Of a stretch of DNA of 64,000 nucleotides, positions 1 to 64,000 are shown one piece after another. Origin of the DNA: an uncultured Clostridia bacterium (GTDB lineage: Bacteria; Bacillota; Clostridia; Christensenellales; CAG-138); the NCBI GenBank assembly GCA_947168855.1, contig CAMVNO010000001.1:137077-201076 (forward strand), in the 5' to 3' direction. A program made the position numbers and the translations under genes. How positions within the stretch are numbered: the first letter of the stretch is position 1; every line of letters begins with the position of its first letter. Under the pieces are notes generated by a model, which did no database searches, had not been told where the DNA came from, and was given only the letters and a program-made list of their open reading frames with translations.

Positions 1-1112
1 AGAATCCCGTACATCAGCCAAGCGAATGTTCGTTTTTTCTCAAAGCGGCACGCAAACAGATCCATCACGAACCAGACTGCGCTGACGATGCCAAGCGCAA
101 GGAAAGAGTGCGTATGGATCATGGGAATCAACCCTGCAATCATCGCAAGCGGGATCGTGTTCTCACGTTTTTGTTCGAATGCGAACCCGTGCAGCAAATA
201 CAGGCAGGGGAAGAGGAATGCCCATCCGAACAGGGTTGCCCGCTGCGGAATCAGCATGTCAACGATGGGATTCACCCACCTCAGGCCCAACGCCGGAATA
301 TTGGTCGGCGTTTGATAAAACCCATCCAGAAGAACCTGCGATACCGTCTGACCGCGCGAACCAACCAGTTGAGAAAGCAACCCGCCCGATTTGGACAGAT
401 CAAAGAAATAAAAGAATCCGAGTCCGCCGCCGAAGAAGAACAGAATCGTCGCGAACACCGCGCGAGGTCTGCGCTTCAGCCATTGCTCAAAGAAGCGATA
501 AACGCCGATTACAACGAGCACAAACGCATAGAATGCGGAAATGATATACGCCTGTCGAACAGAAGCGCCGAGCTGACAGAGCGACGCGCCGGATGTTTCG
601 CAAAGGAACGGATAGTTTACGGCATGACCGGGGAAGATGCTGTATTGAGGCGGGAATGCCGATTGCTCCGCAATGCTTGTAATGAACCCCAGATGCATGG
701 CAAGATCGCCGTAAGTGACCTGCCCGACCCATAAACTGCCGTCCGAATGCCGGTAAAGAATATGCGTGTTCAAAAGCGCAGCGCAAAGCAACAGAATCGG
801 AACGATCAGAAACAGAATGTGCCAATCGCTCCCGATGCGATACGTATTTCTTTTCAGGCGTTTTTTCCGGAGGACCAATAGCGCGGCGCATCCGAGGGCA
901 GATAAAAGCGTTGTGACCGCAGCAAGGATCTGTGCGGTCAACGTGAAGCCGACCATGAGCGCGAAGAGAGAGGGGAGCCAGGTCAGCATCAAAAGCCCGA
1001 GCACAAGCCCGAGCCAGATACGGTTTGCGAATTTGTGTTTTGCAAATACGATCTCTGAGATCGTAACGCCCGAGATCGCAAACAGCAGCGTAAACAGAAC
1101 CGCAATGATCAT
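1..1112 (-). CDS. polytopic integral membrane protein, partial (C-terminus lies beyond window start)
   Basis: Own translation of the minus strand from ATG at 1112-1110 gives MIIAVLFTLLFAISGVTISEIVFAKHKFANRIWLGLVLGLLMLTWLPSLFALMVGF... It stays open to position 1 and has many hydrophobic helices. ATGA start/stop overlap with the DegV gene. Absent from the ORF track because it runs off the edge. The listed ORFs 487..1218(-) and 108..734(+) are shadow frames. Confidence 0.6.
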   Translation of the reverse strand, partial: MIIAVLFTLLFAISGVTISEIVFAKHKFANRIWLGLVLGLLMLTWLPSLFALMVGFTLTAQILAAVTTLLSALGCAALLVLRKKRLKRNTYRIGSDWHILFLIVPILLLCAALLNTHILYRHSDGSLWVGQVTYGDLAMHLGFITSIAEQSAFPPQYSIFPGHAVNYPFLCETSGASLCQLGASVRQAYIISAFYAFVLVVIGVYRFFEQWLKRRPRAVFATILFFFGGGLGFFYFFDLSKSGGLLSQLVGSRGQTVSQVLLDGFYQTPTNIPALGLRWVNPIVDMLIPQRATLFGWAFLFPCLYLLHGFAFEQKRENTIPLAMIAGLIPMIHTHSFLALGIVSAVWFVMDLFACRFEKKRTFAWLMYGI

Positions 1113-1969
1113 TTGGTAATAAACAGGATCCCCGTAGTATTCGGTCCGCAATGCGCACAGATGGTCGCGCTTGCCTGCGTAATGTAAATCTCTTTGAAAG
1201 GCTGCAGCTCTTGTGCAAGCTCCTTCATGGCAAGAAGAACATCCGGGTCGGATCCGGAATGCGTGATAAAACAGCGATCCAAAACGATATCCGTGCGATC
1301 CTTGATCATGTTTTCAACGTATTTCAATGCGCTCCGCTTATAGGAACCCATATACTTTTTGCCGACGGTCATGGATCCGTACAGATCGTTGCGGACCATG
1401 ATGCAGGGCTTGATGTTCATCAAGGAAGCGCCGAACTGCGCCAATCCGGAACATCTTCCGCCCGCATGTAGGTATTTTAGATCGTCCAGAATAAAGGACG
1501 CGCTGACCTTGTCGGTGATCGGCATGACCTCTTCGTATATCTGCTTTGCGCTCTTGCCCTGTTTGATGCGTTCGCCGCACTCGCAGACAATGTGTCCGCT
1601 TCCCGTCGAAAGACTTTTGGAGTCGATCACGAATACACGATCGTTTCCGAAAGATTCACCGGCAAGCCTTGCGTTGCTGCACGTGGATGACAATCCGCTC
1701 CCGAGCGCAACGTGAACGATATCGTACCCCTGATCGATATACGTGCGGAAAATCGCCTCGTATTCGTCGATGTTCATCGCGCAGGTGCTCGGCAGCGTAT
1801 GATTCTTCTCGTAATTCTGATAAATATCGGTATGCGTGATATTGACGCCGTCGAGATACTCATTTCCGTTTATGCGGACGTGAATATGGACAAACTCGAC
1901 GTCATAACGCTTCGCAAGTTCCGGACCGATGTCGCAGGAACTGTCTGCAATCAATTTAACTGGATTCAT
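1109..1969 (-). CDS. DegV family fatty-acid-binding protein
   Basis: 286 aa. N-terminal KLIADSSCDI, SLSTGSGHIV and GGRCSG-type motifs typical of the DegV family. Confidence 0.85.
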   Translation of the reverse strand: MNPVKLIADSSCDIGPELAKRYDVEFVHIHVRINGNEYLDGVNITHTDIYQNYEKNHTLPSTCAMNIDEYEAIFRTYIDQGYDIVHVALGSGLSSTCSNARLAGESFGNDRVFVIDSKSLSTGSGHIVCECGERIKQGKSAKQIYEEVMPITDKVSASFILDDLKYLHAGGRCSGLAQFGASLMNIKPCIMVRNDLYGSMTVGKKYMGSYKRSALKYVENMIKDRTDIVLDRCFITHSGSDPDVLLAMKELAQELQPFKEIYITQASATICAHCGPNTTGILFITK

Positions 1970-2167
1970 CGTAATCTCCTCCTTATGGAATCATACCATG
2001 TATTCCTTACGATGTCAATTTTGATTCGTACATATCCTGTCAATATGCCGAACAAATTTTAACCGAAACGTGCATAAAATGAAACAATCTTGTGAACTGC
2101 ATTGACGAATCTGCCGAAATTGGATAACATAAACAAGAATCAAACAGGGAAGGGGGAATCGGCTTCC

Positions 2168-2749
2168 ATGGCAAAGAATCCGTACACGGTACTCGGCGTC
2201 TCCGAAAGTGCGACGGACGAAGAGATCCGCGCCGCATATCGCAGACTGGCAAAGCAATATCACCCCGACCTCAATCCGAACGATCAATACGCCGCTGCAA
2301 AGATGAATGACGTGAACGTTGCGTATGATCAGATCAAAACCGCTGAAAAACGTGCCGCATACCGTGACGAAACCAGAAGGCAGTCCTATCAGCAGAATCC
2401 ATACGGCACCGATCCCTGGCAAACCTATTATCGAACCGGACAGGGCTATTACGGCGGGTCCTATACGGGCGGACAGGGAACAGGCGGAAACGAGCCTCCT
2501 TTTGGCTGGAGCTCCATTTTTGAAGAATCCCAAAGAAGACGCTCCGCTACTTATCATTTTCGCATCATCCGGATTATCATGCTGGCGCTTGCTTTCCTGA
2601 TGATGTTCATGTTCGGCAGATGCGTTTTGAGCAGTTTTGTCTATGCCTGTTATTATCCGATATTCGGTTCCTCGAATACGAATGGGAGCATAGACAACGC
2701 AAAGGTTTCGGAAATTGTTATGATAGGAGATCAGGATGAACTTTCGTAA
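2168..2749 (+). CDS. J-domain (DnaJ-like) membrane protein
   Basis: MAKNPYTVLGVSESATDEEIRAAYRRLAKQYHPDLNP carries the HPD motif. G/Y-rich linker and C-terminal hydrophobic helices. ATG at 2168 is preceded by GGGAAGGGGGAA; the upstream part of track ORF 2102 is unlikely to be translated. Confidence 0.8.
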   Translation: MAKNPYTVLGVSESATDEEIRAAYRRLAKQYHPDLNPNDQYAAAKMNDVNVAYDQIKTAEKRAAYRDETRRQSYQQNPYGTDPWQTYYRTGQGYYGGSYTGGQGTGGNEPPFGWSSIFEESQRRRSATYHFRIIRIIMLALAFLMMFMFGRCVLSSFVYACYYPIFGSSNTNGSIDNAKVSEIVMIGDQDELS

Positions 2750-3200
2750 TCGTTTATACCGATTCATGCAGGGACGCAACGGCGTTGACGCGCTTGCAAG
2801 GTTTCTGAACAGGGTAAGCCTCGGCTGTCTGATCGTAGCGATCCTGTTTACTTTTATCTCATTGGTTTGTCTCCGGCGCGAAGCCGTGACTGCTTCGAGT
2901 GTTTTCAGGATTCTTTACTACGTTGTTTACGGAATCGGAATCGTGCTTGCGGTCCTGTGGATCTTCCGGGTCTTTTCCCGGAATGTTTCAAAGCGTCAGG
3001 CAGAGAACACGCGCTTTGAATACCGAATGCAAAAGATCCGCCGCAAGACCGCATCCTTGAAGCAGCGCTGGAAGGACCGCAAAACACTTAAGTATTTTCG
3101 GTGTCCGAACTGCAAACAAATGATCCGCGCTCCGCGGCATAAAGGAAAGATCCGTGTCACCTGTTCCAAATGCGGGCATATCTTTCTTACAAAAACCTGA
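2736..3200 (+). CDS. membrane protein with C-terminal zinc ribbon
   Basis: Two hydrophobic helices, then CPNC...CSKC (CxxC-x17-CxxC). AGGAGA RBS. Overlaps the J-domain gene end, which suggests an operon. Confidence 0.55.
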   Translation: MNFRNRLYRFMQGRNGVDALARFLNRVSLGCLIVAILFTFISLVCLRREAVTASSVFRILYYVVYGIGIVLAVLWIFRVFSRNVSKRQAENTRFEYRMQKIRRKTASLKQRWKDRKTLKYFRCPNCKQMIRAPRHKGKIRVTCSKCGHIFLTKT

Positions 3201-3221
3201 TATTGCGAAAACCTCCGATTG

Positions 3222-3230
3222 TGGTATAAT
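3222..3230 (+). promoter_or_regulatory. extended -10 element (TGGTATAAT) upstream of thyA
   Basis: A TGnTATAAT match sits 28 nt upstream of the thyA ATG, inside the loop of an AAAACCTCCG/CGGAGGTTTT inverted repeat (3208-3253). The right arm of that repeat carries the thyA GGAGG RBS. Confidence 0.4.
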
Positions 3231-3257
3231 AAATAAAACACGCCGGAGGTTTTTAAT

Positions 3258-4088
3258 ATGAGTTACGCAGATCAGGTCTATATCGAGAATTGCAAACGCA
3301 TCCTGAACGAAGGCGTTTGGGATACGGATATGAATGTACGTCCCCGTTGGGACGACGGTACTCCGGCGCATACGGTCAAACTGTTCGGCATTGTAAATCG
3401 GTACGACCTCAGCAAAGAGTTTCCCATCATGACGCTGCGCAGGACCTACTGGAAATCCAGCATCGATGAACTCCTTTGGATATGGCAGAAGAAATCAAAC
3501 AACGTTCATGATCTCGGAAGCCATATCTGGGACAGCTGGGCGGACGAAACCGGCTCGATCGGAAAAGCCTACGGATATCAGCTTGCGCAGAAACATCGAT
3601 ATTCCGACGGCGAGTTTGATCAGGTCGACCGTGTTCTTTACCTTTTGAAACACGATCCCGCAAGCCGCAGGATCCTGACCAATCTGTATAATTTCGAAGA
3701 TCTTCACGAGATGCATCTGTATCCATGCGCATACAGTATGACCTTTAATGTGTCCGGGCACAAGCTCAATGCAATTCTGAATCAGAGGTCTCAGGACATG
3801 CTGACCGCAAATAACTGGAATGTTGTACAGTACGCGGCGCTTGTCCATATGTTTGCGCAGGTTTCCGGATTGGAGCCCGGCGAGCTTGTGCATGTCATAG
3901 CCGATTGCCACATCTATGACCGGCATGTGGAGATGGTGAAAAGAATGATCGAGCTCGATCCGTACGATGCGCCGACCTTCTCGATCGATCCGGATGTAAA
4001 GGACTTCTACGCGTTTACTGCACAGAGTTTCAAAATGCTAAACTATCAATACCATCCGTTTAACGAAAAAATCCCTGTTGCTATTTGA
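3258..4088 (+). CDS. thyA: thymidylate synthase
   Basis: 276 aa. Contains ELLWIW, GSIGKAYGYQ, the active-site region LYPCAYSMTFN, QRSQDM and IADCHIYDRH, all typical of ThyA. Confidence 0.95.
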   Translation: MSYADQVYIENCKRILNEGVWDTDMNVRPRWDDGTPAHTVKLFGIVNRYDLSKEFPIMTLRRTYWKSSIDELLWIWQKKSNNVHDLGSHIWDSWADETGSIGKAYGYQLAQKHRYSDGEFDQVDRVLYLLKHDPASRRILTNLYNFEDLHEMHLYPCAYSMTFNVSGHKLNAILNQRSQDMLTANNWNVVQYAALVHMFAQVSGLEPGELVHVIADCHIYDRHVEMVKRMIELDPYDAPTFSIDPDVKDFYAFTAQSFKMLNYQYHPFNEKIPVAI

Positions 4089-4597
4089 TTATTATGCTTG
4101 CTGTTGTGAATGTAAATCCCCGATGGGGGATTGGAAATGAAAACCGTCTCTTGGCGCATATCCGAGCCGATATGCGTCGTTTCCGCAGTCTCACGACCGG
4201 GAACGCCATTATCATCGGAAGAAAAACGCTGGATACGTTTCCGAACGGAAAACCTCTGCCGAACAGAGAAAATATCATTCTGACCCATGATCCGGATTTT
4301 TCTGCCGAGAGCGCAGTCATCTGTCATACGCTTGAGGAACTGTTTTCCGTTGTGAAAGACCGCGATCCCGATTCCGTTTTCGTCTGCGGCGGAGAGCAGA
4401 TATATCGGCAGCTTCTCCCGTACTGCAGCAAAGCGTTTGTCACGTTGACCTATTCCGACGCAAAGGCGGACCGGTATTTTCCGAATCTGAATCAGCTGCC
4501 GAACTGGATCCTGACTGAAGTCGGCGAAAAGCAGTATGAAAACAATATCGGATTCCGGTTCTTAATGTACACAAATACGGACGTTCAACCGTTTTAA
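4085..4597 (+). CDS. folA: dihydrofolate reductase
   Basis: MIIMLAVV..RWGIGNENRLLAHIRADMRRFRSLTTGNAIIIGRKTLDTFP..PLPNRENIILT matches DHFR. TTG start overlaps the thyA stop (TTGA); an alternative ATG lies at 4094. Confidence 0.9.
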   Translation: MIIMLAVVNVNPRWGIGNENRLLAHIRADMRRFRSLTTGNAIIIGRKTLDTFPNGKPLPNRENIILTHDPDFSAESAVICHTLEELFSVVKDRDPDSVFVCGGEQIYRQLLPYCSKAFVTLTYSDAKADRYFPNLNQLPNWILTEVGEKQYENNIGFRFLMYTNTDVQPF

Positions 4598-6155
4598 AGC
4601 ATGAAAAAAGCAGCCGGTACGGCTGCTTCTGGTGGAGGTCCTTCTCCAAAGGTCGAACACCGTCACCGGCGTCGCCGGGCGGATCCTCCGGAGGATCCGG
4701 CAGCGCATACCCATCGGCACGAGCGCCGGAATTGAGATCGACGGTAAAGGTATCGTCGTAGACGTAGACGCGGGAAACGTACACGTCGAAAAGCGTCTGA
4801 CGAAACTCCGGATCCCGGACGTCGCCGGTGCGGATCACGCGGAGAAACGCGACGAACTCATCACGGTCAAACGCCCGCGACCGCGCCTGTTCCATCACAA
4901 GCCGCGCTTCGAGCCGCCTTTCCTGTTCTTCGAGCTCGACAAGGCGATTTGCCATTGACGAGCTTGCGACCATTTCAAGCGTCTTCAGGACGTTTGCTTT
5001 GCGCTTTCGGCAGTCCACGAGCTGCGCCTTGATCATTTCTTCTTCGCTCGTCTTTTCAAGCTCCGCCCGCATCATCGCATCCGCTTCATCGGCGATCCGG
5101 TCAATCTCCTCGTCTGTCATGGACGCCTGTACGAGCTCGGCGACGGCAAGCTCCAATTTGTCGCGACTGACGGCGCTGCGCGTGCAGCTCGTCGTCCTGC
5201 GCTTCCGCCCGGTGCACTCATAATAATAATATCGGACGCCGTGCCGCGATGTGCCGTACGCGCCGCTCATAAGCGATCCGCACCGTCCGCAAAAGACCTT
5301 CCCTGTCAGAGCATAGATCTCATCGGACGTCGCCGGCGCGTGCGCCATGTATTCGCGGCGGCGTTTCACCTTATCAAAAAGCTCGTCGTCGATGATGCGC
5401 GGCATGCCGCCCTCGATCCGGACGTCGTCATAGATGTATACGCCTTTATATCGCTCGTTATCCAGGAGCTTCTTGAAGCTCGTGAACCGCCACGGCTTCC
5501 CGGTCTTTGTCGTGATCCCGCGCTCGTTCAGATCTGCGGCGATCTCGTGCACACGGACGCCTGCAGCATACCGTTCGAAGATCTGCCGGACGACGGCAGC
5601 CGCGGGCGGATCGATCTCGATATGACCTTCGGCGTCGACGCGCTTGTACCCGTACGGAAGCGGACCGTTTGAAAGCGCGTGATCCGCATTGTACCGGTGC
5701 CCGCGAATGACGTCTTGTCGGAGATTCGCAACGTAAAATTCCGCCTGGCTTTCAAGCATTCCCTCGATCAGAATGCCGATCGGCCCGTCCGGCATATCCT
5801 CCCGCGCGTATTCAACCGTGATTCCCATCTGACGCAGGCGCGATTTGTAGATTGCGCTGTCGAGCCGGTCACGTGCAAAGCGGTCGACCTTGTATGTGAC
5901 GACATGACCGAACGCGCCCTTTTCGGCGTCGGCGATCATCTTTTGAAACTGCGGGCGGTCCTCGACGGTGCCGCTGATCGCCTCGTCCGGGTAGACGTCA
6001 AGCACCGTCCACCCGCGACGGGCGGCATACGCCCGGCACTCCGCGACCTGCTGCTCGATGCTCTCTTCACGTTGGCTATGCGAAGAGAACCTGGCATAGA
6101 TCACGCAGGCGCTTGCAGCCGTTTTTGATAGTTTAGTTCCCTTTCGCTTTTTCAT
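4440..6155 (-). CDS. large serine recombinase (prophage integrase)
   Basis: CVIYARFSSHSQREESIEQQ is a resolvase catalytic domain with the Ser nucleophile. It also has a recombinase domain, a zinc ribbon (CGRCGS...YYYECTGRK..SC) and a coiled coil. Start taken at MKKRKG (6155). No stop occurs before the att core, so the last ~62 codons (4627-4440) are host DNA antisense to folA. Confidence 0.9.
   Translation of the reverse strand: MKKRKGTKLSKTAASACVIYARFSSHSQREESIEQQVAECRAYAARRGWTVLDVYPDEAISGTVEDRPQFQKMIADAEKGAFGHVVTYKVDRFARDRLDSAIYKSRLRQMGITVEYAREDMPDGPIGILIEGMLESQAEFYVANLRQDVIRGHRYNADHALSNGPLPYGYKRVDAEGHIEIDPPAAAVVRQIFERYAAGVRVHEIAADLNERGITTKTGKPWRFTSFKKLLDNERYKGVYIYDDVRIEGGMPRIIDDELFDKVKRRREYMAHAPATSDEIYALTGKVFCGRCGSLMSGAYGTSRHGVRYYYYECTGRKRRTTSCTRSAVSRDKLELAVAELVQASMTDEEIDRIADEADAMMRAELEKTSEEEMIKAQLVDCRKRKANVLKTLEMVASSSMANRLVELEEQERRLEARLVMEQARSRAFDRDEFVAFLRVIRTGDVRDPEFRQTLFDVYVSRVYVYDDTFTVDLNSGARADGYALPDPPEDPPGDAGDGVRPLEKDLHQKQPYRLLFSCFKTVERPYLCTLRTGIRYCFHTAFRRLQSGSSSAADSDSENTGPPLRRNRST
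4604..4630. terminator. hairpin terminator (A6 - AGCAGCCG/CGGCTGCT stem); strongest on the minus strand
   Basis: An 8-bp GC-rich stem at 4609-4627 is flanked by AAAAAA, which reads as a T6 tail on the minus strand. It abuts the attL core, consistent with it being the original terminator of the tRNA-Ala gene and of folA. Confidence 0.6.
4628..4637. repeat. attL core (TCTGGTGGAG)
   Basis: Identical 10-mer at 39226-39235. Here it lies between the host terminator and the 3' end of the integrase ORF. Confidence 0.6.
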
Positions 6156-7437
6156 ATTCAGCCACCATCTTAAAGAAATCAGCTTCAGAGATATTCTGAA
6201 TGGCAGATCCTTTTGATCTCCATTCATCTGCTTTTTTCATTTTACCGCTGCCGGCTTCATCCGTGTTCGGCGGAAATCCGGCGTCACCGACGACCAGAAA
6301 CGAGGTGCCTTTTGTAACCTTATCTGCAGCAACTCCTCCATGATTCACCACATACTGACATGCTTCTGCTCGTGTCATTGATAACAGTTCCCCGGTAAAA
6401 ACAATGCGTTTTCCGTATAACGGATTTTGTGGATCAACTGAATCGACGGTTGGCTTCAAGGTGTCATAATCGACTTGAATTTTGGAAAAATCGTAGTTTT
6501 CTATAGCAACTCGCTTTTTCTCTTCCGGAGATATCATAGAACGCAGCGCCGATGCACAAAGGATCGTCGTCTCTGCATCTGCGAGTGCACGGTGAGCAAC
6601 CGGGACCGGGATATCAAGACGCCGAGCTACATCTTCCAAAGAGTAGTGCTTCAGATCTGGCAGACATTTCTTTGCAAGCGGAAGTACATCAAAATAATCG
6701 CTGCAAAAGAAATTGCCGCATCTCTCGGCAGCTGCTTTGAGAAAACGAATATCAAATCCGACATTGTATCCGACGACATCGCGGTAATTGATGTATTCCA
6801 AAAATCGTGGAATGATCTCATTTTCGGTCGGAGCATCTGACAGCATCTCGTTCGAGATACCTGTGATCTGTTCCACATTCGGAGGGATCGGAACTTCGGA
6901 ACGCACCAATGACGAAAACCGATCAACGATTCTTCCGCTCTCGACTCTGACCGCGGCAATCTCTGTAATCCTGTCATGTTGAGGATTAAGACCGGTCGTT
7001 TCAACATCGATCCCAAAATAGTCAGAGGGGAACCGTGTGAGGCGCTTTCCGTCAAGTCCTTCAAAGGAAACGGAAAAGGATACGGGCATACTGATACTGC
7101 TTTCGGGCGTCTCTGTTACTGCTTGCGTATCGTGATGCCCAGCTGCTACGACAGTATCTTGTTCGTTGCTTTCAGGCACACGAGCAATAGGAGCGGGCGG
7201 CGCTTCTCGTTTTACTTGCGGTTCTGCATCTGCTTTCCGGTTCTTTTTCAAAACAATCGGGAGGATCAAAACCGCTGCAGCTGGGAGGATACAGAAAAAT
7301 CCAATCACGATACCGAAGACGCCGCTTCCGGTCTCTCCGTCAGATATCAGACTGAACCCGGACGCGATCATGATGATGGAAAACAGGATTACAGGAACGG
7401 CTACAACAATCTGCCATGCTTTAATTCTCTTTTTCAT
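6133..7437 (-). CDS. membrane-anchored DEDDh 3'-5' exonuclease (DnaQ/epsilon-like) with C-terminal BRCT domain
   Basis: Two N-terminal TM helices (AWQIVVAVPVILFSIIMIASGF; VFGIVIGFFCILPAAAVLILPIVL). ExoI GIDVETTGL, ExoII GYNVGFDIRFL, ExoIII HRALADAETT. BRCT-like GKRIVFTGELLSMTRAEACQYVVNHGGVAADKVTKGTSFLVVGD. ATG at 7437 is preceded by AGGAGA. Sits between the repressor and integrase on the same strand. Confidence 0.8.
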   Translation of the reverse strand: MKKRIKAWQIVVAVPVILFSIIMIASGFSLISDGETGSGVFGIVIGFFCILPAAAVLILPIVLKKNRKADAEPQVKREAPPAPIARVPESNEQDTVVAAGHHDTQAVTETPESSISMPVSFSVSFEGLDGKRLTRFPSDYFGIDVETTGLNPQHDRITEIAAVRVESGRIVDRFSSLVRSEVPIPPNVEQITGISNEMLSDAPTENEIIPRFLEYINYRDVVGYNVGFDIRFLKAAAERCGNFFCSDYFDVLPLAKKCLPDLKHYSLEDVARRLDIPVPVAHRALADAETTILCASALRSMISPEEKKRVAIENYDFSKIQVDYDTLKPTVDSVDPQNPLYGKRIVFTGELLSMTRAEACQYVVNHGGVAADKVTKGTSFLVVGDAGFPPNTDEAGSGKMKKADEWRSKGSAIQNISEADFFKMVAEYEKAKGN

Positions 7438-7467
7438 GCTTCTATCTCCTATATTCTCGAATATCAA

Positions 7468-7815
7468 TTACAGGGCATTCTTGCCCTCTTTTTTATCTCT
7501 TTTCTGCTTTTCAAGGAAGAAATCGATATTATCAAGAATCGTCTGCTTGTTCGCATCGGTTAAGCTGCGAAAATCAAGGATCAGACGCATTTCAAGCTCT
7601 GATGGTGAAAAGATAGAATCAGAATCGGGATATCCGAGAGTGGATAAAGGAACTTTCAAATACTGGCAAATAAGAACTGCACGATCATACGGAATCCGTT
7701 TGGGTGCCTTCTTTGGGTTCAGATACCCATTAGAAAAACCGCATGCCATTTCAAGTGTGTGGATTGAGATTTTACGATCGCTGCATAGAGATCTCACGAT
7801 TTCAACATCTGACAT
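7468..7815 (-). CDS. XRE-family HTH repressor (cI-like)
   Basis: 115 aa with an N-terminal HTH (ISIHTLEMACGFSNGYLN). Divergent from a cro-like gene across the operator region. GGGGG RBS. Confidence 0.8.
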   Translation of the reverse strand: MSDVEIVRSLCSDRKISIHTLEMACGFSNGYLNPKKAPKRIPYDRAVLICQYLKVPLSTLGYPDSDSIFSPSELEMRLILDFRSLTDANKQTILDNIDFFLEKQKRDKKEGKNAL

Positions 7816-7836
7816 AATGAACCCCCAAAAAATAAT

Positions 7837-7998
7837 TTAGAAAAATTCCTAAATTGACTATTGACAAATTAGGGGATTCCCTATATACTGAAAAAGCAGT
7901 TAGGGAAATTCCTAATCCGATAGTCTATAGTATTGCTCGCAACAATTATTTTAGACTAAAATCTAAAATTCGTCAATAGATTCAAGGAATTTTCCTAA
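7837..7998. promoter_or_regulatory. genetic-switch region with four palindromic operator-like repeats
   Basis: TTAGAAAAATTCCTAA (7837-7852), TTAGGGGATTCCCTAT (7869-7884), TTAGGGAAATTCCTAA (7900-7915) and TCAAGGAATTTTCCTAA (7982-7998). All share AGGRA..TTCCTA half-sites. They lie between the divergent repressor and cro-like genes. Confidence 0.6.
7861..7889 (+). promoter_or_regulatory. sigma-70-type early promoter (TTGACA - 17 nt - TATACT)
   Basis: -35 TTGACA at 7861-7866 and -10 TATACT at 7884-7889 with a 17-nt spacer that is entirely occupied by operator repeat 2. Confidence 0.55.
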
Positions 7999-8009
7999 CT
8001 GATTCGGAG

Positions 8010-8228
8010 GTGATATATTTGGTAAATTTGCAGATCTATGAAAACGTAGCAAAACGATGCAGGGAAAAGAAGATCACTATAGCAGAACTCGAAAGGCAGG
8101 CAGGGCTTGGAAACGCAACAATCGCCGGATGGAAAACGGGATATCCGAGGATTGACAAAATTGTTGCAGTCGCGCAAGTCCTCGATTGCACTGTCGGAGA
8201 TCTGATCAGTGAGGAAATGACCGCATGA
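8010..8228 (+). CDS. XRE-family HTH protein (cro-like)
   Basis: ITIAELERQAGLGNATIAGW is an HTH. GGAGG at 8006-8010 suggests the true start is more likely TTG at 8019 than GTG at 8010. Confidence 0.75.
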   Translation: MIYLVNLQIYENVAKRCREKKITIAELERQAGLGNATIAGWKTGYPRIDKIVAVAQVLDCTVGDLISEEMTA

Positions 8229-8389
8229 ACGCGCGAACAAACTGCCCGAACTGTGGAGCGCCGAAACAGGCAGCCGAATGTGCAGGCCTGGCGCAAAGGA
8301 TCACATCATCCTTCGGCATTGGATTCAATCAAATCAAAGATATCTTTGCTTCTTTCGGGGCAGCTTTTGCAGACATTTTTCGGAGGTAA
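8225..8389 (+). CDS. small hypothetical protein (54 aa, CPNCG motif)
   Basis: Own translation: MNARTNCPNCGAPKQAAECAGLAQRITSSFGIGFNQIKDIFASFGAAFADIFRR. ATGA overlap with the cro-like stop. Below the track size cutoff. It fills an otherwise empty gap. Confidence 0.4.
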   Translation: MNARTNCPNCGAPKQAAECAGLAQRITSSFGIGFNQIKDIFASFGAAFADIFRR

Positions 8390-8394
8390 TCGGC

Positions 8395-8766
8395 ATGAAC
8401 AAGCGGATCCGCAAGAAGCAGCGCGAGCGTGCCAGACGCGACAGCGCCGAACGGTACAGGCAGAATCCGACAGCTGATGCGCTTCTCAAACATTACGAGC
8501 GATTCGGTGAGGTATTGACGCCAATACCGGAGGAGGTACAGGAAGCCATCGACACCGTAAACCGGTTTTTGAAGCAATTGACGCCGCCACATGGAGAACT
8601 GCAGAAAACACTCGATGCCGCATATCTATTCATCGACCATCTTGCGGAAACGATGCAGTTCGTAAGAAAGATTATCGCGGATGCGGTAACCGGCAGTTTT
8701 AGCAAGGGCGGGCGCAGCTCGTACCCGCCCGGACTGATAAATCAGAGGGAGGATGAAAGCGAATGA
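8395..8766 (+). CDS. hypothetical phage early protein
   Basis: ATG at 8395 (MNKRIRKKQRER...) follows GGAGG at 8382-8386. The N-terminal part of track ORF 8278 looks non-coding. Confidence 0.55.
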   Translation: MNKRIRKKQRERARRDSAERYRQNPTADALLKHYERFGEVLTPIPEEVQEAIDTVNRFLKQLTPPHGELQKTLDAAYLFIDHLAETMQFVRKIIADAVTGSFSKGGRSSYPPGLINQREDESE

Positions 8767-9125
8767 AAAAGCTTATTATATTCGATCCCGAGAACGAGAA
8801 ACAGATAAGGTTCAGTTGTCAGCCGGATCCGGTTGACAAAAAGCCGGATCCGCCGTCAACCGGCTCAAACGTCACGCGGCCGGATTTCATGAAACAATGC
8901 TTGTGCGAACCGCGCAAGAAGCCGCAGTTCAATGCAGACGACGCCGAGGAGTTCATCGCAAGACGACTCAAAGACGCACACGACCGGAAAGAAGAGGTTT
9001 TTCGCAAGGACAACATGGACAGGGATCGATTCGATTTTGTGTATTCAGATCAGTATTACCGGCTGCTCGGTGAGGAGATCGCATATCGCAAGATCCTCGA
9101 CTACTTTGCACAGTTCGAGCTTTGA
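8763..9125 (+). CDS. hypothetical phage early protein
   Basis: 120-aa ORF with ATGA overlap to the upstream gene and normal amino-acid composition. Confidence 0.6.
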   Translation: MKKLIIFDPENEKQIRFSCQPDPVDKKPDPPSTGSNVTRPDFMKQCLCEPRKKPQFNADDAEEFIARRLKDAHDRKEEVFRKDNMDRDRFDFVYSDQYYRLLGEEIAYRKILDYFAQFEL

Positions 9126-9137
9126 AAGAGACGGAAC

Positions 9138-9416
9138 ATGGCAAACAAGATCAGAGAGTTATTCTTTCCTACACAGGAAGAACTTGATCAGCAAATGAAG
9201 CCGATTGTCGCTTTGATCCGTGAACAGGTTTCTCGTAAAGAGTGCTGCACCTGCGAAGCGTACACACGCGATGATCTATATCTTCCCGGATTTGTCACTG
9301 GGGGACCGATATGCAAGAACGGCAGATCTGCAAACGAATCATGCGACCTTTACAAAACAGACGATTACTGTAGGAAATTGCTAACGAACCCGCAGGAGCA
9401 GGGCCCGGCTTCTTAG
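9138..9416 (+). CDS. hypothetical Cys-rich phage protein
   Basis: 92-aa ORF containing CCTCE...C..G..C motifs. Confidence 0.55.
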   Translation: MANKIRELFFPTQEELDQQMKPIVALIREQVSRKECCTCEAYTRDDLYLPGFVTGGPICKNGRSANESCDLYKTDDYCRKLLTNPQEQGPAS

Positions 9417-9461
9417 AGGGCTGCGGTGAAGAGTATGCTACGCGCTGTCTGAGGTACTGCT

Positions 9462-9510
9462 CCATAGTGATAAAGGGCGGGCGCACCCCGCGCCCGTCCG
9501 AATCAAAGAA
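9462..9510 (+). repeat. 49-nt direct repeat, copy 1 (contains GC hairpin)
   Basis: CCATAGTGATAAAGGGCGGGCGCACCCCGCGCCCGTCCGAATCAAAGAA. It is 48/49 identical to 9778-9826. Internal stem GGGCGGGCGC/GCGCCCGTCC with loop ACCCC. Confidence 0.9.
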
Positions 9511-9777
9511 CAAATGACCACAAGAATAAAGTTTAGGGCGGTAGGCCGGAAGGAACGCCGGAGGGGCTGCCGTAAGGCAAGGACGTTGCGAGTAGACGAG
9601 GGACGGTGGCGAAAAAAGAAGATGTGTTTTTCGCGGTGGCTGACGAGCCCATCGAGAAGGATGAAAGCATTAGAAGATCCAGTTACGGCAGGCGAGGAAA
9701 AGGGACACCCTCGCAAATCGAAAAACCGATAGGCGCGGCGCCGGCTACTGTCCGGAATGAGTGAATGATGATCCGCG

Positions 9778-9826
9778 CCATGGTGATAAAGGGCGGGCGC
9801 ACCCCGCGCCCGTCCGAATCAAAGAA
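9778..9826 (+). repeat. 49-nt direct repeat, copy 2
   Basis: CCATGGTGATAAAGGGCGGGCGCACCCCGCGCCCGTCCGAATCAAAGAA, 316 nt downstream of copy 1 and 31 nt upstream of the next start codon. Confidence 0.9.
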
Positions 9827-9856
9827 TCATTCATCAACAAATCGGAGGGACACGAG

Positions 9857-10123
9857 ATGATGAAACAGCAACGATACGTCTGCAGCAAATGCGGGCGGCG
9901 GATCAAGTATATCCGCACGAAGAACAAGAAGCTGATCCCGGTCGATTTCGATCCGGTGCCGTTCTGGCGGAACGAGAACGAAAAGGGACGGATCATCACG
10001 GCGAGCGGCACGACAATGTTCTGCGACCTCGAAGGAGCGCCGAACACCGAAACCGGCTTCGGGTACATGACGCACTTCGCCACATGCCCGGCAGCGCAGC
10101 GTGCAAGGAGGGACGCCGTATGA
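9857..10123 (+). CDS. small zinc-ribbon protein (paralog A)
   Basis: MMKQQRYVCSKCGRRIKYIRTKNKKLIPVDFDP...GYMTHFATCPAA. GGAGGGA RBS. Paralogous to the next gene. Confidence 0.65.
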   Translation: MMKQQRYVCSKCGRRIKYIRTKNKKLIPVDFDPVPFWRNENEKGRIITASGTTMFCDLEGAPNTETGFGYMTHFATCPAAQRARRDAV

Positions 10124-10401
10124 TCATATTCAGATTCAGCGTGGGGACATGTAAGGGATGCGGGAAGCCGATCATCTGGATCCAGACGCCGGCGAAGAAA
10201 TCGATGCCATGCGATCCGGGCGAAACGGCATACCGCAAGAATCCGAAGGGAAAAGACAGCATCTTGACTCGAAACGGCGAGGTTGTGCGCTGCGACATCA
10301 TCGGCGCATTTCAGAATTACAGCGACGCGGACGGAATCGGATATGTGCCGCATTGGGCGACCTGCCCGAATGCAGATCAGTTCAGGAGGCGCAAGGCATG
10401 A
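10120..10401 (+). CDS. small zinc-ribbon protein (paralog B)
   Basis: MIIFRFSVGTCKGCGKPIIWIQTPAKKSMPCDPGE...GYVPHWATCPNA. ATGA overlap with paralog A. Shares the CxxC...H(F/W)ATCP layout. Confidence 0.65.
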   Translation: MIIFRFSVGTCKGCGKPIIWIQTPAKKSMPCDPGETAYRKNPKGKDSILTRNGEVVRCDIIGAFQNYSDADGIGYVPHWATCPNADQFRRRKA

Positions 10402-10625
10402 ACGTCGGCATGTATTTAGAGCAGCAATTAAAAAGAGTAGGGAATCAAATGTATGCAGAAGGGCGCTCGAGAGACTACGTCAGAGGATTCATTAGGGGCA
10501 TGCGCTTTCTGAGTGAGACACTCAACAGCATTCAGGAACAAGAAAGACAGGAACGATCCGAACGAATTGCGGAGAAGCTGAAAAACACCAATTTCACGGT
10601 TTTGCTCGGAAGGGAAAGGGAATGA
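10398..10625 (+). CDS. hypothetical phage protein
   Basis: 75 aa. ATGA overlap with the upstream gene. Confidence 0.55.
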   Translation: MNVGMYLEQQLKRVGNQMYAEGRSRDYVRGFIRGMRFLSETLNSIQEQERQERSERIAEKLKNTNFTVLLGRERE

Positions 10626-10888
10626 ACATAGGCGAAGTGAACTGGAGACCGGACGGCTACACGCGCCGGTACATCGAGGATCATCCGGGGCTTCGGCAAC
10701 CGGAAAAAATGTCGGCTTATGATCTCGCTGTGGCCGTAACGTACTGTATGACGTCGGAAAATCCGTATTCCGAAGAACTCTGCAGACGAGCAGGCATGTC
10801 AGCTCAATATGCCGGAGCAGATACGCTCGAACTCAAAACAGCGGTCGTCCGGAAAGCTGCAGGGCATTTCAACATGAAGCTGATGTAG
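10622..10888 (+). CDS. hypothetical phage protein
   Basis: 88 aa. ATGA overlap with the upstream gene. Confidence 0.55.
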   Translation: MNIGEVNWRPDGYTRRYIEDHPGLRQPEKMSAYDLAVAVTYCMTSENPYSEELCRRAGMSAQYAGADTLELKTAVVRKAAGHFNMKLM

Positions 10889-10900
10889 GAGGTACGCGGA

Positions 10901-11122
10901 ATGAATATCAACGTAAATCTGCCGTTTACTTTCTGTGCGGAATGCGTACGGCGTGAACTGAACGATGGGCCTATCTACTTAGGCGACAACATTGCCAGGT
11001 TGGACACACGCTGCAAGCGGGCGGGGATCTGCAAGAACGCGATCACGCTCTATCAGCAGCGCCTCGACGACGGGCGGCTGATCTATCCGGAGGAAAGCGA
11101 GGGAAAAGATGATCATCATTGA
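10901..11122 (+). CDS. hypothetical Cys-containing phage protein
   Basis: 73 aa. GGAGG RBS. Confidence 0.5.
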   Translation: MNINVNLPFTFCAECVRRELNDGPIYLGDNIARLDTRCKRAGICKNAITLYQQRLDDGRLIYPEESEGKDDHH

Positions 11123-11423
11123 CGTACCGCGTCCGGAAAAGTGCCGGGGCTGCCGGTTTATGTGCCTGAAGACGTACAACGAGCATTATACGATCGCAGG
11201 CAGAGCGATGCAGGTAGGACATGCATGCATTCTCGAAAATGAGGATCAGCACCTTTTCGAGAGGGAGGATGAGATCCCGGATGTGCGCCCGGATTGGTGC
11301 CCGCCGATCCTCGGCATTCGTGACGACCTGGCGGAAAAGCTCACGTTCGCCATCGCAAAGAGTAAAGCGCAGTTCGGTAAGATCGAGTATTTCGAAATCG
11401 GGCTGCCTCCGGGGGTTTTGTGA
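11109..11423 (+). CDS. hypothetical phage protein
   Basis: 104 aa. Overlaps the upstream gene end. Confidence 0.5.
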   Translation: MIIIDVPRPEKCRGCRFMCLKTYNEHYTIAGRAMQVGHACILENEDQHLFEREDEIPDVRPDWCPPILGIRDDLAEKLTFAIAKSKAQFGKIEYFEIGLPPGVL

Positions 11424-11424
11424 C

Positions 11425-11631
11425 ATGATCAAGATAGGCGACACGGTCTATACGACAGACGGCGTCCGGATCTATGAAAGCCGGGTAAGACAGATCATCT
11501 ACACGACTGACAATGCAAGTCTCGCTTTTGACAAAAGAGCGATCGGAGATTCAGTTTTCCTTTCCAGGGACGAAGCGGAAAGGAAAATGAAAAGAATGAA
11601 CGGAGGGCAAAACGATGCTGACACTGTTTGA
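11425..11631 (+). CDS. hypothetical phage protein
   Basis: MIKIGDTVYTTDGVRIYESRVRQIIY... ATG at 11425 directly follows the previous stop. It is the downstream part of track ORF 11221. Confidence 0.5.
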   Translation: MIKIGDTVYTTDGVRIYESRVRQIIYTTDNASLAFDKRAIGDSVFLSRDEAERKMKRMNGGQNDADTV

Positions 11632-12115
11632 AGCAGCTGCGAACATGGCGGAGCGGAAACGAGAACGCGAACGCAGGGAAGCGCTCGACAAATATACGAA
11701 GAACATTCTCGAAAAGATCATGAACGAACGCCGCGCCAAGCAAGAGGCAGTCCAAGAAAAGGCGGAGTGGAAACGAGAACGCGAACGCAAGGAAGCGCTC
11801 GGCGAACATACGCTCGAAAAGATCATGGAAAAGATCATGAACGAACGCCGCGCCAAGCAAGAGGCAGCCCAAGAAAAGATGGAAGCGTGGGAAAAGGCGG
11901 AAGCGTGGGATCGCGAGATCACATACGCGCTTGATAAAACCGGAGATCTCTGTACACTCCTCGGCGCGATGGTTGAGGCGGTGCGCTTCGAGAACGGGAT
12001 CATCTGGATCAGACGTCCGGGCGAAGCGATCCAGCTGCAGGTCGGCGAGATCAGAGACGCCGCGGATCTGCGGGCGGCTTGCAAGAAAATGCTCGGATCC
12101 GTCTGCAAGTGCTGA
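11615..12115 (+). CDS. hypothetical coiled-coil protein with internal tandem duplication
   Basis: 166 aa. The block ERKRERERREALDKYT..KIMNERRAKQEAVQEK is repeated as KRERERKEALGEHT..KIMNERRAKQEAAQEK. Confidence 0.55.
   Translation: MLTLFEAAANMAERKRERERREALDKYTKNILEKIMNERRAKQEAVQEKAEWKRERERKEALGEHTLEKIMEKIMNERRAKQEAAQEKMEAWEKAEAWDREITYALDKTGDLCTLLGAMVEAVRFENGIIWIRRPGEAIQLQVGEIRDAADLRAACKKMLGSVCKC
11655..11885 (+). repeat. tandem duplication of about 114 nt inside the CDS
   Basis: GGAAACGAGAACGCGAACGCA..GAAAAGATCATGAACGAACGCCGCGCCAAGCAAGAGGCAG occurs twice, starting at 11655 and 11769. Confidence 0.8.
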
Positions 12116-12126
12116 AGGAGAAGACG

Positions 12127-12361
12127 ATGGACGGAATCACGAAAGACAAGGTCAACGAGCGGGCGGTCAGGATCGCCGCAAAGGTCATGATGCGGGCGGG
12201 GCTGTGCAGGTACGATAGTCCGACGCAATGCAGAAAAAACGTTCATGCCGAACGAAGGCGACTGCGTCGGCTGCATCAAGCGTTTTCTGCTTGGCAAAGC
12301 AAAAAAGGAACTCGAACGGGAGGCAAGGGCAAAATCGACAGTCCGGCGCGATCCTCCATAA
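12127..12361 (+). CDS. small Cys-rich phage protein, apparently interrupted by a +1 frameshift at an A6 run
   Basis: Frame 1 gives MDGITKDKVNERAVRIAAKVMMRAGLCRYDSPTQCRK. After the A6 run at 12234-12239 this frame becomes R/K-rich junk. The +1 frame reads TFMPNEGDCVGCIKRFLLGKAKKELEREARAKSTVRRDPP and stops at 12359-12361. Confidence 0.45.
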
Positions 12362-12655
12362 GAAAAAAACGCGCCGAAGCGCTGCGGTGCCCATGACGCA
12401 GCGATCCGGACGGTGCGCGGCGAAGCCGGGGAAATGTTCACCCCCGTTTTCCCGATCGTCGCGCCGTGTCCGGGACCTGCCCGCGAGGGAAACGCGGGAT
12501 CCCGCGCACAGGTTTTTTCCAATGTCTTTCCTGTGCGCGGTACGGAAGCAAGCGACAAGCGATCCGAACGGAACGATGGGACACCGAACGGATCCAAGCG
12601 TCGCAGAAGGCGGGCGGCGGCACGAACCGCCGCCCATAGATAACCGGAGGTATGT

Positions 12656-12853
12656 ATGGAAAGAATCGAGGGCATGCGGGCGGATAAGATCGGGCTGTTT
12701 CTGCTTGCGAGAAAATCCCTGCAAGTGCTCGATCGCCTGAAGCGAGAGGAAGCGGAAGGCGTCAGCAATACATATTCCCTGATCCGCGAGGAGGCGGAGC
12801 GTGTACGCGCCGAGCGCCTTGCAATAGAAAATCAACAATCGGAGGGCATCTAA
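12656..12853 (+). CDS. hypothetical small coiled-coil protein
   Basis: 65 aa. GGAGG RBS. Immediately upstream of the ParB-like gene and adjacent to it. Confidence 0.55.
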   Translation: MERIEGMRADKIGLFLLARKSLQVLDRLKREEAEGVSNTYSLIREEAERVRAERLAIENQQSEGI

Positions 12854-14191
12854 ATGGTACAAGAAATATACCAAATTCCTGTGGATCTGATCGATCCGCA
12901 TCCAATGAATCCGCGGAAAGATCTCGGAGATCTCACAGAGCTTGTCGCATCGATTAAGCGCAGCGGCATCATGCAGAACTTGACAATCGTACGCAGCGCG
13001 CAAGAGCCGAATCGGTTTACCTGCCTGATCGGTCATAGACGCCTCGCCGCGGCTAAGCTCGCAGGGCTCGCAAACATCCCGGCAACGATCATAGATACCA
13101 TGTCCGAGAAAGACCAGATCGCGACGATGGTAGCGGAGAACATGCAGCGAAACGATCTGACGATCACAGAGCAAGCGAGTGCTGTGCAACTAATGCTTGA
13201 CTTCGGCGATGATTTCAGCACGATCGCCGATCGCACCGGGCTTTCGGAAAGCACGGTCAGACGCCGGGCGAAACTGAATAAGTATGACAAAAAAGCACTC
13301 GATAAAGCGTTCCGGCGCGGCGCGTCATTACTCGACATCGAAAAGATTGATCAGATCGAGGATGCGGAGAAGAGGGAAGAACTGTTGAAAGCTGCGGGGA
13401 CAAAGAATTTCAACAACCTTTTCAAAGACTTCCGGGACAAGCAAGAGAGCAAAAAACTGATCGAGGAGATCTCTGCTATACTCGAACAGAACGGTTTCCG
13501 TCCAATATCAGAAAAGCAGGAAGAAGCATCACGCATCTATATTCAAAATCTATGGAATCTGAAAGCGGCAAAGGACGAGGAGCCGGTAAAAGATCCTGCA
13601 GAATTCAAGAAAAAGCTGCCCTCTGATGCGGTTCTGTACTATAAGACGGTTCTGGGATCATGGCATGATGAAATCGATCTGTATTACACATCAGAACAAG
13701 CTGATGCTGCAGAAGCCGAAAAACGGCAAGAGAAGGATCGTGTAGAAAACTGGATCAGATCCGTCAAGAGCATAAATACGAGATTTCACAACTTGCGCGT
13801 AGAGCATATCAAGAAAGTCATTTCAAAAGGCAAAAGAGAAAAGCCATTTTTTGAGAGTGTTCTTGCGGATCACGTAGTCAAGAGGTTAAAAGGAAGCGGC
13901 GTCAATTACGGCATTGACAGAAAATACGAATCAATTATAAGGGAGGCAAAAAAAGAGATAACCTCCGAGATGAAGCTCTACATCCTTGTAGCATTCGATC
14001 TTGAGAAGCAAGCGGAATCCGGCTGTTTCAGCGAATATTACGGGAAATATCACGAGAACGAAGATATTTCGAAAATCTATGAGCTGTTGGCGGAGGATGG
14101 ATATCAGCAGTCGGACGCAGAGATCTCTTATTATAACGGTACGCATCCTGTGTACTCGAAAAATCCGAAGAGAGATGGCGATCACGAATGA
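12854..14191 (+). CDS. ParB/Srx-like N-terminal domain protein
   Basis: IPVDLIDPHPMNPRKDLGDLTELVASIKRSGIMQNLTIV...LIGHRRLAAAKLAG matches the ParB-like nuclease/CTPase fold, followed by an HTH (FSTIADRTGLSESTVRR). The long C-terminal region is unassigned. Confidence 0.75.
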   Translation: MVQEIYQIPVDLIDPHPMNPRKDLGDLTELVASIKRSGIMQNLTIVRSAQEPNRFTCLIGHRRLAAAKLAGLANIPATIIDTMSEKDQIATMVAENMQRNDLTITEQASAVQLMLDFGDDFSTIADRTGLSESTVRRRAKLNKYDKKALDKAFRRGASLLDIEKIDQIEDAEKREELLKAAGTKNFNNLFKDFRDKQESKKLIEEISAILEQNGFRPISEKQEEASRIYIQNLWNLKAAKDEEPVKDPAEFKKKLPSDAVLYYKTVLGSWHDEIDLYYTSEQADAAEAEKRQEKDRVENWIRSVKSINTRFHNLRVEHIKKVISKGKREKPFFESVLADHVVKRLKGSGVNYGIDRKYESIIREAKKEITSEMKLYILVAFDLEKQAESGCFSEYYGKYHENEDISKIYELLAEDGYQQSDAEISYYNGTHPVYSKNPKRDGDHE

Positions 14192-14460
14192 GCACAGAGG
14201 AACGCATCAGAATTGCATTATGGGCTGGAACGCTTTTAGGGACGCGAAACGGAATGATCGAATACTACAAGGCGATCATGCACAAGGAACCGATCACCGG
14301 CAAGATCATCGGAAAGAGCATCGACGATCTTCAACGTGCCATCAATAGACTTCGCAACCTGATAAATGCGCCAGTGGATGGAACGGTAAACCGTCCATCA
14401 TCAGCTGATGATGCACCGATATTCCGATCAGTGAAGGACGAAGATGATAGAAAGGAGTAA
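14188..14460 (+). CDS. hypothetical phage protein
   Basis: 90 aa. ATGA overlap with the ParB-like gene. Confidence 0.5.
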   Translation: MSTEERIRIALWAGTLLGTRNGMIEYYKAIMHKEPITGKIIGKSIDDLQRAINRLRNLINAPVDGTVNRPSSADDAPIFRSVKDEDDRKE

Positions 14461-14464
14461 TGAT

Positions 14465-14893
14465 ATGCCCGATTATTTGGATCCGGAATACGTCGAGCAG
14501 CAAGTTTTGCAGATCGAAGCGGAAAACAAGAAACTGCTTTTGATCGCTATCATTGTGATCGGCATCGCGGCGATCATATACATGGTCACAAAGTACATCC
14601 GATATAGAAACGCACGTAAAAAAACAATCTCTGATCTCCGAAAGCGTATCAAGCGATTAGAGAAGGAGCGGAATCACCTGCAAACGAAGCGCTGCATCGA
14701 CGCACAGGAAAAGTGCGACATCGAGAGCGACTGCGAATGGCGCATCTCCGAAGCTGAGAAAAAAGCCGAGGAACGAATCAGAGCGGAGCAGAAAAAAACA
14801 GCCGCTGCAGAGAGCCGAACGCAGCAATCGGAGGACCTGCGCGAACAGATCGCGCGGGCGGCGGACAAGATCAGAGGGGAGGCGGTTGCATGA
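14465..14893 (+). CDS. single-pass membrane coiled-coil protein
   Basis: TM helix LLLIAIIVIGIAAIIYMV followed by a K/E/R-rich coiled coil. An alternative start lies at 14444. Confidence 0.5.
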   Translation: MPDYLDPEYVEQQVLQIEAENKKLLLIAIIVIGIAAIIYMVTKYIRYRNARKKTISDLRKRIKRLEKERNHLQTKRCIDAQEKCDIESDCEWRISEAEKKAEERIRAEQKKTAAAESRTQQSEDLREQIARAADKIRGEAVA

Positions 14894-15468
14894 GACTGAA
14901 AAGCATCGGAAAGCTTTGTACGCAGCGCGCCGAAGTGGATATTCTGCAGAAGATCGAAAAAAGCGGTCTCGTCCGGAGATTCGTTGGTGACGGCAATGCA
15001 TTCTATGAGGTCGGAGAGCTCGGCGACGCGGTGAACCTCGACATTATGCAAACGATCTTCGACGTCAAGAAAGAGGATCGGCCATATTGGACGTACAGCA
15101 ACAATACGCATGTTGCGGATCCGCTTCTGGAGGACGAATACGAGGGTGAGGAGCAGCTTCAGATGATCGACCTGCGGCTGAAATGGCACGGGCTCGAACT
15201 GATACCGTTTTCGCATGCGGGCGGCATCTGCTTCATCGATGCGGACTACCTCGCGCCCCTGCGCGACGAGATCAAGGAAGGCGGCGTCGGCTTTTACAAG
15301 CGTCCGGCGCTGCAGGCGGTGACAGTCAAAAACGGAATGTGCAAGGCGATTGCCTGCATTGTGCTTTCATCGGTTCCGGACGCTGCCGTAGATGCTTTAT
15401 ATGAGATCTATCGTACGTTATCTCAGTACAGGGCGGAAGCATCCGAGACGGGCTTATTAGACGAATGA
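14890..15468 (+). CDS. hypothetical phage protein
   Basis: 192 aa. ATGA overlap. Normal composition. Confidence 0.55.
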   Translation: MRLKSIGKLCTQRAEVDILQKIEKSGLVRRFVGDGNAFYEVGELGDAVNLDIMQTIFDVKKEDRPYWTYSNNTHVADPLLEDEYEGEEQLQMIDLRLKWHGLELIPFSHAGGICFIDADYLAPLRDEIKEGGVGFYKRPALQAVTVKNGMCKAIACIVLSSVPDAAVDALYEIYRTLSQYRAEASETGLLDE

Positions 15469-15472
15469 TGCC

Positions 15473-16279
15473 ATGCGTGCGATCATTAAGTATCCCGGTT
15501 CAAAGTGGAGAATCGCAAAATGGATCATTGATCACTTTCCACCGCATCACAGCTACCTCGAACCATTCTTCGGATCCGGGGCCGTGCTTTTCACGAAGGA
15601 ACGAAGCAACATCGAAACCGTGAACGATTTAGACGGAAACGTTGTGAACTTCTTTGAGTGGATCCAGAAGGATCCTGAACGGCTTGCAAAGGAAATATAC
15701 TGGATCCCGTATGCACGAGACGTATTCGAAAAAGCATGTGTTCAGATGGGATCTGAAAAAGACAGTTTTAATCGAGCCGTCACATTCTGCACACGAATGA
15801 TGATGGGGTATGGATTTAGAACCAACGAAACGAAGGTCGGTTGGAAAAAAGACGTTCAGGGGAGAGAAGCAGCATATGCAGCTAAACAATGGTGCGAAAT
15901 GCCTGAGATGATCATGGAAGCAGCTGAACGACTGCGCGGAGTGCAGATCGAAAACAGACCGGCTCTGGAACTGATCCAAAGATACAATTATCCAAATGTC
16001 CTTATCTATGCTGATCCTCCGTACATCATCAGCACGCGATATGGAAAGCAATACCGGCATGAAATGACAGACTCCGATCACGAAGAACTATTATACACGC
16101 TTAGAGAACATCAAGGGCCGGCGCTTGTATCAGGGTATGACAATCCTTTATACAACGAGATCTTAAAAGACTGGTATAGAGAAGAAATATCGACAATGGC
16201 ACAGTCGAACACAAAAAGGCGTGAGGTTTTGTGGATGAACAGGGAATATAAACCCATGCAGAAACCATTATTCATGTAG
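15473..16279 (+). CDS. dam: DNA N6-adenine methyltransferase (Dam / D12 class)
   Basis: KYPGSKWRIAKWII, EPFFGSGAV (AdoMet motif) and IYADPPY (the DPPY catalytic motif). Confidence 0.85.
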   Translation: MRAIIKYPGSKWRIAKWIIDHFPPHHSYLEPFFGSGAVLFTKERSNIETVNDLDGNVVNFFEWIQKDPERLAKEIYWIPYARDVFEKACVQMGSEKDSFNRAVTFCTRMMMGYGFRTNETKVGWKKDVQGREAAYAAKQWCEMPEMIMEAAERLRGVQIENRPALELIQRYNYPNVLIYADPPYIISTRYGKQYRHEMTDSDHEELLYTLREHQGPALVSGYDNPLYNEILKDWYREEISTMAQSNTKRREVLWMNREYKPMQKPLFM

Positions 16280-16378
16280 ATGAAAAAAGTTTGCGCAAAT
16301 GCGCAAATGGGAGCCGCGTGTAGTGTTCGAGGGAGAAGCGGCAAAGACGAGAAAGTGCGGGCGTTCTCGTCAAATCAT

Positions 16379-16455
16379 GGATCTGTGGCGCAGTTGGTTA
16401 GCGCGGCCGCCTCATAAGCAGTTGGTCCTCGGTTCGAATCCGAGCAGGTCCACCA
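16379..16455 (+). tRNA. prophage-encoded tRNA, anticodon CAU (Met or lysidine-Ile type)
   Basis: Manual cloverleaf. Acceptor GGATCTG/CAGGTCC, D arm GCGC-AGTTGGTTA-GCGC, anticodon loop CTCATAA, T arm CTCGG-TTCGAAT-CCGAG, encoded CCA. The anticodon stem GCCGC/GCAGT has one C-A mismatch and one G-U pair. Confidence 0.7.
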
Positions 16456-16571
16456 AACCTTGTAACGGAAGTGCTGAAAGATGCACGGGAGCTACGCAAA
16501 CAGAGTGCGCGTGGCAATAGCGCGAATGCGGTGGTGGGGCTGAAGCGCAACGGAGAAAGGAGGAAACAGGA

Positions 16572-17420
16572 ATGTCTTATCGAGTAAAGCAGCGCACGTT
16601 TTCGGGCGTCGTTTGTGAACAGGAGATATTCTCTGTTTCCTCTTCGCGTCGCAGACGGTCAAAAAAGAGACTGCCGCAAATCAGATTCCAATCGGAGGAA
16701 CAATACGAACAGTATAAAGCAGGGATCAGCCGCCGTCGTTTCGTGCAGCTCGTGAACTGCAACTTTTCGCCTTCTTCCTATTATTCCACTTTGACGTTTG
16801 ATCAGGAAAATGAGGTACATACATTTCAGGAAGCGCGTAAAATCCGTGATCGGTTTTGGCGTCGCCTGAAATATATGTATCCGGACGCGGTTATTTGTAT
16901 CGTGATGGGCCGCGGGAAAACGACATCGAGGATCCATTTTCACATGCTCTCTGAAGGCGTCGATCCGGACGATATAAAAAAGCAGTGGATTATGTACGGA
17001 GCCGTCGTAGATATCCGGCAGCTGCGCGAACACAATTATTATAACGGAATCGACTACGGGGCGGACTATACCGCGCTCGCCAATTATTTATGGAAACATT
17101 GGACACCAGAGCAGGGCGGGCATCGATATAAAATGTCAAAGAACGCCAAAAAGCCGGAAAAAGAAACGCCGACGCAGCCGGTCCGCGAGTATTCCGTCGA
17201 GCATCCGCCGCGTCCGCCGATCGGATATGCGTATGTTGAGGGATTCCAGACGGAATACGGATACATGCATTTCAAATATGTAAAGATACCGGAAAAGGAC
17301 AAAAAACAGGGTTCACGCGAAAACCTTTTGAATCTTCCTTGTATATATGAAAAGTTTTGCAACGAAGAAAAGGAGAATGGAATCCGAAGGGTGATATCTC
17401 ACCCGCAGAGCGGTCATTGA
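16572..17420 (+). CDS. candidate HUH-superfamily rolling-circle replication initiator (Rep)
   Basis: Three ordered motifs: YYSTLTFD (motif I, uuTuT), SRIHFHMLSEG (HuH) and ALANYLWKH (YxxK). 282 aa. Family not verified by any search. Confidence 0.5.
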   Translation: MSYRVKQRTFSGVVCEQEIFSVSSSRRRRSKKRLPQIRFQSEEQYEQYKAGISRRRFVQLVNCNFSPSSYYSTLTFDQENEVHTFQEARKIRDRFWRRLKYMYPDAVICIVMGRGKTTSRIHFHMLSEGVDPDDIKKQWIMYGAVVDIRQLREHNYYNGIDYGADYTALANYLWKHWTPEQGGHRYKMSKNAKKPEKETPTQPVREYSVEHPPRPPIGYAYVEGFQTEYGYMHFKYVKIPEKDKKQGSRENLLNLPCIYEKFCNEEKENGIRRVISHPQSGH

Positions 17421-17503
17421 CGTAGCCGTAGTAGAGCGGTGGACACCTGTGAGCTGCGGGGGCAAGTCACACGGAACCAGGACGTGAACATAGAGACATG
17501 ACT

Positions 17504-17588
17504 TGTCCACACCGGTCACAGAGTCCACCAAGAGAATATGTGTCGGGCAGTGTCGGGCAACCCGCAGGGGTGTCCACACTGTCCACAC
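17504..17588 (+). repeat. iteron-like short repeats downstream of the Rep candidate
   Basis: TGTCCACAC at 17504, 17571 and 17580 (the last two are tandem). GTCCACCA at 17523, and an inverted GGTGGACACC at 17439. Tandem GTGTCGGGCA x2 at 17540-17559. Confidence 0.8.
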
Positions 17589-17607
17589 ACCAACGAAAGG
17601 AGTAAAC

Positions 17608-18084
17608 ATGCGAACGATCAGAAGACAGCACTACAAAGACTATGCATCCGACGCCTTCCGGGTGCTCGGGAAGTACGGATCAGCGGACGCATACCGTGAG
17701 CGCGTTCTTGCGGCAATCGAGCAGCGACGCGCAGATCTCGGCACGCGCATAGACGCGCCGATCGGCAGTCCTACGGAAGCTGCGATCATACGGGCAGAGG
17801 AGGCGATCGACGATGCAAAGGCAACGCTTGCGGACATCGAAGCTGCGGAAAAGGCGCTGCAGATCTGCGCGGTACGCGATCTGAAGCAGAACACGCGGAT
17901 CGTGACGGCTGTCAAGGCAGTATATATGCTCGAGCGCGACCGGCTGCCGAGCCATCACGAGATCATGGAGACGGTGATCGCATGCTCGATCATTGTACCG
18001 TGCGACCGGGCGACGATCTACAGGTGGCTCGGATTCGCACGGACGGTATTCGCGCGTGAACGCGGGCTTCGCATCAGAGATTGA
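17608..18084 (+). CDS. putative late-gene transcriptional regulator (C-terminal HTH)
   Basis: MRTIRRQHYKDY...; C-terminal DRATIYRWLGFARTVFARERGL resembles an HTH. Its position just upstream of HNH/terminase is typical of RinA/ArpU-like activators. AAAGGAG RBS. Confidence 0.4.
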   Translation: MRTIRRQHYKDYASDAFRVLGKYGSADAYRERVLAAIEQRRADLGTRIDAPIGSPTEAAIIRAEEAIDDAKATLADIEAAEKALQICAVRDLKQNTRIVTAVKAVYMLERDRLPSHHEIMETVIACSIIVPCDRATIYRWLGFARTVFARERGLRIRD

Positions 18085-18096
18085 AAGGAGCAGCAT

Positions 18097-18345
18097 ATGA
18101 AAGACGATTACATCAAGCGCAGCGACGCGTACCGGATCGCGCTGCAATTCGGTTCCGATGTAGCAGCGCAAAAGATCACGGAACTCGACAGCGCTACTCT
18201 CGATCTTGACACAGGGGATAAATTCGAACCTTTCTATCGTGAACATGTTTTCAACGGCGAAATACAATGTCCGCATTGTTATAGCATAATACCATTCAAA
18301 TTGCGTCAACAGATTATGTTGGGTGCACGAGAACGGAAACAATAA
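18097..18345 (+). CDS. hypothetical phage protein (CPHC motif)
   Basis: 82-aa ORF with an RBS. Confidence 0.5.
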   Translation: MKDDYIKRSDAYRIALQFGSDVAAQKITELDSATLDLDTGDKFEPFYREHVFNGEIQCPHCYSIIPFKLRQQIMLGARERKQ

Positions 18346-18402
18346 CTATGCGAACAGTCGGTATTATAACGTGATATAGTGATAGTGGCAGAAGGATGAT
18401 TG

Positions 18403-18843
18403 ATGATCATTCGAGTGCCCTCCGAAGCTCCTCGGTACGTCCCAACCGAGGAGCGTTTTGTTTTGAGGTACACGATGGCAAATGATCCGGTGCGCATGAC
18501 GTCGCGTGAGCTTGATGCGCTGCGCGAGATGATCAAGAGCGGGAATGAGAAACGGTTTTACGATTGGACAAAGTGGCAGATTGAGCGGGACTATGTGATG
18601 CGCTGCGATCGGCACGAATGCCAACAATGCAAGCGCCGGGGACGGTACAGACGCGCAACGATCGTGCACCACATAAAGCACCTGAAAGATCGCCCGGATC
18701 TGGCACTGTGTATGTATGATCCGGACACCGGCGAGCGGCAGCTTGAAAGCGTTTGCAAAATCTGCCACGAAGAAAACCATCCGGAATGGCAGCGACCGAT
18801 TCAAAACAACCCGAGATTTACAACCGAGGAGCGTTGGGACTGA
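18403..18843 (+). CDS. HNH endonuclease (packaging-associated)
   Basis: CQQCKRRG...IVHHIKHL...VCKICHEENH is an HNH motif. Located directly upstream of terS/terL. Confidence 0.8.
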   Translation: MIIRVPSEAPRYVPTEERFVLRYTMANDPVRMTSRELDALREMIKSGNEKRFYDWTKWQIERDYVMRCDRHECQQCKRRGRYRRATIVHHIKHLKDRPDLALCMYDPDTGERQLESVCKICHEENHPEWQRPIQNNPRFTTEERWD

Positions 18844-18977
18844 CAACGATAATCCCCCCGTTCAAAAAACGGCTTTTTCGGCCGTCGAAACGGATCGTGC
18901 GGGTAGCATCCTCCGAGGTGCGCTTCGCGCGCGCGGTGGCGCGGAACAGGGCAAAACGGACAAAAAGGAGCGGAAAA

Positions 18978-19295
18978 ATGAGCAAAAAAAGCCGAAAAAC
19001 GCGCAGGCGAGAACTCAAAACGCGCATTTATGCCGTCCTTGAAGAACACGGCGCGAACGATGCGGTGCATGCGGACCGCGCCGAAGAATATCTCACGCTT
19101 TGGGACATCCGGGAGGATCTGAAAGAGGACATCGAGAAAAACGGGGCGACGCAGTACGATGCCAAGCGCGGCATGGACGTCGAAAACCGGAGCGTGTCTC
19201 TGATGATCCAGACGTCGCGACAAATGTCATCGCTCTATCAGCTGCTCGGCCTCGAAGAATTATCCGGACAGGGCTCAAACAATGACGAGCTATAA
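18978..19295 (+). CDS. terminase small subunit (P27-like)
   Basis: MSKKSRKTRRRELKTRIY...LWDIREDLKEDIEKNG...QLLGLEE. AAGGAG RBS at 18965. Sits upstream of and overlaps terL. Confidence 0.7.
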   Translation: MSKKSRKTRRRELKTRIYAVLEEHGANDAVHADRAEEYLTLWDIREDLKEDIEKNGATQYDAKRGMDVENRSVSLMIQTSRQMSSLYQLLGLEELSGQGSNNDEL

Positions 19296-20958
19296 GACGC
19301 CGGTCCCCCCGGTTGTCGAAGCATACCTTCAGGAGATCGAATCCGGAGAATACCGGAACTGCAAACGCATCGATGCTGTCGCTCGGTATATCCGTCATGT
19401 TTTCGAGACCGAGGATCTGATCTTCGAAGCGTCGCGCTGCGAAAAGTATCTATCGCTTGAAAAGTATTTTCCGTTCGTTCTGTTTCCGTGGGAAAAGGCA
19501 CAAGTCGCGCTCTGGCTCTGCACATACCGGCGTGACGGCTTTCCGAGATGGCCGACGCTGTTCGACTTCATGGGACGCGGAGGCGGCAAAGACGGGTTTA
19601 TTTCGTTTATCGCATTCTGTCTGATATCGCCATACAATCCGGCAACCGGATATGACGTCGACATCTGCGCGAACAACGAATACCAGGCACAGCGCCCGCT
19701 GTCAGACCTTGTCGACATGATCACCCGATCAAAGGATAAGGCAAAGCTCGATCGATTCTATCACACAAAGATCGAGAGCATCAAAGGGCGCAGCAACGGC
19801 GGTACTATCATGGGCCGCACCGGGAATCCGGGCGGCAAGGACGGCATGCGTTCCGGCGTCGTGATACTGAACGAGGTACACGCCTATCAGGATTATGCGC
19901 TGATCAACGTATTCGAGACCGGGCTCGGAAAGAAAGACGATCCGCGCACCGGTATTTTTTCTTCAAACGGCGACGTGTCAGATGGGCCGCTTGACGATTA
20001 TATTGCACGGGCGGATCGGATCCTGTTCGAAGGCGAGGACGACCGCGGCTTTTTGCCGTTTTGTTGGTCGCTTGACGATATATCCGAGATCCACGATCCG
20101 CTGAACTGGTACAAAGCGAATCCTTCAATGCGGTACCTCCCGGTGCTGCAGCACAGGATCGCGAATGAGTATGAGGAATGGAAACGCGAACCGGAAAATC
20201 ATTCCTCGTTTCCGACGAAGCGCATGGGGATCCGAGCCGGATCCGCAGAGCAGAGCGTAACCGCGTACGAGAATGTGCGCGCGACGAACGTGAAGCTACC
20301 CGATATGTCGGGATGGACGTGCACAGTAGGACTCGATTATGCCGAACTCAACGACTGGGCAGCGATCAATCTGCACTTTAAGCAAGGATCAGAGCGTTTC
20401 GACCTATGCCATGCCTGGATGTGCGCAAACGGCAGATACGTCAACCGTATAAAACCGAATTGGAGAAAATGGGTTGACATGGGGCTTCTGACAGTTGTCG
20501 AAGATGCGACTATCACCCCGGAGCTGCTTGCGGAATACGTCGCGGAGATCTGCAATATTTACAACGTCGTGAGTCTCGTGATCGATCACTTCAGATGGAC
20601 GCTCGTATCGCAGGCGTTTGAAAAAATCGGCTTCGATCCGGCTGACAAAAAGCGAGTAAAGCTCGCTCGGCCGTCTGACATCATGACAGTCGAGCCGGTT
20701 ATACAGGACTGCTTCACGCGGCACCTGTTCAGATGGGGCGATAACCCGATGCTGCGGTGGGCGACGCAGAACACAAAGCGCGTCCGGTCGTCAAAGCGTA
20801 TCGGTTCGGACACCGGAAACTATTACTATGCGAAAATCGAGTATCGATCAAGGAAAACGGACCCGTTTATGGCGTTGGTGCATTCCATGATCATGGAAAA
20901 AGAGATCGACAATGCGGGCGGCCCAGAGGTTCCGTTATTTGGCGCGATCGAGCTATGA
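19282..20958 (+). CDS. terminase large subunit
   Basis: 558 aa. Walker-like FMGRGGGKDG followed by a C-terminal nuclease region. Lies between terS and portal. Confidence 0.85.
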   Translation: MTSYKTPVPPVVEAYLQEIESGEYRNCKRIDAVARYIRHVFETEDLIFEASRCEKYLSLEKYFPFVLFPWEKAQVALWLCTYRRDGFPRWPTLFDFMGRGGGKDGFISFIAFCLISPYNPATGYDVDICANNEYQAQRPLSDLVDMITRSKDKAKLDRFYHTKIESIKGRSNGGTIMGRTGNPGGKDGMRSGVVILNEVHAYQDYALINVFETGLGKKDDPRTGIFSSNGDVSDGPLDDYIARADRILFEGEDDRGFLPFCWSLDDISEIHDPLNWYKANPSMRYLPVLQHRIANEYEEWKREPENHSSFPTKRMGIRAGSAEQSVTAYENVRATNVKLPDMSGWTCTVGLDYAELNDWAAINLHFKQGSERFDLCHAWMCANGRYVNRIKPNWRKWVDMGLLTVVEDATITPELLAEYVAEICNIYNVVSLVIDHFRWTLVSQAFEKIGFDPADKKRVKLARPSDIMTVEPVIQDCFTRHLFRWGDNPMLRWATQNTKRVRSSKRIGSDTGNYYYAKIEYRSRKTDPFMALVHSMIMEKEIDNAGGPEVPLFGAIEL

Positions 20959-20969
20959 GGAGATGAAAC

Positions 20970-22196
20970 GTGAAGATTATTGACTGGATCAGATCAAAGT
21001 TCGCGCCGGGGCAGAGACAAGAGATCAGCACGCAAGATATCCCGGATGATATATGGAATCTCTATGAGGAGTTCAGGATCCGGGAGTTCGCTTTCTTTAC
21101 CTGCGTGAACATGATCGCAAATGCGCTCGGAAGATGCGAATTTCGGACGTACAAAAACCGGAAAGAGGAGAAAAAGGCCGAGTATTACATGTGGAATGTA
21201 GATCCGAGCCGAAACGAGAACAGCACTATGTTCCTGCATCATCTCGTCGCCAATCTTTACCGGGACAACGAAGCGCTCCTGATCGTGACAAAGAACAGGG
21301 ACAGGCGTGATGGTATAGTCGTCGCCGACGCCTGGACAGCCGGACCGCTTTATGCAAGCGTTCAGCGTGAGTATTCCGGCATTCGCGTCGGTGAAACTGT
21401 CTACAATAAAAAGTTCCTTGAAGAAGACGTCATACATATTCGGCTCAACAATCAGAATATGCGGGTGGTCGTCGACGGACTGAACTATTGTTTCGAGAAG
21501 CTGCTCAATGCGGTAGCAAACTCCGAAACATGGAAGAACGGGCAGCACTGGAAGGTTCACATTGATAACGTCGAGGGCGGAGACGGTGAAAAGGAAAAGA
21601 AATTCCGCGAGCTGATCAATGATCAGTTCAAGCCGTTTCTGAAGACATCCGGCGCGGTGCTTCCGGAGTTCAACGGATACAAGTACGAGAATGTCAGCGA
21701 ATCGACGGGCGGTTCCGGAACACGAGACGTCCGGAGCATGATCGACGACATCTTTGACATGACATTTCTTGCGTTCGGGATCCCGATTGTGCTGATCGGC
21801 GGCAAAGTCGAAAGTACCAAGGATGCGAACATGCGCTTCCTGACGACAATGGACGCCGTCGCCGATCAGATCTCCGAGGAGATCAACCGCAAGAGATACA
21901 CCTTTGACGACTGGCGCGCCGGCACATACCTCCGGATCGATACGTCAAGCATCATGCATTATGACATCTTCGAGAACGCCGCCGCGATCGAAAAGATCGT
22001 CGGATCCGCCGCGTACTGTATCAATGACATCCGCCGCGCAACCGGTGACGAGCCGATCCCGGAGCCGTGGGCGGACAAACACTATCTGACAAAGAACATC
22101 GGCACGATGGAGAACAGTTCCCGCGCGCTTGAAGATGAGAAAGGAGAAAAACCAGATGGCAAAGAAAATGTGGGATCTGAAGCAGAAAGCAGATGA
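20970..22196 (+). CDS. portal protein (HK97 family)
   Basis: 408 aa. GTG start after AGGAGA. Position and size fit. Acidic C-terminus. Confidence 0.8.
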   Translation: MKIIDWIRSKFAPGQRQEISTQDIPDDIWNLYEEFRIREFAFFTCVNMIANALGRCEFRTYKNRKEEKKAEYYMWNVDPSRNENSTMFLHHLVANLYRDNEALLIVTKNRDRRDGIVVADAWTAGPLYASVQREYSGIRVGETVYNKKFLEEDVIHIRLNNQNMRVVVDGLNYCFEKLLNAVANSETWKNGQHWKVHIDNVEGGDGEKEKKFRELINDQFKPFLKTSGAVLPEFNGYKYENVSESTGGSGTRDVRSMIDDIFDMTFLAFGIPIVLIGGKVESTKDANMRFLTTMDAVADQISEEINRKRYTFDDWRAGTYLRIDTSSIMHYDIFENAAAIEKIVGSAAYCINDIRRATGDEPIPEPWADKHYLTKNIGTMENSSRALEDEKGEKPDGKENVGSEAESR

Positions 22197-22935
22197 TCCG
22201 AAAACGCTCGATCTGTTCATCTACGGGGATGTCGAGGCAATCACTATTGATTGGGTAAACTGTACGCTCAAAGAAAGCGAAAACAGCGCAAACGCATTCC
22301 GCAAGGCGCTCGAAGAACACAGCGACGCCGAGCAGATCAATATCTACATCAATTCGTGGGGCGGATCCGTAGCGGAGGGGACGGCGATCTATAGTCAGCT
22401 GCGCCGGCACCCGGCACAGAAGACGGTGTATGTCGACGGCTTCGCATGCTCGATCGCGTCTGTTATCGCTATGGCGGGCGACAAAATCATCATGCCGAGA
22501 AACACGATGATGATGATTCACAATATGGCGTGGAGCGTATACGGAAACGCGGCAGAGCTCCGCAAAGCAGCGGACGATCTCGACGTGATCAACAAGTGCG
22601 GACAAAACGCCTATCTCGAAAAGGCGGGCGGCAAGCTTGACGAAAAGACGCTGTCTGAGCTCATGAACGCCGAAACCTGGCTTCCGGCTGATCGTTGCTT
22701 TGAGCTCGGTCTTTGCGACGAAGTCCAGGATCGCGATGCCGATATGAAGGACGCTGCGGAGGCGATTCAGAAGACGATGCAGCGGATCGAGCAGAGGATC
22801 GATACAAGCGAGGGACTTGCCGCGCAGCTGCGCAAGATCGTCGAATACACAAAGACTCCGGTGAAAGATCCGGGGAAACCTGCAGATCAGGCAACAAAGC
22901 CGGGCGGACTTTTCGCCCGGTTTTCTCATCAATAA
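22156..22935 (+). CDS. ClpP-like prohead serine protease
   Basis: INSWGGSVAEGTAIYSQL...GFACSIASVIAMAGDKIIMPRNTMMMIHN is the ClpP/S14 fold with the active-site Ser. ATG at 22156 follows AAGGAG. Confidence 0.85.
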   Translation: MAKKMWDLKQKADDPKTLDLFIYGDVEAITIDWVNCTLKESENSANAFRKALEEHSDAEQINIYINSWGGSVAEGTAIYSQLRRHPAQKTVYVDGFACSIASVIAMAGDKIIMPRNTMMMIHNMAWSVYGNAAELRKAADDLDVINKCGQNAYLEKAGGKLDEKTLSELMNAETWLPADRCFELGLCDEVQDRDADMKDAAEAIQKTMQRIEQRIDTSEGLAAQLRKIVEYTKTPVKDPGKPADQATKPGGLFARFSHQ

Positions 22936-22965
22936 AAACACCGAAGAAAGGAAAAGAGAAAACAA

Positions 22966-24450
22966 ATGGCAATGATCAACAACGACAAGAAGCTTGAAGC
23001 TCGCAATGCGATTCGCGTCAAGCTGATGCAGGCGATCAAGGATAACAGCGAGGAAAACTTCGTTGCCGCGATCGATGAACTCATGGAAAGCGTGGCGGAC
23101 GACGTCAGAGCTGAATATGAGGAGACCAGGAATGAAACGGATGCGCGGATCCTTGCAGAGCGCGGCGTCCGTCAGCTGACGTCTGAGGAGCGTCGTTTCT
23201 ATGACGGTGTTCTGAAGGCGATGAAATCCGCGGATCCGAAGCAGGCGCTTTCGAGCGCGGAGCTGACGCTCCCGAAGACGACGATCGACGCCGTTTTCGA
23301 GGAGTTGCAGACGAGTCATCCGCTGCTTTCCAAGATCAACTTCCGTCCGTCCGGTGGCGCGGTCGAGATCATCACGAGCTCGAACGGCTATCAGAGGGCG
23401 GTATGGGGCGAGCTGTCAGCGCAGATCGTGACCGAGCTGCTTGCGGGCTTCAGCAAGGTAAACACGCAGCTCTTTAAGCTGACCGCGTTTTTGCCGGTTG
23501 TCAAGGCAATGCTCGATCTCGGTCCGGAATGGCTCGATAAATTCGTCCGCGAAGTTCTGGTCGAAGCGCTCGCAAACGGTCTCGAATACGGCATCGTAAC
23601 CGGTACCGGAAAGAGCATGCCGATCGGTATGGATCGTCAGGTCGGCGCGGGTGTCACCGTCGTCGATGGCGTGTACCCGAAGAAGGTCAAGATCACGCTC
23701 AACGATCTCAGTCCGCAGAGCGTCGGAAATCTGCTCGGTCTGATGGCTGTGGATGCAGCCGGAAAGCCGCGCGAGATCAAGGACATCATCCTTCTCGTCA
23801 ACCCCACGGACTATTTCACGAAGATCATGCCGGCGACCACGATCATGGGCCCGAACGGCGACTACAAGAACAATGTGACGCCGTACCCGATGGAGATCAT
23901 CCAGACGAATGCGCTGTCTTCCGGGGATGCGATCATCGGTATCGCGTACCGCTATCTTGCGGTAGCCGGCACCGGCAAGGAAGGGAAGATCGAGTACAGC
24001 GATCATGCGCGCTTCCTCGACGACGAGCGTGTTTACATGATCAAGGCGTATGCGAACGGCTTGCCGATGGACAACGCCGCATTCCAACTGCTCGACATCT
24101 CCAATCTCACGCCGCTTGCCTACAAGGTCACCGCGGTCGACGCACGGACGCCGAGCTCTGACGCGACGCTTGGCAGCTTGAAGATCGGCTCGCTGACGCT
24201 GTCGCCGACGTTCGCGGCAAATACGACCGCATACACCGCGAGCACGACCAACACCAAGAACAAGATCGACGTCGTCCCGGCTGACGCAGGTGCGTCCGTC
24301 GTGATCACGCTCAACAACGCGATCGTCCCGAACGGGTCCGATCTGACGTGGAGCAGCGCAAACAGCGGTGTCAATACCGTTGTCGTGACCGTAACCGCCG
24401 AGGACGGCACTACGCAGAAGGCGTATACCGTCACCGTGACGAAGTCGTAA
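22966..24450 (+). CDS. major capsid protein (HK97-like) with C-terminal cadherin-like/Ig-like domain
   Basis: 494 aa. N-terminal delta-like coiled region and a capsid body. The last ~97 aa (ATLGSLKIGSLTLSPTFAANTTAYTAST...VTAEDGTTQKAYTVTVTKS) match the cadherin-like beta-sandwich pattern. Confidence 0.8.
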   Translation: MAMINNDKKLEARNAIRVKLMQAIKDNSEENFVAAIDELMESVADDVRAEYEETRNETDARILAERGVRQLTSEERRFYDGVLKAMKSADPKQALSSAELTLPKTTIDAVFEELQTSHPLLSKINFRPSGGAVEIITSSNGYQRAVWGELSAQIVTELLAGFSKVNTQLFKLTAFLPVVKAMLDLGPEWLDKFVREVLVEALANGLEYGIVTGTGKSMPIGMDRQVGAGVTVVDGVYPKKVKITLNDLSPQSVGNLLGLMAVDAAGKPREIKDIILLVNPTDYFTKIMPATTIMGPNGDYKNNVTPYPMEIIQTNALSSGDAIIGIAYRYLAVAGTGKEGKIEYSDHARFLDDERVYMIKAYANGLPMDNAAFQLLDISNLTPLAYKVTAVDARTPSSDATLGSLKIGSLTLSPTFAANTTAYTASTTNTKNKIDVVPADAGASVVITLNNAIVPNGSDLTWSSANSGVNTVVVTVTAEDGTTQKAYTVTVTKS

Positions 24451-24451
24451 C

Positions 24452-24766
24452 ATGAGCGCGCAGGCACAGGCGATCATCGCGGACGTCAAGAACCATCTCC
24501 AGATAACCTGGAATGATAGTGCGACCGATCAAAGGATCGGGAACTACATCGAAAACGGGATCGCGTACCTGGATGATAAAAGAGGAGCAGCTGCGGACTA
24601 TACCGTTTCCGGTTATCCGCGGGCGCTCCTCTTTGAGTACGTCAGGTATGCGCGTGACGATGCGCTTGACGTCTTCGAAACCAATTATCAAAGTCTGATC
24701 CTTGCGATGAGGCAGCAGAGGCAGGTGTCGGAATATGCGGAAAATTCCGTTTCGGCCGAGGAGTGA
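24452..24766 (+). CDS. head-tail connector protein (gp6-like)
   Basis: 104 aa, directly after the capsid gene. Contains a VKNHLQITW..D...I..YI motif. Confidence 0.6.
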   Translation: MSAQAQAIIADVKNHLQITWNDSATDQRIGNYIENGIAYLDDKRGAAADYTVSGYPRALLFEYVRYARDDALDVFETNYQSLILAMRQQRQVSEYAENSVSAEE

Positions 24767-25133
24767 TAAACAGATCTCGCAGACGTTCAACGATGGATTC
24801 GTAAAGCTCTATTCCGTACAGGATACCGCGGAGATCGGCCGCATGCCGGTTAAGCGTGAGACGCTTGTCGTGCAGCTCGATTATGAAAACCGCTCGGTCG
24901 GCTCGTCGCAGTTTTATCAAGCCGCGCAAGCGCAGATCAAAATCGAAAAAGTGATCCGGGTGCAGCGTCGTCCCGGCATCGATACAAAGATGACGGCGGA
25001 GCTCGAAGACGGTACGAAATACGACGTCGCCCGAGTGCAGCTGATCACGGATTGCCGCCCGGCGTCTCTCGATCTGACGCTGACCGAATACTCGCAAGCG
25101 GAAGATCAAACCGAGGAACAGGAGGACGATTAA
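24735..25133 (+). CDS. head closure / head-tail adaptor protein
   Basis: 132 aa. Called on position and size within an HK97-like connector module. Confidence 0.55.
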   Translation: MRKIPFRPRSDKQISQTFNDGFVKLYSVQDTAEIGRMPVKRETLVVQLDYENRSVGSSQFYQAAQAQIKIEKVIRVQRRPGIDTKMTAELEDGTKYDVARVQLITDCRPASLDLTLTEYSQAEDQTEEQEDD

Positions 25134-25136
25134 CCG

Positions 25137-25483
25137 TGTCAAGATGGTATGAAAAAATCATCGCCGCGCACACGCAGGTCACGGACAACGTCAGTCACTA
25201 CGAGCGACTGAAAGGCAGCCGGTATTTCGTCTGGCAAGAAGAAGGCAGAACCGACTATGTGAACGACAACGGGCAGCACACGGAGAAAACAGTCCACGGA
25301 TCGACGGATCTGTATACAAAAACAGAGTTCGATCCGTGGGCGGACGAAATCGAGGACGCCTTCGAGGCGGCAGGGATCCCGTATCAGAAAACGCTTGCCG
25401 GGACGAAAGAGCCGGAAAGCGGGCTGATACATCACGAGTGGACATGGAGCGTGCGAGATGGCAACGATGAAAATCAGCAGTGA
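25137..25483 (+). CDS. neck/tail-completion protein (hypothetical)
   Basis: GTG start directly after the previous stop. It is the downstream part of track ORF 25052. Confidence 0.45.
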
Positions 25484-25946
25484 TATCTTCGCTTTCGACA
25501 TCGACGAGGATGAGATCATAGAAGACATGCACGATGCGCTGTACGAAGGCGCGGGCATTCTGGCGGACGCGGTACGAGAAGAAATCGGAAAGATACCGGT
25601 AAACGATCAGCCATGGAAAGGCGAAAACAGCAGAACCACCAGAATCAGCACGCTCACGTCTTCGCAAAAGGAAGGGCTCCTGAACGGGCTCGGCGTCGCA
25701 AAGCACCGCGAGGAGGACGGATCCGTGAATACGCGCATCGGCTTCTCCGGCTATAACAGCCACGCGACAAAAGCGCATCCAAACGGAGAGCCGAACGCGC
25801 TTGTCGCCCGTGCGGTTGAATCCGGCACATCATTCCGCGCAAAGACGCCGATCGTCCGACCTGCAGTACGTAGAGTGAGGCAAGCAGCCATCGACGCGAT
25901 GGCAAAGAAATTCGAAGAAAAACAGAAAGGAAGAATGCAAAAATGA
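25458..25946 (+). CDS. tail-completion protein (HK97 gp10-like)
   Basis: 162 aa. Called on its position before the major tail protein. Confidence 0.55.
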   Translation: MATMKISSDIFAFDIDEDEIIEDMHDALYEGAGILADAVREEIGKIPVNDQPWKGENSRTTRISTLTSSQKEGLLNGLGVAKHREEDGSVNTRIGFSGYNSHATKAHPNGEPNALVARAVESGTSFRAKTPIVRPAVRRVRQAAIDAMAKKFEEKQKGRMQK

Positions 25947-26572
25947 GTAATCCTACGAGACCGGCAGAAGGCAGAGTCCGCACCGGTTTTTCTCATGTAT
26001 TCGTTGCTCTTTTCAGCCGTAACGGCGACACCGTGACATATTCTCAGGGCGTCCGGCTCGGCAGAGCAAAGAAAATCGAAGTGTCTGCAACCGTCGCGGA
26101 TGGCAAGTATTATGCCGACAACGGGCTTGCAGAAGGTGACGATCCGGTTTTCCTGTCCGGTACCGCAAAGGTAACTGTCGACGGCGCGTGGACGGAAGTG
26201 CGGCAGAAGGTTCTCGGTCTGAGCAGCACGCGCGAAGTCTCGATCGGAACGGGAGCATCCGCAAAGACGGTGAACGTCACGCAGTATGTTAAAAGCCAGA
26301 GTATCCCGGAAATGGGGATCGGCTTTGTCGAGGAATACCAGTCGGGCGGAAGCAAGTTCTACATTGCAAAGGTGCTGCGCCGCGTCAAGTTCAAGACGCC
26401 GGGAGATAACGCAGAAACCCGTGAGGAGTCCATCAACTGGCAGAGCGAGGAGATGGAGATGAACGTGTTCCGCGACGGTACTTCCATCGACAACTACAAA
26501 GATGAATCCGAGGAGCTTACCTCGCTTTCGGACGCGGTCGACGTCGTCAAGGCGATTCTGAGCATCGCATAA
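25943..26572 (+). CDS. major tail protein
   Basis: 209 aa. Lies immediately upstream of the chaperone/tape-measure genes. ATGA overlap with the upstream gene. Confidence 0.65.
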   Translation: MSNPTRPAEGRVRTGFSHVFVALFSRNGDTVTYSQGVRLGRAKKIEVSATVADGKYYADNGLAEGDDPVFLSGTAKVTVDGAWTEVRQKVLGLSSTREVSIGTGASAKTVNVTQYVKSQSIPEMGIGFVEEYQSGGSKFYIAKVLRRVKFKTPGDNAETREESINWQSEEMEMNVFRDGTSIDNYKDESEELTSLSDAVDVVKAILSIA

Positions 26573-26586
26573 AAAACAACAAAACG

Positions 26587-26616
26587 CCCGTGCGGATGAT
26601 TCGTCATCCGTGCGGG
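26587..26616 (+). promoter_or_regulatory. 13-bp stem / UUCG tetraloop hairpin after the major tail gene
   Basis: CCCGTGCGGATGA-TTCG-TCATCCGTGCGGG (two G-U pairs in the RNA). No U tract follows. Confidence 0.5.
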
Positions 26617-26645
26617 CGGATATTCGAGTATAGGAGGACATTGTA

Positions 26646-27056
26646 ATGATCATCAACGGTAGAGACGTCGGATTTCGTCATAATCCGTACGCACAAGCAA
26701 GATTGAGAGCCGAACGGGACAGATTCGCAAAACGGATCGGGAAAGATCTGCAAAAGGACAAACTCGATGAAGCAGAAGCGCTCGAATTTGCGGCGATCAC
26801 AGCGGAAGTACTTTCGGACGGTGAAGAGAAATTCCGGAGAGTCCGGGATCATGATTATGTTCCGAACCCGCTGACACGCGACGAATTTCTTTACACACTC
26901 GACGACGAGACGATGGCTGCGGTTATCGAGGAAACGAGGAAAGAGATGAACCTGAAGCCGGAGATTGAGGCAAAGAGCGCACCCGGCAACGGTAAGAAAA
27001 CAAAAAAATCGACATCCGGTGGTGTGAAAGCTGGTACCGCTACATCGGGCAAGTGA
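26646..27056 (+). CDS. tail assembly chaperone (gpG-like)
   Basis: 136 aa, between the major tail and tape-measure genes. Ends shortly after an A7 slippery run. Confidence 0.7.
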   Translation: MIINGRDVGFRHNPYAQARLRAERDRFAKRIGKDLQKDKLDEAEALEFAAITAEVLSDGEEKFRRVRDHDYVPNPLTRDEFLYTLDDETMAAVIEETRKEMNLKPEIEAKSAPGNGKKTKKSTSGGVKAGTATSGK

Positions 27057-27202
27057 TCCTTCGGATCCCGTATGAAGAAGTGATGGTGACACGCATCGTG
27101 GATATTTTGTCCATGTATGCGTGTCACGGCATTTATACCGGGACGATGGAGCCGGTCACACCACCGGTCACAGACTATGACGAATTTTGGCGTCTACGCT
27201 GA
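26646..27202 (+). CDS. tail assembly chaperone, -1 frameshift-extended isoform (gpGT-like)
   Basis: Slippery A AAA AAA at 27002-27008. The -1 frame continues IDIRWCESWYRYIGQVILRIPYEEVMVTRIVDILSMYACHGIYTGTMEPVTPPVTDYDEFWRLR to the TGA at 27200-27202, filling the gap before the tape-measure gene. Confidence 0.6.
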
Positions 27203-27223
27203 CGTCAAGAAAGGAAGACGGCA

Positions 27224-30200
27224 ATGGAAAGCATCGGGCCGAGAATTGAGCTCAAAGGCGAAAAAGAATACAAAAAAGCATTAAGCGGGATCAAAGCGGA
27301 AGCAGCTCTTCTCAGTTCCGAGATGAAACGAGTCGCTGCAGAAATGCAGGGATCTTCCGACGCCCAGGCGGCAGCAACAGCGAAGGCGGACGTCCTGACG
27401 CGACAGATCGAGAACCAAAAGGCAAAGCTTGAACTTCTCGGCGGGCAGCATGATCTACTTACGCAAAAGCTTGGTGCAGCACAGGCAGCTCTTGAAGCTG
27501 CATCTGCAGAGTTCGGCTCGGAATCCATCGAGGCGGCGAGAGCGCAGGCAAAGGTTGATTCACTGTCTTCGGCGATCACCAAAAACGAAACCGAGACGAA
27601 TAAAACAGCCGCGACGATCGCCACGATGACCGCGGAATATGACGGGATCACGGGCGGCGCGAAGGAAGCGGCGGACGCACAGGAACGGTACAAGTCCGGG
27701 CTAAAGCTTGTCGACGACGCATCGAAGGAAGCTGCTGACGCGCAAAAGCAGCACGCGGACGCGCTGTCGGATCTCGACAGCCGGGAGAAGCTTGTCGCAT
27801 CGGAGATCGAGCTTGCGAACAGTAAGCTGAGGTCAAATGCGTCCGAGCACAAGAAGACGAGAACCGAAGCGAGCAATCTAAAAAAAGAAATTGATCTTGA
27901 AAAGGACAAATACAAGGAGCTTTCCTCCGCGCTGAACGATCAGAAAGCAGCCGTAGATAAAGCGAAAAGCAATTATGATCAACTGTCAAAGGCGTTCGGC
28001 GAGAATTCAGAAGAGGCGCAGCGGGCAGCTGAGGAATACCGCAAGCAAAAGAACGCGCTGAACGAGACGCAGGCAGCCGTCAATAACAGCAAGGCGAAAC
28101 TCAATTCTCTCAACAACGAGCTGAAGGAAAATAAAAAGGGCAATTCGGAAGCCAAAGAAAAGGCGAAAGAATTTGCAAATGAACTTCTGAATGTTGCGGG
28201 ATCCGCAGTAAAGGCGACTGGTAAGCTCGTCGGCTACACGGCGAAAGCTGCAGGCGCATTGCTTGCAGCCGGTGCAGCCGGCGCGACAGCACTTGCAAAG
28301 CAGGCGGTCGAAGCATACGCAAGCTATGAGCAGCTTGTCGGCGGCGTCGAAACACTCTTCGGCGCGGGCGGCAAATCGCTGCAGCAATACGCGGATTCGG
28401 TCGGCATGACCGTCGATGAAGCGTCCGAAAAATTCCAATCTCTTACAACTGCGCAAGAGCTCGTACAGGCAAACGCACGGGAAGCATGGAAAACAACCGG
28501 CATGTCCGTGAACGAGTACATGGAGAATGTGACGAGCTTTTCCGCGTCTCTGATCTCGTCGGTCGGCGGGAACACCGAACAGGCGGCAGCCGTTGCGGAC
28601 ATGGCGATGCGCGATATGTCCGACAACTGGAACAAGTTCGGATCCGAGCAGCAATCGGTCATCAATGCATATCAGGGCTTCGCAAAAGGGCAGTATAACA
28701 TGCTCGACAACCTGAAGCTCGGATACGGCGGTACGAAAAGCGAGATGGAGCGTCTGCTTGCGGATGCCGAAAAGATCTCCGGTGTCAAGTATGACATCAA
28801 CAATCTTTCGGACGTCTATTCTGCGCTCCATGTGATCCAGGGCGAGCTTGGCGTCACCGGCACGACGGCGAATGAAGCGGCGTCGACCATCAGCGGATCC
28901 GTCGCAGCGATGAAGGCGTCGTACCAAAACCTTTTGGTAGGCATCGCTGACGACAACGCTGATTTCGGTCAGCTCGTAAACGATTTTGCGGATTCGGTCA
29001 TCACCGCGGTCGACAATATAGCGCCGCGGTTCAGCACAGCTCTCGCGGGCATCGGAACACTGATTGCAAAGCTTGCACCGATCATTTCAAGAGAGATTCC
29101 GAAGCTCGTGAGCACGCTTTTACCGCAGCTCGTCTCGGCGGCGAGCTCATTGGTGCAGGGCGTCCTCGCTGTCCTTCCGTCGCTGATTTCTATGGTCTGC
29201 CAAGTCATCAGCGACAACCTGCCGATGCTGATCGAAACGGTAATGTCGATCCTTGAAATACTCGGATCAAGTCTGATCGAAAACGCGGAGATCCTTTTCA
29301 CAGCGGCGGGCGACATCATAAGTCAGCTCGTCGGATTTTTTGTTGAAAACAGCGGCGCCATGCTCGACGGCGCGCTCGCGCTGATCATGACGCTGTGTGA
29401 TTCACTTCTATCTCCGGAAAATATCACGAATTTAGTCAACGCTGCAGTCGAACTCGTAACAAAATTTGTGAGTTTTCTCGGCGAGAACGCGCCGATGCTG
29501 ATCGAAACAGCGGTCACTCTGATCTTGACGTTGATCACAGCGATCACGGATCCGGCGAACCTGGGCAAGATGGTCGATGCGGCGATTTCGCTCATTTTCG
29601 GTCTTGTCGACGGCATCCTCGCAGCCCTGCCCCTAATCATCGATCAGGCCCCGGTCATCATCGAAAATTTGGTGACAGCTTTGATCGAAAATGCCCCGAA
29701 GCTTTTATCTGCGGCGGTCACCCTGGTCGAAAAATTGATCGAGGGCATCGGCACGGTCTTATCCCACCTCTGGGAGGCCGGAAAGGAGATCGTACAAACG
29801 ATCGGGCGCGGAATCGAGCAGCTCTGGCCCATCGTCAAAAATTGGGGCAAGGACGTCGTGAACAAAATCGGATCCGGGATCTCGTCTCTGTGGTCGACTG
29901 TCACGAATTGGGGCAAGGACGTTATCAACAAAATCGGATCCGGAGTCTCCTCGCTGTGGTCGACTGTCACGAATTGGGGCAAGGACGTCATCAATAAAAC
30001 CGGATCAGGTATTACATCGCTATGGTCAACGGTCAAGAATTGGGGCTCAGATCTGATAAGTAAGATCGGAGAAGGATTAAAGGGTGCAATCGGAAGCGCT
30101 GTACAATGGGGCAAGGACCTGATCCAAAACTTCTGGAGCGGAATTGAATCCAATCTGTCGTGGCTGTGGGACGGAGTGAAAGGGGTCGCGGGCGGCATCG

Positions 30201-30553
30201 CTGACTTCCTCGGATTCTCCGAGCCGAAGAAAGGCCCGCTGTCAAATTTTCACACGTTCGCACCCGATATGATGCAGCTCTTTACGCAGGGCATTAAGGA
30301 GAACGACTACCTGATCACGGATCAGATACAAAAGTCGTTTGACATTCGCGGACTGATCGACGACTCGATGCAGCTTGCGACGATCTCGCCGATGGCGGCT
30401 GCACCGTCGAACAACGTCACAAAGACGGTCAATCTTGGCGGCGTCAAATTCGAGATCACCGCAAGGAACGGCACGAGTGCACGTGCCATCGCGGAGGAAG
30501 TAAAGAGTATGCTCTATGACGAGGTCCGCAACATGGAGGAGGTTTACGCATGA
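27224..30553 (+). CDS. tail tape measure protein
   Basis: 1109 aa. Long coiled-coil N-terminus, hydrophobic A/L/I-rich central helices and repeat units. Canonical position. Confidence 0.9.
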   Translation: MESIGPRIELKGEKEYKKALSGIKAEAALLSSEMKRVAAEMQGSSDAQAAATAKADVLTRQIENQKAKLELLGGQHDLLTQKLGAAQAALEAASAEFGSESIEAARAQAKVDSLSSAITKNETETNKTAATIATMTAEYDGITGGAKEAADAQERYKSGLKLVDDASKEAADAQKQHADALSDLDSREKLVASEIELANSKLRSNASEHKKTRTEASNLKKEIDLEKDKYKELSSALNDQKAAVDKAKSNYDQLSKAFGENSEEAQRAAEEYRKQKNALNETQAAVNNSKAKLNSLNNELKENKKGNSEAKEKAKEFANELLNVAGSAVKATGKLVGYTAKAAGALLAAGAAGATALAKQAVEAYASYEQLVGGVETLFGAGGKSLQQYADSVGMTVDEASEKFQSLTTAQELVQANAREAWKTTGMSVNEYMENVTSFSASLISSVGGNTEQAAAVADMAMRDMSDNWNKFGSEQQSVINAYQGFAKGQYNMLDNLKLGYGGTKSEMERLLADAEKISGVKYDINNLSDVYSALHVIQGELGVTGTTANEAASTISGSVAAMKASYQNLLVGIADDNADFGQLVNDFADSVITAVDNIAPRFSTALAGIGTLIAKLAPIISREIPKLVSTLLPQLVSAASSLVQGVLAVLPSLISMVCQVISDNLPMLIETVMSILEILGSSLIENAEILFTAAGDIISQLVGFFVENSGAMLDGALALIMTLCDSLLSPENITNLVNAAVELVTKFVSFLGENAPMLIETAVTLILTLITAITDPANLGKMVDAAISLIFGLVDGILAALPLIIDQAPVIIENLVTALIENAPKLLSAAVTLVEKLIEGIGTVLSHLWEAGKEIVQTIGRGIEQLWPIVKNWGKDVVNKIGSGISSLWSTVTNWGKDVINKIGSGVSSLWSTVTNWGKDVINKTGSGITSLWSTVKNWGSDLISKIGEGLKGAIGSAVQWGKDLIQNFWSGIESNLSWLWDGVKGVAGGIADFLGFSEPKKGPLSNFHTFAPDMMQLFTQGIKENDYLITDQIQKSFDIRGLIDDSMQLATISPMAAAPSNNVTKTVNLGGVKFEITARNGTSARAIAEEVKSMLYDEVRNMEEVYA
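29822..30085 (+). repeat. four tandem 66-nt (22-aa) repeats inside the tape measure gene
   Basis: LW(P/S)(I/T)V(K/T)NWGKDV(V/I)NK(I/T)GSG(I/V)(S/T)S repeated four times. Unit starts at 29822, 29888, 29954 and 30020. Confidence 0.85.
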
Positions 30554-31272
30554 GCTTCTGGTATAACGGCATCAAGAGCGACGATATGCATGTGATCGTC
30601 GAGGAGTACCCGAAGCGCGTGGTAGCGAAGCGTAAAATGGAAAAGGAATCGGTCGCGGGATCCTCCCGCGACATCCTCTATACGCAAGACGCATTCGAAA
30701 ACGTCACGCAGCTGTACAAGGTTTATATCTCAGCAAAGCATCGTCTGCCGGAGATCACCGCGCGAGCGGTCGCCTGGCTCATGTCAGCGCGGGATTATGT
30801 GCGGCTTGAAGACAACTACTTTCCGGACGTCTATCGCAAAGCGTTCTTTTCCGGTCCGCTTGACATCGAAAATCACTTCAACAATTTCGGCAAGTGCAAG
30901 ATTGAGTTCGACTGCGATCCGCGCCGATTCTGGAAATCCGGAGAAAAGCGGATCGTCATGACAAACGGCGGCGCATTATATAATCCGTCGCCGTATGTAG
31001 CGAATCCGCTCCTGATCATCAGCGGCGCAGGTGCCGGATCGGTCACTGTGGGCGCGCGAGAGATCGAAATCAAGGAAACTTTCGACGGCGTGATGTATGT
31101 TGACTGCGATGACGCAAACGCCTTTTCTGACGCTGCAGAGACGCAGAGCGCAAATGAACACATCCACGTCGCGTCCGATGCGTTCCCGCAGCTGCCGTAC
31201 GGAAAGAGCATTATCACATGGACAGGCGGCGTCACAGGCGTCGCAGTCGTCCCGAATTGGTGGAATATATGA
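30550..31272 (+). CDS. distal tail protein (Dit-like)
   Basis: 240 aa. ATGA overlap with the tape-measure stop. Called on position. Confidence 0.6.
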   Translation: MSFWYNGIKSDDMHVIVEEYPKRVVAKRKMEKESVAGSSRDILYTQDAFENVTQLYKVYISAKHRLPEITARAVAWLMSARDYVRLEDNYFPDVYRKAFFSGPLDIENHFNNFGKCKIEFDCDPRRFWKSGEKRIVMTNGGALYNPSPYVANPLLIISGAGAGSVTVGAREIEIKETFDGVMYVDCDDANAFSDAAETQSANEHIHVASDAFPQLPYGKSIITWTGGVTGVAVVPNWWNI

Positions 31273-32852
31273 GACCAATACTGTATGAAAGCACCGAGAC
31301 CAATTTTGACACAAACGGTCTCGGCGTTCTGACCGATTGCGAATCCTGTTTTGTGGAAGAAGAACGGAACGGACAGTTCGTTTTGGACGCGGAATACCCG
31401 ATCACGGGTAGATGGTTCAGGCAAATTGACCTCCGCCGTATCATCCTCGCGAAGCCGAACCTCGAACAGGAGCCGCAGCCGTTTCGCATTACGCGGGTGA
31501 TCCCGTCATTCAGCGGAGGAAAGACCGTTGCGAAGATACACGCGGTGCACTGGTCGTACGATCTTTCAGGCGTTCCGGTGTTACCGTTTGCTGCCGAAAA
31601 CCTCGCGGCTTCCGTAAACGCGATCAATGACGGGAAGCTGCTTACCACGCCTTTTACCCTGACGACGAACAAATCGGTTACCGGGCGAATGGATCCGGAC
31701 GTACCGCATTCTTTCCGGTCACTCCTCGGTGGCATCAAGGGAAGTCTGCTTGACTGCTACGGAGGAGAGTATCGGTGGGGAAAATACGAGGTCGAGCTTC
31801 TGCAGGCACGCGGAGCAGACCGCGGTTTTTCGATTCGGTACGGTAAGAATATGACGTCGCTCGAACAGGAGCGGGATGGATCCGCCGTCTACACAGGCGT
31901 CTATCCATATTGGAAGAACCAGGACGGAGATTATATCGAGCTACCGGAGCGGACGATAAATGCCGCGGGCAGCTTCGACTATGAAAAGATCTACATCCTC
32001 GATCTGTCCGATCAGTTTGACGAAAAGCCGACAGAAGCGCAGCTGAGAGCACGCGCAACGCAATACATGCTCGACAACGGAATCGGTGTGCCGAGCATTC
32101 ATACGAAAGTGACGTATGCGCAGAATCCGCGCCTTTTGGACGCCGTGCATCTTTGCGACACGGTGCAGGTGTATTATGACGCGCTCGGCGTCGAAGCGAC
32201 GGCAAAGGTCATCAAAACGCGGTTCGACGTGCTGAAGGAACGATACGCCGAGATCGAGCTCGGGAATGCGAAATCTTCTCTTGCAAGCACCATCGTCGGA
32301 ATCAACACATCGATGGACCAAGAACGTGCAGAGATGATCCTATACGCGCACGACATCAAAAAAGAGCTCGAAGAAACGATCGACACGCTGCGCGTATCGA
32401 TATCCGATACGGCTGCCGGCGCGGCGACGCAGCTGCAGCTTGCGACCGATTCGATCATGGCAGTCGTGTCGAATCTCGACAAAGCCCTGACCGAGACGAT
32501 GGACGCGAACAGCGCAACGTGGGCGTTTGTCGAGCGCGTACAAAGCGCGCTTCAGAACGCCGCAGACGAATCAAATGGTAAATTTGAGACGATCGAGCGT
32601 TATATCCGATTCATAGACGGTACGATCGTCATCGGCATCCTCGGCAATCTGATCAAACTGAAATTGATGAACGACGCCGTCTTTTTCTTTTCCGGTCAGG
32701 ACGATACGACGGATCTCGCGAACGCGTTCGCGTATTTCACGAGTGAAGAATTGCACGTCAAAAAGCTGTCCGTTTCTGAATCGGCATCCATCGGGCATTG
32801 GTTTATCGGCGTCCTTGAAAATGACGATTTTGTGATCGATTACATCGCATAA
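31269..32852 (+). CDS. tail-associated (Tal-like) minor structural protein
   Basis: MRPILYESTETNFDTNGLGVLTDCESCFVEEERNGQFVLDAEYP is the conserved N-terminus of siphovirus minor structural/Tal proteins. ATGA overlap with the upstream gene. Confidence 0.7.
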   Translation: MRPILYESTETNFDTNGLGVLTDCESCFVEEERNGQFVLDAEYPITGRWFRQIDLRRIILAKPNLEQEPQPFRITRVIPSFSGGKTVAKIHAVHWSYDLSGVPVLPFAAENLAASVNAINDGKLLTTPFTLTTNKSVTGRMDPDVPHSFRSLLGGIKGSLLDCYGGEYRWGKYEVELLQARGADRGFSIRYGKNMTSLEQERDGSAVYTGVYPYWKNQDGDYIELPERTINAAGSFDYEKIYILDLSDQFDEKPTEAQLRARATQYMLDNGIGVPSIHTKVTYAQNPRLLDAVHLCDTVQVYYDALGVEATAKVIKTRFDVLKERYAEIELGNAKSSLASTIVGINTSMDQERAEMILYAHDIKKELEETIDTLRVSISDTAAGAATQLQLATDSIMAVVSNLDKALTETMDANSATWAFVERVQSALQNAADESNGKFETIERYIRFIDGTIVIGILGNLIKLKLMNDAVFFFSGQDDTTDLANAFAYFTSEELHVKKLSVSESASIGHWFIGVLENDDFVIDYIA

Positions 32853-32861
32853 GGAGAAAAT

Positions 32862-34439
32862 ATGCCGGCTATCTTAACGAAAAATGCAGTCTTCAATGTA
32901 ATATACAACGCGAACGGCGGCAGCGGTGCTCCGCCGAATCAAACAGCGGCATGGGATATCTCCGATACAGAAGAAAAATCTGTTTTACTGAGTTCTAAAA
33001 GCCCTAAAAGGACCTATTACACGTTTTCCGGATGGGCATATACTGAAACCGGCGCGGTCGCAAAACAACCAGGCGACTACGTGTATCACGTTTTCAACGG
33101 TCTTGAAGACGAGACGTACGATCTCACATTATATGCGAAATGGTCGCACAATACAGCGTATGTAAACTATGACGCGAACGGAGGAAGCGGCGCACCGTCG
33201 AGACAGTCGCATTGGGAGGGTTACAACGTCACTCTGTCAAACAAGAGACCGACACGCTCCGGATATAATTTCGTCGGATGGGCGAAGAAGGCAAATGCTA
33301 CGAAGGCAGCATATTTGCCGGGAGAGACGTACGCGCTCTATACGACAGTCACATTGTATGCCGTTTGGACGCCTGCAACATCGGAAGTCTCGGCGTCCAA
33401 CGGTACGCTCGGGACGGCACTGACGATCAGCATCTCTCGATACGTCAACACCTACAAGCACGAACTCGAGTATTCTTTCGGCAACAGCACCGGAACGATC
33501 GCGACGAACGTCGATACGTCATATTCGTGGACGCCTCCGCTTTCGCTCGCCGCACAATTTCCGAGTGCAACAAGCGGTACATGCACGATCACCTGTAAAA
33601 CTTTCAACGGCTCAACGCTGATCGGAACCAAGACAACGACGCTCACGCTCAACATTCCGGACACGGTCAAATGCGGAATCTCCGAGGTCACGCTTTCCGA
33701 GACCGTTTCCGGAATCGCTGCAAAATTCGGCGGATTTGTGCAAGGTCACTCGAAGGTCAGAGTAACGGCAACGTACGACACTTCAAATGCACAAGGCGCG
33801 ACGGTATCTTCGATCTCAATCACGATCAACGGGCAAACGCTCACCGCAAACAATGCGGTCACGAATGAGATATCGAATTACGGGACGCTGTCGTTCTCGG
33901 TCACGATCACGGACAGCCGCGGGCGGACCGCGACATATACCGGCACTTACAACGTATATGCGTACGCGACGCCTACCGTCACGCATAGAGCGGCGCGGGC
34001 GGCAGCCACGCCTTCAAGCATCATCGTCGAGTATACGCACGGGATCTCGCCGTGCGGCGATCACAACGACAAGAAGATCGAGATCCATTACAAAAAAACG
34101 ACCGAGCAGTATTACACGGAGATCCCGGAGATCACACCGAACGCATACAGCGGATCAGCAACGTATACGATCACAGACACGGATCCGAACGCGACATACC
34201 TCGTCAAAACCATTGTGACAGATGCATTCAATTCGGTATCTTTCGAGAGCAAGGTCGCTGCGACCGGAAACCGAATCGTTCACATTTCGGCACGAGGGAA
34301 GACGATCTCGTTGCACAACACGAATCCGGATGACGGAAAAGATCACGAGTTCAAGATCATGGTTTTTCACGAAGGAATTATGATCGGAACGCAGACGCTT
34401 ACTGAAGCACAATTAACCGCGCTTTTGGCGCTGATATAG
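32862..34439 (+). CDS. tail fibre / receptor-binding candidate with two Listeria-Bacteroides (InlB B-type) repeats
   Basis: YNANGGSGAPPNQ...YTFSGWAY...LYAKW and YDANGGSGAPSRQ...YNFVGWAK...LYAVW. The downstream region resembles siphovirus DUF859-type baseplate proteins. Confidence 0.55.
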   Translation: MPAILTKNAVFNVIYNANGGSGAPPNQTAAWDISDTEEKSVLLSSKSPKRTYYTFSGWAYTETGAVAKQPGDYVYHVFNGLEDETYDLTLYAKWSHNTAYVNYDANGGSGAPSRQSHWEGYNVTLSNKRPTRSGYNFVGWAKKANATKAAYLPGETYALYTTVTLYAVWTPATSEVSASNGTLGTALTISISRYVNTYKHELEYSFGNSTGTIATNVDTSYSWTPPLSLAAQFPSATSGTCTITCKTFNGSTLIGTKTTTLTLNIPDTVKCGISEVTLSETVSGIAAKFGGFVQGHSKVRVTATYDTSNAQGATVSSISITINGQTLTANNAVTNEISNYGTLSFSVTITDSRGRTATYTGTYNVYAYATPTVTHRAARAAATPSSIIVEYTHGISPCGDHNDKKIEIHYKKTTEQYYTEIPEITPNAYSGSATYTITDTDPNATYLVKTIVTDAFNSVSFESKVAATGNRIVHISARGKTISLHNTNPDDGKDHEFKIMVFHEGIMIGTQTLTEAQLTALLALI

Positions 34440-34450
34440 GAGAGTGACAC

Positions 34451-37012
34451 ATGAAATCTACGAAAGTGATATCATCGGATTTGCAGATTCCGGGATTTCC
34501 GGAAGTCGTGCATCTGAAACAGTACGACGCGAACACCAGGTATATCACGATACCGATCACAGACGGAGGATCCTCGTTTACGCTTCCGGACAACCCCGTT
34601 TTTATGATCGGTGCCCGGCTGCCTGATGGATCGAAAGTCCTATACGATAAGATCATCAATGCAAGTGCGCCGATCGGCGTCCTGGTCTCTGTGGATCCCG
34701 TCAAATGGACGGCAAAAGGCATCACCGGAGCGACGTTTACAAAGACGTCTTCCGGATGGAGCAAAGACGGATCGGATATTAATCTGGACGACTTCGGCGT
34801 ATCGATCACGAAAGGCACACCGACAACCGGCGCGAACATCGTCGTATCGTCAGAAAACGCGGTGAACGTACTGAGCAGCGGAATTGAGATCGGGCTTGCA
34901 CCGTCGCTTTCGATGATCGCGGGCAACGGTCTGATCGAGCTTTATATCGGGACAAACGACGAGCTGATTTCATCGTACTGCGCGGAACTGCAGATCCACG
35001 AAGCGGCGGCGGATCCGTACAGCGCCTTCACGTCTCAGAGCGTTTGCACGATCATCGCACAGATCCAGGCGTTCGTCAATGCAGAACTTACGGCGCACCC
35101 AGAATGGACGACAACAGTGCAGGACGGCTCGATCGGTCGCGAGAAGCTCACTCCAGATGTAGTTAAAGAGCTCGATAACAAAGCCAACAATGACGGCTCA
35201 TACGATGATATGACGGTTGGCAACGCAAAGCAGTTGGTTTCCTCGGTCGGAATCGAAGGCCAAACGCCTTACAATTTCCGCACTTCGGGCGGCTCTACCG
35301 AAATCGGTGACCGAGAAGAACTGAATGCGGTTGTCGGCGGGACGGTAGCGTGGAATCAGTTGTTGAAAGAGATGAACTCTACGAATTATGTGGCAACAGC
35401 GGCTGGAACAACCGCGTCTATTTCGGACGGTGTTGCAACAGTTACGGCTGGTTCGCAGTATAACGGCATTATCTGCGCATCCGCGAACAGACCGTCCATT
35501 CCTACTGGTCACAAGGTTTTAGGAATGACGATGGTCAAATTGACAACGGCAATTGCTAATGCAATCGTTATGAACACACAGAATAGTGGAAACGTAGTCG
35601 CAGAAGCAACAACGGATTGGCAGAGGCTTGCGAACATTTGGAATTGGGATTCCACGAAAATTGCGGCTATGAGAGTAGTGGATTTCCGTTCTACTGGGTT
35701 TGATGCGTTTCAAGTCAAGAATTGTATGTTCATCGACCTCACTCTACTTCTCGGTTCTACCATCGCAAACTACATCTACGCGCTTGAACAGAGCAATGCG
35801 GGGTCGGGCGTTGCCTATTTCCGCAAACTGTTTCCGAAGTCCTACTACGCCTATAACAGCGGCGAACTCCTTTCCGTTCGGACGAATCTGCATCGGATGG
35901 TAGGGTTCAACCAGTGGGACGAGGAGTGGGAACGTGGCGGTTTGCCGAACGGCGTACCGGATTCTACGGTCAACAAGATTCGTTCAAAGAACTATTGCCG
36001 TTGTGTCGAAAATACCGTGTATTACGGTCGAATCGGTGGAACGTATTCGTTGACCGCATGGTTTTATGACGCAAATAATAACGTCATCGGAAGCGCGTCT
36101 GCGAGTAACAGGACATTCACAACGCCGAACAGCGCGTGTTATTTCAAACTTGCATTTGAAAGCGGTTATGGCACATCCTATAACGATGATGTGTGCATCA
36201 ACCTCTCTTGGGACGGCGAACGCGACGGAGAATACGAACCATATCAAGAGTGGAACTATCCGCTTGATTCCTCGCTGACACTTCGCGGCATCTTGGAACT
36301 GGACGCTAACAACAATCTGTACGCAGACGGCGATACCTACGCCCCCGATGGGACGGTGACGCGCAGATACGGAATCGTAGATTTGGGGACGCTGACGTGG
36401 GCGAAACCTACCGCAACGGACTATATGAATTTCTCGTCGAACGGAATCAAAACTGTTGTGAAAGTTCCACCGTCTGCAGCCGAGGGATATAAGGGCATTA
36501 TATGCTCTCTGTATAGTAGTGTGCCTGCGTCTGCCTTAACTGATAAATATATCTATATAACAAACGTTGGTCAAATCCGAGTAAAGGACACGGGAAACGC
36601 CTCGTTGACGGAAACACAATTCCGAACGCTTATGTCTGGCGTTTACTTGGTCTACGAACTCGCAACGCCCACAACCGAATCCTCAGACAAATATACACAG
36701 ACGCAGATTGTCGATGATTTCGGTACGGAAGAGTTTGTCGATGCGGCTGTCGAAGCGAACGAGCGCGATGTGGCTGTGCCTGTCGGAAACAAAACGGTCT
36801 ACAAACCCAATCTCCGCGCCAAACTGGAAATGATGCCCGATTCTCCCGATGGTGCAGGCGATTACATTATGCGCTCTGATGGTTCAAAACAGACTTGGGT
36901 TCCTCTGACCGAAGTTAAAGAACTGCCCGATGTGACTACCACGGACGGAACGTATGTGCTGAAATGTACGGTTTCGGATGGTACAGCAACGCTTACTTGG
37001 GTATCCGAATAA
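34451..37012 (+). CDS. large tail fibre / host-specificity protein (hypothetical)
   Basis: 853 aa. It is the last large structural gene before the lysis cassette. No motif recognised. Confidence 0.45.
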   Translation: MKSTKVISSDLQIPGFPEVVHLKQYDANTRYITIPITDGGSSFTLPDNPVFMIGARLPDGSKVLYDKIINASAPIGVLVSVDPVKWTAKGITGATFTKTSSGWSKDGSDINLDDFGVSITKGTPTTGANIVVSSENAVNVLSSGIEIGLAPSLSMIAGNGLIELYIGTNDELISSYCAELQIHEAAADPYSAFTSQSVCTIIAQIQAFVNAELTAHPEWTTTVQDGSIGREKLTPDVVKELDNKANNDGSYDDMTVGNAKQLVSSVGIEGQTPYNFRTSGGSTEIGDREELNAVVGGTVAWNQLLKEMNSTNYVATAAGTTASISDGVATVTAGSQYNGIICASANRPSIPTGHKVLGMTMVKLTTAIANAIVMNTQNSGNVVAEATTDWQRLANIWNWDSTKIAAMRVVDFRSTGFDAFQVKNCMFIDLTLLLGSTIANYIYALEQSNAGSGVAYFRKLFPKSYYAYNSGELLSVRTNLHRMVGFNQWDEEWERGGLPNGVPDSTVNKIRSKNYCRCVENTVYYGRIGGTYSLTAWFYDANNNVIGSASASNRTFTTPNSACYFKLAFESGYGTSYNDDVCINLSWDGERDGEYEPYQEWNYPLDSSLTLRGILELDANNNLYADGDTYAPDGTVTRRYGIVDLGTLTWAKPTATDYMNFSSNGIKTVVKVPPSAAEGYKGIICSLYSSVPASALTDKYIYITNVGQIRVKDTGNASLTETQFRTLMSGVYLVYELATPTTESSDKYTQTQIVDDFGTEEFVDAAVEANERDVAVPVGNKTVYKPNLRAKLEMMPDSPDGAGDYIMRSDGSKQTWVPLTEVKELPDVTTTDGTYVLKCTVSDGTATLTWVSE

Positions 37013-37025
37013 GGGGGGTGTCAAC

Positions 37026-37253
37026 ATGAAAATTAAAATTACAGCGCCGAATGGTAAGAAACTTCGTCATATCCCGACCGAACGACTCTATTCGGAAGTC
37101 GTGACGGATGAAAAGTATGCTGCGCAGTATGTTGTCGCTGATTCTGCGGATGACCCTGTTGTGCAGACGCTTGACGGCGTGACGCTTGACGAACGAGTAT
37201 CCGATCTCGAAGATGCAGTCGTTGAACTCGCTGAAATGATAGGGGGTGAATGA
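37026..37253 (+). CDS. hypothetical small phage protein
   Basis: 75 aa. ATG at 37026 follows GGGGGG. Acidic C-terminus. Confidence 0.5.
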   Translation: MKIKITAPNGKKLRHIPTERLYSEVVTDEKYAAQYVVADSADDPVVQTLDGVTLDERVSDLEDAVVELAEMIGGE

Positions 37254-37254
37254 T

Positions 37255-37368
37255 ATGGTAAAAATCTATGTTCGCAGAATCCTCGCCGGGAAAATGATGC
37301 TCGAAGATGTGCCGGAGCATTGGCGCGAAGCGGTAAGGGAGGCATTGGAAGATGAATCTGATTCTTGA
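37255..37368 (+). CDS. XkdX-like small protein
   Basis: Own translation: MVKIYVRRILAGKMMLEDVPEHWREAVREALEDESDS (37 aa). The typical XkdX pattern (...G..T..DVP...R..V...L) occurs just upstream of lysis genes. Confidence 0.5.
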   Translation: MVKIYVRRILAGKMMLEDVPEHWREAVREALEDESDS

Positions 37369-38182
37369 ATTTATCGCATATCTGCTCGAAATGGTAGCGA
37401 TCCACTCCATCTTTGTATGGGGAGGGCAGGGACAAATGACACCGACCGTCTGCGAATCGTGGATTCGTCGCAGAGAGCAAGACACGGGCGGCGAAAGAAC
37501 GGGCGGCAAGTATCGGACGTATGCAGATATTGCCGTTGACTTTTGGAAAAAGCAGGTCGAAGCAGGGTTCGGAAAAGTGCTGCGAGCGTTCGACTGCTCA
37601 GGGCTCGTCGTATATTGGCTGCTCAAAAAGAAGCTGATCGATAAGGACATCAACGCAAACGGTCTGTACGGGCTCTGCAAGCCGACCACGGAGCGAAAAG
37701 CCGGGTATTGGGTATTTCGTATCGCGAACGGCAGAGCGACACATATCGGCGTCCTGATCGACGAAAACACGGTAGTTCACGCGAAAGGCAGAGCGTACGG
37801 CGTCGTCAAAGAGAAATACAGTGATTCGTATTGGCACGTAATCGGGATCCCGAAAATGTTTGATTTTTCGGAACCGACGCCGGAGCCGACGCCCGCACCT
37901 GATCCTGAACCGACGCCGGAGCCGACGCCCGCACCTGATCCTGAACCGACGCCGGCGCGCACGAAATATGTCCGCGTGCGCGGCAAGAAAACGCGCACCG
38001 TACATATCCGTACAGCACCGAATAAATCCGGAGAGAGGATCGTCACAGCTCACGGAGGAGACACGTTCCGGCTGCTCGGCATTGCAGAGACCGAGCCGCA
38101 CTGGTACAACATCGAATACAACGGTCGCACCGATGCATGGATCACCAACGTATCGAGCTACACGGAGGTCATTGAAAAATGA
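37352..38182 (+). CDS. endolysin: NlpC/P60 endopeptidase + PT-rich linker + SH3-like domain
   Basis: FDCSGLVVYW (catalytic Cys) and THIGVLI (His). Linker EPTPEPTPAPDP repeated twice. The C-terminal VHIRTAPNKSGERIV...WYNIEYNGRTDAWI is SH3_3-like. Confidence 0.8.
   Translation: MNLILEFIAYLLEMVAIHSIFVWGGQGQMTPTVCESWIRRREQDTGGERTGGKYRTYADIAVDFWKKQVEAGFGKVLRAFDCSGLVVYWLLKKKLIDKDINANGLYGLCKPTTERKAGYWVFRIANGRATHIGVLIDENTVVHAKGRAYGVVKEKYSDSYWHVIGIPKMFDFSEPTPEPTPAPDPEPTPEPTPAPDPEPTPARTKYVRVRGKKTRTVHIRTAPNKSGERIVTAHGGDTFRLLGIAETEPHWYNIEYNGRTDAWITNVSSYTEVIEK
37871..37955 (+). repeat. 36-nt tandem repeat (2.4 copies) encoding the Pro/Thr linker
   Basis: GAACCGACGCCGGAGCCGACGCCCGCACCTGATCCT at 37871 and 37907, with a partial third copy. 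Confidence 0.9.
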
Positions 38183-38541
38183 ACGAAGTAATGCAGACGC
38201 TTGAAACCGTTGCAAAAATCATTGGTTGGCTGACGGTGATTATCGGCGGCATTGTCGGCGCAGTTAAGTATTACAGAAAAATGAAAAAGAAACTCGACGC
38301 AGTACTTGAAGCGATCACAAATCAATCCGAGAAGATTGATAAACTGACGGAAAGCGATATATCGCAGCACCTATCTATTCTTCGTTTGACGGTTATGACT
38401 GACAGCATTCCACTGTCTGAACGCATAGCAGCCGGGCGGGAATACATCAGTAAAGGCGGAAACGGTGACGTGAAAGAATACATCGAAACGCACCTTCTTC
38501 CATACGACAAAATAGTGAGAGAAAAGGAGACAGAAGAATGA
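38179..38541 (+). CDS. N-terminally membrane-anchored protein (possible holin or lysis accessory)
   Basis: One TM helix (IIGWLTVIIGGIVGAV) followed by a charged region. ATGA overlap with the endolysin gene. Confidence 0.45.
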   Translation: MNEVMQTLETVAKIIGWLTVIIGGIVGAVKYYRKMKKKLDAVLEAITNQSEKIDKLTESDISQHLSILRLTVMTDSIPLSERIAAGREYISKGGNGDVKEYIETHLLPYDKIVREKETEE

Positions 38542-39002
38542 AAAAAACCACAAAAAGAAGAATCCTGATCGTGACGGTTCTCGTCCTGATCGTGTCGCTC
38601 ATGTGTGCATGCGCGCCGATTACGGAAGCCGTCGATGGAGTGACGCTCGGCGATCAGACACCGGCGCAGATCGTGACGGATCTGTTCACGATCGCGCTGC
38701 GCGCTGTGCTGATCGTGATACTGACGATCTTTGCAAAGATCGGAATCCCATACTTGAAACGTAAAGGTATTATGTGGATGGTGCAAATGATCGTCAAATC
38801 CGCAGAAAAACAGGGAGACACAGGAGCGATTGCGAAAGACCGGAAAAAGGAATTTGTCATCCGGGCGCTTGAAATGTTCGGAATCAAGCGAACGGAGCTG
38901 ATCGATCACATGATCGAGGCAGCCGTCGAAGAACTTGATAAACTCGGTACATCAATCGCCGGAATGATCGATGATGGATCAGGAGATCCGACCGCTGAAT
39001 AA
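38538..39002 (+). CDS. holin, LL-H-like, with lipoprotein-type signal
   Basis: Signal/TM RRILIVTVLVLIVSLMCAC, a second TM helix, then AEKQGDTGAIAKDRKKEFVIRALEMFGIKRTELIDHMIEAAVEEL, which resembles the Holin_LLH pattern. Confidence 0.5.
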   Translation: MKKTTKRRILIVTVLVLIVSLMCACAPITEAVDGVTLGDQTPAQIVTDLFTIALRAVLIVILTIFAKIGIPYLKRKGIMWMVQMIVKSAEKQGDTGAIAKDRKKEFVIRALEMFGIKRTELIDHMIEAAVEELDKLGTSIAGMIDDGSGDPTAE

Positions 39003-39032
39003 TAGGCAACGGCGACTATGCCGGATATGCAG

Positions 39033-39061
39033 ACACCCCGCTTCGGCGGGGTGTATTTTTT
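39033..39061 (+). terminator. rho-independent terminator ending the prophage late operon
   Basis: ACACCCCGC-TTCG-GCGGGGTGT, a 9-bp stem with a UUCG loop, followed by ATTTTTTATT. Confidence 0.85.
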
Positions 39062-39225
39062 ATTCTTGAAAAAAAGATGTGCAGGGATTATACTATTTGA
39101 CATAAAACAAAAGACGATCATGCGACCGTCTCTTGTATGCCATCACGGCAAATGTCCCGTCAGCCGGATAATGAATCCACAGCGTGTTCGACTTTGGAAA
39201 CACTGAATTATTCGACTTCGGCGTA

Positions 39226-39235
39226 TCTGGTGGAG
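39226..39235. repeat. attR core (TCTGGTGGAG)
   Basis: Identical to 4628-4637. Overlaps the 3' terminal CTCCACCA of tRNA-Ala on the minus strand. Confidence 0.6.
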
Positions 39236-39304
39236 CTTAGGGGATTCGAACCCCTGATCTCTACACTGCCAGTGTAGCGCGATAGCCAACTTCGCTAAAG
39301 CCCC
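39228..39304 (-). tRNA. tRNA-Ala (anticodon GGC)
   Basis: Manual cloverleaf of the reverse complement. Acceptor GGGGCTT/AAGCTCC with the G3-U70 Ala identity pair, anticodon loop CTGGCAG, T arm AGGGG-TTCGAAT-CCCCT, encoded CCA. Confidence 0.85.
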
Positions 39305-39428
39305 GAACGCATTGTATTATACGGCATCGTTTGAAAAAAGGCAAGTGTTTTTTCACAGGAAAGTATTATTTTTATGAATAATACAAAAAACATCTTCCCG
39401 CTAAAAGAAAGTATGGTATACTGATTGC

Positions 39429-42113
39429 ATGGAAAACACGTCTCGCAAACAAGTGCATATCGGCAAGGAATCGCTGTTTAAGCAGAATAAAGGAAAAACG
39501 CCTTTTGCTCTGGACGTTTTGTTTTTATCTCTCAAGCTTCTGCTGGTTGCCGTTCTGATCGTCGGCATGGCAGGAGTCGGACTTGTTTACGGCGTTCTGA
39601 AAGCCTATATCGAAACGACGCCCGTTTTTGATATTGCACAGCTGACAAAGAGCGACCGCACATCGTATCTTTATGATGTAAACGGCAATGAGCTGATGTC
39701 GGTTTCGGCGATTGAATATCGTGACTGGGTCGAACTCGAAGATATTCCCGAAATGCTGCGCAATGCTTTTATTTCGGTGGAGGATGTACGTTTCTACAAG
39801 CACAGCGGCGTCGATTTCAAACGTCTGTTTTCTGCCGCGCTTGAAATTCTCGGGAACAATAATTCCTCCGGCGGAAGCACGATCACTCAGCAGCTTATCA
39901 AGAATAAAGTCCTCGGTGCAGAACGCACCTATAAGCGCAAGGTGCAGGAAGCTTTTCTGGCGCTGCAATGCGAAAAGGTCATGCAAAAGGATGATATTCT
40001 TGAAGCATACCTGAACGACATCTATCTCGGCGGATCGAATTACGGCGTCAAAACCGCAGCAAAGGATTTTTTCAGCAAAGAACTCAATGAGCTTACGGTC
40101 AGAGAATGCGCCATGCTCGCGGGACTGACGCAGAATCCGTACCGCTATAATCCGCGTTTGAACTATTATTGGGAGTATTACGGCAGAGATCCCGACGCAT
40201 ATGAAACCTATACCGTAGCGAGAACGAACACCGTTCTTTCGCGTATGTATGAAAACGATAAAATCACCCGTGAACAATATCTTGCTGCGTTGAATGAAGA
40301 GGTTGCGATTAACCAGTTCTCCGAAAACTCCCGCATGTATGATCACGCTTATTTTGTCGAATACTGCATTGACGATGTGATCCGGCACTGGATGGAGCAG
40401 GATCATGTTATCAACAATTCTCAAAACCGGCAGATCTATGAGAATAAACTCAGAACAGGCGGATACCGCATCTATACGACGCTCGATCCGAATGTTCAGG
40501 AAACCGTTCAGCACGAACTCACATATTGGGATGATTATCCGAAGCTTGCCGATTCAAGTCAAAGCGTGATTACAGAGGTGATCTCTGACAGCATTACCAT
40601 CGAAACGATTGAGCCGCAGGCTGCCGCCGTTGTCATGGATCAGTCAACCGGCGATATTCGGGCGATCGTAGGCGGCCGAACCGAACCTTCGATTCGCAAA
40701 GGTCTGAATCGCGCTACCCAGAGTTATGTTGAGGTCGGCTCCTCCATAAAGCCGCTCAGCATTTACGGCACTGCGCTTGACAACGGCGCTTCTCCGGCAA
40801 CGATCATCGTAAATGCGGAAGGCGCGATAGAAGGATGGGGCGGTGAAAAGGGATATCCGGAGGGCGGACTCTCGAAAAAGCATTACGGTCCCGTGACCCT
40901 TCGTTACGGTCTTGCTCAATCGCTGAATGTTGTCGCTGCCCGGCTTCTGTTCTCCAAGTATGTCGGGATCGAACAGGCTGTCGAGTATATGACACGTCTG
41001 GGAATCCCTGAATCCCAGTTGAATGCCGACGGCCCGGGCCTTGCGCTCGGAACGAGCGGTATTACGCCGCTGCAGATGTGCGCCGCATATGCCGCCATTG
41101 CAAACAACGGATACTATAATGAGCCGTTATCCTTCACGAAGGTGACGGATAATGCCGGCAACGTGATCCTGAATGCGGATATGATCCGCGGCTCGCAGAC
41201 AAAAGTATATTCCGACGCCTCAACGCCTTATCTTCTTGTCAGCTTACTGAAGAGCGCCGTTCAAACGGGAACGGGTTCCAATGCAGCGATCGAAGGGTAT
41301 GAGGTCGCAGGGAAGACGGGTACCAATTCCGACTACGCCAGCATATTCTTTGCCGGTATGACCTGTAAATATACCGCTGTTGTATGGATCGGTCACGATT
41401 TTCCTGCAAATAAGCTTGAAAAGAACTCAAGCGGCAGCAAATATGCAGCCGTTTTGTGGAATCTGTTTATGTCAAAGCTTATGGAAGGCGAAGAGAGCAG
41501 ACCGATCATTTCTGAAAATGAAGCGACGCTCGGACTGGTGCAAAGAACCGTCTGCCCGATCTCCGGCAAGCTTGCGACCGACGCCTGCATCCATTACCGG
41601 GAATCAAATAAGGATTTGAACAAGTATAAAACCGTCACGGATTGGTTCAGTTATGCCAATGTCCCGACCGAAACCTGCGATATGCATGCAACCCTGTCGA
41701 TTTGTACGGATTCCGGATGCGTTGCAGGGAAGCACTGCGATCCCGAAAAAACAGAACAGCGCACCTTCGTTCTGTTGCGTCCCGGAAATCAGTTCTACGA
41801 TCTCGACGACAGCGTTCTGAACAAACTTTTCGGCGATACTTGGGTTCGCACGGATCGAAGCGTACCGCAATTCATCATTGAATTCCCGGTTTGCACCATT
41901 GATTCTTCTTTCGATGCATTGAAGCAGAAAGGGGAGAGTCTCATCCAAACGGTTGAAGCGTTGATCGAAGAGGAAGGACGCATCTCCGAATCCGAGGCAT
42001 CTGTTCTGGTCGGGCTTATCGAGCAAATGCAGCAGGCTTCGAATTTCGACGAATATCACACGGCATACGAAGCGCTTCTGCAGGAATACAACCGTTTGAT
42101 AACGGCCCCGTAA
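39429..42113 (+). CDS. class A penicillin-binding protein (transglycosylase/transpeptidase)
   Basis: N-terminal TM helix. GT51 motifs AFISVEDVRFYKHSGVD and GGSTITQQLIKN. Transpeptidase motifs SSIKP and KTGT. Confidence 0.9.
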   Translation: MENTSRKQVHIGKESLFKQNKGKTPFALDVLFLSLKLLLVAVLIVGMAGVGLVYGVLKAYIETTPVFDIAQLTKSDRTSYLYDVNGNELMSVSAIEYRDWVELEDIPEMLRNAFISVEDVRFYKHSGVDFKRLFSAALEILGNNNSSGGSTITQQLIKNKVLGAERTYKRKVQEAFLALQCEKVMQKDDILEAYLNDIYLGGSNYGVKTAAKDFFSKELNELTVRECAMLAGLTQNPYRYNPRLNYYWEYYGRDPDAYETYTVARTNTVLSRMYENDKITREQYLAALNEEVAINQFSENSRMYDHAYFVEYCIDDVIRHWMEQDHVINNSQNRQIYENKLRTGGYRIYTTLDPNVQETVQHELTYWDDYPKLADSSQSVITEVISDSITIETIEPQAAAVVMDQSTGDIRAIVGGRTEPSIRKGLNRATQSYVEVGSSIKPLSIYGTALDNGASPATIIVNAEGAIEGWGGEKGYPEGGLSKKHYGPVTLRYGLAQSLNVVAARLLFSKYVGIEQAVEYMTRLGIPESQLNADGPGLALGTSGITPLQMCAAYAAIANNGYYNEPLSFTKVTDNAGNVILNADMIRGSQTKVYSDASTPYLLVSLLKSAVQTGTGSNAAIEGYEVAGKTGTNSDYASIFFAGMTCKYTAVVWIGHDFPANKLEKNSSGSKYAAVLWNLFMSKLMEGEESRPIISENEATLGLVQRTVCPISGKLATDACIHYRESNKDLNKYKTVTDWFSYANVPTETCDMHATLSICTDSGCVAGKHCDPEKTEQRTFVLLRPGNQFYDLDDSVLNKLFGDTWVRTDRSVPQFIIEFPVCTIDSSFDALKQKGESLIQTVEALIEEEGRISESEASVLVGLIEQMQQASNFDEYHTAYEALLQEYNRLITAP

Positions 42114-42212
42114 TTATGTACACGAGGTGAAACCAAGGCAAACTTTTCCGAAAAAAGCTTGCCTTCTTTGTATAGATTGATATAATGATACTGTGTAACG
42201 GAGGGTATATTT

Positions 42213-42902
42213 ATGGCAATTAAAATTCTGATCTGTGACGATGAACCGGTCGTCCATGAATCATTGCATTTGTATTTTGAAGCAGAGGGGTACGAAGTCC
42301 TCGACGCATATGACGGAGAAGAATGCCTGAAAATCGCAGACAGCTCTGTTTCTTTGCTGATCCTCGATATCATGATGCCCAAGAAATCAGGGATCGAGGT
42401 ATGCCGTGAGATTCGGAAATCTTCCTCGCTTCCCATCGTGATGCTGACTGCAAAGGGAGAGGAGATAGACCGTATCCTCGGTCTTGAGCTCGGTGCGGAC
42501 GACTACATTGTCAAGCCCTTCAGCCCGCGTGAGGTTGTGGCGCGTGTCAAGGCGATTCTCAGGAGAGTCGAGGTAAAGGGCCAGTCGGCAGACTCGAATA
42601 TTGTTTCCTACAACGGTCTGACGATTGATCTGAACAGCTATTCCGTTACGCTTCGCGGCGAGCACATCATCTGCACGCCGAAAGAGATCGAAATCCTGTA
42701 TATGCTTGCGTCCAATCCCGGACAGGTATTTACGCGTGACACGCTCCTTTCGCGCGTATGGGGCTATGATTTCGCAGGCGAAACGCGCACGGTCGATACG
42801 CATATCAAACGCCTTCGCGCAAAGCTTGACTCCGAAGGACTCGGCTGGAGCATTAAAACGATCTACGGCGTCGGATATAAATTTGAGCTTGAAAATGCAT
42901 AA
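42213..42902 (+). CDS. OmpR-family response regulator
   Basis: Receiver domain (ILICDDEP...LLILDIMMP) plus a winged-helix output (LTPKEIEILYMLASNPGQVFTRDTLL..VDTHIKRLRAKL). Confidence 0.9.
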   Translation: MAIKILICDDEPVVHESLHLYFEAEGYEVLDAYDGEECLKIADSSVSLLILDIMMPKKSGIEVCREIRKSSSLPIVMLTAKGEEIDRILGLELGADDYIVKPFSPREVVARVKAILRRVEVKGQSADSNIVSYNGLTIDLNSYSVTLRGEHIICTPKEIEILYMLASNPGQVFTRDTLLSRVWGYDFAGETRTVDTHIKRLRAKLDSEGLGWSIKTIYGVGYKFELENA

Positions 42903-42908
42903 CCGCAT

Positions 42909-44732
42909 ATGAAACGAAGAGGAGAGGTATTTCGAAGAGCGTTTCTGATCTGTATCGTTCTGTTGATCATCGGAAACGTCGCGTTGGTTCTTGCCTACAC
43001 ATATTTCGGACAGAAAACATATATCGAACTTGAACGCAAATCACTGAATCAGACAGCCGACAGCCTTCAGGGATTGTTTTCTTTTGCCGATGGGCAGGAG
43101 TTTCCCAAGACCTCTTTGAAAGGGTATCTTGACATTATTTCCACCTCAAATGACGTATCATATATTCTGTTCGTACAGGGTTCCGATTCAACGGTCGATA
43201 TCTATTCCAACCTGCAGGAACTTCCCGATTCGGAATATCTGCAGGATCTGTACAGCCGCCTTTCCTCCGGCGATTCCATAGAACGCGAGGATTACAGGAT
43301 CTCTGCGCGGGTCAACGCGATTTGCGCAGGCCGTCAGGTATGTATCGGACAAAACGTTTATGCGGGCAGTTTCGTTCTGATCCGTCCGATCAATCGGATC
43401 AACATTGCTTTTGCACGTCTTTCCCGTTCCCTGTGGATTGTTTTATTGCTTCTGCTGCCGCTTTTGATTCTGACATCCTACTTTGCGGTCAATCAGATGC
43501 TGCACCCGATCACCGAAATGACAGGCGTTGCAAAACAGCTGTCCAAAGGGAATTATGACGTGCGTGCGAAGGATGACTATCCCGGCGAACTCGGGCTGTT
43601 TGCCCGTACGCTGAACAACATGAGCAGCGCGCTGTCCTCAACCATTCGGCAGCTTGAAAATGAAAAACGCCAGCTCGGTTATATCCTTTCCAGTTTCAAC
43701 GACGGCGTTGCCGCAATCAATAAGCAGGGTGAACTGACGCATTATAATCCGGCTTTGATGAAAATGTTCGGCTCGGTTGATGTGCATTCCACCATGGACC
43801 TTGTTCCGGATCGCTCGATCTGGGAAGCTTTTGAAAGTGTAGTCGATTCGGAAGAGCCCCGCATGTTCCATTACAATCTCCCGGGTGATCGCGTTTTGTG
43901 GATTTCCGTTGTTCCCGTTCTTTCGGATTCGGAAGGATGCGTCGGCGCTGTCGGATTGTTCAAAGATGCAACCGAAATCGAAAAGCTTGAACGAATGCGG
44001 AATGAGTATGTTGCAAATATCAGCCATGAACTGCGCACGCCGTTAACCGCTCTGCGCGGACTGCTGGAACCTCTTTCCGACGGAATGATCAAGGATCCTG
44101 AAAAGCAGAATCAATATTATAATATCATGCTGCGAGAAGTGGAACGCCTGTCGCGCCTGATCACAGACATGCTTCAGCTGTCAAGGTTGCAAGCCGGTAC
44201 GGAAACGATGGACATGACCATGTTCAATGTCAATGAGCTTCTGGAAGAGGTCATGCAAAGCTTCCAGACCGAAGCGAAAAAGCGCAGCATCCGCATTGAA
44301 CTGGAAACGGAGGAATCGCTTTCCCCGGTACTGAGTGATCGGGATCGGATCGAACAGGTGCTTGTCATCCTGATCGACAACGCTTTGCGCTACGCAAAAA
44401 GCACGATCCGTCTTCGCGCTTCCGACGCCGTTCATGAGGTTATTATCGATGTTTGGGATGATGGGATCGGAATATCCAAAGATAATCTTTCCCGCGTATT
44501 TGAACGGTTTTATAAGGTTGACGCGTCGCGTAAGGACGGCGGCACCGGTCTGGGCCTGTCGATTGCTAAAAAGATCATGGATCAATTGGAAGAGCAAATC
44601 GAAGTCGACAGTGTGGAAGGGGAGTGGACCTGTTTCCGCTTCACGCTCAAAAAATATGTCAGCAACGCGATCCCACTCTCTTCCGTTGCCGATATTATCG
44701 TTTCTCCGGACAACAAATCATCAGATCAATAA
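42909..44732 (+). CDS. sensor histidine kinase (HAMP-PAS-HisKA-HATPase)
   Basis: Two TM helices, a HAMP domain, the H-box ISHELRTPLTAL, the N-box LIDNALRYA and the G-boxes DDGIGI and GTGLGLSI. Confidence 0.9.
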   Translation: MKRRGEVFRRAFLICIVLLIIGNVALVLAYTYFGQKTYIELERKSLNQTADSLQGLFSFADGQEFPKTSLKGYLDIISTSNDVSYILFVQGSDSTVDIYSNLQELPDSEYLQDLYSRLSSGDSIEREDYRISARVNAICAGRQVCIGQNVYAGSFVLIRPINRINIAFARLSRSLWIVLLLLLPLLILTSYFAVNQMLHPITEMTGVAKQLSKGNYDVRAKDDYPGELGLFARTLNNMSSALSSTIRQLENEKRQLGYILSSFNDGVAAINKQGELTHYNPALMKMFGSVDVHSTMDLVPDRSIWEAFESVVDSEEPRMFHYNLPGDRVLWISVVPVLSDSEGCVGAVGLFKDATEIEKLERMRNEYVANISHELRTPLTALRGLLEPLSDGMIKDPEKQNQYYNIMLREVERLSRLITDMLQLSRLQAGTETMDMTMFNVNELLEEVMQSFQTEAKKRSIRIELETEESLSPVLSDRDRIEQVLVILIDNALRYAKSTIRLRASDAVHEVIIDVWDDGIGISKDNLSRVFERFYKVDASRKDGGTGLGLSIAKKIMDQLEEQIEVDSVEGEWTCFRFTLKKYVSNAIPLSSVADIIVSPDNKSSDQ

Positions 44733-44801
44733 TATCTTTGAAACGCGCATATATAGGAACCTCTCTGCGTATGTTTTGATAACAACACAGGGAGGTTTTC
44801 T

Positions 44802-45695
44802 ATGGAACACAAACATGTATCTTCAAAAACCGGTAATGCCCGGAAAGGATCCGGAAGGATCGGTACGGCTGTCTTTTTGATTGTATCCATCGTTCTGATT
44901 GCGGGTATTGTCGTCCTTTCGCCGCTCGGTGAATCCTTGATGACACACGTGATTACACCGATTGCTTCCTGCCGGTCCGCAGGGTCTGATCACAGCATTG
45001 TTTCCGCGCTCAAACAACAGGAGGATGTACAGGCAACGGCCTCGCCGAGCATTGTGCCGAATAGCAAGAAGCACGAAACGATCACGATTGAGGAGCGTCC
45101 GTTCTATATCCTGCAAATGGGCGCATTTACCGATGCGGCCGCTGCCGATCAGCATGCAAGCGAAATCCTGCGAATGGGTGCCGGCGGAACGGTTTTTCAG
45201 GACGGATCCGTTTTCAGAGTGTTTGCCGCCGCATATATGGACGAAGCCAGTCTGAAGAAAGTACAGTCGCAGGTTCGCGCAGACGGATTTGAGGCAACGC
45301 CGTATATCACGGAAAGCAGCGGACTGCAGATTACGCTTGACGGAGATCAGCAGGCTGTGGATCTTGTGAAGGATTCGATACGGATACTGTCAGACATTCC
45401 TTCCGAATTGTGCGAATTGTGCCTGTGCTACGATAAAGGTGAAATCAACGACGATAAACTGGTATCGGAGCTTGAGACAAAACGGGACGCATGCATGAAC
45501 TCTGCAGCTAAAATGAAGGATCTGAACACAAGCGACATTGATCCGATCCGGAATCTGCTGCAAAAATATGAGCAAAATATATCGACTTTTTTAAAGGAAC
45601 ATGATACCATAAATACGGAAATGGTTTCCGGCGCGTTAAAGCGTCTTCAATTGTCGAGCATTATAGATTATATATTATTTTTTGATCGGAAATGA
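44802..45695 (+). CDS. membrane-anchored SPOR-domain protein
   Basis: TM helix near the N-terminus. FYILQMGAFTDAAAADQHASEI...VFRVFAAAYMDEASLKKVQSQVRADGFEA matches the SPOR fold pattern. Confidence 0.65.
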   Translation: MEHKHVSSKTGNARKGSGRIGTAVFLIVSIVLIAGIVVLSPLGESLMTHVITPIASCRSAGSDHSIVSALKQQEDVQATASPSIVPNSKKHETITIEERPFYILQMGAFTDAAAADQHASEILRMGAGGTVFQDGSVFRVFAAAYMDEASLKKVQSQVRADGFEATPYITESSGLQITLDGDQQAVDLVKDSIRILSDIPSELCELCLCYDKGEINDDKLVSELETKRDACMNSAAKMKDLNTSDIDPIRNLLQKYEQNISTFLKEHDTINTEMVSGALKRLQLSSIIDYILFFDRK

Positions 45696-45701
45696 GGCAA
45701 A

Positions 45702-46157
45702 ATGGATCGGGTTACGATTTACACTGACGGCGCTTGTTCCCATAATCCCGGACCCGGCGGTTGGGGCTGTGTGCTGATTTACGGAAAACACAGAAAGGAA
45801 TCCAGCGGCGGCGCCGATAATACGACCAATAACAGAATGGAATTGACGGCCGCGATCGAAGCGCTGCGCATGCTGAAACGAAGCTGTCTTGTTGATCTTT
45901 ATACAGACAGCGCGTATCTTTGCAATGCATTTGAAAAAGGCTGGCTCAGAAACTGGCGTACAAACGGATGGAAAACAGCGAACAGACACGATGTCGAAAA
46001 CAAAGATCTGTGGGAACAGCTTGATGCATTATGTATAACGCACAGTGTGACTTTCCATAAAGTCAAAGGACACGCGGATAACGAAGAAAACAATCGATGC
46101 GATAAACTTGCACGAGACGCTGTCAAAGAAATCATCAGCCTGCAATCGAAACAATGA
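45702..46157 (+). CDS. rnhA: ribonuclease HI
   Basis: IYTDGACSHNPGPGGWG, TNNRMEL, LYTDSAY and KVKGHADNEENNRCDKLA carry the DEDD catalytic residues of RNase H1. Confidence 0.9.
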   Translation: MDRVTIYTDGACSHNPGPGGWGCVLIYGKHRKESSGGADNTTNNRMELTAAIEALRMLKRSCLVDLYTDSAYLCNAFEKGWLRNWRTNGWKTANRHDVENKDLWEQLDALCITHSVTFHKVKGHADNEENNRCDKLARDAVKEIISLQSKQ

Positions 46158-46160
46158 GCG

Positions 46161-46203
46161 AAAACCTCCTGAAACGCCGAAGCGGCGATCCGGAGGTTTT
46201 TTT
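46161..46203 (+). terminator. rho-independent terminator after rnhA
   Basis: AACCTCC...GGAGGTT outer stem with an inner CGCCG/CGGCG stem, followed by TTTTTT. Confidence 0.75.
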
Positions 46204-46245
46204 GTAAAAGCGCAAAATATGTCGTAAAAGATGTCAATTTTGTAA

Positions 46246-46283
46246 ACAACTATTCGTTAAACTTGTCTTTAACGAATAGTTGT
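46246..46283. repeat. perfect 16-bp inverted repeat with 6-bp spacer upstream of the recombinase gene
   Basis: ACAACTATTCGTTAAA-CTTGTC-TTTAACGAATAGTTGT, 55 nt upstream of the XerS-like start. Confidence 0.9.
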
Positions 46284-46338
46284 GTTAGAATTATGACCGA
46301 AGAAAATGGATGATCCCTTATGATTTCGGAGGAAAATT

Positions 46339-47439
46339 ATGAGCGAATATCAGGTTCAGAAAAAGCTCGACTATATTACGCGATTCAGAAATGTACTTTC
46401 GGAACTGCCGGATTTCTGTGCTTTGTATTTTCGCGCGGTTGAACCTACAACATCCGTATTGACACGATACGGTTACGCCGTCGATCTTCGGACATTCTTT
46501 CGGTTCCTGGTTTCCGGACAGATCGATCGATTTGCCGATAAAACCGTCAAACAACTGACTCTCTCGGATCTGGAAGCCCTTTCCTCCCTCGATATTGAGC
46601 TGTATCTGGAATATATTTCTCTTTACCGAAATCAAAACTCGAAAGGCGATGCCTTAATTGAGAACAATGAACGTGCGAAATCCCGCAAATTATCCGCTAT
46701 ACGATCATTGTTTAAGTTTTTATATAAAAAATCGTTGATCCATACCAACTGTGCCGCTTTGGTCGATACCCCGAAGCTCCATGAAAAAGCGATCATTCGT
46801 TTGGAAGCCAATGAGGTTGCCGATCTTCTGGATACCGTCGAACAAGGCAGCGGCATGACGTCTGCTCAGCGTCGATACCATGATTCGACCAAACTCCGAG
46901 ACGTTGCGATTCTATCCCTTTTCCTCGGTACGGGGATTCGTATTTCCGAGCTTGTGGGTATCGACCTGAACGACATAGATTTTTCCAAAAATGAATTCGT
47001 AGTTACCCGCAAAGGCGGCAATCAGATGACCCTTGCTTTCGGTCCCGAGGTCTGTTCCGCGCTTCTGGACTATCTGGAAGAGCGAAAGACGGTCATTCCC
47101 CTTTCCGGGCACGAGTCCGCTTTTTTCCTGTCCCTTCAGAGAAAGCGAATCACCCCGCGTGCCGTGGAAAACCTCGTTAAAAAATACGCACAGATCGCTA
47201 CGCCTCTCAAAAAGATTACGCCGCACAAGCTTCGCAGCACCTACGGAACCATGCTGTACCAGGAAAGCGGCGATATCTACCTCGTTGCAGATGTTTTGGG
47301 GCACAAGGACGTCAACACCACGCGCAAGCACTATGCCGCGATGAGCGAAGAAAAGAGTCATGAGGCTGCAAAGTACATCAAACTGCGGGAGGAAAACGCG
47401 GAAAATCCCGAATTGAGGCCGTCTTTTCCTGAACTTTGA
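46339..47439 (+). CDS. tyrosine site-specific recombinase, XerS-like
   Basis: 366 aa. RDVAILSLFLGTGIRISELVGIDLNDI, VTRKGGNQ, ITPHKLRSTYGTMLY, LGHKDVNTTRKHY. By recall, the extended N-terminus and overall length resemble streptococcal XerS more than XerC/XerD. Confidence 0.75.
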   Translation: MSEYQVQKKLDYITRFRNVLSELPDFCALYFRAVEPTTSVLTRYGYAVDLRTFFRFLVSGQIDRFADKTVKQLTLSDLEALSSLDIELYLEYISLYRNQNSKGDALIENNERAKSRKLSAIRSLFKFLYKKSLIHTNCAALVDTPKLHEKAIIRLEANEVADLLDTVEQGSGMTSAQRRYHDSTKLRDVAILSLFLGTGIRISELVGIDLNDIDFSKNEFVVTRKGGNQMTLAFGPEVCSALLDYLEERKTVIPLSGHESAFFLSLQRKRITPRAVENLVKKYAQIATPLKKITPHKLRSTYGTMLYQESGDIYLVADVLGHKDVNTTRKHYAAMSEEKSHEAAKYIKLREENAENPELRPSFPEL

Positions 47440-47446
47440 TAATTTG

Positions 47447-47460
47447 CGAACATTTGTTTG
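47447..47460. promoter_or_regulatory. LexA (Cheo/SOS) box upstream of lexA
   Basis: CGAACATTTGTTTG compared with the Firmicutes consensus CGAAC-N4-GTTCG, located 45 nt upstream of the lexA start. Confidence 0.65.
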
Positions 47461-47504
47461 CATTTTGGAGAGGATTCTGCTATAATCGTTTCGGAGGTGA
47501 TATC

Positions 47505-48116
47505 TTGAAAAAGATCCATGATGCGAAGGAAAAGATTTATCAGTTCATTCTTTCCGAAATCGATCGAAAAGGGTTTCCTCCGACGGTGCGCGAGATCTGC
47601 GACGGCGTCGGCCTCGCTTCCCCTGCCTCCGTGCATCGTTATTTGCGCATTCTTGCGGAAGAAGGTCTGCTCCGCGTCGATCCCAATAAAAAGCGCGCCT
47701 ATACCGTACCGGATTACAGACGCGATAAGACGGCTTCCCTGCCCCTGTTGGGAAAGGTCGCAGCCGGTCTCCCGATTCTTGCACACGAGAATCGTGAAGA
47801 CGTCTTCCCCGTCCCTTCCATGCTTCTTCACGGACTGCGCAGCGACGCTTTCATGCTGCGTGTCGACGGCGAAAGCATGAAAAACGCCGGTATTTGCGAT
47901 CGCGATATCATCGTCGTTGAATTGGGAACGGTTCCGAAGGACGGCGACATCGTTGTCGCCCGGGTAAACAGCGAAGAAGTGACTGTCAAACGGTTTTTCC
48001 AAAAAGGAAAGGAGATCGAGCTTCGTCCCGAAAACGAGGCCTTCACCCCTATGGTTTATCCGATTGATCAGGTTGAGATCCTTGGCTGCGTGACAGGATT
48101 AATGCGCAGCTATTAA
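47505..48116 (+). CDS. lexA: LexA repressor
   Basis: TTG start after GGAGGTG. Winged-helix FPPTVREICDGVGLASPASVHRYL. An AG cleavage site (GKVAAGLPI). S24 peptidase MLRVDGESMKNAGI...VKRF. Confidence 0.9.
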   Translation: MKKIHDAKEKIYQFILSEIDRKGFPPTVREICDGVGLASPASVHRYLRILAEEGLLRVDPNKKRAYTVPDYRRDKTASLPLLGKVAAGLPILAHENREDVFPVPSMLLHGLRSDAFMLRVDGESMKNAGICDRDIIVVELGTVPKDGDIVVARVNSEEVTVKRFFQKGKEIELRPENEAFTPMVYPIDQVEILGCVTGLMRSY

Positions 48117-49334
48117 TGCCGTCAAAACACTCCTTGCGGCAAGCACGGCATGTTCATATGTCAAAGCGCCCTGCAGATATGCCGTATACGGCGCGCGAAT
48201 CGGACCGTCTGCAGACAATTCCGTCGTTGCGCCCTGCACGAACGTACCTGCTGCCATAATGACCGGATCCGCATAGCCGGGCATATCCCACGGTTCCGGC
48301 ACAACAAAGCTGTCAATCGGCGCGGCTGCCTGGACTGCCTGCATAAACGCAATCATATCTTCTTTCCTGTCAAACATCACGGATTGAATGATATCGCTTC
48401 GTTCCGATTCAACGCCGGGCATCGTCCTGAGATGCAGCATTTCAAACAAAGCGGAAAACAGAATCGCACTCTTCAGGCATTGCATAACGGTATGAGGCGC
48501 TAAAAACAGGCCCTGATAAAACGGACGATAGGAAGCGGCATAGGAACCGATCTCCCGTCCGCAGCCCGGTACGGTCTGTCGGAAAGAAACTGCCTCTATC
48601 AGGTCTTTTCTGCCTGCGACATATCCCCCGGTCGGTGCAATTCCGCCTCCGCAGTTCTTGATCAGGCTTCCGGCCATCAGATCGGCGCCGACGGCTGTCG
48701 GTTCGACGGATTCCGTAAACTCTCCGTAGCAATTATCAACAAATACGATCACATCAGGACGGATCGAACGAACAAATTCGATCGCTTTCCGGATTTTGGC
48801 GATTGTAAGCGCCTCGCGCCAGGCATACCCTCTTGAACGCTGCAAATAGATCATTTTCACGGTTGGATTGTTCATCAGGCGTTCTGCCGCTTTCTCCTGA
48901 TCGACTTCGCCTTCTTTCAGCGAAACTGAGTCAAACCGGATATCAAATCTCGAGAGCGCATTCGGCAGATTCCCGTTCAATCCGATCGCACTTTCCAGAG
49001 TATCGTAAGGAACGCCGGTCAGCGAAAGAACGGTATCGTTCGGTTCCAACGTGCCGGACAGCGCAAGAAAGATGGCGTGCGTCCCGTTTGCGATCTGCGG
49101 CCGTACGAGCGCGGATTCCGCGTTGAGCGCGTACGCAAAAACCTCGTCCAAAGCGTCACGTCCGATATCATCGTATCCGTATCCTTCCGTCGGCGAAAAA
49201 TGTCTTGCAGAGATTCTGTTTTCCTGAAACGCCTTCAGAACGCGCTCCTGACAAATCAGAGCATTCTGTTCCGCACGGTCAAATGCCTCTGATGCGCGTC
49301 TTTCCGCTTCGCGGATCATTTCATTGATTTCCAT
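48099..49334 (-). CDS. PLP-dependent YnbB / aluminium-resistance family protein (Met gamma-lyase-like)
   Basis: 411 aa. HFSPTEGYGYDDIGRD, ANGTHAI and GSLIKNCGGGIAPTGGY are typical of this family, which often lies downstream of miaA. Confidence 0.75.
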   Translation of the reverse strand: MEINEMIREAERRASEAFDRAEQNALICQERVLKAFQENRISARHFSPTEGYGYDDIGRDALDEVFAYALNAESALVRPQIANGTHAIFLALSGTLEPNDTVLSLTGVPYDTLESAIGLNGNLPNALSRFDIRFDSVSLKEGEVDQEKAAERLMNNPTVKMIYLQRSRGYAWREALTIAKIRKAIEFVRSIRPDVIVFVDNCYGEFTESVEPTAVGADLMAGSLIKNCGGGIAPTGGYVAGRKDLIEAVSFRQTVPGCGREIGSYAASYRPFYQGLFLAPHTVMQCLKSAILFSALFEMLHLRTMPGVESERSDIIQSVMFDRKEDMIAFMQAVQAAAPIDSFVVPEPWDMPGYADPVIMAAGTFVQGATTELSADGPIRAPYTAYLQGALTYEHAVLAARSVLTALIAAH

Positions 49335-50268
49335 TTAGTCTCTCCATAACCTGTTGTATCAGTTCCGTTGAAGACAATACCATTGGATCAAGCCAAACTG
49401 TATTTTTACTGCGTTTGAACCAAGTGATCTGCCTCTTTGCAAAATGCCGTGTATCGAGTTTTATTCGTTCAACAGCTTCTGTCAGCGATGCCGCTCCCGT
49501 GTATACGTCATACAGTTGTGCATATCCGATTGACTGCAGCGCGCGGCAGTTCTGCGGTGTGAATCCCCTGTCGAAAAACGAAAAAGCTTCTTCCTGAAGT
49601 CCCTGCTCCATCATCCGGTCGACCCTCTGATCGATCCGCTCATAAAGGAATTTGCGTTCCGTATTCAAGCCGATCCGTATCACGCGATAGGTATCGTCCC
49701 CCTGCTGTGCAGCCTCGAATGCACGGTTCAGCGCGGAAAATGATTGTCCGGTGATTCGATACACTTCCAACGCGCGCACGACTCTTTTTTTGTCATTCGG
49801 ATGCAGTCTCTTTGCGGTTTCCCCGTCAACCGATCTCAGCGAGTCAAATAAGGCGAATGGATCGCTGTCATATTCTTTCTCGAGCGCATCCCGAACAGAG
49901 ACGTCTGAAGGCGCTGAGAAACGCATATCGGAAAACACGGCGTCAACATACAATCCGCTTCCGCCTACAACAATCGGAAGCTTTTTACGCGATAATATGT
50001 CGTCGATTGCTTTTCTTGCAAGGTCGCGGAACGTAGAAACCGTAAAGGATTGATCCGTTGCCTCGACGCAGTCGATCAGATGATGCGGAATGCCCTGTCT
50101 TTCCTCTAAGGTCGGTTTTGCCGAACCGATATTCAGTCCGCGATATACGGCAACGGCGTCCGCAGATACGATCTCGCCTCCTGTGCGATTCGCGAGCGCA
50201 ACGGATAATGCCGTTTTTCCGCATGCGGTGGGTCCGACAATGCATAGGACAACCGGAGATGTGCTCAT
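49321..50268 (-). CDS. miaA: tRNA dimethylallyltransferase
   Basis: Start at MSTSPVVLCIVGPTACGKTALS (P-loop). SADAVAVYRGLNIGSAKP and IPHHLID. ATGA overlap with the mutL stop. The upstream part of track ORF 50433 is not translated. Confidence 0.9.
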   Translation of the reverse strand: MSTSPVVLCIVGPTACGKTALSVALANRTGGEIVSADAVAVYRGLNIGSAKPTLEERQGIPHHLIDCVEATDQSFTVSTFRDLARKAIDDILSRKKLPIVVGGSGLYVDAVFSDMRFSAPSDVSVRDALEKEYDSDPFALFDSLRSVDGETAKRLHPNDKKRVVRALEVYRITGQSFSALNRAFEAAQQGDDTYRVIRIGLNTERKFLYERIDQRVDRMMEQGLQEEAFSFFDRGFTPQNCRALQSIGYAQLYDVYTGAASLTEAVERIKLDTRHFAKRQITWFKRSKNTVWLDPMVLSSTELIQQVMERLNGNQ

Positions 50269-52091
50269 ACGATCCGTCGGAACATTTTTTCCAGTTCCGA
50301 TTTTGTGATTCGCACGATCACGGGACGTCCGTGTGGACAGGTAAGCGGCATCTGACCGTTCAGAAAAGCATCCAGCAGTGAAGAAATCTCCTCCCTGGTG
50401 ATCGCCTCGCCGCCTTTGATCGCATGCTTGCATGCCGTCTGCATCAATCGTTCCTTCAAAAGCTTCTGCTGAATATTTTTGCCGTATTCATCAAGAATTG
50501 TTAAAACGGCATGCAGGTATGATTCGCCGAGTATCTGCCCGTTCAAAACAGGGGTCTCGTTCATTGTCAATGTTGTGGCGCCGGACCGGATCAAGCCGTA
50601 TCCGAGTTCGATAAGACGCTCCTGATTGGTTTCCCATGTCGAAAATTCGGAAGCTGTCAATACAATGTCTCTCGGAACAAGCAGCTGTTGAGAAGACAAA
50701 CCTGTTTCACGCGAGCAAAGCTCATCATATAATTTGCGTTCATGCGCGGCGTGCTGATCGATCAAAAACAGATTGTCATCGCGTGTCGCGATCCAATACG
50801 TCTGAAACACGCATCCGATAAGATCCGTCTGCGTGTCGGAAAACAGCGGAGACGCGGGTTCTGATTTCTTTTGCAGTTCCGTCGGTTCTGTCTGCACGGT
50901 AAATTTCGGGACTCTCCCCTGCGTTCCCTGTGTCTGAAACGTGCTGAACGTGTTTTCATGATAAGCATACCGGCTGTTTTTGTCCGCATAGTCATGAAAA
51001 TCAATACGCGGAGAAGGCGCGGCTTTACGATCCGGTATCGGATCTTCGGAAAAGCTCGGCAGTTTCGGCATGACATGATCAAATGCGGATTCGACATGTT
51101 TCTCGCTCGATCCGAGCGCAAGCTTTGCAGCAGCGGAGACCGCAGTAAACACGCGGTTCTCGTTTGCAAAGCGCACCTCGGATTTCGTCGGATGCACGTT
51201 GACGTCGACCTCCTGCGGAGCAAGAGAAAGATTCAGGACAAAGAACGGGAATCTGCCGATCATGAGCCGCGTATCATACGCCTGCGCAACCGCAGCGGAA
51301 ATTGCTGCCGAACGAATCGAACGCCCATTGATAAACAGCGTCTGAAAGCTTCGATTGTTCCTCGAGATCTCAGGCAATCCCAGGTATCCTTCGATCTTGA
51401 TATATCCGTTGTCGTAATGCACTTCGGCAAGCTTTTCCGCGACCGTCGCGCCGTAAACGCAGAATACGGCATTGTAAAGATTTCCGTCGCCGTAGGTCTC
51501 ATAGACCGTTTTTCCGTCCGATTCATACCGGAACGAGATCTCCGGTCTTGCAAGGATCATTTTACCGATATAATCGCCGATGTATCCCGCTTCCGTCCGC
51601 GCAGATTTCAGGAATTTCAGCCTTGCGGGTACCGATGCAAACAGTTCCTCAACGACAAAGGTCGTGCCGAATACGCACGAACTGTCCTCTTCACTGACGA
51701 CCGTACCGTTGTCGAGTAACAGCCTGGTTCCGACCTCCGCCCCTTTCGGACGCGTTGTCATGGTCACACGGGATACAGATGCAATGGAAGCAAGCGCTTC
51801 TCCGCGGAAGCCGAGTGTAAGCACGTGCGAAAGATCATCCGCTGTGGAAATCTTGCTGGTTGCGTGGCGTAAAAACGCATTGCGGCAGTCCTCACGCGCG
51901 ATCCCGCAGCCGTTGTCGATCACGGTGATGCTGCGCATGCCGCCGTTTTCGATCCGAACGGTCACTGAAGTTGCGCCGGCGTCGATCGCGTTTTCAACCA
52001 GCTCTTTTACAACGGAAGCCGGGCGTTCCACAACCTCGCCTGCAGCGATCTGGTTTGCAACCTGCGGTTTTAATACATGAATGACCGCCAT
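50265..52091 (-). CDS. mutL: DNA mismatch repair protein MutL
   Basis: IAAGEVVERPASVVKELVENAIDAGA, DNGCGI and FRGEALASI match the GHKL ATPase domain. The C-terminal dimerisation region contains CPHGRP. Confidence 0.95.
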   Translation of the reverse strand: MAVIHVLKPQVANQIAAGEVVERPASVVKELVENAIDAGATSVTVRIENGGMRSITVIDNGCGIAREDCRNAFLRHATSKISTADDLSHVLTLGFRGEALASIASVSRVTMTTRPKGAEVGTRLLLDNGTVVSEEDSSCVFGTTFVVEELFASVPARLKFLKSARTEAGYIGDYIGKMILARPEISFRYESDGKTVYETYGDGNLYNAVFCVYGATVAEKLAEVHYDNGYIKIEGYLGLPEISRNNRSFQTLFINGRSIRSAAISAAVAQAYDTRLMIGRFPFFVLNLSLAPQEVDVNVHPTKSEVRFANENRVFTAVSAAAKLALGSSEKHVESAFDHVMPKLPSFSEDPIPDRKAAPSPRIDFHDYADKNSRYAYHENTFSTFQTQGTQGRVPKFTVQTEPTELQKKSEPASPLFSDTQTDLIGCVFQTYWIATRDDNLFLIDQHAAHERKLYDELCSRETGLSSQQLLVPRDIVLTASEFSTWETNQERLIELGYGLIRSGATTLTMNETPVLNGQILGESYLHAVLTILDEYGKNIQQKLLKERLMQTACKHAIKGGEAITREEISSLLDAFLNGQMPLTCPHGRPVIVRITKSELEKMFRRIV

Positions 52092-52094
52092 GGG

Positions 52095-54689
52095 TTATTC
52101 TCCTTTCAGCGCGTCCGTATACGAATGCAATTTCATAAAAGCGTCGATCGGCGTCATGTGTTCAAGGTCCAGTTTTGAAAGATCGTTCAGGATCGAGCGT
52201 TCCACTTTTGATTCAACAGTCGGCTGCTGTACCGAGGACTCGTTTGTGTCACGAACCAACAGATCGGACTGCTCCAGCTCTCTTAAGATCTCCTTTGCCC
52301 TTCCGATGACCGACTCCGGAAGTCCGGCAAGCTTTGCGACCTGAATGCCGAAGCTCTTGTCCGCGGAGCCGCGAACGATCTTGCGCAAAAACAGTACGTC
52401 GTCGCCGATCTCCTTCACGGTGATTCGATAATTCACAACACCTTCAAGCTTGCCTTCGAGCTCAGTCAATTCATGGTAATGCGTTGCAAACAGCGTTTTC
52501 GCGCCGCACAGGATCGGATTCGCAATATGCTCAAGAACCGCCCATGCGATCGACAAGCCGTCAAACGTGCTCGTGCCTCTGCCGATCTCGTCGAGGATCA
52601 GAAGACTGTCCTTTGTCGCGTTGTTGATGATGTTTGCCATCTCGCTCATTTCCACCATAAACGTGCTTTGCCCGGAAGCCAGGTCGTCGCTTGCGCCGAT
52701 ACGCGTAAAGATGCGATCGACAATGCCGATTTTCGCTTCGTCGGCCGGTACAAACGAGCCGATGTGCGCCATCAGCGTAATCAGAGCGACCTGCCGCATA
52801 TACGTTGATTTTCCCGCCATATTCGGTCCGGTAACGATCAAAAGTCGGTTATTCTCCAGATCAAGATTCACGTCGTTCGGAATGAAGCCGTTCTTCATAG
52901 CTCGTTCCACGATGGGATGACGACCGTTGATGATGCTGATCACAGGCGAATCCGCGATCGTCGGCATCACGTATTTGTTGGAGACGGCTACCTCTGCCAT
53001 GGAGCAATAGACATCCAGCGCTGCAAGCAGTTCAGCATCCTGCTGAAGACGTTCTGTGCAGGCGAGCAACGCTTCACGCACCTCACGGAATAATTCTGTT
53101 TCAAGCTCCAGAAGACGTTCCGTCGCGTTCAGGATCTTCTTTTCAAGTTCCTTGAGTTCGGGCGTTACATAACGCTCGGCATTAGCAAGCGTTTGTTTGC
53201 GCTCGTAATAGTACGGAACATTAGCGGCAAACGATTTGGTAACTTCAATATAGTACCCGAATACCCGGTTGTATCCGATACGCAGTGTCTTGATACCGGT
53301 CGCTTCGCGTTCGCGCGCGGCAATCTGATCAAGCATGCCCTGACTGTCTCCGGATACGGCGCGCAGTTCATCCACTTCTGCGTTATAGCCCTTCCGAATC
53401 AGTCCTCCGTCCTTGATATTGACGGGCGGATTCGGATCGATCGCCGAATCGATCAGCCCGATCACGTCGTCCATCGGATCCAGATTGCGTACGATCGAGT
53501 CGATCGCCTCCGTCGGAATCCCGCAGAGCAGCATTGTGATCGGCGTGATCTGCCGAAGCGAATTCATAAGCGCAATGCAGTCGCGTCCGTTGATCGTTCC
53601 GTATGCGATCTTGCTTGTCAGACGTTCGATATCGTAAACTCCGTCCAGGTATTCACCGAGCATTTTCCTCGTACGTAAATCCCGCACAAAGGTATCAACC
53701 GCCTGTAAACGATAGACGATATCGTTTTTCGACTGCAGCGGACAGTCGATCCAATTGCGCAGCAAACGCGCTCCCATGCTGGTTTTGGTATCGTCAAGAA
53801 GATACAGAAGCGTGCTCTTTTTACTGCCGTTGAATTGCAGCGGCTGCGTGAGCTCGAGATTCCTTCTCGTGGACGCATCAAGCTGCATAAAAGCGGAACG
53901 GTTCAAAAGCTTGATCGAATGAATGTGAGACAGCGCATTTTTCTGCGTATCTTCAAGATACGAAAGCAACGCGCCGGCAGCTCCGACGGCAAGTGTCTTC
54001 CCTTCCAGTCCGAAGCCTTTCAACGATGCCACCGCAAAATGCTGTTTCAGCCGTTTTTCAGCCTGTTCCGGATGAAACCGCACATTCGCAAGCTTTTCGA
54101 GATAATACCCGGAACGGATTCTTTTGCTCAGATACTCCTGTTCGAACAGCTGTTCATTGGCAACGATCTCCGAAGGAGAAAGACGCGCCAGTTCATCAAA
54201 CAGGATCGCTGCCGCATTGCTCCCGTATACTTCGCATGTATAAAATATGCCGGTCGAAATGTCGGAATATGCATATCCGATGCCGTTGGGCACATAATTC
54301 AGGGCAAAGATATAGTTGTTTTTGGAGCCGTCGAGCATCTTGTCCTCGATCACAGTGCCCGGTGTGATCACGCGCGTTACGGATCTGGTTACCAGTCCCT
54401 TCGCAAGCGCGGGATCCTCCATCTGCTCGCAGATTGCCACTTTGTGACCGAGAGATATCATCTTGTTGACATATGTATCCACCGCATGATACGGAACGCC
54501 GCACATCGGGGCGCGTTCCTCCAGACCGCAGTCACGTCCGGTCAGCGTCAATTCAAGAATTTTCGAGCCTTCGATGGCGTCATCAAAGAACATCTCGTAG
54601 AAATCACCGAGACGATAGAAAAGGAAGCAATCCGGATATTGCTGTTTTACTTCCATATATTGGCGCATCATCGGCGTCAATTCGCTCAT
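52095..54689 (-). CDS. mutS: DNA mismatch repair protein MutS
   Basis: TPMMRQYMEVKQQYPD, FYRLGDFYEMF, the Walker A GPNMAGKST, and DEIGRGTSTFDG. Confidence 0.95.
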   Translation of the reverse strand: MSELTPMMRQYMEVKQQYPDCFLFYRLGDFYEMFFDDAIEGSKILELTLTGRDCGLEERAPMCGVPYHAVDTYVNKMISLGHKVAICEQMEDPALAKGLVTRSVTRVITPGTVIEDKMLDGSKNNYIFALNYVPNGIGYAYSDISTGIFYTCEVYGSNAAAILFDELARLSPSEIVANEQLFEQEYLSKRIRSGYYLEKLANVRFHPEQAEKRLKQHFAVASLKGFGLEGKTLAVGAAGALLSYLEDTQKNALSHIHSIKLLNRSAFMQLDASTRRNLELTQPLQFNGSKKSTLLYLLDDTKTSMGARLLRNWIDCPLQSKNDIVYRLQAVDTFVRDLRTRKMLGEYLDGVYDIERLTSKIAYGTINGRDCIALMNSLRQITPITMLLCGIPTEAIDSIVRNLDPMDDVIGLIDSAIDPNPPVNIKDGGLIRKGYNAEVDELRAVSGDSQGMLDQIAAREREATGIKTLRIGYNRVFGYYIEVTKSFAANVPYYYERKQTLANAERYVTPELKELEKKILNATERLLELETELFREVREALLACTERLQQDAELLAALDVYCSMAEVAVSNKYVMPTIADSPVISIINGRHPIVERAMKNGFIPNDVNLDLENNRLLIVTGPNMAGKSTYMRQVALITLMAHIGSFVPADEAKIGIVDRIFTRIGASDDLASGQSTFMVEMSEMANIINNATKDSLLILDEIGRGTSTFDGLSIAWAVLEHIANPILCGAKTLFATHYHELTELEGKLEGVVNYRITVKEIGDDVLFLRKIVRGSADKSFGIQVAKLAGLPESVIGRAKEILRELEQSDLLVRDTNESSVQQPTVESKVERSILNDLSKLDLEHMTPIDAFMKLHSYTDALKGE

Positions 54690-55018
54690 TTATGTTCCTC
54701 CCGGGAATCGCACTCTTTGCTGCAGGTACTGCAGTTGCAATCGCACGGCATGGACATGATCGCTTTTTCCCGCAAAGCCTTGTCAAGCGCATCTTTAGCT
54801 GCTGCGAATTGTCTGTAAAGATCGTTCTGCGAAATCTGCGCGGACATGTATTCCACATCGTTCGTCAATCGAATCGCTTCCTGCGCATCGTAATCCGGAT
54901 CCTGCAAAAGATCCATCAGCTGCTTGGTTTCGCTCTGATACGCGTCGATCAGCGCCATCAACGGCTGATCCGCCTTGACTTTCTCACTCAGTTCCAGATA
55001 GTGTTTCAGTTCATGCAT
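54686..55018 (-). CDS. YlbF/YmcA-family regulatory protein
   Basis: 110-aa helical protein with a C-terminal Cys cluster, lying between miaB and mutS as ymcA does in Bacillus. Confidence 0.6.
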   Translation of the reverse strand: MHELKHYLELSEKVKADQPLMALIDAYQSETKQLMDLLQDPDYDAQEAIRLTNDVEYMSAQISQNDLYRQFAAAKDALDKALREKAIMSMPCDCNCSTCSKECDSREEHK

Positions 55019-56420
55019 CGATCATTTCTCCCAACAATGAATTCTTATTTGCTTTCGTGACTTTTACGGTGACATAACGGTTCAGAAGCTCTTTGCATCC
55101 GGGGAAATAGACCATCTTGAAATTCTGATATTTCCCATACAGCATGGTTTCTTCCCCGCGTTCATCGCATCCTTCCACGAGGACTTCACCGATATGCCCG
55201 ATATATTTTAGATTGTTCTCAACGGTTTTTCGCGCCTGCAGTTCGTTCAATGCTTTTAACCGCTGCTTTTTAACGGATTCCGGGATCTGGTCCTCCATTC
55301 TTGCGGCGACCGTCCCCAACCTCGGTGAATACGCAAACGTGAAAGCGGCGGCAAACCCGACCTCCTCAACGAGCGACAGGGTATCCGAGAACGCTTCTTC
55401 CGTTTCGCCGGGGAATCCGACGATGATATCCGTTGTAAACTCGATATCCGGAACCAACTCGCGAAGGCGGGAAACGATAGACAGATAGTGTTCTCTTGTA
55501 TATCTGCGGTTCATTCGTTTCAGGATCTCATTATTGCCCGACTGAACCGGAAGATGTACATGATGACATACGTTGCCCAACGAAGCGATCGCCTGCATCA
55601 CATCTTCGTTCAGGTCCTTCGGATGTGAAGACATGAATCGGATGCGTTTTAAGCCGGGTACATCTGAAACATAGCGCAAAAGATCGGCAAATCGCATGCC
55701 TGCAGAACCGTCGTTCCCGTAGGAATTCACATTCTGACCCAGCAATGTGATTTCCGTGATGCCGGAGTCTGTAAGCGAAACAATCTCGTTTCGGATATCC
55801 TCAGGCTTTCTGGAACGCTCATGTCCTCTGACATACGGCACGATGCAGTAAGAGCAATAGTTATCGCATCCGTACATGATGTTTACAAACGCGCTTCTTT
55901 CGTTGTCGCGCAGTTTCGGCAGGTCTTCCGCGATTGCATCATCTGCGCGATCCGTCACGGCGATCCGTTCACCGTTCAATACTGCGCGAAGCATTTCGGG
56001 GAACCGATGCAGCACATTCGTTCCGAAAATCAGACTGACATGCGGAAACCGCTTCAAAAGCTTTTTTGCCATATCCTGCTGCTGCATCATGCAGCCGCAG
56101 ATCCCGATGATCATCCCGGGGTTCGCGTCTTTCAGCTCTTTCAGCGCGCCGATATTACCCATCAGCCGCTTTTCCGCATGTTCTCTCACGCAGCAGGTAT
56201 TAAAAAGGATCAAATCTGCTGTTTCTTTATCTGCGGCTTCCTGATATCCGATGAGCGAAAGCCAGCCCTTGATCGTTTCACTGTCGCGAACATTCATTTG
56301 ACATCCGAATGTTTCCACAAAAAACTTCAGATTGCGCGCTCGGATCTCCTGAGACAGCGCTGAAGCAATTTGCTTTTGTTCCGTCAATTCCTGTTCCGAA
56401 ATGAAAGAATTCGTCTTCAT
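55011..56420 (-). CDS. miaB: tRNA 2-methylthio-N6-dimethylallyladenosine synthase
   Basis: UPF0004 domain FVETFGCQMN. Radical-SAM motif GCDNYCSYCIVP. C-terminal TRAM domain. The ATG at 56420 follows GGAGA; an alternative start lies at 56435. Confidence 0.9.
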   Translation of the reverse strand: MKTNSFISEQELTEQKQIASALSQEIRARNLKFFVETFGCQMNVRDSETIKGWLSLIGYQEAADKETADLILFNTCCVREHAEKRLMGNIGALKELKDANPGMIIGICGCMMQQQDMAKKLLKRFPHVSLIFGTNVLHRFPEMLRAVLNGERIAVTDRADDAIAEDLPKLRDNERSAFVNIMYGCDNYCSYCIVPYVRGHERSRKPEDIRNEIVSLTDSGITEITLLGQNVNSYGNDGSAGMRFADLLRYVSDVPGLKRIRFMSSHPKDLNEDVMQAIASLGNVCHHVHLPVQSGNNEILKRMNRRYTREHYLSIVSRLRELVPDIEFTTDIIVGFPGETEEAFSDTLSLVEEVGFAAAFTFAYSPRLGTVAARMEDQIPESVKKQRLKALNELQARKTVENNLKYIGHIGEVLVEGCDERGEETMLYGKYQNFKMVYFPGCKELLNRYVTVKVTKANKNSLLGEMIDA

Positions 56421-56573
56421 TCTGCAATTCTCCATAAAATATCAATTTATTATACACCACTTCACAGGATCATTCAAGAACGTTTTCATCGAACTGTTAC
56501 AGATTTTTCCGTTCATATTTTTACGAACTTTGCAGAAATTAAGGGTATCAAAGCCGACAAGGAGGTGAAACAC

Positions 56574-56771
56574 ATGGCACGCAACAGCAACAGCAACACG
56601 TCTTCCGATTCCAAGAACAAGCTGCAGTCCTTCAAGAGCGAAGTCGCTTCTTCTTTGAATATCGACCTGAAGCAGGGCTATAACGGCGATCTGACTTCGC
56701 GCGAAGCGGGCAGCATCGGCGGCGAGATGGTGAAGCGAATGATCGCTTATGCCGAAAAGAATCTTCACTGA
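56574..56771 (+). CDS. small acid-soluble spore protein, alpha/beta type
   Basis: KLQSFKSEVASSLNIDLKQGYNGDLTSREAGSIGGEMVKRMI is the SASP signature. AAGGAGG RBS. Confidence 0.9.
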   Translation: MARNSNSNTSSDSKNKLQSFKSEVASSLNIDLKQGYNGDLTSREAGSIGGEMVKRMIAYAEKNLH

Positions 56772-56791
56772 AGAGAAAGGAGAAACCAGTC

Positions 56792-57004
56792 ATGAGCAGA
56801 AACGGAGCTTTGATTCCCGAAAGCAAGCAGGCGCTTCAGAATTTCAAGTATGAAGTCGCCAACTCTCTGAACGTTGATCTGAAGCAGGGCTATAACGGCG
56901 ATCTGACCTCGCGCGAAGCAGGTTCGGTCGGCGGTGAAATGGTCAAGCGTATGATCTCATACGCCCAGAACAACATGAACGGATCTTCGTCCATGATGAG
57001 ATAA
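56792..57004 (+). CDS. small acid-soluble spore protein, alpha/beta type
   Basis: ALQNFKYEVANSLNVDLKQGYNGDLTSREAGSVGGEMVKRMI. Tandem paralog of the previous gene. Confidence 0.9.
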   Translation: MSRNGALIPESKQALQNFKYEVANSLNVDLKQGYNGDLTSREAGSVGGEMVKRMISYAQNNMNGSSSMMR

Positions 57005-57019
57005 ATCCATACGGAAGAT

Positions 57020-57045
57020 AAAATCGCCGAAGCACCGGCGATTTT
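57020..57045. terminator. bidirectional terminator between the SASP genes and recG
   Basis: AAAATCGCCG-AAGCAC-CGGCGATTTT, a 10-bp stem with A/T runs on both sides. Confidence 0.8.
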
Positions 57046-57046
57046 A

Positions 57047-59032
57047 TCAATTATGCGCAATTTGCTGCATCGTCTTGAATCGGTTTTGCGCTTTTTCCAA
57101 CAACGCATTGTATTGTATCGTCGGGAGCGCCGAAATCTCTTCCGCTGCTTTGGAAGCGGCTTCCAGAATCTCTACCGTACAGCCGGACAGGATGCCTGCC
57201 ATTACGCCGTCTCCGCTCTGTCTTACGCCGAATAAGTCTCCGCTGCCGCGCATATCCAGATCCTTCTGTGCGATCACAAAGCCGTCGCCGCTTTGCAGCA
57301 TGATCTCCATCCGCTGTTTCGCCTGTTCCGTCATCTTTTGGGCAAGCAGATAGCAATGCGATTGCTTGTCTCCCCTTCCGACTCTTCCCCTGAGCTGATG
57401 CAATGTGGCAAGTCCGAAATGATCCGCGCCCTCGATCACCATTGACGTTGCCTCAGGTACATCTACGCCGACCTCTACGACGGTTGTGGAAATCAATATC
57501 GAAACGGATCCGCTTCGGAATTCGTCCATAACACGGCGTTTATCCGTTTCGGTCATCTGCCCGTGCAGCGTTCCGATCGCTGTATTCGGAAGCATTGCTT
57601 TTATCTCTGCAGACAATTCTTCTAAAGAAAGCCCCTCGTATCCTTCTGTCGGTTCAATCAAAGGGCATACAACATAAGCGCGTTCATTGTGTTCTGCGGA
57701 TTCCGCAAGATGCCGATAGAGATCGTGTCGTCTTGCCTGCGTTACAAAATGCGTTTTGATCGGTTTTCGTCCCGGCGGCAGCATGTCGATCACCGAAAGA
57801 TCCAGATCCGCATAGAGCAAAAGCGCGAGCGTCCGAGGAATCGGCGTGGCTGACATCACCATGACATCGGGGCAGAGGCCCTTTGTCTCAATCTTCGCAC
57901 GCTGCAGGACGCCGAAGCGATGCTGTTCGTCTGTGATAACCAGACCGAGATCCCGGAATCTGACCGTTTCCGAAAGGAGAGCATGCGTGCCGATCACAAC
58001 ACGGCATTCACCGTTTGCAATCTGTGCCGAAAGGGTGTTCTTCTCCTTCGCAGTTAAACTGCCGGTATAAAGAACCGCATCCGGAAAGCGCTTTTTCAGC
58101 GTATGATAGTGCTGTTCCGCAAGCAATTCCGTCGGTGCAAGCATCACACCCTGTTTACCGTTTGCTGCCGCGATATATAACGCGTACTCCGCGATCAGAG
58201 TTTTCCCGCTGCCAACATCGCCCTGAATGAGGCGATTCATCGGCATATGCTCCCGCATATCCGATTCCACTTCGCGCAGCACACGCATCTGAGCTTCCGT
58301 CGGCGCGAACGGTATTGTTTTCAAAAACGTCGAAAGCGTATGATCCGTACGGAACGCGAATCCGTTTTTATATTCTCGTTCATGCTTTGCTGTACGAATC
58401 GCCGTAAAATACAGGAATGTCTGTTCGAAAGAAACTCTGCGTTTTGCTGCGTTCAGCGCATTAGCGGAAGATGGAAAATGGATCTCATGCAGCGCTGTTC
58501 GATAGTTGATCAGATGATACCGTGAAAGCCAGTCTTCAGGCAGCGTTTCGGAGATCTCGCATGTATCGAGGATTTCTTTGACAGCGGCATGTATCGCAGT
58601 CTGCGTCAATCCCTTAACCGATTCATAGATCGGTATAATTCCCCCGCCCGCTTGATTGATCTGCGGATTGTAAATCGCCGCGCCTCTTTTTCTGTTAACA
58701 ACGCCGTTTGCGAAAATCACATCGCCGGAATGAAACTGATTCATCCGATACGGTTGATTCATCCATCGAAGCGTCACTTTTCCGCTTGCATCCGCAATAC
58801 GAAGCGAGACGATGTACTTCCCTTTGTAATAGAACACCGTCGGATCTGCCTGTGCCGTTCCGCAGATCGAAACCCGTTCGCCATCCTTTGCGTCGCGGAT
58901 CGGAATGATTTGTGTATAATCAAGATACTCCCGCGGATAAAACTCTAATAGATCCGTCGGCGTATGAATTCCAAGCTCTGCAAATAAGGCAGCGCGTTTC
59001 GGTCCGATTCCTTTGAGATCAATCAGTTCCAT
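57047..59032 (-). CDS. recG: ATP-dependent DNA helicase RecG
   Basis: Wedge/OB N-terminus. GDVGSGKT (Walker A), DEQHRFG (DEQH box), and helicase C motifs TTVVEVGVDVPEA and QLRGRVGRG. Confidence 0.95.
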   Translation of the reverse strand: MELIDLKGIGPKRAALFAELGIHTPTDLLEFYPREYLDYTQIIPIRDAKDGERVSICGTAQADPTVFYYKGKYIVSLRIADASGKVTLRWMNQPYRMNQFHSGDVIFANGVVNRKRGAAIYNPQINQAGGGIIPIYESVKGLTQTAIHAAVKEILDTCEISETLPEDWLSRYHLINYRTALHEIHFPSSANALNAAKRRVSFEQTFLYFTAIRTAKHEREYKNGFAFRTDHTLSTFLKTIPFAPTEAQMRVLREVESDMREHMPMNRLIQGDVGSGKTLIAEYALYIAAANGKQGVMLAPTELLAEQHYHTLKKRFPDAVLYTGSLTAKEKNTLSAQIANGECRVVIGTHALLSETVRFRDLGLVITDEQHRFGVLQRAKIETKGLCPDVMVMSATPIPRTLALLLYADLDLSVIDMLPPGRKPIKTHFVTQARRHDLYRHLAESAEHNERAYVVCPLIEPTEGYEGLSLEELSAEIKAMLPNTAIGTLHGQMTETDKRRVMDEFRSGSVSILISTTVVEVGVDVPEATSMVIEGADHFGLATLHQLRGRVGRGDKQSHCYLLAQKMTEQAKQRMEIMLQSGDGFVIAQKDLDMRGSGDLFGVRQSGDGVMAGILSGCTVEILEAASKAAEEISALPTIQYNALLEKAQNRFKTMQQIAHN

Positions 59033-59033
59033 A

Positions 59034-59056
59034 CAAAAAAGCCGCCTTCCGGCGGC
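59034..59056 (-). terminator. hairpin plus T-run after the DAK2 gene (minus strand)
   Basis: GCCGCC-TTCC-GGCGGC, with an A6 run on the plus strand that reads as T6 on the minus strand, directly upstream of the recG start. Confidence 0.55.
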
Positions 59057-59065
59057 TCGTATCCG

Positions 59066-60721
59066 TCATTCAACAGAAAGGTAATAATAGTATAACGGTT
59101 GACCGCCTCTTGCAACGATGAACTCCGCATCTTCGAATTGCTCCTGCAGATGCTCGGAAAGCGCAATCGCGTCCTGCTCTTCCACTGCATCGCCGAAATA
59201 CAGATTGACGATCGGATCCTCAATTTTACGTTTTTCGATCATGCAGCGGATCACCTTTTCAACCGTCTGATTCACATCGGGAGAGACTGCCGCTATATCA
59301 TTGTCGACGATGCCGATGATATCGCCTTCTTTGATATCATTGCCGTTATAATGCGTTTCGCGAATTGCGTAGGTCACCGCGCCGGAAACGATCTCGTTGA
59401 TCGCATCCTGCATGTTTTCACGGTTTTCTTCCAAAGAAAGATCCGGATTGAACGCCATCGCTGCGGCAATCCCCTGCGGAATCGTCTTTGTCGGCAAAAC
59501 GATCACATTGCATGAGCAAAGATTCTGCGCCTGCTGTGCCGCAAGAATGATGTTGGAATTGTTCGGCAGAACGAACACGTTCCGAGCGTTGCATTGACCG
59601 ACCGCATTGACGATGGTGTCGATGCTGGGATTCATCGTCTGTCCGCCGGAAATGATCCGATCGACAAAGAAATTGCGGAATATGTCGTCGATCCCGTCGC
59701 CTGCGCTGACCGCAATGATGCCGTATTCTTTCTCGTTGCGTTTCTTTTGCTCGAGAAGCTGACGGTTCTGTTCGCGCATGTTCTCGATTTTCAAACGATC
59801 CAGCTCGCCGTACCGCATCGCAAACTGCAGGATTTTACCCGGGCAGTTGGAATGGACGTGGACCTTGACAAAGTCATCCCCCGCCGCGACAACAACGGAA
59901 TCGCCGACGCGAACGAGATGATCGCGCAGTTTTTCAAGATCTTCCTCGGAGAAGCCGTCGATCAGCCGAACGATGAAAAACTCCGTGCAATAGCCGAATT
60001 CGATGTCTTCCGTAGAGAAATGATCGAGATTGGCTCCCTCTTCATCAAGTTCTTCCTCTTCCGGTTTTGTATCTTCCTCGATGTCGGGAAGATCCTCTCC
60101 CATCAGAACCGCCTTGAACCCGCGGTAAACGGTCAGAAGGCCGAAGCCGCCGCTGTCCACAACGCCCGCTTCCTTGAGAACGGGAAGAAGATTCGGCGTA
60201 TTGTCGAGCGCTTCCTGCCCTACCTCAAGAATGTGATCGATAAAAGCTTCCAAGGATACGCCGGATGATTTCTTGATGAACGCGAGCGCATCCTGTGAAA
60301 TCATGCGCGATACCGTTAAGATCGTGCCTTCTTTCGGGCGCAGAACAGCCTTGTATGCCGCATTGGTACCCGTTTCAAGCGCGTCGGCAAGCATCGACAG
60401 GTTGATCTCTTTTTGCCCCTTGCATACCTGCTGATATCCACGGAAAAGCTGAGAGAGAATAACGCCGGAATTGCCGCGCGCATTCTTCAGAGCGCCGAGA
60501 GAAACCGCGTCCATTACCTCGCCGACCGATACGGAATCCGGCATGCTGCGCAGGTCCTTGATCGCGCCCTGCATGGTCATAGACATATTGGTCCCTGTGT
60601 CGCCGTCCGGGACGGGAAACACATTCAGCGAATCAATATATGCTTTATTCTTTTCAAGATTGGCAGCGCCGCCTAAGAACAGATCCCGCAGAAGCGCGCC
60701 GCTGATACTGTGATTGTTCAA
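59066..60721 (-). CDS. DAK2-domain fusion protein YloV
   Basis: LNVFPVPDGDTGTNM and the DAK2 N-terminus, plus a DegV-like C-terminal half. Conserved neighbourhood with asp23 and recG. Confidence 0.85.
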   Translation of the reverse strand: MNNHSISGALLRDLFLGGAANLEKNKAYIDSLNVFPVPDGDTGTNMSMTMQGAIKDLRSMPDSVSVGEVMDAVSLGALKNARGNSGVILSQLFRGYQQVCKGQKEINLSMLADALETGTNAAYKAVLRPKEGTILTVSRMISQDALAFIKKSSGVSLEAFIDHILEVGQEALDNTPNLLPVLKEAGVVDSGGFGLLTVYRGFKAVLMGEDLPDIEEDTKPEEEELDEEGANLDHFSTEDIEFGYCTEFFIVRLIDGFSEEDLEKLRDHLVRVGDSVVVAAGDDFVKVHVHSNCPGKILQFAMRYGELDRLKIENMREQNRQLLEQKKRNEKEYGIIAVSAGDGIDDIFRNFFVDRIISGGQTMNPSIDTIVNAVGQCNARNVFVLPNNSNIILAAQQAQNLCSCNVIVLPTKTIPQGIAAAMAFNPDLSLEENRENMQDAINEIVSGAVTYAIRETHYNGNDIKEGDIIGIVDNDIAAVSPDVNQTVEKVIRCMIEKRKIEDPIVNLYFGDAVEEQDAIALSEHLQEQFEDAEFIVARGGQPLYYYYLSVE

Positions 60722-60744
60722 TGCTCTAACCCTCCGAGATTCGC

Positions 60745-61101
60745 TTACTGTACGCGAATACTTTCCACAAAGATATTCACGCTGCGAACGGATACTCCGG
60801 TCAGATCCTCAATCCGATACCGTACGTTTTGCTTTGTGTTCTGAGATACCGCAGGAAGCGATACGCCGTACTGCAGCGCAACATGCAGCGAAATGTCAAC
60901 CTGCTCGTCGTCGGTTTTTTCGACAAGAACACCCTTCTGCAGATTCTCTCTTCCGAATAATTCTACGATCGCATCGCCGGCGCTTCTTGCGCACATGCCG
61001 ACAATGCCGTAATTTTCCACCGCGGCGTATCCGGCAATCGTTGCAATCAAATCTTCCGAAACGGAGATTGTTCCCATTTCATTCACGACAGAAATCGCCA
61101 T
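60745..61101 (-). CDS. Asp23/Gls24-family envelope stress protein
   Basis: VSEDLIATIAGYAAVENYGIVGM...V.V.V..I.V, 118 aa. Confidence 0.85.
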   Translation of the reverse strand: MAISVVNEMGTISVSEDLIATIAGYAAVENYGIVGMCARSAGDAIVELFGRENLQKGVLVEKTDDEQVDISLHVALQYGVSLPAVSQNTKQNVRYRIEDLTGVSVRSVNIFVESIRVQ

Positions 61102-61151
61102 GATAGAACCTCCTTTTCTATTCTATAATACTTACTGTAAATGATTCGTTT

Positions 61152-61886
61152 TTATTCTTCCCATACGCCGTTATGGAAAACTTCCTGCACGTCGTCGTTA
61201 TCGTCGAGGCGCTCCAGAAATCTTTCGATCTTTTCGATCGTTTCGGCGTCGGTGATGTTCGTGGTGTTCTTCGGGATCTGTCCGATCTCTGCCGAAAGGA
61301 ATGTAAACCCGAGCTTTTCCAAGCCTTCGCGAACTGCCGAGAAATCCATGGGTGCAGTATAAACCTCGAACGCGTCTTCCTGTGCGATGAAATCCTCAGC
61401 GCCTGCATCCAATGCCTGCATCATGACCTCGTCTTCGTCCATCAGCGCCGTACGCTCAATGACGATCAGTCCCTTTTTATCGAACATCCATGCAACGGAA
61501 CCGGAAGCGCCCATATTGCCGCCGCTCTTCGAGAAGATGTGCCGCATTTCGGCCGCAATGCGGTTGCGGTTATCGGTCAGAACATTGACTATGACAGCGA
61601 TGTTGCCGGGACCGTAGCCTTCGTATACGACCTCTTCGTAATCGACGCTGTTGCCGTCGCCGCTTGCTTTCTTGATCGAACGATTGATATTGTCGTTCGG
61701 CATGTTGGCTGCCTTCGCTTTCGCAATCACGTCGCGAAGTTTGGAGTTGTTTGCAGGATCTGCGCCGCCGCCTTCTTTCACGGCGATAGCGATCTCACGA
61801 CCGATCTTCGTAAATATCTTACCCTTTTGTGCGTCTGTTTTTTCTTTTTTGTTTTTGATGTTTGCCCACTTGGAATGTCCGGACAT
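61152..61886 (-). CDS. YebC/PmpR-family transcriptional regulator
   Basis: MSGHSKWANIKNKK...KGKIFTKIGREI is the hallmark N-terminus. Confidence 0.9.
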   Translation of the reverse strand: MSGHSKWANIKNKKEKTDAQKGKIFTKIGREIAIAVKEGGGADPANNSKLRDVIAKAKAANMPNDNINRSIKKASGDGNSVDYEEVVYEGYGPGNIAVIVNVLTDNRNRIAAEMRHIFSKSGGNMGASGSVAWMFDKKGLIVIERTALMDEDEVMMQALDAGAEDFIAQEDAFEVYTAPMDFSAVREGLEKLGFTFLSAEIGQIPKNTTNITDAETIEKIERFLERLDDNDDVQEVFHNGVWEE

Positions 61887-61924
61887 ATCAATTCCTCCTA
61901 ATTCATCTCAATCTATTCAAAGAA

Positions 61925-62590
61925 TCACAGCAATTCAGCCGCTGCTTCATCTAAAACAAATGTGGCTCGCGGGTGGAGTCTCAAAGCCGCCAAAGGCGAT
62001 TCCGTGATGCTGCCTTGCAGCATTGTTTTGACCGCGGCGGAAGCGTCTTTTCCCGTTGCAACAACAATGGGATGCCTGCACTGCATCAGCACATTCAACC
62101 CTGCCGTAATAAACCTATCGCCGCCCGACACTTCCGTATGCGTTGCGGGATTGCTCGCAGCGGAACGGTTCATCAGAAGCGCGCCGTCATGGCGCACCGC
62201 AATCAGCGCGACGTCCAATCCGCCTTCTTCAAGGATCGTTTTCTCAAAGATCTGCGCCGTCTCTTCAGGTGTGTGATCGGAAGAGAAAGGCACGATATAC
62301 TGGTCTTCGCTGATATCGGTTCTTGCAAACAGAGCTTTGCCAAGCAAATTGGCAATGTGCTGTTCGCCCGAGTCATCCGGTAAAAACTCAAGCAGCTGAT
62401 AGACATGCGCGTCATTCCACGCAAGAAGACCGTTTTCGGTCATTGCGGAAAGCGATTCATATACCGGCTGCAGAGATTCATGACAGTCGACACCGACAAC
62501 GCAGGGAGCCTCTGCAAGAATATGTGACGCGAGCAACGTCGCTGCGCATACGCCGACCGTTTTATGATCCGAATAAATCAGGACGCTCAT
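61925..62590 (-). CDS. NagB/6-phosphogluconolactonase-family protein (divergent)
   Basis: 221 aa. GGLDVALIAVRHDGALLMN and TGKDASAAVKTML..SPLAALRLH resemble the Glucosamine_iso fold. Confidence 0.5.
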   Translation of the reverse strand: MSVLIYSDHKTVGVCAATLLASHILAEAPCVVGVDCHESLQPVYESLSAMTENGLLAWNDAHVYQLLEFLPDDSGEQHIANLLGKALFARTDISEDQYIVPFSSDHTPEETAQIFEKTILEEGGLDVALIAVRHDGALLMNRSAASNPATHTEVSGGDRFITAGLNVLMQCRHPIVVATGKDASAAVKTMLQGSITESPLAALRLHPRATFVLDEAAAELL

Positions 62591-63525
62591 TCTTTTTCTC
62601 CGGCAGCGCAGACCGACTCGATGAACAACAGAACATCGTTGTACACTTCCTTGCGGTTCGTCTCGTTCAGCATTTCATGACGTCCTTCCGGATACAGCTT
62701 CATGGTAACCTTATGTCCGCTCTTCAAAAGCCACTGGTTGACCTGTTTGACGCCTTTGCCCATATTGCCCACCGGATCGTTGGATCCCGCCAGCAGGAAG
62801 ATGGGACGATTCGGAACGCGCTTTGCCCAGTTCAGATTGGAGACCTCCCCCAGTCCCGTAAACAGGTCGTAAAACGCGCACGAGGTAAACACGAAACCGC
62901 AAAGCGGATCCTCTACATACCGGTCGACCGACGCAGTATCACGGGAAAGCCAATCGAATTCGGTTCTCGGATCCTTGAACTTTTTATTGTAGCCGCCGAA
63001 TCCGAGCTTGTTCAGCGTATCATTCGGAACATTGCCCTTTCCCTTTTTGATCGCGCTTTTCGCAATCATTTTCGCAACGGGGATAGCGGGATTGCCGCCT
63101 GCCGTTCCGGAAAAAACGAACGCATCAAAATCAACGCCCATCCGACCGGCATACGTTCTTGCAAGAAAGCTGCCCATCGAATGACCGAAGAGGATGCAAG
63201 CCATGGAAGGATGATCCTTCATCACGGCGTCATGCATGGTTTTGTTGTCTTTGATGAGATTATCCCAGCCGTTCTTGTCTCCGAAATATCCCTTCGGCTG
63301 ATCTTTGCCGATCGATTTGCCATGGCCGGGAAGATCCATGCCGTAAACCAGGAACCCATTTTCGGCAAGAAACATGGCAAAATCATGATATCGTTCGATG
63401 TGTTCCGCCATGCCGTGAATGATCTGTACGCAGGCGCGCGGATCGTCCGGCGCCCAGATACGGTAGCGAACATCGCAGATTCCTGTCGCAGACGGGAACT
63501 TTTTATCACGAACAACAATGCCCAT
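62587..63525 (-). CDS. alpha/beta hydrolase (lysophospholipase/monoacylglycerol-lipase-like)
   Basis: IIHGMAEHIERY, DLPGHGKS and the nucleophile elbow GHSMGS. ATG at 63525 follows GGAGG. Confidence 0.8.
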   Translation of the reverse strand: MGIVVRDKKFPSATGICDVRYRIWAPDDPRACVQIIHGMAEHIERYHDFAMFLAENGFLVYGMDLPGHGKSIGKDQPKGYFGDKNGWDNLIKDNKTMHDAVMKDHPSMACILFGHSMGSFLARTYAGRMGVDFDAFVFSGTAGGNPAIPVAKMIAKSAIKKGKGNVPNDTLNKLGFGGYNKKFKDPRTEFDWLSRDTASVDRYVEDPLCGFVFTSCAFYDLFTGLGEVSNLNWAKRVPNRPIFLLAGSNDPVGNMGKGVKQVNQWLLKSGHKVTMKLYPEGRHEMLNETNRKEVYNDVLLFIESVCAAGEKE

Positions 63526-63585
63526 ATGCATTCCTCCGCATAATATTGATAGTGTATCATACCACATATGCGGAAAAAGTGCAAG

Positions 63586-64000
63586 TCAAAGCTGGATTTT
63601 TTCGTCGGCAGAAAGCAGATTTGCGTCGCCTGGATCATGCGAAACAACGATGGCAAGCTTTGCCGTGCGAATCAGCTGCACCGCCTTTCGCTTATTCTCT
63701 TCATCCAGGCCCGCGAATGGTTCGTCCAGCAAAACGATATCACTTGAAAATGCGAATGCACGCGCAAGAGAAACGCGCTGCTTTTGTCCTCCGGAAAGAG
63801 AACCTGCTCTGATTTTCAGTTCGCTGCCCATGTTTAAATCGGTCAGAATTCTTTCCGCTGTTGTCATATCCGAAACAATCGCAACATTCTCAAGCGCAGT
63901 CAAGCGGTCAAGAAGGCGCGGTTCCTGAAATACAACTGAAATCTTCCGGCCATTGAGTCCTTCAACGGTGCCTTTATCCGGCTTCTGCAATCCGCACAGC
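63586..64000 (-). CDS. ABC transporter ATP-binding protein, partial (N-terminus beyond window end)
   Basis: LSGGQKQRVSLARA (signature motif), VLLDEPFAGLD (Walker B) and the H-loop SHD. The ORF is open at the window edge. Confidence 0.8.
   Translation of the reverse strand, partial: LCGLQKPDKGTVEGLNGRKISVVFQEPRLLDRLTALENVAIVSDMTTAERILTDLNMGSELKIRAGSLSGGQKQRVSLARAFAFSSDIVLLDEPFAGLDEENKRKAVQLIRTAKLAIVVSHDPGDANLLSADEKIQL

What the first reader, a model, noticed from the sequence alone, without database searches (positions are those of the whole stretch)
6133..7437. Membrane-tethered DEDDh exonuclease-BRCT protein co-transcribed with the prophage repressor: candidate superinfection-exclusion or defence gene
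Seen: a 434-aa ORF sits between the cI-like repressor and the integrase on the same strand. The repressor stop at 7468 lies about 30 nt upstream of the ORF's ATG (7437), and the ORF's 3' end overlaps the int start. From N to C it has a basic N-terminus, two TM helices separated by a short loop, a basic stretch (KKNRK), an ~80-aa linker, a complete ExoI/II/III DnaQ-like domain (DVETTG, GYNVGFD, HRALADAETT) and a BRCT-like domain. The positive-inside pattern places the nuclease on the cytoplasmic face of the membrane. Established: genes expressed with the repressor in lysogens are a classic location for exclusion and defence functions (lambda rexAB, sie genes, ltp). BRCT domains in LigA-type proteins bind DNA ends or nicks. 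Inference: a 3'-5' exonuclease anchored at the inner membrane face could attack incoming linear phage DNA as it is injected. I do not recognise this architecture as a named defence system.
Basis: partly seen in the sequence, partly recalled or inferred. Interest (0 to 1): 0.7.

Follow-up and report, generated by a model that had tools for sequence, protein, structure and literature searches.

The report
Membrane-anchored exonuclease in prophage immunity operon
A dormant virus in this bacterial genome carries, right behind its repressor gene, a DNA-chewing enzyme predicted to be tethered to the inside of the cell membrane; it is probably a guard against incoming foreign DNA, but nobody has tested this.

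Summary
ORF 6133-7437 (-) encodes 434 aa: a 2-TM hairpin, a disordered linker, an intact DEDDh 3'-5' exonuclease and a LigA/RFC1-type BRCT. It starts 30 nt after a small HTH repressor and overlaps a large serine integrase. It lies 1.5 kb inside a 34.6-kb siphovirus-like prophage (attL 4628, attR 39226).

The Exo-BRCT core is already catalogued as PHROG_192 and resembles the untested PADLOC candidate PDC-S48. In 57 of 80 viral contigs this core has an integrase just downstream, and in 49 of 80 also an HTH gene just upstream. The integrase can be either the tyrosine or the serine type. About 17% of close homologues carry N-terminal TM anchors of at least 7 unrelated kinds.

The window's own anchor also occurs, in phages with 93-96% identical integrases, fused to BRCT alone or to an orphan domain. 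It occurs fused to a TPR-like head in a phage with a tyrosine integrase. Sister phages fill the same slot with lipoproteins, TM2-domain, Fic or SHOCT proteins.

Best reading (about 0.45): a lysogen-expressed exclusion factor that attacks incoming DNA ends at the membrane, analogous to SNIPE but unrelated to it. No experiment exists. The only characterised Exo-BRCT protein is a mycobacterial proofreader.

The parts
6133..7437 (-). TM-DEDDh-BRCT gene (434 aa plus stop)
   Evidence: ORF with an AGGAG RBS. Pfam RNase_T and BRCT. dN/dS 0.21 against the P0002 gene.
7240..7419 (-). Two-helix membrane anchor (aa 7-66), flanked by basic residues
   Evidence: Kyte-Doolittle peaks 2.66 and 2.75. AF2 helices 7-32 and 36-70. 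Charge distribution fits N-in/C-in. The same anchor is found on other heads.
7063..7239 (-). Pro/Glu/Ser/Thr-rich disordered linker (aa 67-125)
   Evidence: pLDDT below 50 for aa 74-126. dN/dS 0.43. The relative P0003 has a long charged helical spacer here instead.
6523..7062 (-). DEDDh (DnaQ-like) 3'-5' exonuclease domain (aa 126-305); catalytic residues D144, E146, D229, H282, D287
   Evidence: Pfam. PDB sequence matches to PolC exonuclease, Cas2-DEDDh, DinG exonuclease, epsilon and ExoX. Foldseek matches. Invariant columns.
6136..6432 (-). LigA/RFC1-type BRCT domain (aa 336-434)
   Evidence: Pfam BRCT. The best PDB matches are the LigA and RFC1 BRCT domains. T348, G349, R356 and K399 are at least 90% conserved. 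dN/dS 0.046.
7468..7815 (-). 115-aa HTH protein, the presumed immunity repressor and first gene of the leftward operon
   Evidence: Weak HTH_26 and PHROG_8 hits. Divergent from a Cro-type HTH gene. Equivalents occupy the same position in L004-L011 and L181. dN/dS 0.03.
7472..7487 (.). 6-bp GC hairpin at the repressor stop codon; a possible leaky terminator or RNA-stability element
   Evidence: It is conserved in L181 and L007 and replaced by a different hairpin in L182.
7948..7976 (-). Promoter-like site (TTGACG-17-TAAAAT) upstream of the repressor
   Evidence: No minus-strand promoter or canonical terminator was found between the repressor stop and the ORF start.
7838..7999 (.). Four operator-like palindromes (TTAGGnnAnTTCCTAA) in the switch region
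8010..8228 (+). Cro-like HTH gene, divergent from the repressor
   Evidence: Pfam HTH_26 at 3e-11.
4440..6158 (-). Large serine integrase. Its start overlaps the ORF by 26 nt. Its last ~190 nt lie beyond attL in host DNA.
   Evidence: Pfam. It is 93-96% identical to the integrases of L007 and L182, and the alignment diverges after about aa 510.
4628..4637 (.). attL core TCTGGTGGAG
   Evidence: Breakpoint of homology with L007 and L182.
39226..39235 (.). attR core TCTGGTGGAG, overlapping the 3' end of tRNA-Ala
   Evidence: L182 carries the joined attP.

Best explanation
The gene is an accessory (moron-type) cargo gene of a temperate siphovirus. It is transcribed leftward with the repressor and the integrase, so it should be made in the lysogen.

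The 2-TM hairpin would hold the protein in the cytoplasmic membrane. A flexible spacer of about 60 residues would let the exonuclease and BRCT domains reach into the cytoplasm.

Proposed action, all inferred:
- The LigA/RFC1-type BRCT recognises a duplex DNA end or nick bearing a 5'-phosphate.
- The DEDDh domain then removes the 3' strand.
- Linear DNA entering through the membrane loses its cohesive or recombinogenic 3' ends. That DNA would be a superinfecting phage genome, or possibly other incoming DNA.
- The damaged DNA cannot circularise and is left to host nucleases.

The circular chromosome and the resident prophage have no free ends and sit away from the entry site, so they would be spared.

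Shown here: the gene, its domains, intact catalytic residues, purifying selection, the conserved repressor-X-integrase position, recurrent membrane anchoring, and head swapping on one anchor. Inferred: expression in the lysogen, topology, DNA-end specificity and the protective phenotype.
For: **Position**
- 57 of 80 viral Exo-BRCT loci have an integrase within 2.5 kb downstream on the same strand. 56 of 80 have an HTH gene within 0.9 kb upstream, and 49 of 80 have both.
- After clustering at 60% identity, 26 of 44 clusters have the integrase.
- Single clusters are paired with either tyrosine or serine integrases.
- By rough reckoning, a random phage gene would have an integrase this close downstream a few percent of the time.
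- The same layout occurs in S. pneumoniae IPP44, S. aureus phi2958PVL, C. jejuni CJIE4-2 and the satellite Javan542.

**Operon structure**
- The gap after the repressor is 30 nt and the overlap with int is 26 nt.
- The only minus-strand promoter-like site found lies upstream of the repressor.

**Membrane anchoring is selected**
- 20 of 119 close homologues carry N-terminal TM segments of at least 7 unrelated types.
- The nearest core relatives of these TM forms often lack a TM segment.
- dN/dS for the TM region is 0.20.

**Cassette behaviour**
- The window's anchor and linker are found in only a handful of proteins among 1.84 billion representatives.
- Those proteins carry Exo-BRCT, BRCT alone, an orphan domain or a TPR-like head. 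All sit in the repressor-integrase slot.
- The BRCT-only and orphan-domain forms are in phages whose integrases are 93-96% identical to the window's. The TPR-like form is in a phage with a tyrosine integrase.

**Other occupants of the slot in related serine-integrase phages**
- A lipobox lipoprotein, a DUF4236+TM2 membrane protein, a Fic protein, a SHOCT protein and 2-TM BRCT proteins.

**Links to defence**
- Matches to PADLOC PDC-S48 at both ends of the model.
- Neighbours include HsdR+GmrSD, Gabija, HicAB and a KAP NTPase that hits PDC-S49.

**Biochemical plausibility**
- The closest structures are all DNA 3'-5' exonucleases.
- The BRCT best matches LigA and the RFC1 BRCT. From my own knowledge, the RFC1 BRCT binds 5'-phosphorylated duplex ends.

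**Other**
- SNIPE is a precedent: a membrane-anchored nuclease that cuts phage DNA at injection and has hypervariable N-termini.
- No DNA polymerase was found among the ten large prophage ORFs scanned, so there is no obvious partner for a proofreader.
Against: - There are no experimental data for any phage member. No paper in the library mentions PDC-S48 or this architecture.
- Most family members lack a TM segment, so the membrane is not essential to the family's function.
- Exonuclease-less TM-BRCT variants are common: P0004 is on 21 contigs, and L248 and L252-256 are further examples. Either nuclease activity is dispensable or those copies do something else.
- Some homologues lie beside mnmG, RNase R or pcrA, with no mobile-element genes detected.
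- The one characterised Exo-BRCT protein is a replisome proofreader whose BRCT mediates protein contacts.
- DnaQ-type exonucleases alone are usually poor at destroying long duplex DNA.
- A conserved hairpin at the repressor stop codon could attenuate read-through.
- The repressor's identity rests on weak HTH hits.
Confidence: 0.45

Rival explanations
1. DNA-metabolism helper for the phage or its host. It would be a DnaQ-type proofreading or repair exonuclease recruited by its BRCT to a polymerase, clamp or ligation intermediate. It would improve replication fidelity or nick processing during lysogeny or after induction.
For: - Databases name the family as a DNA polymerase exonuclease subunit or a Pol III epsilon (PHROG_192, NCBIfam PRK06195).
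- Mycobacterial DnaQ has the same Exo-BRCT layout. It is a genuine second proofreader and requires its BRCT.
- Some homologues sit in housekeeping-like contexts beside pcrA, RNase R or mnmG.
- P0045 lies next to a phage replication module that includes DNA pol A.
Against: - A membrane tether is hard to reconcile with replisome work, and tethers arose repeatedly.
- The gene sits in the lysogeny operon, on the opposite strand from the early lytic genes, in most phages.
- No polymerase was found among the ten large ORFs scanned in this prophage, and an 11.9-kb satellite carries the gene.
- All NCBIfam equivalog scores are far below their cut-offs, for example 99 against 373 for PRK06195.
- No clamp-binding motif was found.
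- The anchor is shared with heads that are not nucleases.
Confidence: 0.15
2. Exclusion of DNA other than phage DNA. The nuclease would degrade transforming single-stranded DNA, or conjative DNA, at the membrane. This would protect the prophage from being deleted by recombination, or from competing mobile elements.
For: - From background knowledge: in Gram-positive transformation, single-stranded DNA enters 3' end first. A membrane-bound 3'-5' exonuclease would therefore be well placed.
- The annotated phages with full-length Exo-BRCT come from S. pneumoniae, S. mitis, S. sanguinis, S. suis, C. jejuni, M. catarrhalis, P. multocida and S. aureus. From background knowledge, most of these are naturally transformable.
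- From background knowledge: CJIE prophages of C. jejuni are known to carry other nucleases that block transformation.
Against: - The host list may only reflect which pathogens are sequenced. Most metagenomic members come from gut Clostridia, whose competence is unknown.
- A LigA/RFC1-type BRCT suggests duplex ends or nicks rather than single-stranded DNA.
- No direct evidence exists.
Confidence: 0.12
3. Control of lysogeny rather than defence. The protein would be a DNA-damage or DNA-end sensor that tunes prophage induction, or a factor that assists integration or excision.
For: - It is in an operon with the repressor and translationally coupled to the integrase.
- ImmA-like and other switch accessories occupy similar positions in other phages.
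- The small repressor lacks a self-cleavage domain, so induction needs some other input.
Against: - The same Exo-BRCT cluster is paired with either tyrosine or serine integrases. These have unrelated mechanisms and unrelated directionality factors.
- The slot is filled by unrelated proteins, or left empty, in sister phages. A core switch component would not be replaced so freely.
- Phages with near-identical integrases carry different heads.
Confidence: 0.08

Closest known systems
SNIPE (membrane-bound GIY-YIG nuclease of E. coli; Saxton et al., Nature 2026, PMC13190303)
   Same: - N-terminal membrane anchor, then a cytoplasmic DNA-binding module, then a nuclease.
- The N-terminal region is hypervariable across homologues. 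Some have one TM segment, some two, some none.
- SNIPE was shown to cut phage DNA during injection while sparing an induced prophage. That is the mechanism proposed here.
   Different: - There is no sequence or fold relationship. SNIPE has DUF4041 and a GIY-YIG endonuclease. This protein has a DEDDh exonuclease and a BRCT.
- SNIPE has a single TM segment with its N-terminus in the periplasm. This protein has a 2-TM hairpin.
- SNIPE is a chromosomal or defence-island gene. This gene is in a prophage immunity operon.
- SNIPE's activity is demonstrated. This one's is not.
PADLOC phage-defence candidate PDC-S48
   Same: - A single-gene candidate whose HMM starts with a DEDDh domain and ends with a BRCT.
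- The query matches model positions 6-170 (E 5e-38).
- The BRCT of the exonuclease-less relative P0004 matches positions 334-407.
   Different: - The middle of the model (about positions 180-334) is not matched, and the model has no TM anchor.
- PDC-S48 is a prediction. No phenotype or description was found in the searchable literature.
PHROG_192 / NCBIfam PRK06195: phage and bacterial 'DNA polymerase exonuclease subunit' proteins of about 300 aa
   Same: The same Exo-BRCT core. The PHROG_192 match has E 1.7e-56 over aa 113-429. This core is what sits after the repressor in many temperate phages.
   Different: - No membrane anchor or linker.
- The name is an annotation by homology, not a tested function.
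- The NCBIfam score of 99 is far below the cut-off of 373.
Mycobacterial DnaQ (Exo-BRCT 'additional proofreader', PNAS 2024, PMC11348249)
   Same: A DEDDh exonuclease followed by a C-terminal BRCT that is essential for function. The query gives a partial match to the related NCBIfam model PRK06063.
   Different: - It is a soluble, replisome-associated chromosomal housekeeping gene with a clamp-binding motif.
- The query has a TM anchor, no clamp motif and a prophage immunity-operon location.
Classical prophage superinfection-exclusion genes (lactococcal Sie2009-type, S. thermophilus Ltp, lambda rexAB/sieB); from background knowledge
   Same: - They lie between or beside the repressor and integrase genes.
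- They are expressed in the lysogen.
- They are membrane-associated.
- They block the DNA entry stage or an early stage of infection.
   Different: Those proteins are small membrane proteins or lipoproteins without enzymatic domains. This one carries a complete nuclease and a DNA-end-binding-type domain.
Cas2-DEDDh / CRISPR-associated DnaQ, and the S. aureus DinG exonuclease domain
   Same: These are the closest solved exonuclease domains by sequence and by fold. All are DNA 3'-5' exonucleases.
   Different: Different partners and contexts (prespacer trimming; a helicase-like scaffold). They have no BRCT and no membrane anchor.

Membership tests
DEDDh (DnaQ/RNase T-like) exonuclease superfamily | Profile match above the curated threshold | tested here: met
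   Pfam PF00929 scores 127.7 bits against a cut-off of 24. TIGR00573 (dnaq subfamily domain) scores 87.8 against 71.5.
DEDDh (DnaQ/RNase T-like) exonuclease superfamily | ExoI D-x-E, ExoII D and ExoIII H-x4-D catalytic residues | tested here: met
   D144, E146, D229, H282 and D287 are present and invariant in 71 sequences.
DEDDh (DnaQ/RNase T-like) exonuclease superfamily | RNase H-like fold superimposable on known members | tested here: met
   The AF2 domain has pLDDT above 90. Foldseek TM-score (by target) is 0.89 to 8h2f and 0.85 to epsilon.
DEDDh (DnaQ/RNase T-like) exonuclease superfamily | 3'-5' exonuclease activity and substrate (DNA or RNA, single- or double-stranded) | not testable with these tools
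   Requires purified protein.
BRCT domain, LigA/RFC1 (DNA-binding) class | Profile match above threshold, with the closest solved relatives being LigA and RFC1 BRCT domains | tested here: met
   PF00533 scores 38.5 against 21.3. PDB matches: LigA 9vse at 5.6e-5, RFC1 2k6g/2k7f at 4e-4, E. coli LigA 2owo.
BRCT domain, LigA/RFC1 (DNA-binding) class | Conserved phosphate-pocket residues (T-G, R, K) | tested here: inconclusive
   T348-G349 and R356 align with the RFC1 TG and R positions and are at least 90% conserved. The lysine equivalent is ambiguous (K376 or K399). The roles of these residues in RFC1 are recalled from the literature and were not checked here.
PADLOC PDC-S48 (candidate defence gene) | Match along the whole HMM | tested here: inconclusive
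   Only the exonuclease part (6-170 of 411) plus a second short stretch are matched. In P0004 the BRCT end (334-407) is matched. The middle of the model is absent.
PADLOC PDC-S48 (candidate defence gene) | Anti-phage phenotype | not testable with these tools
   No publication was found for PDC-S48.
SNIPE | DUF4041 domain and GIY-YIG nuclease | tested here: not met
   Neither appears in the Pfam or PADLOC hits. SNIPE is a functional analogue only.
SNIPE | N-terminal membrane anchor with the nuclease in the cytoplasm | tested here: met
   By prediction only: hydropathy, AF2 and positive-inside charges.
Pol III epsilon / proofreading subunit | Equivalog-level match | tested here: not met
   All NCBIfam equivalog scores are far below their cut-offs. 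Examples: PRK06195 99 against 373, dnaQ_proteo 71.9 against 222.7, PolC 120 against 873.
Pol III epsilon / proofreading subunit | Clamp-binding motif or a partner polymerase encoded nearby | tested here: not met
   No QL[SD]LF-like motif. No DNA polymerase among the ten large prophage ORFs scanned.
Prophage superinfection-exclusion / moron genes | Located in the lysogeny module between repressor and integrase, on their strand | tested here: met
Prophage superinfection-exclusion / moron genes | The slot is variable among related phages | tested here: met
   Different heads on one anchor with 93-96% identical integrases. Lipoprotein, TM2, Fic and SHOCT proteins occupy the slot in sister phages.
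Prophage superinfection-exclusion / moron genes | Expressed in the lysogen and protective | not testable with these tools
   Co-transcription is inferred from the 30-nt gap and the lack of an internal promoter. A hairpin at the repressor stop is a caveat.

The most novel reading that the evidence does not exclude
Temperate phages of Gram-positive bacteria carry a second, evolutionarily independent class of injection-site nucleases.
- A LigA-type BRCT senses the free, 5'-phosphorylated end of incoming DNA.
- A DEDDh exonuclease destroys its 3' strand.
- Interchangeable membrane anchors concentrate the enzyme where DNA enters.

The repressor-integrase slot would work as a cassette site. One anchor can be refitted with different cytoplasmic heads (Exo-BRCT, BRCT only, TPR-like, orphan domains) as phages and their competitors co-evolve. 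The soluble Exo-BRCT genes found in many streptococcal, staphylococcal and Campylobacter prophages would be the same exclusion system without the tether.
Probability: 0.3. Interest if true: 0.8.

Novelty: new variant of a known kind. Interest (0 to 1): 0.62.

Why it matters
- **A second membrane-tethered nuclease family.** If the protein protects lysogens, it would be a second such family, unrelated to SNIPE and carried by phages themselves. It would use DNA ends and cell geometry, not sequence or modification, to tell incoming DNA from resident DNA.
- **A function for a very common prophage gene.** The Exo-BRCT gene behind the repressor is currently labelled 'DNA polymerase III epsilon', 'exonuclease', 'DNA ligase' or 'DinG helicase' in S. 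aureus, S. pneumoniae, C. jejuni and many gut Clostridia phages.
- **A source of new exclusion effectors.** It would point to a modular anchor-plus-head cassette system that could be mined.
- **The proposal is directly testable.** Plaque assays, catalytic and TM mutants, and DNA-entry assays already exist for SNIPE.

Tried and rejected
- **Literature searches.** No paper was found for PDC-S48; for BRCT + DEDDh + anti-phage; for DnaQ-like + BRCT + phage + defense; or for BRCT + exonuclease + prophage + superinfection. One hit on integron cassettes was not followed up. The PADLOC 'embedded defences' preprint and the S. thermophilus defence paper do not mention this family. The diDNase paper concerns a different DEDD subfamily.
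- **HIRAN idea.** I guessed that the unknown domain in the 2-TM BRCT proteins L252-256 is a HIRAN 3'-end-binding domain. Pfam at E up to 10 and the PDB sequence search found nothing, so the idea was dropped.
- **Orphan head of P0121.** It has no Pfam hit, no PDB hit and no homologues beyond its own cluster. The single-sequence AF2 model was too poor for a fold search.
- **Close relatives of this phage.** The integrase search in IMG/VR found only integrases of 37% identity or less. The metagenome scan returned one close contig and otherwise ~40%-identical integrases. I used those only to survey the slot.
- **Structural matches.** The BFVD fold search gave only generic DnaQ-like hits, some misnamed 'DNA polymerase III subunit alpha'. 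No solved structure has an exonuclease and a BRCT in one chain.
- **Recombination-directionality-factor idea.** Rejected, because the same Exo-BRCT clusters pair with both tyrosine and serine integrases.
- **Repressor identity.** The PDB sequence search found nothing for the 115-aa repressor.
- **Technical failures.** The first wide alignment (A2) was too divergent for the search for related loci. My first greedy ORF caller hid the gene in two loci, so the survey was redone on all ORFs.

Full report
**1.

ORF 6133..7437 on the minus strand encodes 434 aa. Its ATG is at 7437 and an AGGAG sits eight bases upstream. The preceding ORF, 7468..7815, ends 30 nt before that ATG. The following ORF is a large serine recombinase with Resolvase, Recombinase and Zn_ribbon_recom domains. 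It starts at 6158, inside the last 26 nt of the gene.

Pfam places an RNase_T/DEDDh exonuclease at aa 142-292 (E 8e-37) and a BRCT at aa 336-408 (E 1.4e-9). The catalytic residues D144, E146, D229, H282 and D287 are present. They are invariant across 71 homologues.

Hydropathy gives two strong hydrophobic segments at about aa 8-31 and 40-63. AlphaFold2 with a 71-sequence alignment gives a helical hairpin (7-32, 36-70), a disordered stretch (74-126) and two confident globular domains.

Four basic residues precede TM1 and four follow TM2. The eight-residue loop between them is acidic. This is the pattern expected if both ends face the cytoplasm. No dedicated topology predictor was available.

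**2. It is a working gene**

I compared it with the DNA of an 89%-identical homologue (L181).
- dN/dS is 0.21 overall.
- By region it is 0.20 for the TM segments, 0.43 for the linker, 0.24 for the exonuclease and 0.05 for BRCT.
- This rests on one pairwise comparison with small counts.

The BRCT is the most constrained part.

**3. Surroundings**

The element is a siphovirus-like prophage. It has a large terminase, portal, major head protein and tape measure, plus a ParB-like protein, a methyltransferase and a replication initiator. None of the ten large ORFs scanned is a DNA polymerase.

The prophage ends can be placed.
- The integrase genes of two related phages are 93-96% identical to the window's, up to about codon 510. 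After that they diverge.
- The breakpoint lies at window 4628-4637 (TCTGGTGGAG).
- The same 10-mer recurs at 39226-39235, on the 3' end of tRNA-Ala.
- Locus L182 carries the two phage arms joined, as in attP.

The prophage therefore spans about 34.6 kb, and the gene lies 1.5 kb inside attL.

The switch region looks ordinary.
- Between the 115-aa HTH protein and a divergent Cro-type HTH gene (8010-8228) there are facing promoter-like sites and four operator-like palindromes.
- The repressor assignment rests on this layout and on weak HTH hits.
- No minus-strand promoter or canonical terminator separates the repressor from the gene.
- A conserved 6-bp GC hairpin at the repressor stop could dampen read-through.

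**4. The core is a known but uncharacterised phage family**

Residues 113-429 match PHROG_192, 'DNA polymerase exonuclease subunit', at E 1.7e-56. NCBIfam models for ~310-330-aa Exo-BRCT proteins match well below their cut-offs.

PADLOC's single-gene candidate PDC-S48 matches the exonuclease. Through the exonuclease-less relative P0004, it also matches the BRCT end of the model. I found no paper describing PDC-S48.

The closest solved exonuclease domains are PolC exonuclease, Cas2-DEDDh/CRISPR DnaQ, S. aureus DinG, epsilon and ExoX. All are DNA 3'-5' exonucleases. The BRCT is closest to the LigA and RFC1 BRCT domains. From my own knowledge, the RFC1 BRCT binds 5'-phosphorylated duplex ends.

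The only experimentally studied Exo-BRCT protein I could find is mycobacterial DnaQ. It is an additional replication proofreader and needs its BRCT.

**5. Where the family lives**

In annotated phages the gene sits directly after the repressor and before the integrase.
- This holds for S. pneumoniae IPP44, S. aureus phi2958PVL and C. jejuni CJIE4-2.
- In CJIE4-2 it is followed by a KAP NTPase that hits PDC-S49.
- It also holds for the 11.9-kb streptococcal satellite Javan542.

| Measure | Result |
|---|---|
| Tyrosine or serine integrase within 2.5 kb downstream, same strand | 57 of 80 |
| HTH gene within 0.9 kb upstream, same strand | 56 of 80 |
| Both | 49 of 80 |
| No integrase found, but contig ends within 1.5 kb downstream of the gene | 7 of 80 |
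| Clusters at 60% identity that show the integrase (all 98 surveyed loci: 80 viral + 18 genomic) | 26 of 44 |

Single clusters pair with either integrase type. By rough reckoning, a random gene of a 40-kb phage would meet the integrase criterion a few percent of the time.

In 18 loci from species-representative genomes, 6 show the integrase. Others lie near Gabija (L035). Still others lie beside mnmG, RNase R or pcrA, which look like housekeeping contexts. Metagenomic members occur after HsdR+GmrSD, and between an S24 repressor and HicAB plus integrase.

The family is therefore mainly, but not only, cargo of the lysogeny module.

**6. The membrane anchor**

Among the 119 best homologues with an ExoI motif, 20 have TM segments N-terminal to the exonuclease.
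- These fall into at least 7 unrelated anchor types.
- For several types the nearest core relatives lack a TM segment, which indicates repeated acquisition.

Other homologues carry Cys-rich or zinc-ribbon N-terminal extensions.

Three of the four independent TM forms whose contexts I examined lie between an HTH gene and an integrase. The fourth is in a phage late region.

**7. One anchor, several heads**

I searched 1.84 billion representative proteins with the first 125 residues. This found only the window's own cluster and three other proteins, apart from a fragment and a repetitive false hit.
- P0004: anchor + BRCT, with no exonuclease. It is on 21 contigs.
- P0121: anchor + an orphan ~110-aa domain.
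- P0124: a 40%-identical anchor + a TPR-like head.

All three sit in the repressor-X-integrase slot. The integrases beside P0004 and P0121 are 96% and 93% identical to the window's.

In about 80 more distant serine-integrase phages the same slot holds other proteins:
- a lipobox lipoprotein;
- a DUF4236+TM2 membrane protein;
- a Fic protein;
- a SHOCT protein;
- a soluble Exo-BRCT;
- 2-TM proteins with repeat-length-variable linkers and a C-terminal BRCT.

This turnover is typical of exclusion or moron slots. It argues against a core role in the genetic switch or in recombination.

**8. Mechanism proposed**

The steps below are inferences from the anatomy.
- The gene is expressed with the repressor in the lysogen.
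- The protein is inserted as a hairpin, with the enzyme on the cytoplasmic face.
- The BRCT recognises the free, 5'-phosphorylated end of entering linear DNA.
- The exonuclease strips the 3' strand.
- This ruins the cohesive ends, or the recombinogenic 3' tails, that the DNA needs to circularise.
- The end-less chromosome and the resident prophage are ignored.

SNIPE shows that a membrane-bound nuclease can work this way, and that such proteins have hypervariable N-terminal targeting regions. SNIPE is unrelated in sequence and domains, so this protein is an analogue and not a member.

The TM-less majority would rely on end specificity alone. The exonuclease-less TM-BRCT variants would have to act by binding or capping ends, or else have a different role. 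This is the weakest point of the model.

**9. Rivals**

- **Proofreading or repair helper (0.15).** This is favoured by database names, by mycobacterial DnaQ and by the housekeeping-like homologues. It is disfavoured by the tether, the operon, the satellites, the missing polymerase, the missing clamp motif and the sub-threshold equivalog scores.
- **Blocking transformation or conjugation (0.12).** This is attractive because single-stranded DNA enters Gram-positive cells 3' end first (background knowledge). Many annotated hosts are also naturally competent. There is no direct support.
- **Induction or recombination control (0.08).** This is disfavoured by the slot turnover and by pairing with both integrase classes.

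**10. Verdict**

- Observation: confirmed.
- Interpretation: partly supported. The context evidence for an exclusion or defence role is strong, but it is indirect.
- Novelty: new variant of a known kind. The membrane-tethered, cassette-like form is undescribed. The core is only a database candidate, and the concept has one experimental precedent.
- Interest: 0.62.

Noticed in passing
window 4628-4637 and 39226-39235; L182: The prophage limits are marked by a 10-bp direct repeat, TCTGGTGGAG. The right copy overlaps the CCA 3' end of tRNA-Ala(GGC) (39228-39304, minus strand). L182 carries the joined attP arms. The prophage is about 34.6 kb.
   Followed up: yes
window 4440-4637: The integrase ORF continues about 190 nt past attL into host DNA and overlaps the 3' end of the folA-like gene (4085-4597). 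Its C-terminal tail is therefore created by integration, and it differs between relatives integrated elsewhere.
   Followed up: partly
window 7838-7999: Four copies of an operator-like palindrome (TTAGGnnAnTTCCTAA) lie between the repressor and the Cro-like gene. Facing promoter-like sites are at 7861-7889 (+) and 7976-7948 (-).
   Followed up: partly
window 7472-7487: A GC-rich 6-bp hairpin (GGGCAAGAATGCCC, about -10 kcal/mol) sits on the repressor stop codon. It is conserved in L181 and L007 and replaced by a different hairpin in L182. It may be a leaky terminator or an RNA-stability element that sets the repressor-to-nuclease ratio.
   Followed up: partly
L007-L011 (P0004), L182-L184 (P0121), L185-L186 (P0124): The same 2-TM anchor and linker is fused to BRCT only, to an orphan domain with no homologues, or to a TPR-like head. 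In every case the gene lies between the repressor and the integrase.
   Followed up: yes
L248, L252-L256: Human-gut phages carry 2-TM proteins of 412-468 aa in the same slot. Their linkers are made of tandem repeats whose copy number varies between contigs. An unidentified domain and a C-terminal BRCT follow the linker.
   Followed up: partly
L029-L031 (Desemzia sp. RIT 804): Three identical Exo-BRCT loci are spaced exactly 73,123 bp apart on one contig. This is either a large tandem triplication or an assembly artefact.
   Followed up: no
L003 (C. jejuni CJIE4-2), locus 3869-7322: The Exo-BRCT gene ('dnaQ') is followed by a 206-aa unknown ORF and then a KAP P-loop NTPase that hits PADLOC PDC-S49. 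All are downstream of the CI repressor.
   Followed up: partly
window 16379-16455: A tRNA-Met gene lies inside the prophage, between the methyltransferase and the replication-initiator genes.
   Followed up: no
window 6001-8000: The immunity region is AT-richer than the rest of the prophage. GC is 0.41 for the repressor and 0.47 for the TM-Exo-BRCT gene, against 0.58 for the integrase and 0.53 for the prophage body. This fits horizontally exchanged cargo.
   Followed up: partly
P0007, P0018, P0020, P0038, P0051 (homologues): A subset of Exo-BRCT proteins has a ~200-aa N-terminal extension in place of a TM anchor. It ends in a conserved Cys-rich motif (FGCCxxYxxCSxxGxCIH...LYAxxCxYRKNLE) and has no Pfam match.
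   Followed up: no
window 11615-12115 (+): The 166-aa ORF contains an internal repeat rich in K/E/R (…EKIMNERRAKQEA… occurs twice). I saw this only in the translation.
   Followed up: no

Follow-up and report, generated by a model that had tools for sequence, protein, structure and literature searches.

Both the punctuation of phage early operons by RNA elements and the shuffling of modules mediated by cassettes are known kinds of system. In the early region of phage T7, and in the Bacillus phage SP82, RNase III sites occupy intercistronic gaps, and protective hairpins remain after cutting. The putL and putR elements of HK022 are cis-acting RNAs of the early operons, made of two stem-loops, which act on RNA polymerase so that it reads through terminators. 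Among gut and rumen Clostridia, phage early operons are punctuated by self-cleaving ribozymes. T4-type phages are said to carry PeSL (promoter-early plus stem-loop) cassettes, reportedly a subject of work by Arbiol and colleagues in 2010. Clustered self-cleaving ribozymes flank prophage genes, and the processing of polycistronic RNA has been proposed as their role (PMC3088659, PMC6765202).

The locus described here belongs to a 64,000-nucleotide stretch of DNA from an uncultured Clostridia bacterium (the window), where it lies within an early rightward operon that has a near-consensus promoter at 7861–7889 and a cro-like gene at 8010–8228. The stop codon of gene 9138–9416 and the start at 9857 of the first zinc-ribbon gene (9857–10123, phrog_5984) are separated by a gap of 440 nt, hereafter the island; the neighbouring genes of the operon overlap or sit a few bases apart. 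No terminator-like site was found within the island, in agreement with the absence of U-tract terminators in the preliminary description, nor were promoter-like sites found inside it. Its plus strand folds better than expected (z = −2.8; 0 of 100 shuffles as good), whereas the minus strand does no better than shuffles (z = −0.8). The island is single-copy in the 2.42-Mb host assembly, a 16-contig draft, which answers in the negative whether the repeats in it, or the 316-nt unit that they delimit, recur in this genome.

Two direct repeats of 49 nt had been recognized in the island, at 9462–9510 and 9778–9826, each with a 10-bp stem closed by an ACCCC loop, and both observations hold. The repeats are identical at 48 of 49 positions, with an exact identity of 44 nt (9467–9510 and 9783–9826) and a start-to-start spacing of 316, and none of the shuffled windows reproduced the match; the stem (GGGCGGGCGC/GCGCCCGUCC, with one G·U pair) is found at 9475–9499 and again at 9791–9815. 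The repeat is, however, longer than first noted. Alignment of 9384–9515 with 9720–9831, and with a homologue from the same genus (G152/L003), delimited two diverged copies, of approximately 110–130 nt, of a motif that we designate M; the 49-nt repeats correspond to the 3′ halves, in which the two copies are identical. Each M comprises a 7-bp helix (P1) enclosing a variable hairpin, an invariant linker and a GC-rich hairpin (P2), laid out as follows.

9384–9510, plus strand: M copy 1 (M1 type), with P1 formed by GGAGCAG (9395–9401) and CUGCUCC (9457–9463).
About 9413–9452, plus strand: irregular hairpin inside P1 of M copy 1, containing the stop codon of gene 9138–9416.
3′ part of M copy 1, plus strand: linker AUAGUGAUAAAGGGCG, P2 (9475–9484 with 9490–9499) and tail GAAUCAAAGAA (9500–9510).
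9720–9826, plus strand: M copy 2 (M2 type), with P1 formed by GGCGCGG (9732–9738) and CCGCGCC (9773–9779).
9741–9744 with 9752–9755, plus strand: inner hairpin of M copy 2, CCGG with CCGG, loop CUACUGU.
3′ part of M copy 2, plus strand: linker AUGGUGAUAAAGGGCG, P2 (9791–9800 with 9806–9815) and tail (9816–9826).
9827–9859, plus strand: leader of the next gene, UCAUUCAUCAACAAAUC, with the ribosome-binding site GGAGGG at 9844–9849 and the ATG at 9857.

M copy 1 thus extends over the final eight codons of the upstream gene and its stop. Comparison of the two copies revealed compensatory change in P1, since the pair GGAGCAG/CUGCUCC of the first copy is replaced by GGCGCGG/CCGCGCC in the second, with two base pairs changed on both sides and the pairing kept. 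The linker follows the consensus R-U-R-GUGAUAA-R-GGGCG, in which GUGAUAA is invariant across all M types. P2 occurs as four sequence variants, all of them hairpins but with differing loops, of 5, 8 or 11 nt, and its arm register also varies. Folded singly and compared with shuffles, the copies gave z = −3.2 (copy 1) and z = −3.1 (copy 2).

The likeness to T7 and SP82 lies in the presence of sequence-related, repeated hairpins between the cistrons of a polycistronic early RNA. Unlike the sites of these phages, which are found at most junctions, M occurs once per operon. Because its helices, of 7 and 10 bp, are split by a single-stranded linker, M lacks the duplex of about 20 bp of the T7 and SP82 sites, and each helix would fall short of the roughly two turns of near-continuous duplex of a classical RNase III site; coaxial stacking of the two helices is possible.

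A covariance model of M, R1, scores copy 1 at 97 bits and copy 2 at 125 bits. Searching 27 genomes of the genus with R1 yielded full M copies in G152 and G205, and the same search of 239 genomes of the family gave nothing convincing, the weak matches being GC hairpins or the leader of a cobalamin riboswitch (L040). Real M is therefore limited, among the genus and family genomes searched with this model, to G000, G152 and G205; the confinement of the matches indicates that the motif is real but narrowly distributed, occurring in the prophages carried by a single genus of Clostridia from the ruminant gut. Other searches gave the same picture. A DNA search of 201 family genomes produced one real match, that in G152, those in L004–L006 being due to chance; the GenBank phage collection gave no match at the DNA level; pattern scanning of IMG/VR returned a single, chance match; and of 26 matches from a pattern scan of genome contigs, 24 were due to chance and the real ones were L022, on the same contig as L003, and L030. 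Homologues of M copy 2 are found in G152/L003, L034, L030/L038, L036, L057, L066 and L070–L075, and the M1 type is the sole M in L060–L065. Related phages with enough sequence normally contain one M per early operon, 0.7–1.8 kb downstream of the cro-like gene and irrespective of the flanking genes. A boxA-like word on the minus strand of the P2 tail, TGTTCTTTGA, was set aside as a chance occurrence, since it is found 18 times in the genome and lies on the wrong strand.

Between the two M copies of the window lies a second module, I, which has a shorter relative, I-short. We compared the arrangement of these modules in metagenome contigs encoding close variants of the zinc-ribbon protein, and in assembler contigs of ruminant-gut runs, obtaining the following series.

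geneX, M1 and zinc-ribbon gene, that is, the window minus exactly the 316-bp unit: L060, L061, L062 and L065.
M1, I and M2, as in the window: L035 and L059.
One M, then I, then the ribosome-binding site: L075 and runs X14, X19 and X26.
geneX fused directly to an M2-type copy, with the junction at 9389/9726: runs X7, X24 and X26.
A single M with hairpin P2-b (GGGCGGGCGC AGCUC GCACCCGCCC): L057, L063, L064 and L070–L074.
I-short, of about 100 nt, before the zinc-ribbon gene, with M absent: L076–L079.
I-short, a small Cys-rich gene and then M: L057 and L036.
9467–9782, plus strand: the 316-bp unit between the 44-bp identical repeats, present or absent among the phage variants.

The 316-bp unit consists of I and the 5′ half of the second M, and M is found twice in the window because this unit lies between the copies. 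Variants differ by exactly the segment between two cassettes, and the 5′ halves (M1 and M2a–c) and 3′ halves (P2a–d) of M are found in various combinations, joined at the invariant linker. Together, the arrangements and the linker-joined halves show that M serves these mosaic phages as a conserved boundary cassette for recombination; the 316-bp unit would be added or removed by homologous exchange between the 44-bp halves in which the M copies are identical. PeSL cassettes reportedly behave alike, as repeated stem-loop cassettes at gene boundaries whose intervening module is shuffled, added or deleted by recombination. Unlike these, M has no promoter, its cargo is a non-coding RNA instead of an ORF, and both the phage lineage and the host are others.

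The preliminary description had offered, as one possibility, the footprint of a small non-autonomous mobile element carrying a duplicated target. A presence/absence polymorphism of 316 bp bounded by the repeats is indeed real, but the proposal is wrong as it was put, because the repeats are copies of a motif of which sister phages already possess one. A MITE, or another non-autonomous transposon, was discarded, there being a single copy in the genome and the 44–130-nt "duplication" already existing in relatives with the empty site; a search of 9200–10100 for inverted repeats detected no terminal ones at either end of the unit. Likewise, we rejected a CRISPR mini-array or a solitary-repeat anti-CRISPR RNA, given that the repeats are spaced 316 nt apart and that no CRISPR array was detected in the 16-contig draft host assembly.

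Upstream of the island, another trace of the motif was found within a gene.

8704–8730, plus strand: remnant of a P2-b-like hairpin, AAGGGCGGGCGCAGCUCGUACCCGCCC, inside the 3′ end of gene 8395–8766 and weakly matched by R1.

The counterpart of gene 8395–8766 in L073–L075 ends at about 8704–8730 and is followed by a full M, and X26 has a junction at 8702. The hairpin is probably, judging from these arrangements, the scar of an earlier M copy.

Several inner helices had been reported from the stretch between the repeats. The helices exist, but the coordinates first given for them were one base too low, and the corrected positions are included here with the remaining parts of module I.

9511–9725, plus strand: module I, optional, structured and non-coding, of about 205 nt.
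9546–9549 with 9558–9561, plus strand: hairpin a, CCGG with CCGG, followed by a GGGG run.
9567–9575 with 9683–9691, plus strand: long-range helix, CUGCCGUAA with UUACGGCAG, enclosing a branched insert of about 107 nt.
9610–9616 with 9627–9633, plus strand: hairpin within the insert, CGAAAAA with TTTTTCG, flanked by CGGTGGC at 9604–9610 and 9634–9640.
9692–9697 with 9709–9714, plus strand: H_end, GCGAGG with CCTCGC, at the 3′ end of I and followed by CAAAUCG.
9732–9738 with 9773–9779, plus strand: GGCGCGG with CCGCGCC, which is P1 of M copy 2.

Module I is present in L035, L059, L075 and runs X14, X19, X24 and X26, and absent from L060–L065 and L070–L074. I and I-short are related and contain the same parts in the same order, namely a hairpin of 4–6 bp, a G run, the 5′ strand of a 9-bp helix, an insert, the 3′ strand of this helix, H_end, CA..AAAUC and the ribosome-binding site; the insert within the long-range helix measures 107 nt in I, as compared with about 17 nt in I-short. 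The idea of a CsrA sponge in I was abandoned, its GGA count being that expected from composition.

The long-range helix (CTGCCGTAA with TTACGGCAG in the window) covaries with the I-short of L057 and L076, with two pairs changed on both sides, from A-U to G-C and from U-A to C-G, and one pair mismatched in I-short. MAFFT mis-paired the strands when aligning I with I-short, and the sequences were realigned after cutting the window-specific insert 9584–9674 from I, so that the resulting alignment, A5, is an edited construct. In this edited alignment, 94.7% of the cells are paired, as compared with 32–59% when the partners are slid, and the shuffle control of the test is weak, with 10 of 500 shuffles reaching the observed score; the pairing test thus supports the predicted long-range helix on very few sequences. 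Changes from G-C to G·U in the H_end of L075 and L076 preserve the pairing and are compatible only with an RNA of the plus strand. Looking for covariation in homologous prophage regions, as had been suggested beforehand, thus gave compensatory changes in P1 and the long-range helix; these amount to a handful of pairs, drawn from a tiny diversity of M (three or four types) and of I (two types). The fold z-scores of I-short and of M plus twister (see below) are not significant.

The island is non-coding. As already noted from the sequence, it holds no credible ORF, because the frame at 9514–9732 is open and R/K-rich, lacks a Shine-Dalgarno sequence and has a codon score like that of non-coding DNA (−0.20, versus +0.18 to +0.44 for the real neighbouring genes). 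Its richness in R and K stems from the purine-rich strand. In frame 0 of I, the codon score lies slightly above zero, at 0.13. Gene callers left the gap empty in L059 and in the L057-type contigs, a six-frame search of phage records found no protein homologues of the island or of I, and none of I were found among 5.8 billion protein clusters. We thus rejected the island as a protein-coding gene, there being no ribosome-binding site, no coding codon usage and no homologues with a conserved frame. It is accordingly very improbable that ORF 9514–9732, or the frame-0 ORF 9606–9764, specifies a small basic protein, such as an N-like antiterminator encoded beside its RNA target. The 72-aa ORF 9514–9732 is open, with an arginine-rich N-terminus placed directly after the hairpin, and in the L075-type arrangement it runs in frame into the zinc-ribbon gene. 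However, four of its five natural substitutions are non-synonymous and its C-terminus varies between architectures, in addition to the missing ribosome-binding site, the negative codon score and the failure of both homology searches.

A role as DNA also has little to commend it. The island is rich in hairpins and strand-biased, and could serve the HUH Rep-like protein, whose gene is at 16572–17420, as an origin or a single-strand origin, or else be a protein-binding site, but we find this hard to credit. The replication origin contemplated in the preliminary description is unsupported, as no iterons were found, nothing ties the island to the Rep-like gene, some 7 kb away, and the modules shift between phages relative to the neighbouring genes. 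Moreover, M or I is missing in some sister phages, the variation in loop length and arm register of P2 is unlike a dimeric DNA site, and the excess of RNA described below would be left unexplained.

A type-P1 twister ribozyme (RF03160) lies within two nucleotides 3′ of P2 in five relatives, L034, L030/L038, L066 and L003, scoring, respectively, 54.9, 62.3, 52.3 and 46.2 bits (E from 2e-7 to 5e-12); all these matches are below the gathering score of RF03160, 67.2, and have the conserved core, UAA...GC.GCC...CGGUCCCAAGCCCG..UAAA.GC.GAG, intact. The same core of about 45 nt also occurs in unrelated contigs. No twister was detected in the window at E ≤ 1, or in 9100–10200 at E ≤ 10. The Rfam scan that the preliminary description had recommended (Rfam 15) left the island without a family match at gathering or permissive thresholds, and only two tRNAs, located elsewhere, reach threshold in the whole window. 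Comparison of the twister of the relatives with the I of the window and with the empty arrangements indicates that the slot 3′ of P2 is filled by a ribozyme or by module I, or is left empty. In the relatives M occurs alongside the twister, and thus is not simply a substitute for it.

M and I resemble the self-cleaving ribozymes of prophages (hammerheads, Perreault et al. 2011, PMC3088659; twister, PMC6765202) in being placed after a stop codon and before a ribosome-binding site, among small early genes, and in being modular and swapped between sister phages. They differ from them in that the window matches no ribozyme family and in that neither M nor I shares sequence or structure with known classes.

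Since a ribozyme, I or nothing occupies the same slot, we propose placing M and I in the functional category of the ribozymes. They may be RNA cassettes that replace one another between cistrons and that process or stabilise the polycistronic early transcript, a reading for and against which we see the scales about level. From the comparisons above, we infer cleavage at or near M, protection by hairpins and any function of I. M and I would cut the early polycistronic RNA, or mark it for cutting, and the hairpins would cap the cut ends, with the P1 domain shielding the upstream 3′ end and P2 the downstream 5′ end, in such a way that gene dosage along the operon would be set post-transcriptionally. 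Where two copies of M are present, the segment from one linker to the other would be freed to give a stable, hairpin-capped RNA of about 316 nt. A bolder version, in which M (with GUGAUAA between two helical domains) or I would be a new class of self-cleaving ribozyme or an RNase-guiding element, interchangeable with twister, and the 316-nt RNA would have a function of its own, appears to us doubtful.

To L035 and L059, the island shows 4 and 6 differences in 440 nt (0.9–1.4%), as compared with 36 differences in 546 nt (6.6%), 19 of them in synonymously changed codons, for the two flanking genes (Fisher p = 2e-6 and 3e-5); the island is thus conserved approximately 5–7 times more strongly. Independent metagenomes share three variant sites within the island and have many others in its flanks. 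The low divergence is possibly due to purifying selection on the whole island or to recent recombinational spread, and the ten variant sites known show no tendency to fall outside the predicted pairs (p = 0.29), so that selection and recent spread are not told apart by them.

Recent exchange, together with the passive stability of hairpins, could even account for the island with no RNA function at all, M being a recombination boundary and I the decaying remnant of a gene. The shuffling of M halves at the linker, the P2-like scar within a gene at 8704–8730, the lack of relationship between the window and L035 upstream of 9100, and the codon score of 0.13 in frame 0 of I would all fit. Nevertheless, we regard this as rather unlikely, because P1, the helix of I and H_end accumulate compensatory and G·U-preserving changes, the linker is invariant in all types, and M is kept in all early-operon contexts but one. 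This reading also fits poorly with the lack of any homologue among 5.8 billion protein clusters and with a ribozyme in the homologous slot.

The island is transcribed. In one bovine-gut (rumen) metatranscriptome sample, the depth of the island or of I was 2–6 times that of the neighbouring coding pieces, as estimated from strandless assembler contigs, whose depth is a poor measure of abundance. In X24, a contig spanning 9465–9755 had a depth of 59.5, whereas the early genes upstream stood at 22.2, the M2 piece at 17.9 and the downstream side at 10.5. In X25, I (9546–9706) reached 12.8 and a second non-coding island (12333–12606) 26.6, these being the two deepest prophage pieces among the 10 of 11 pieces listed, in which the coding pieces ranged from 2.2 to 5.5. 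No excess of depth over the island was seen in DNA runs. The contig depths suggest that the assembly graph of X24 fits a high coverage of the 316-nt unit, which starts in P2, takes in I and ends in the P1 domain that follows. Nonetheless, a structured, GC-rich RNA can persist passively as decay-resistant debris.

The second conserved non-coding island, at 12362–12655, has G·U-preserving changes that fit only an RNA of the plus strand. No similarity was found between the two islands.

The interpretation of the island as a structured RNA, one of those put forward initially, is supported by the fold bias of the plus strand and the compensatory pairs in P1 and the long-range helix, as well as by its conservation, the lack of protein homologues, the excess depth in the metatranscriptome and the twister at the same slot in relatives.

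The RNA depths also bear on whether M acts on transcription, as a put-like cis-acting RNA that renders RNA polymerase resistant to termination, a nut-like site on which a phage antiterminator loads, or a leaky, U-less attenuator dividing immediate-early from delayed-early genes, with I as unrelated cargo. M possesses two hairpin domains with compensatory changes, it appears about once per early operon, 0.7–1.8 kb past the cro-like gene and whichever genes flank it, and the RNA depth of X24 halves across it, from 22.2 to 10.5. The HK022 put elements, similarly, exist as two diverged copies whose pairing is kept by compensatory changes. They differ in that no terminators lie downstream of M, which resembles them in neither sequence nor size, follows several genes where put lies just past the promoter, and is associated with a ribozyme. 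Only one weak terminator-like site was found on the plus strand of 7700–13000, L076–L079 are devoid of M, no N-like or Q-like gene was identified, and the twister beside M in the relatives points to cutting of the RNA and not to modification of the polymerase. We thus deem a transcription element of this type a poor prospect.

Finally, I, with or without M, might be a trans-acting non-coding RNA, a phage "moron" serving as decoy, sponge or regulator of a host or defence factor. Its optional presence, in some sister phages only, would be in keeping with such a role, as would the extreme conservation of I and its accumulation beyond the level of the mRNA, which the second conserved non-coding island shares. 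On the other hand, I has neither promoter nor terminator of its own, no target or partner was identified, and no CRISPR array to mimic was detected in the draft host assembly; the occurrence of I-short in the same place as M and the twister suggests a role in cis. A trans-acting RNA is therefore, in our opinion, rather improbable. Processing or stabilisation of the early transcript is the reading that we prefer.

M, I and the second island appear to be undescribed and outside Rfam. The arrangements found in these phages (M; M plus twister; M plus I; I-short; and M-I-M) constitute a natural allelic series for probing intercistronic RNA elements of phages. Should M, I or the second island prove to be self-cleaving or to guide a host RNase, it would represent a new processing element; otherwise, the locus is still a clear case of recombination shuffling non-coding cassettes at a conserved hairpin motif.

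The C-terminal tail of gene 9138-9416 varies with the type of the RNA motif M that lies downstream, as seen by comparing window 9387-9416 with the junction 9389/9726 in assembled contigs of sequencing runs X7, X24 and X26. With the first copy, M1, the tail reads ...LTN-PQEQGPAS*, whereas with M2 it reads ...LTN-PIGAAPATVRNE*. The stop codon of this gene is contained within M, and therefore the P1 helix must be unfolded by terminating ribosomes.

A hairpin resembling P2-b, the variant of the P2 hairpin found in relatives, encodes the C-terminal tail of gene 8395-8766 (AAGGGCGGGCGCAGCUCGUACCCGCCC, window 8704-8730). The counterpart of this gene in the related contigs L073-L075 terminates at ...AGTTTTAGCTAA and is followed by a complete M. 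From these sequences, the hairpin looks like an M remnant that was taken into the coding sequence.

Further non-coding features of the window are:

16379-16455, plus strand: tRNA-Met(CAT), in the early region, just 5' of the Rep-like gene
39228-39304, minus strand: tRNA-Ala(GGC)
12333-12655: second non-coding island, rich in hairpins, 5' of a 65-aa gene and a ParB-like gene

The second island has a predicted folding energy of -149 kcal/mol, no match in Rfam and no sequence in common with M or with I, the module between the M copies. L057 and L058 carry this island at 98% identity, and it showed the top depth (26.6) among the 10 of 11 prophage pieces listed for metatranscriptome run X25, whose contigs are unstranded. 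A single C-to-U difference changes a G-C pair to G.U on the plus strand.

Sister phages L070, L073, L075 and L076 carry an HNH_3 endonuclease gene (264-272 aa; about 3030-3850 in each), directly after the second small gene downstream of the zinc-ribbon gene. In other sister prophages, type-P1 twister ribozymes adjoin the P2 hairpin of M, directly 3':

L034, 7991-8042
L030, 4015-3956, minus strand
L066, 642-693
L003, 1588-1642

All four have a shortened P3 and a weak P1 of 3 bp, and score 46-62 bits, under Rfam's gathering score. The twister core of about 45 nt (L034 7994-8039) recurs with 0-4 mismatches in several contigs of runs X35, X37 and X38 that have unrelated flanks, and therefore the ribozyme module itself appears to be mobile between contexts.
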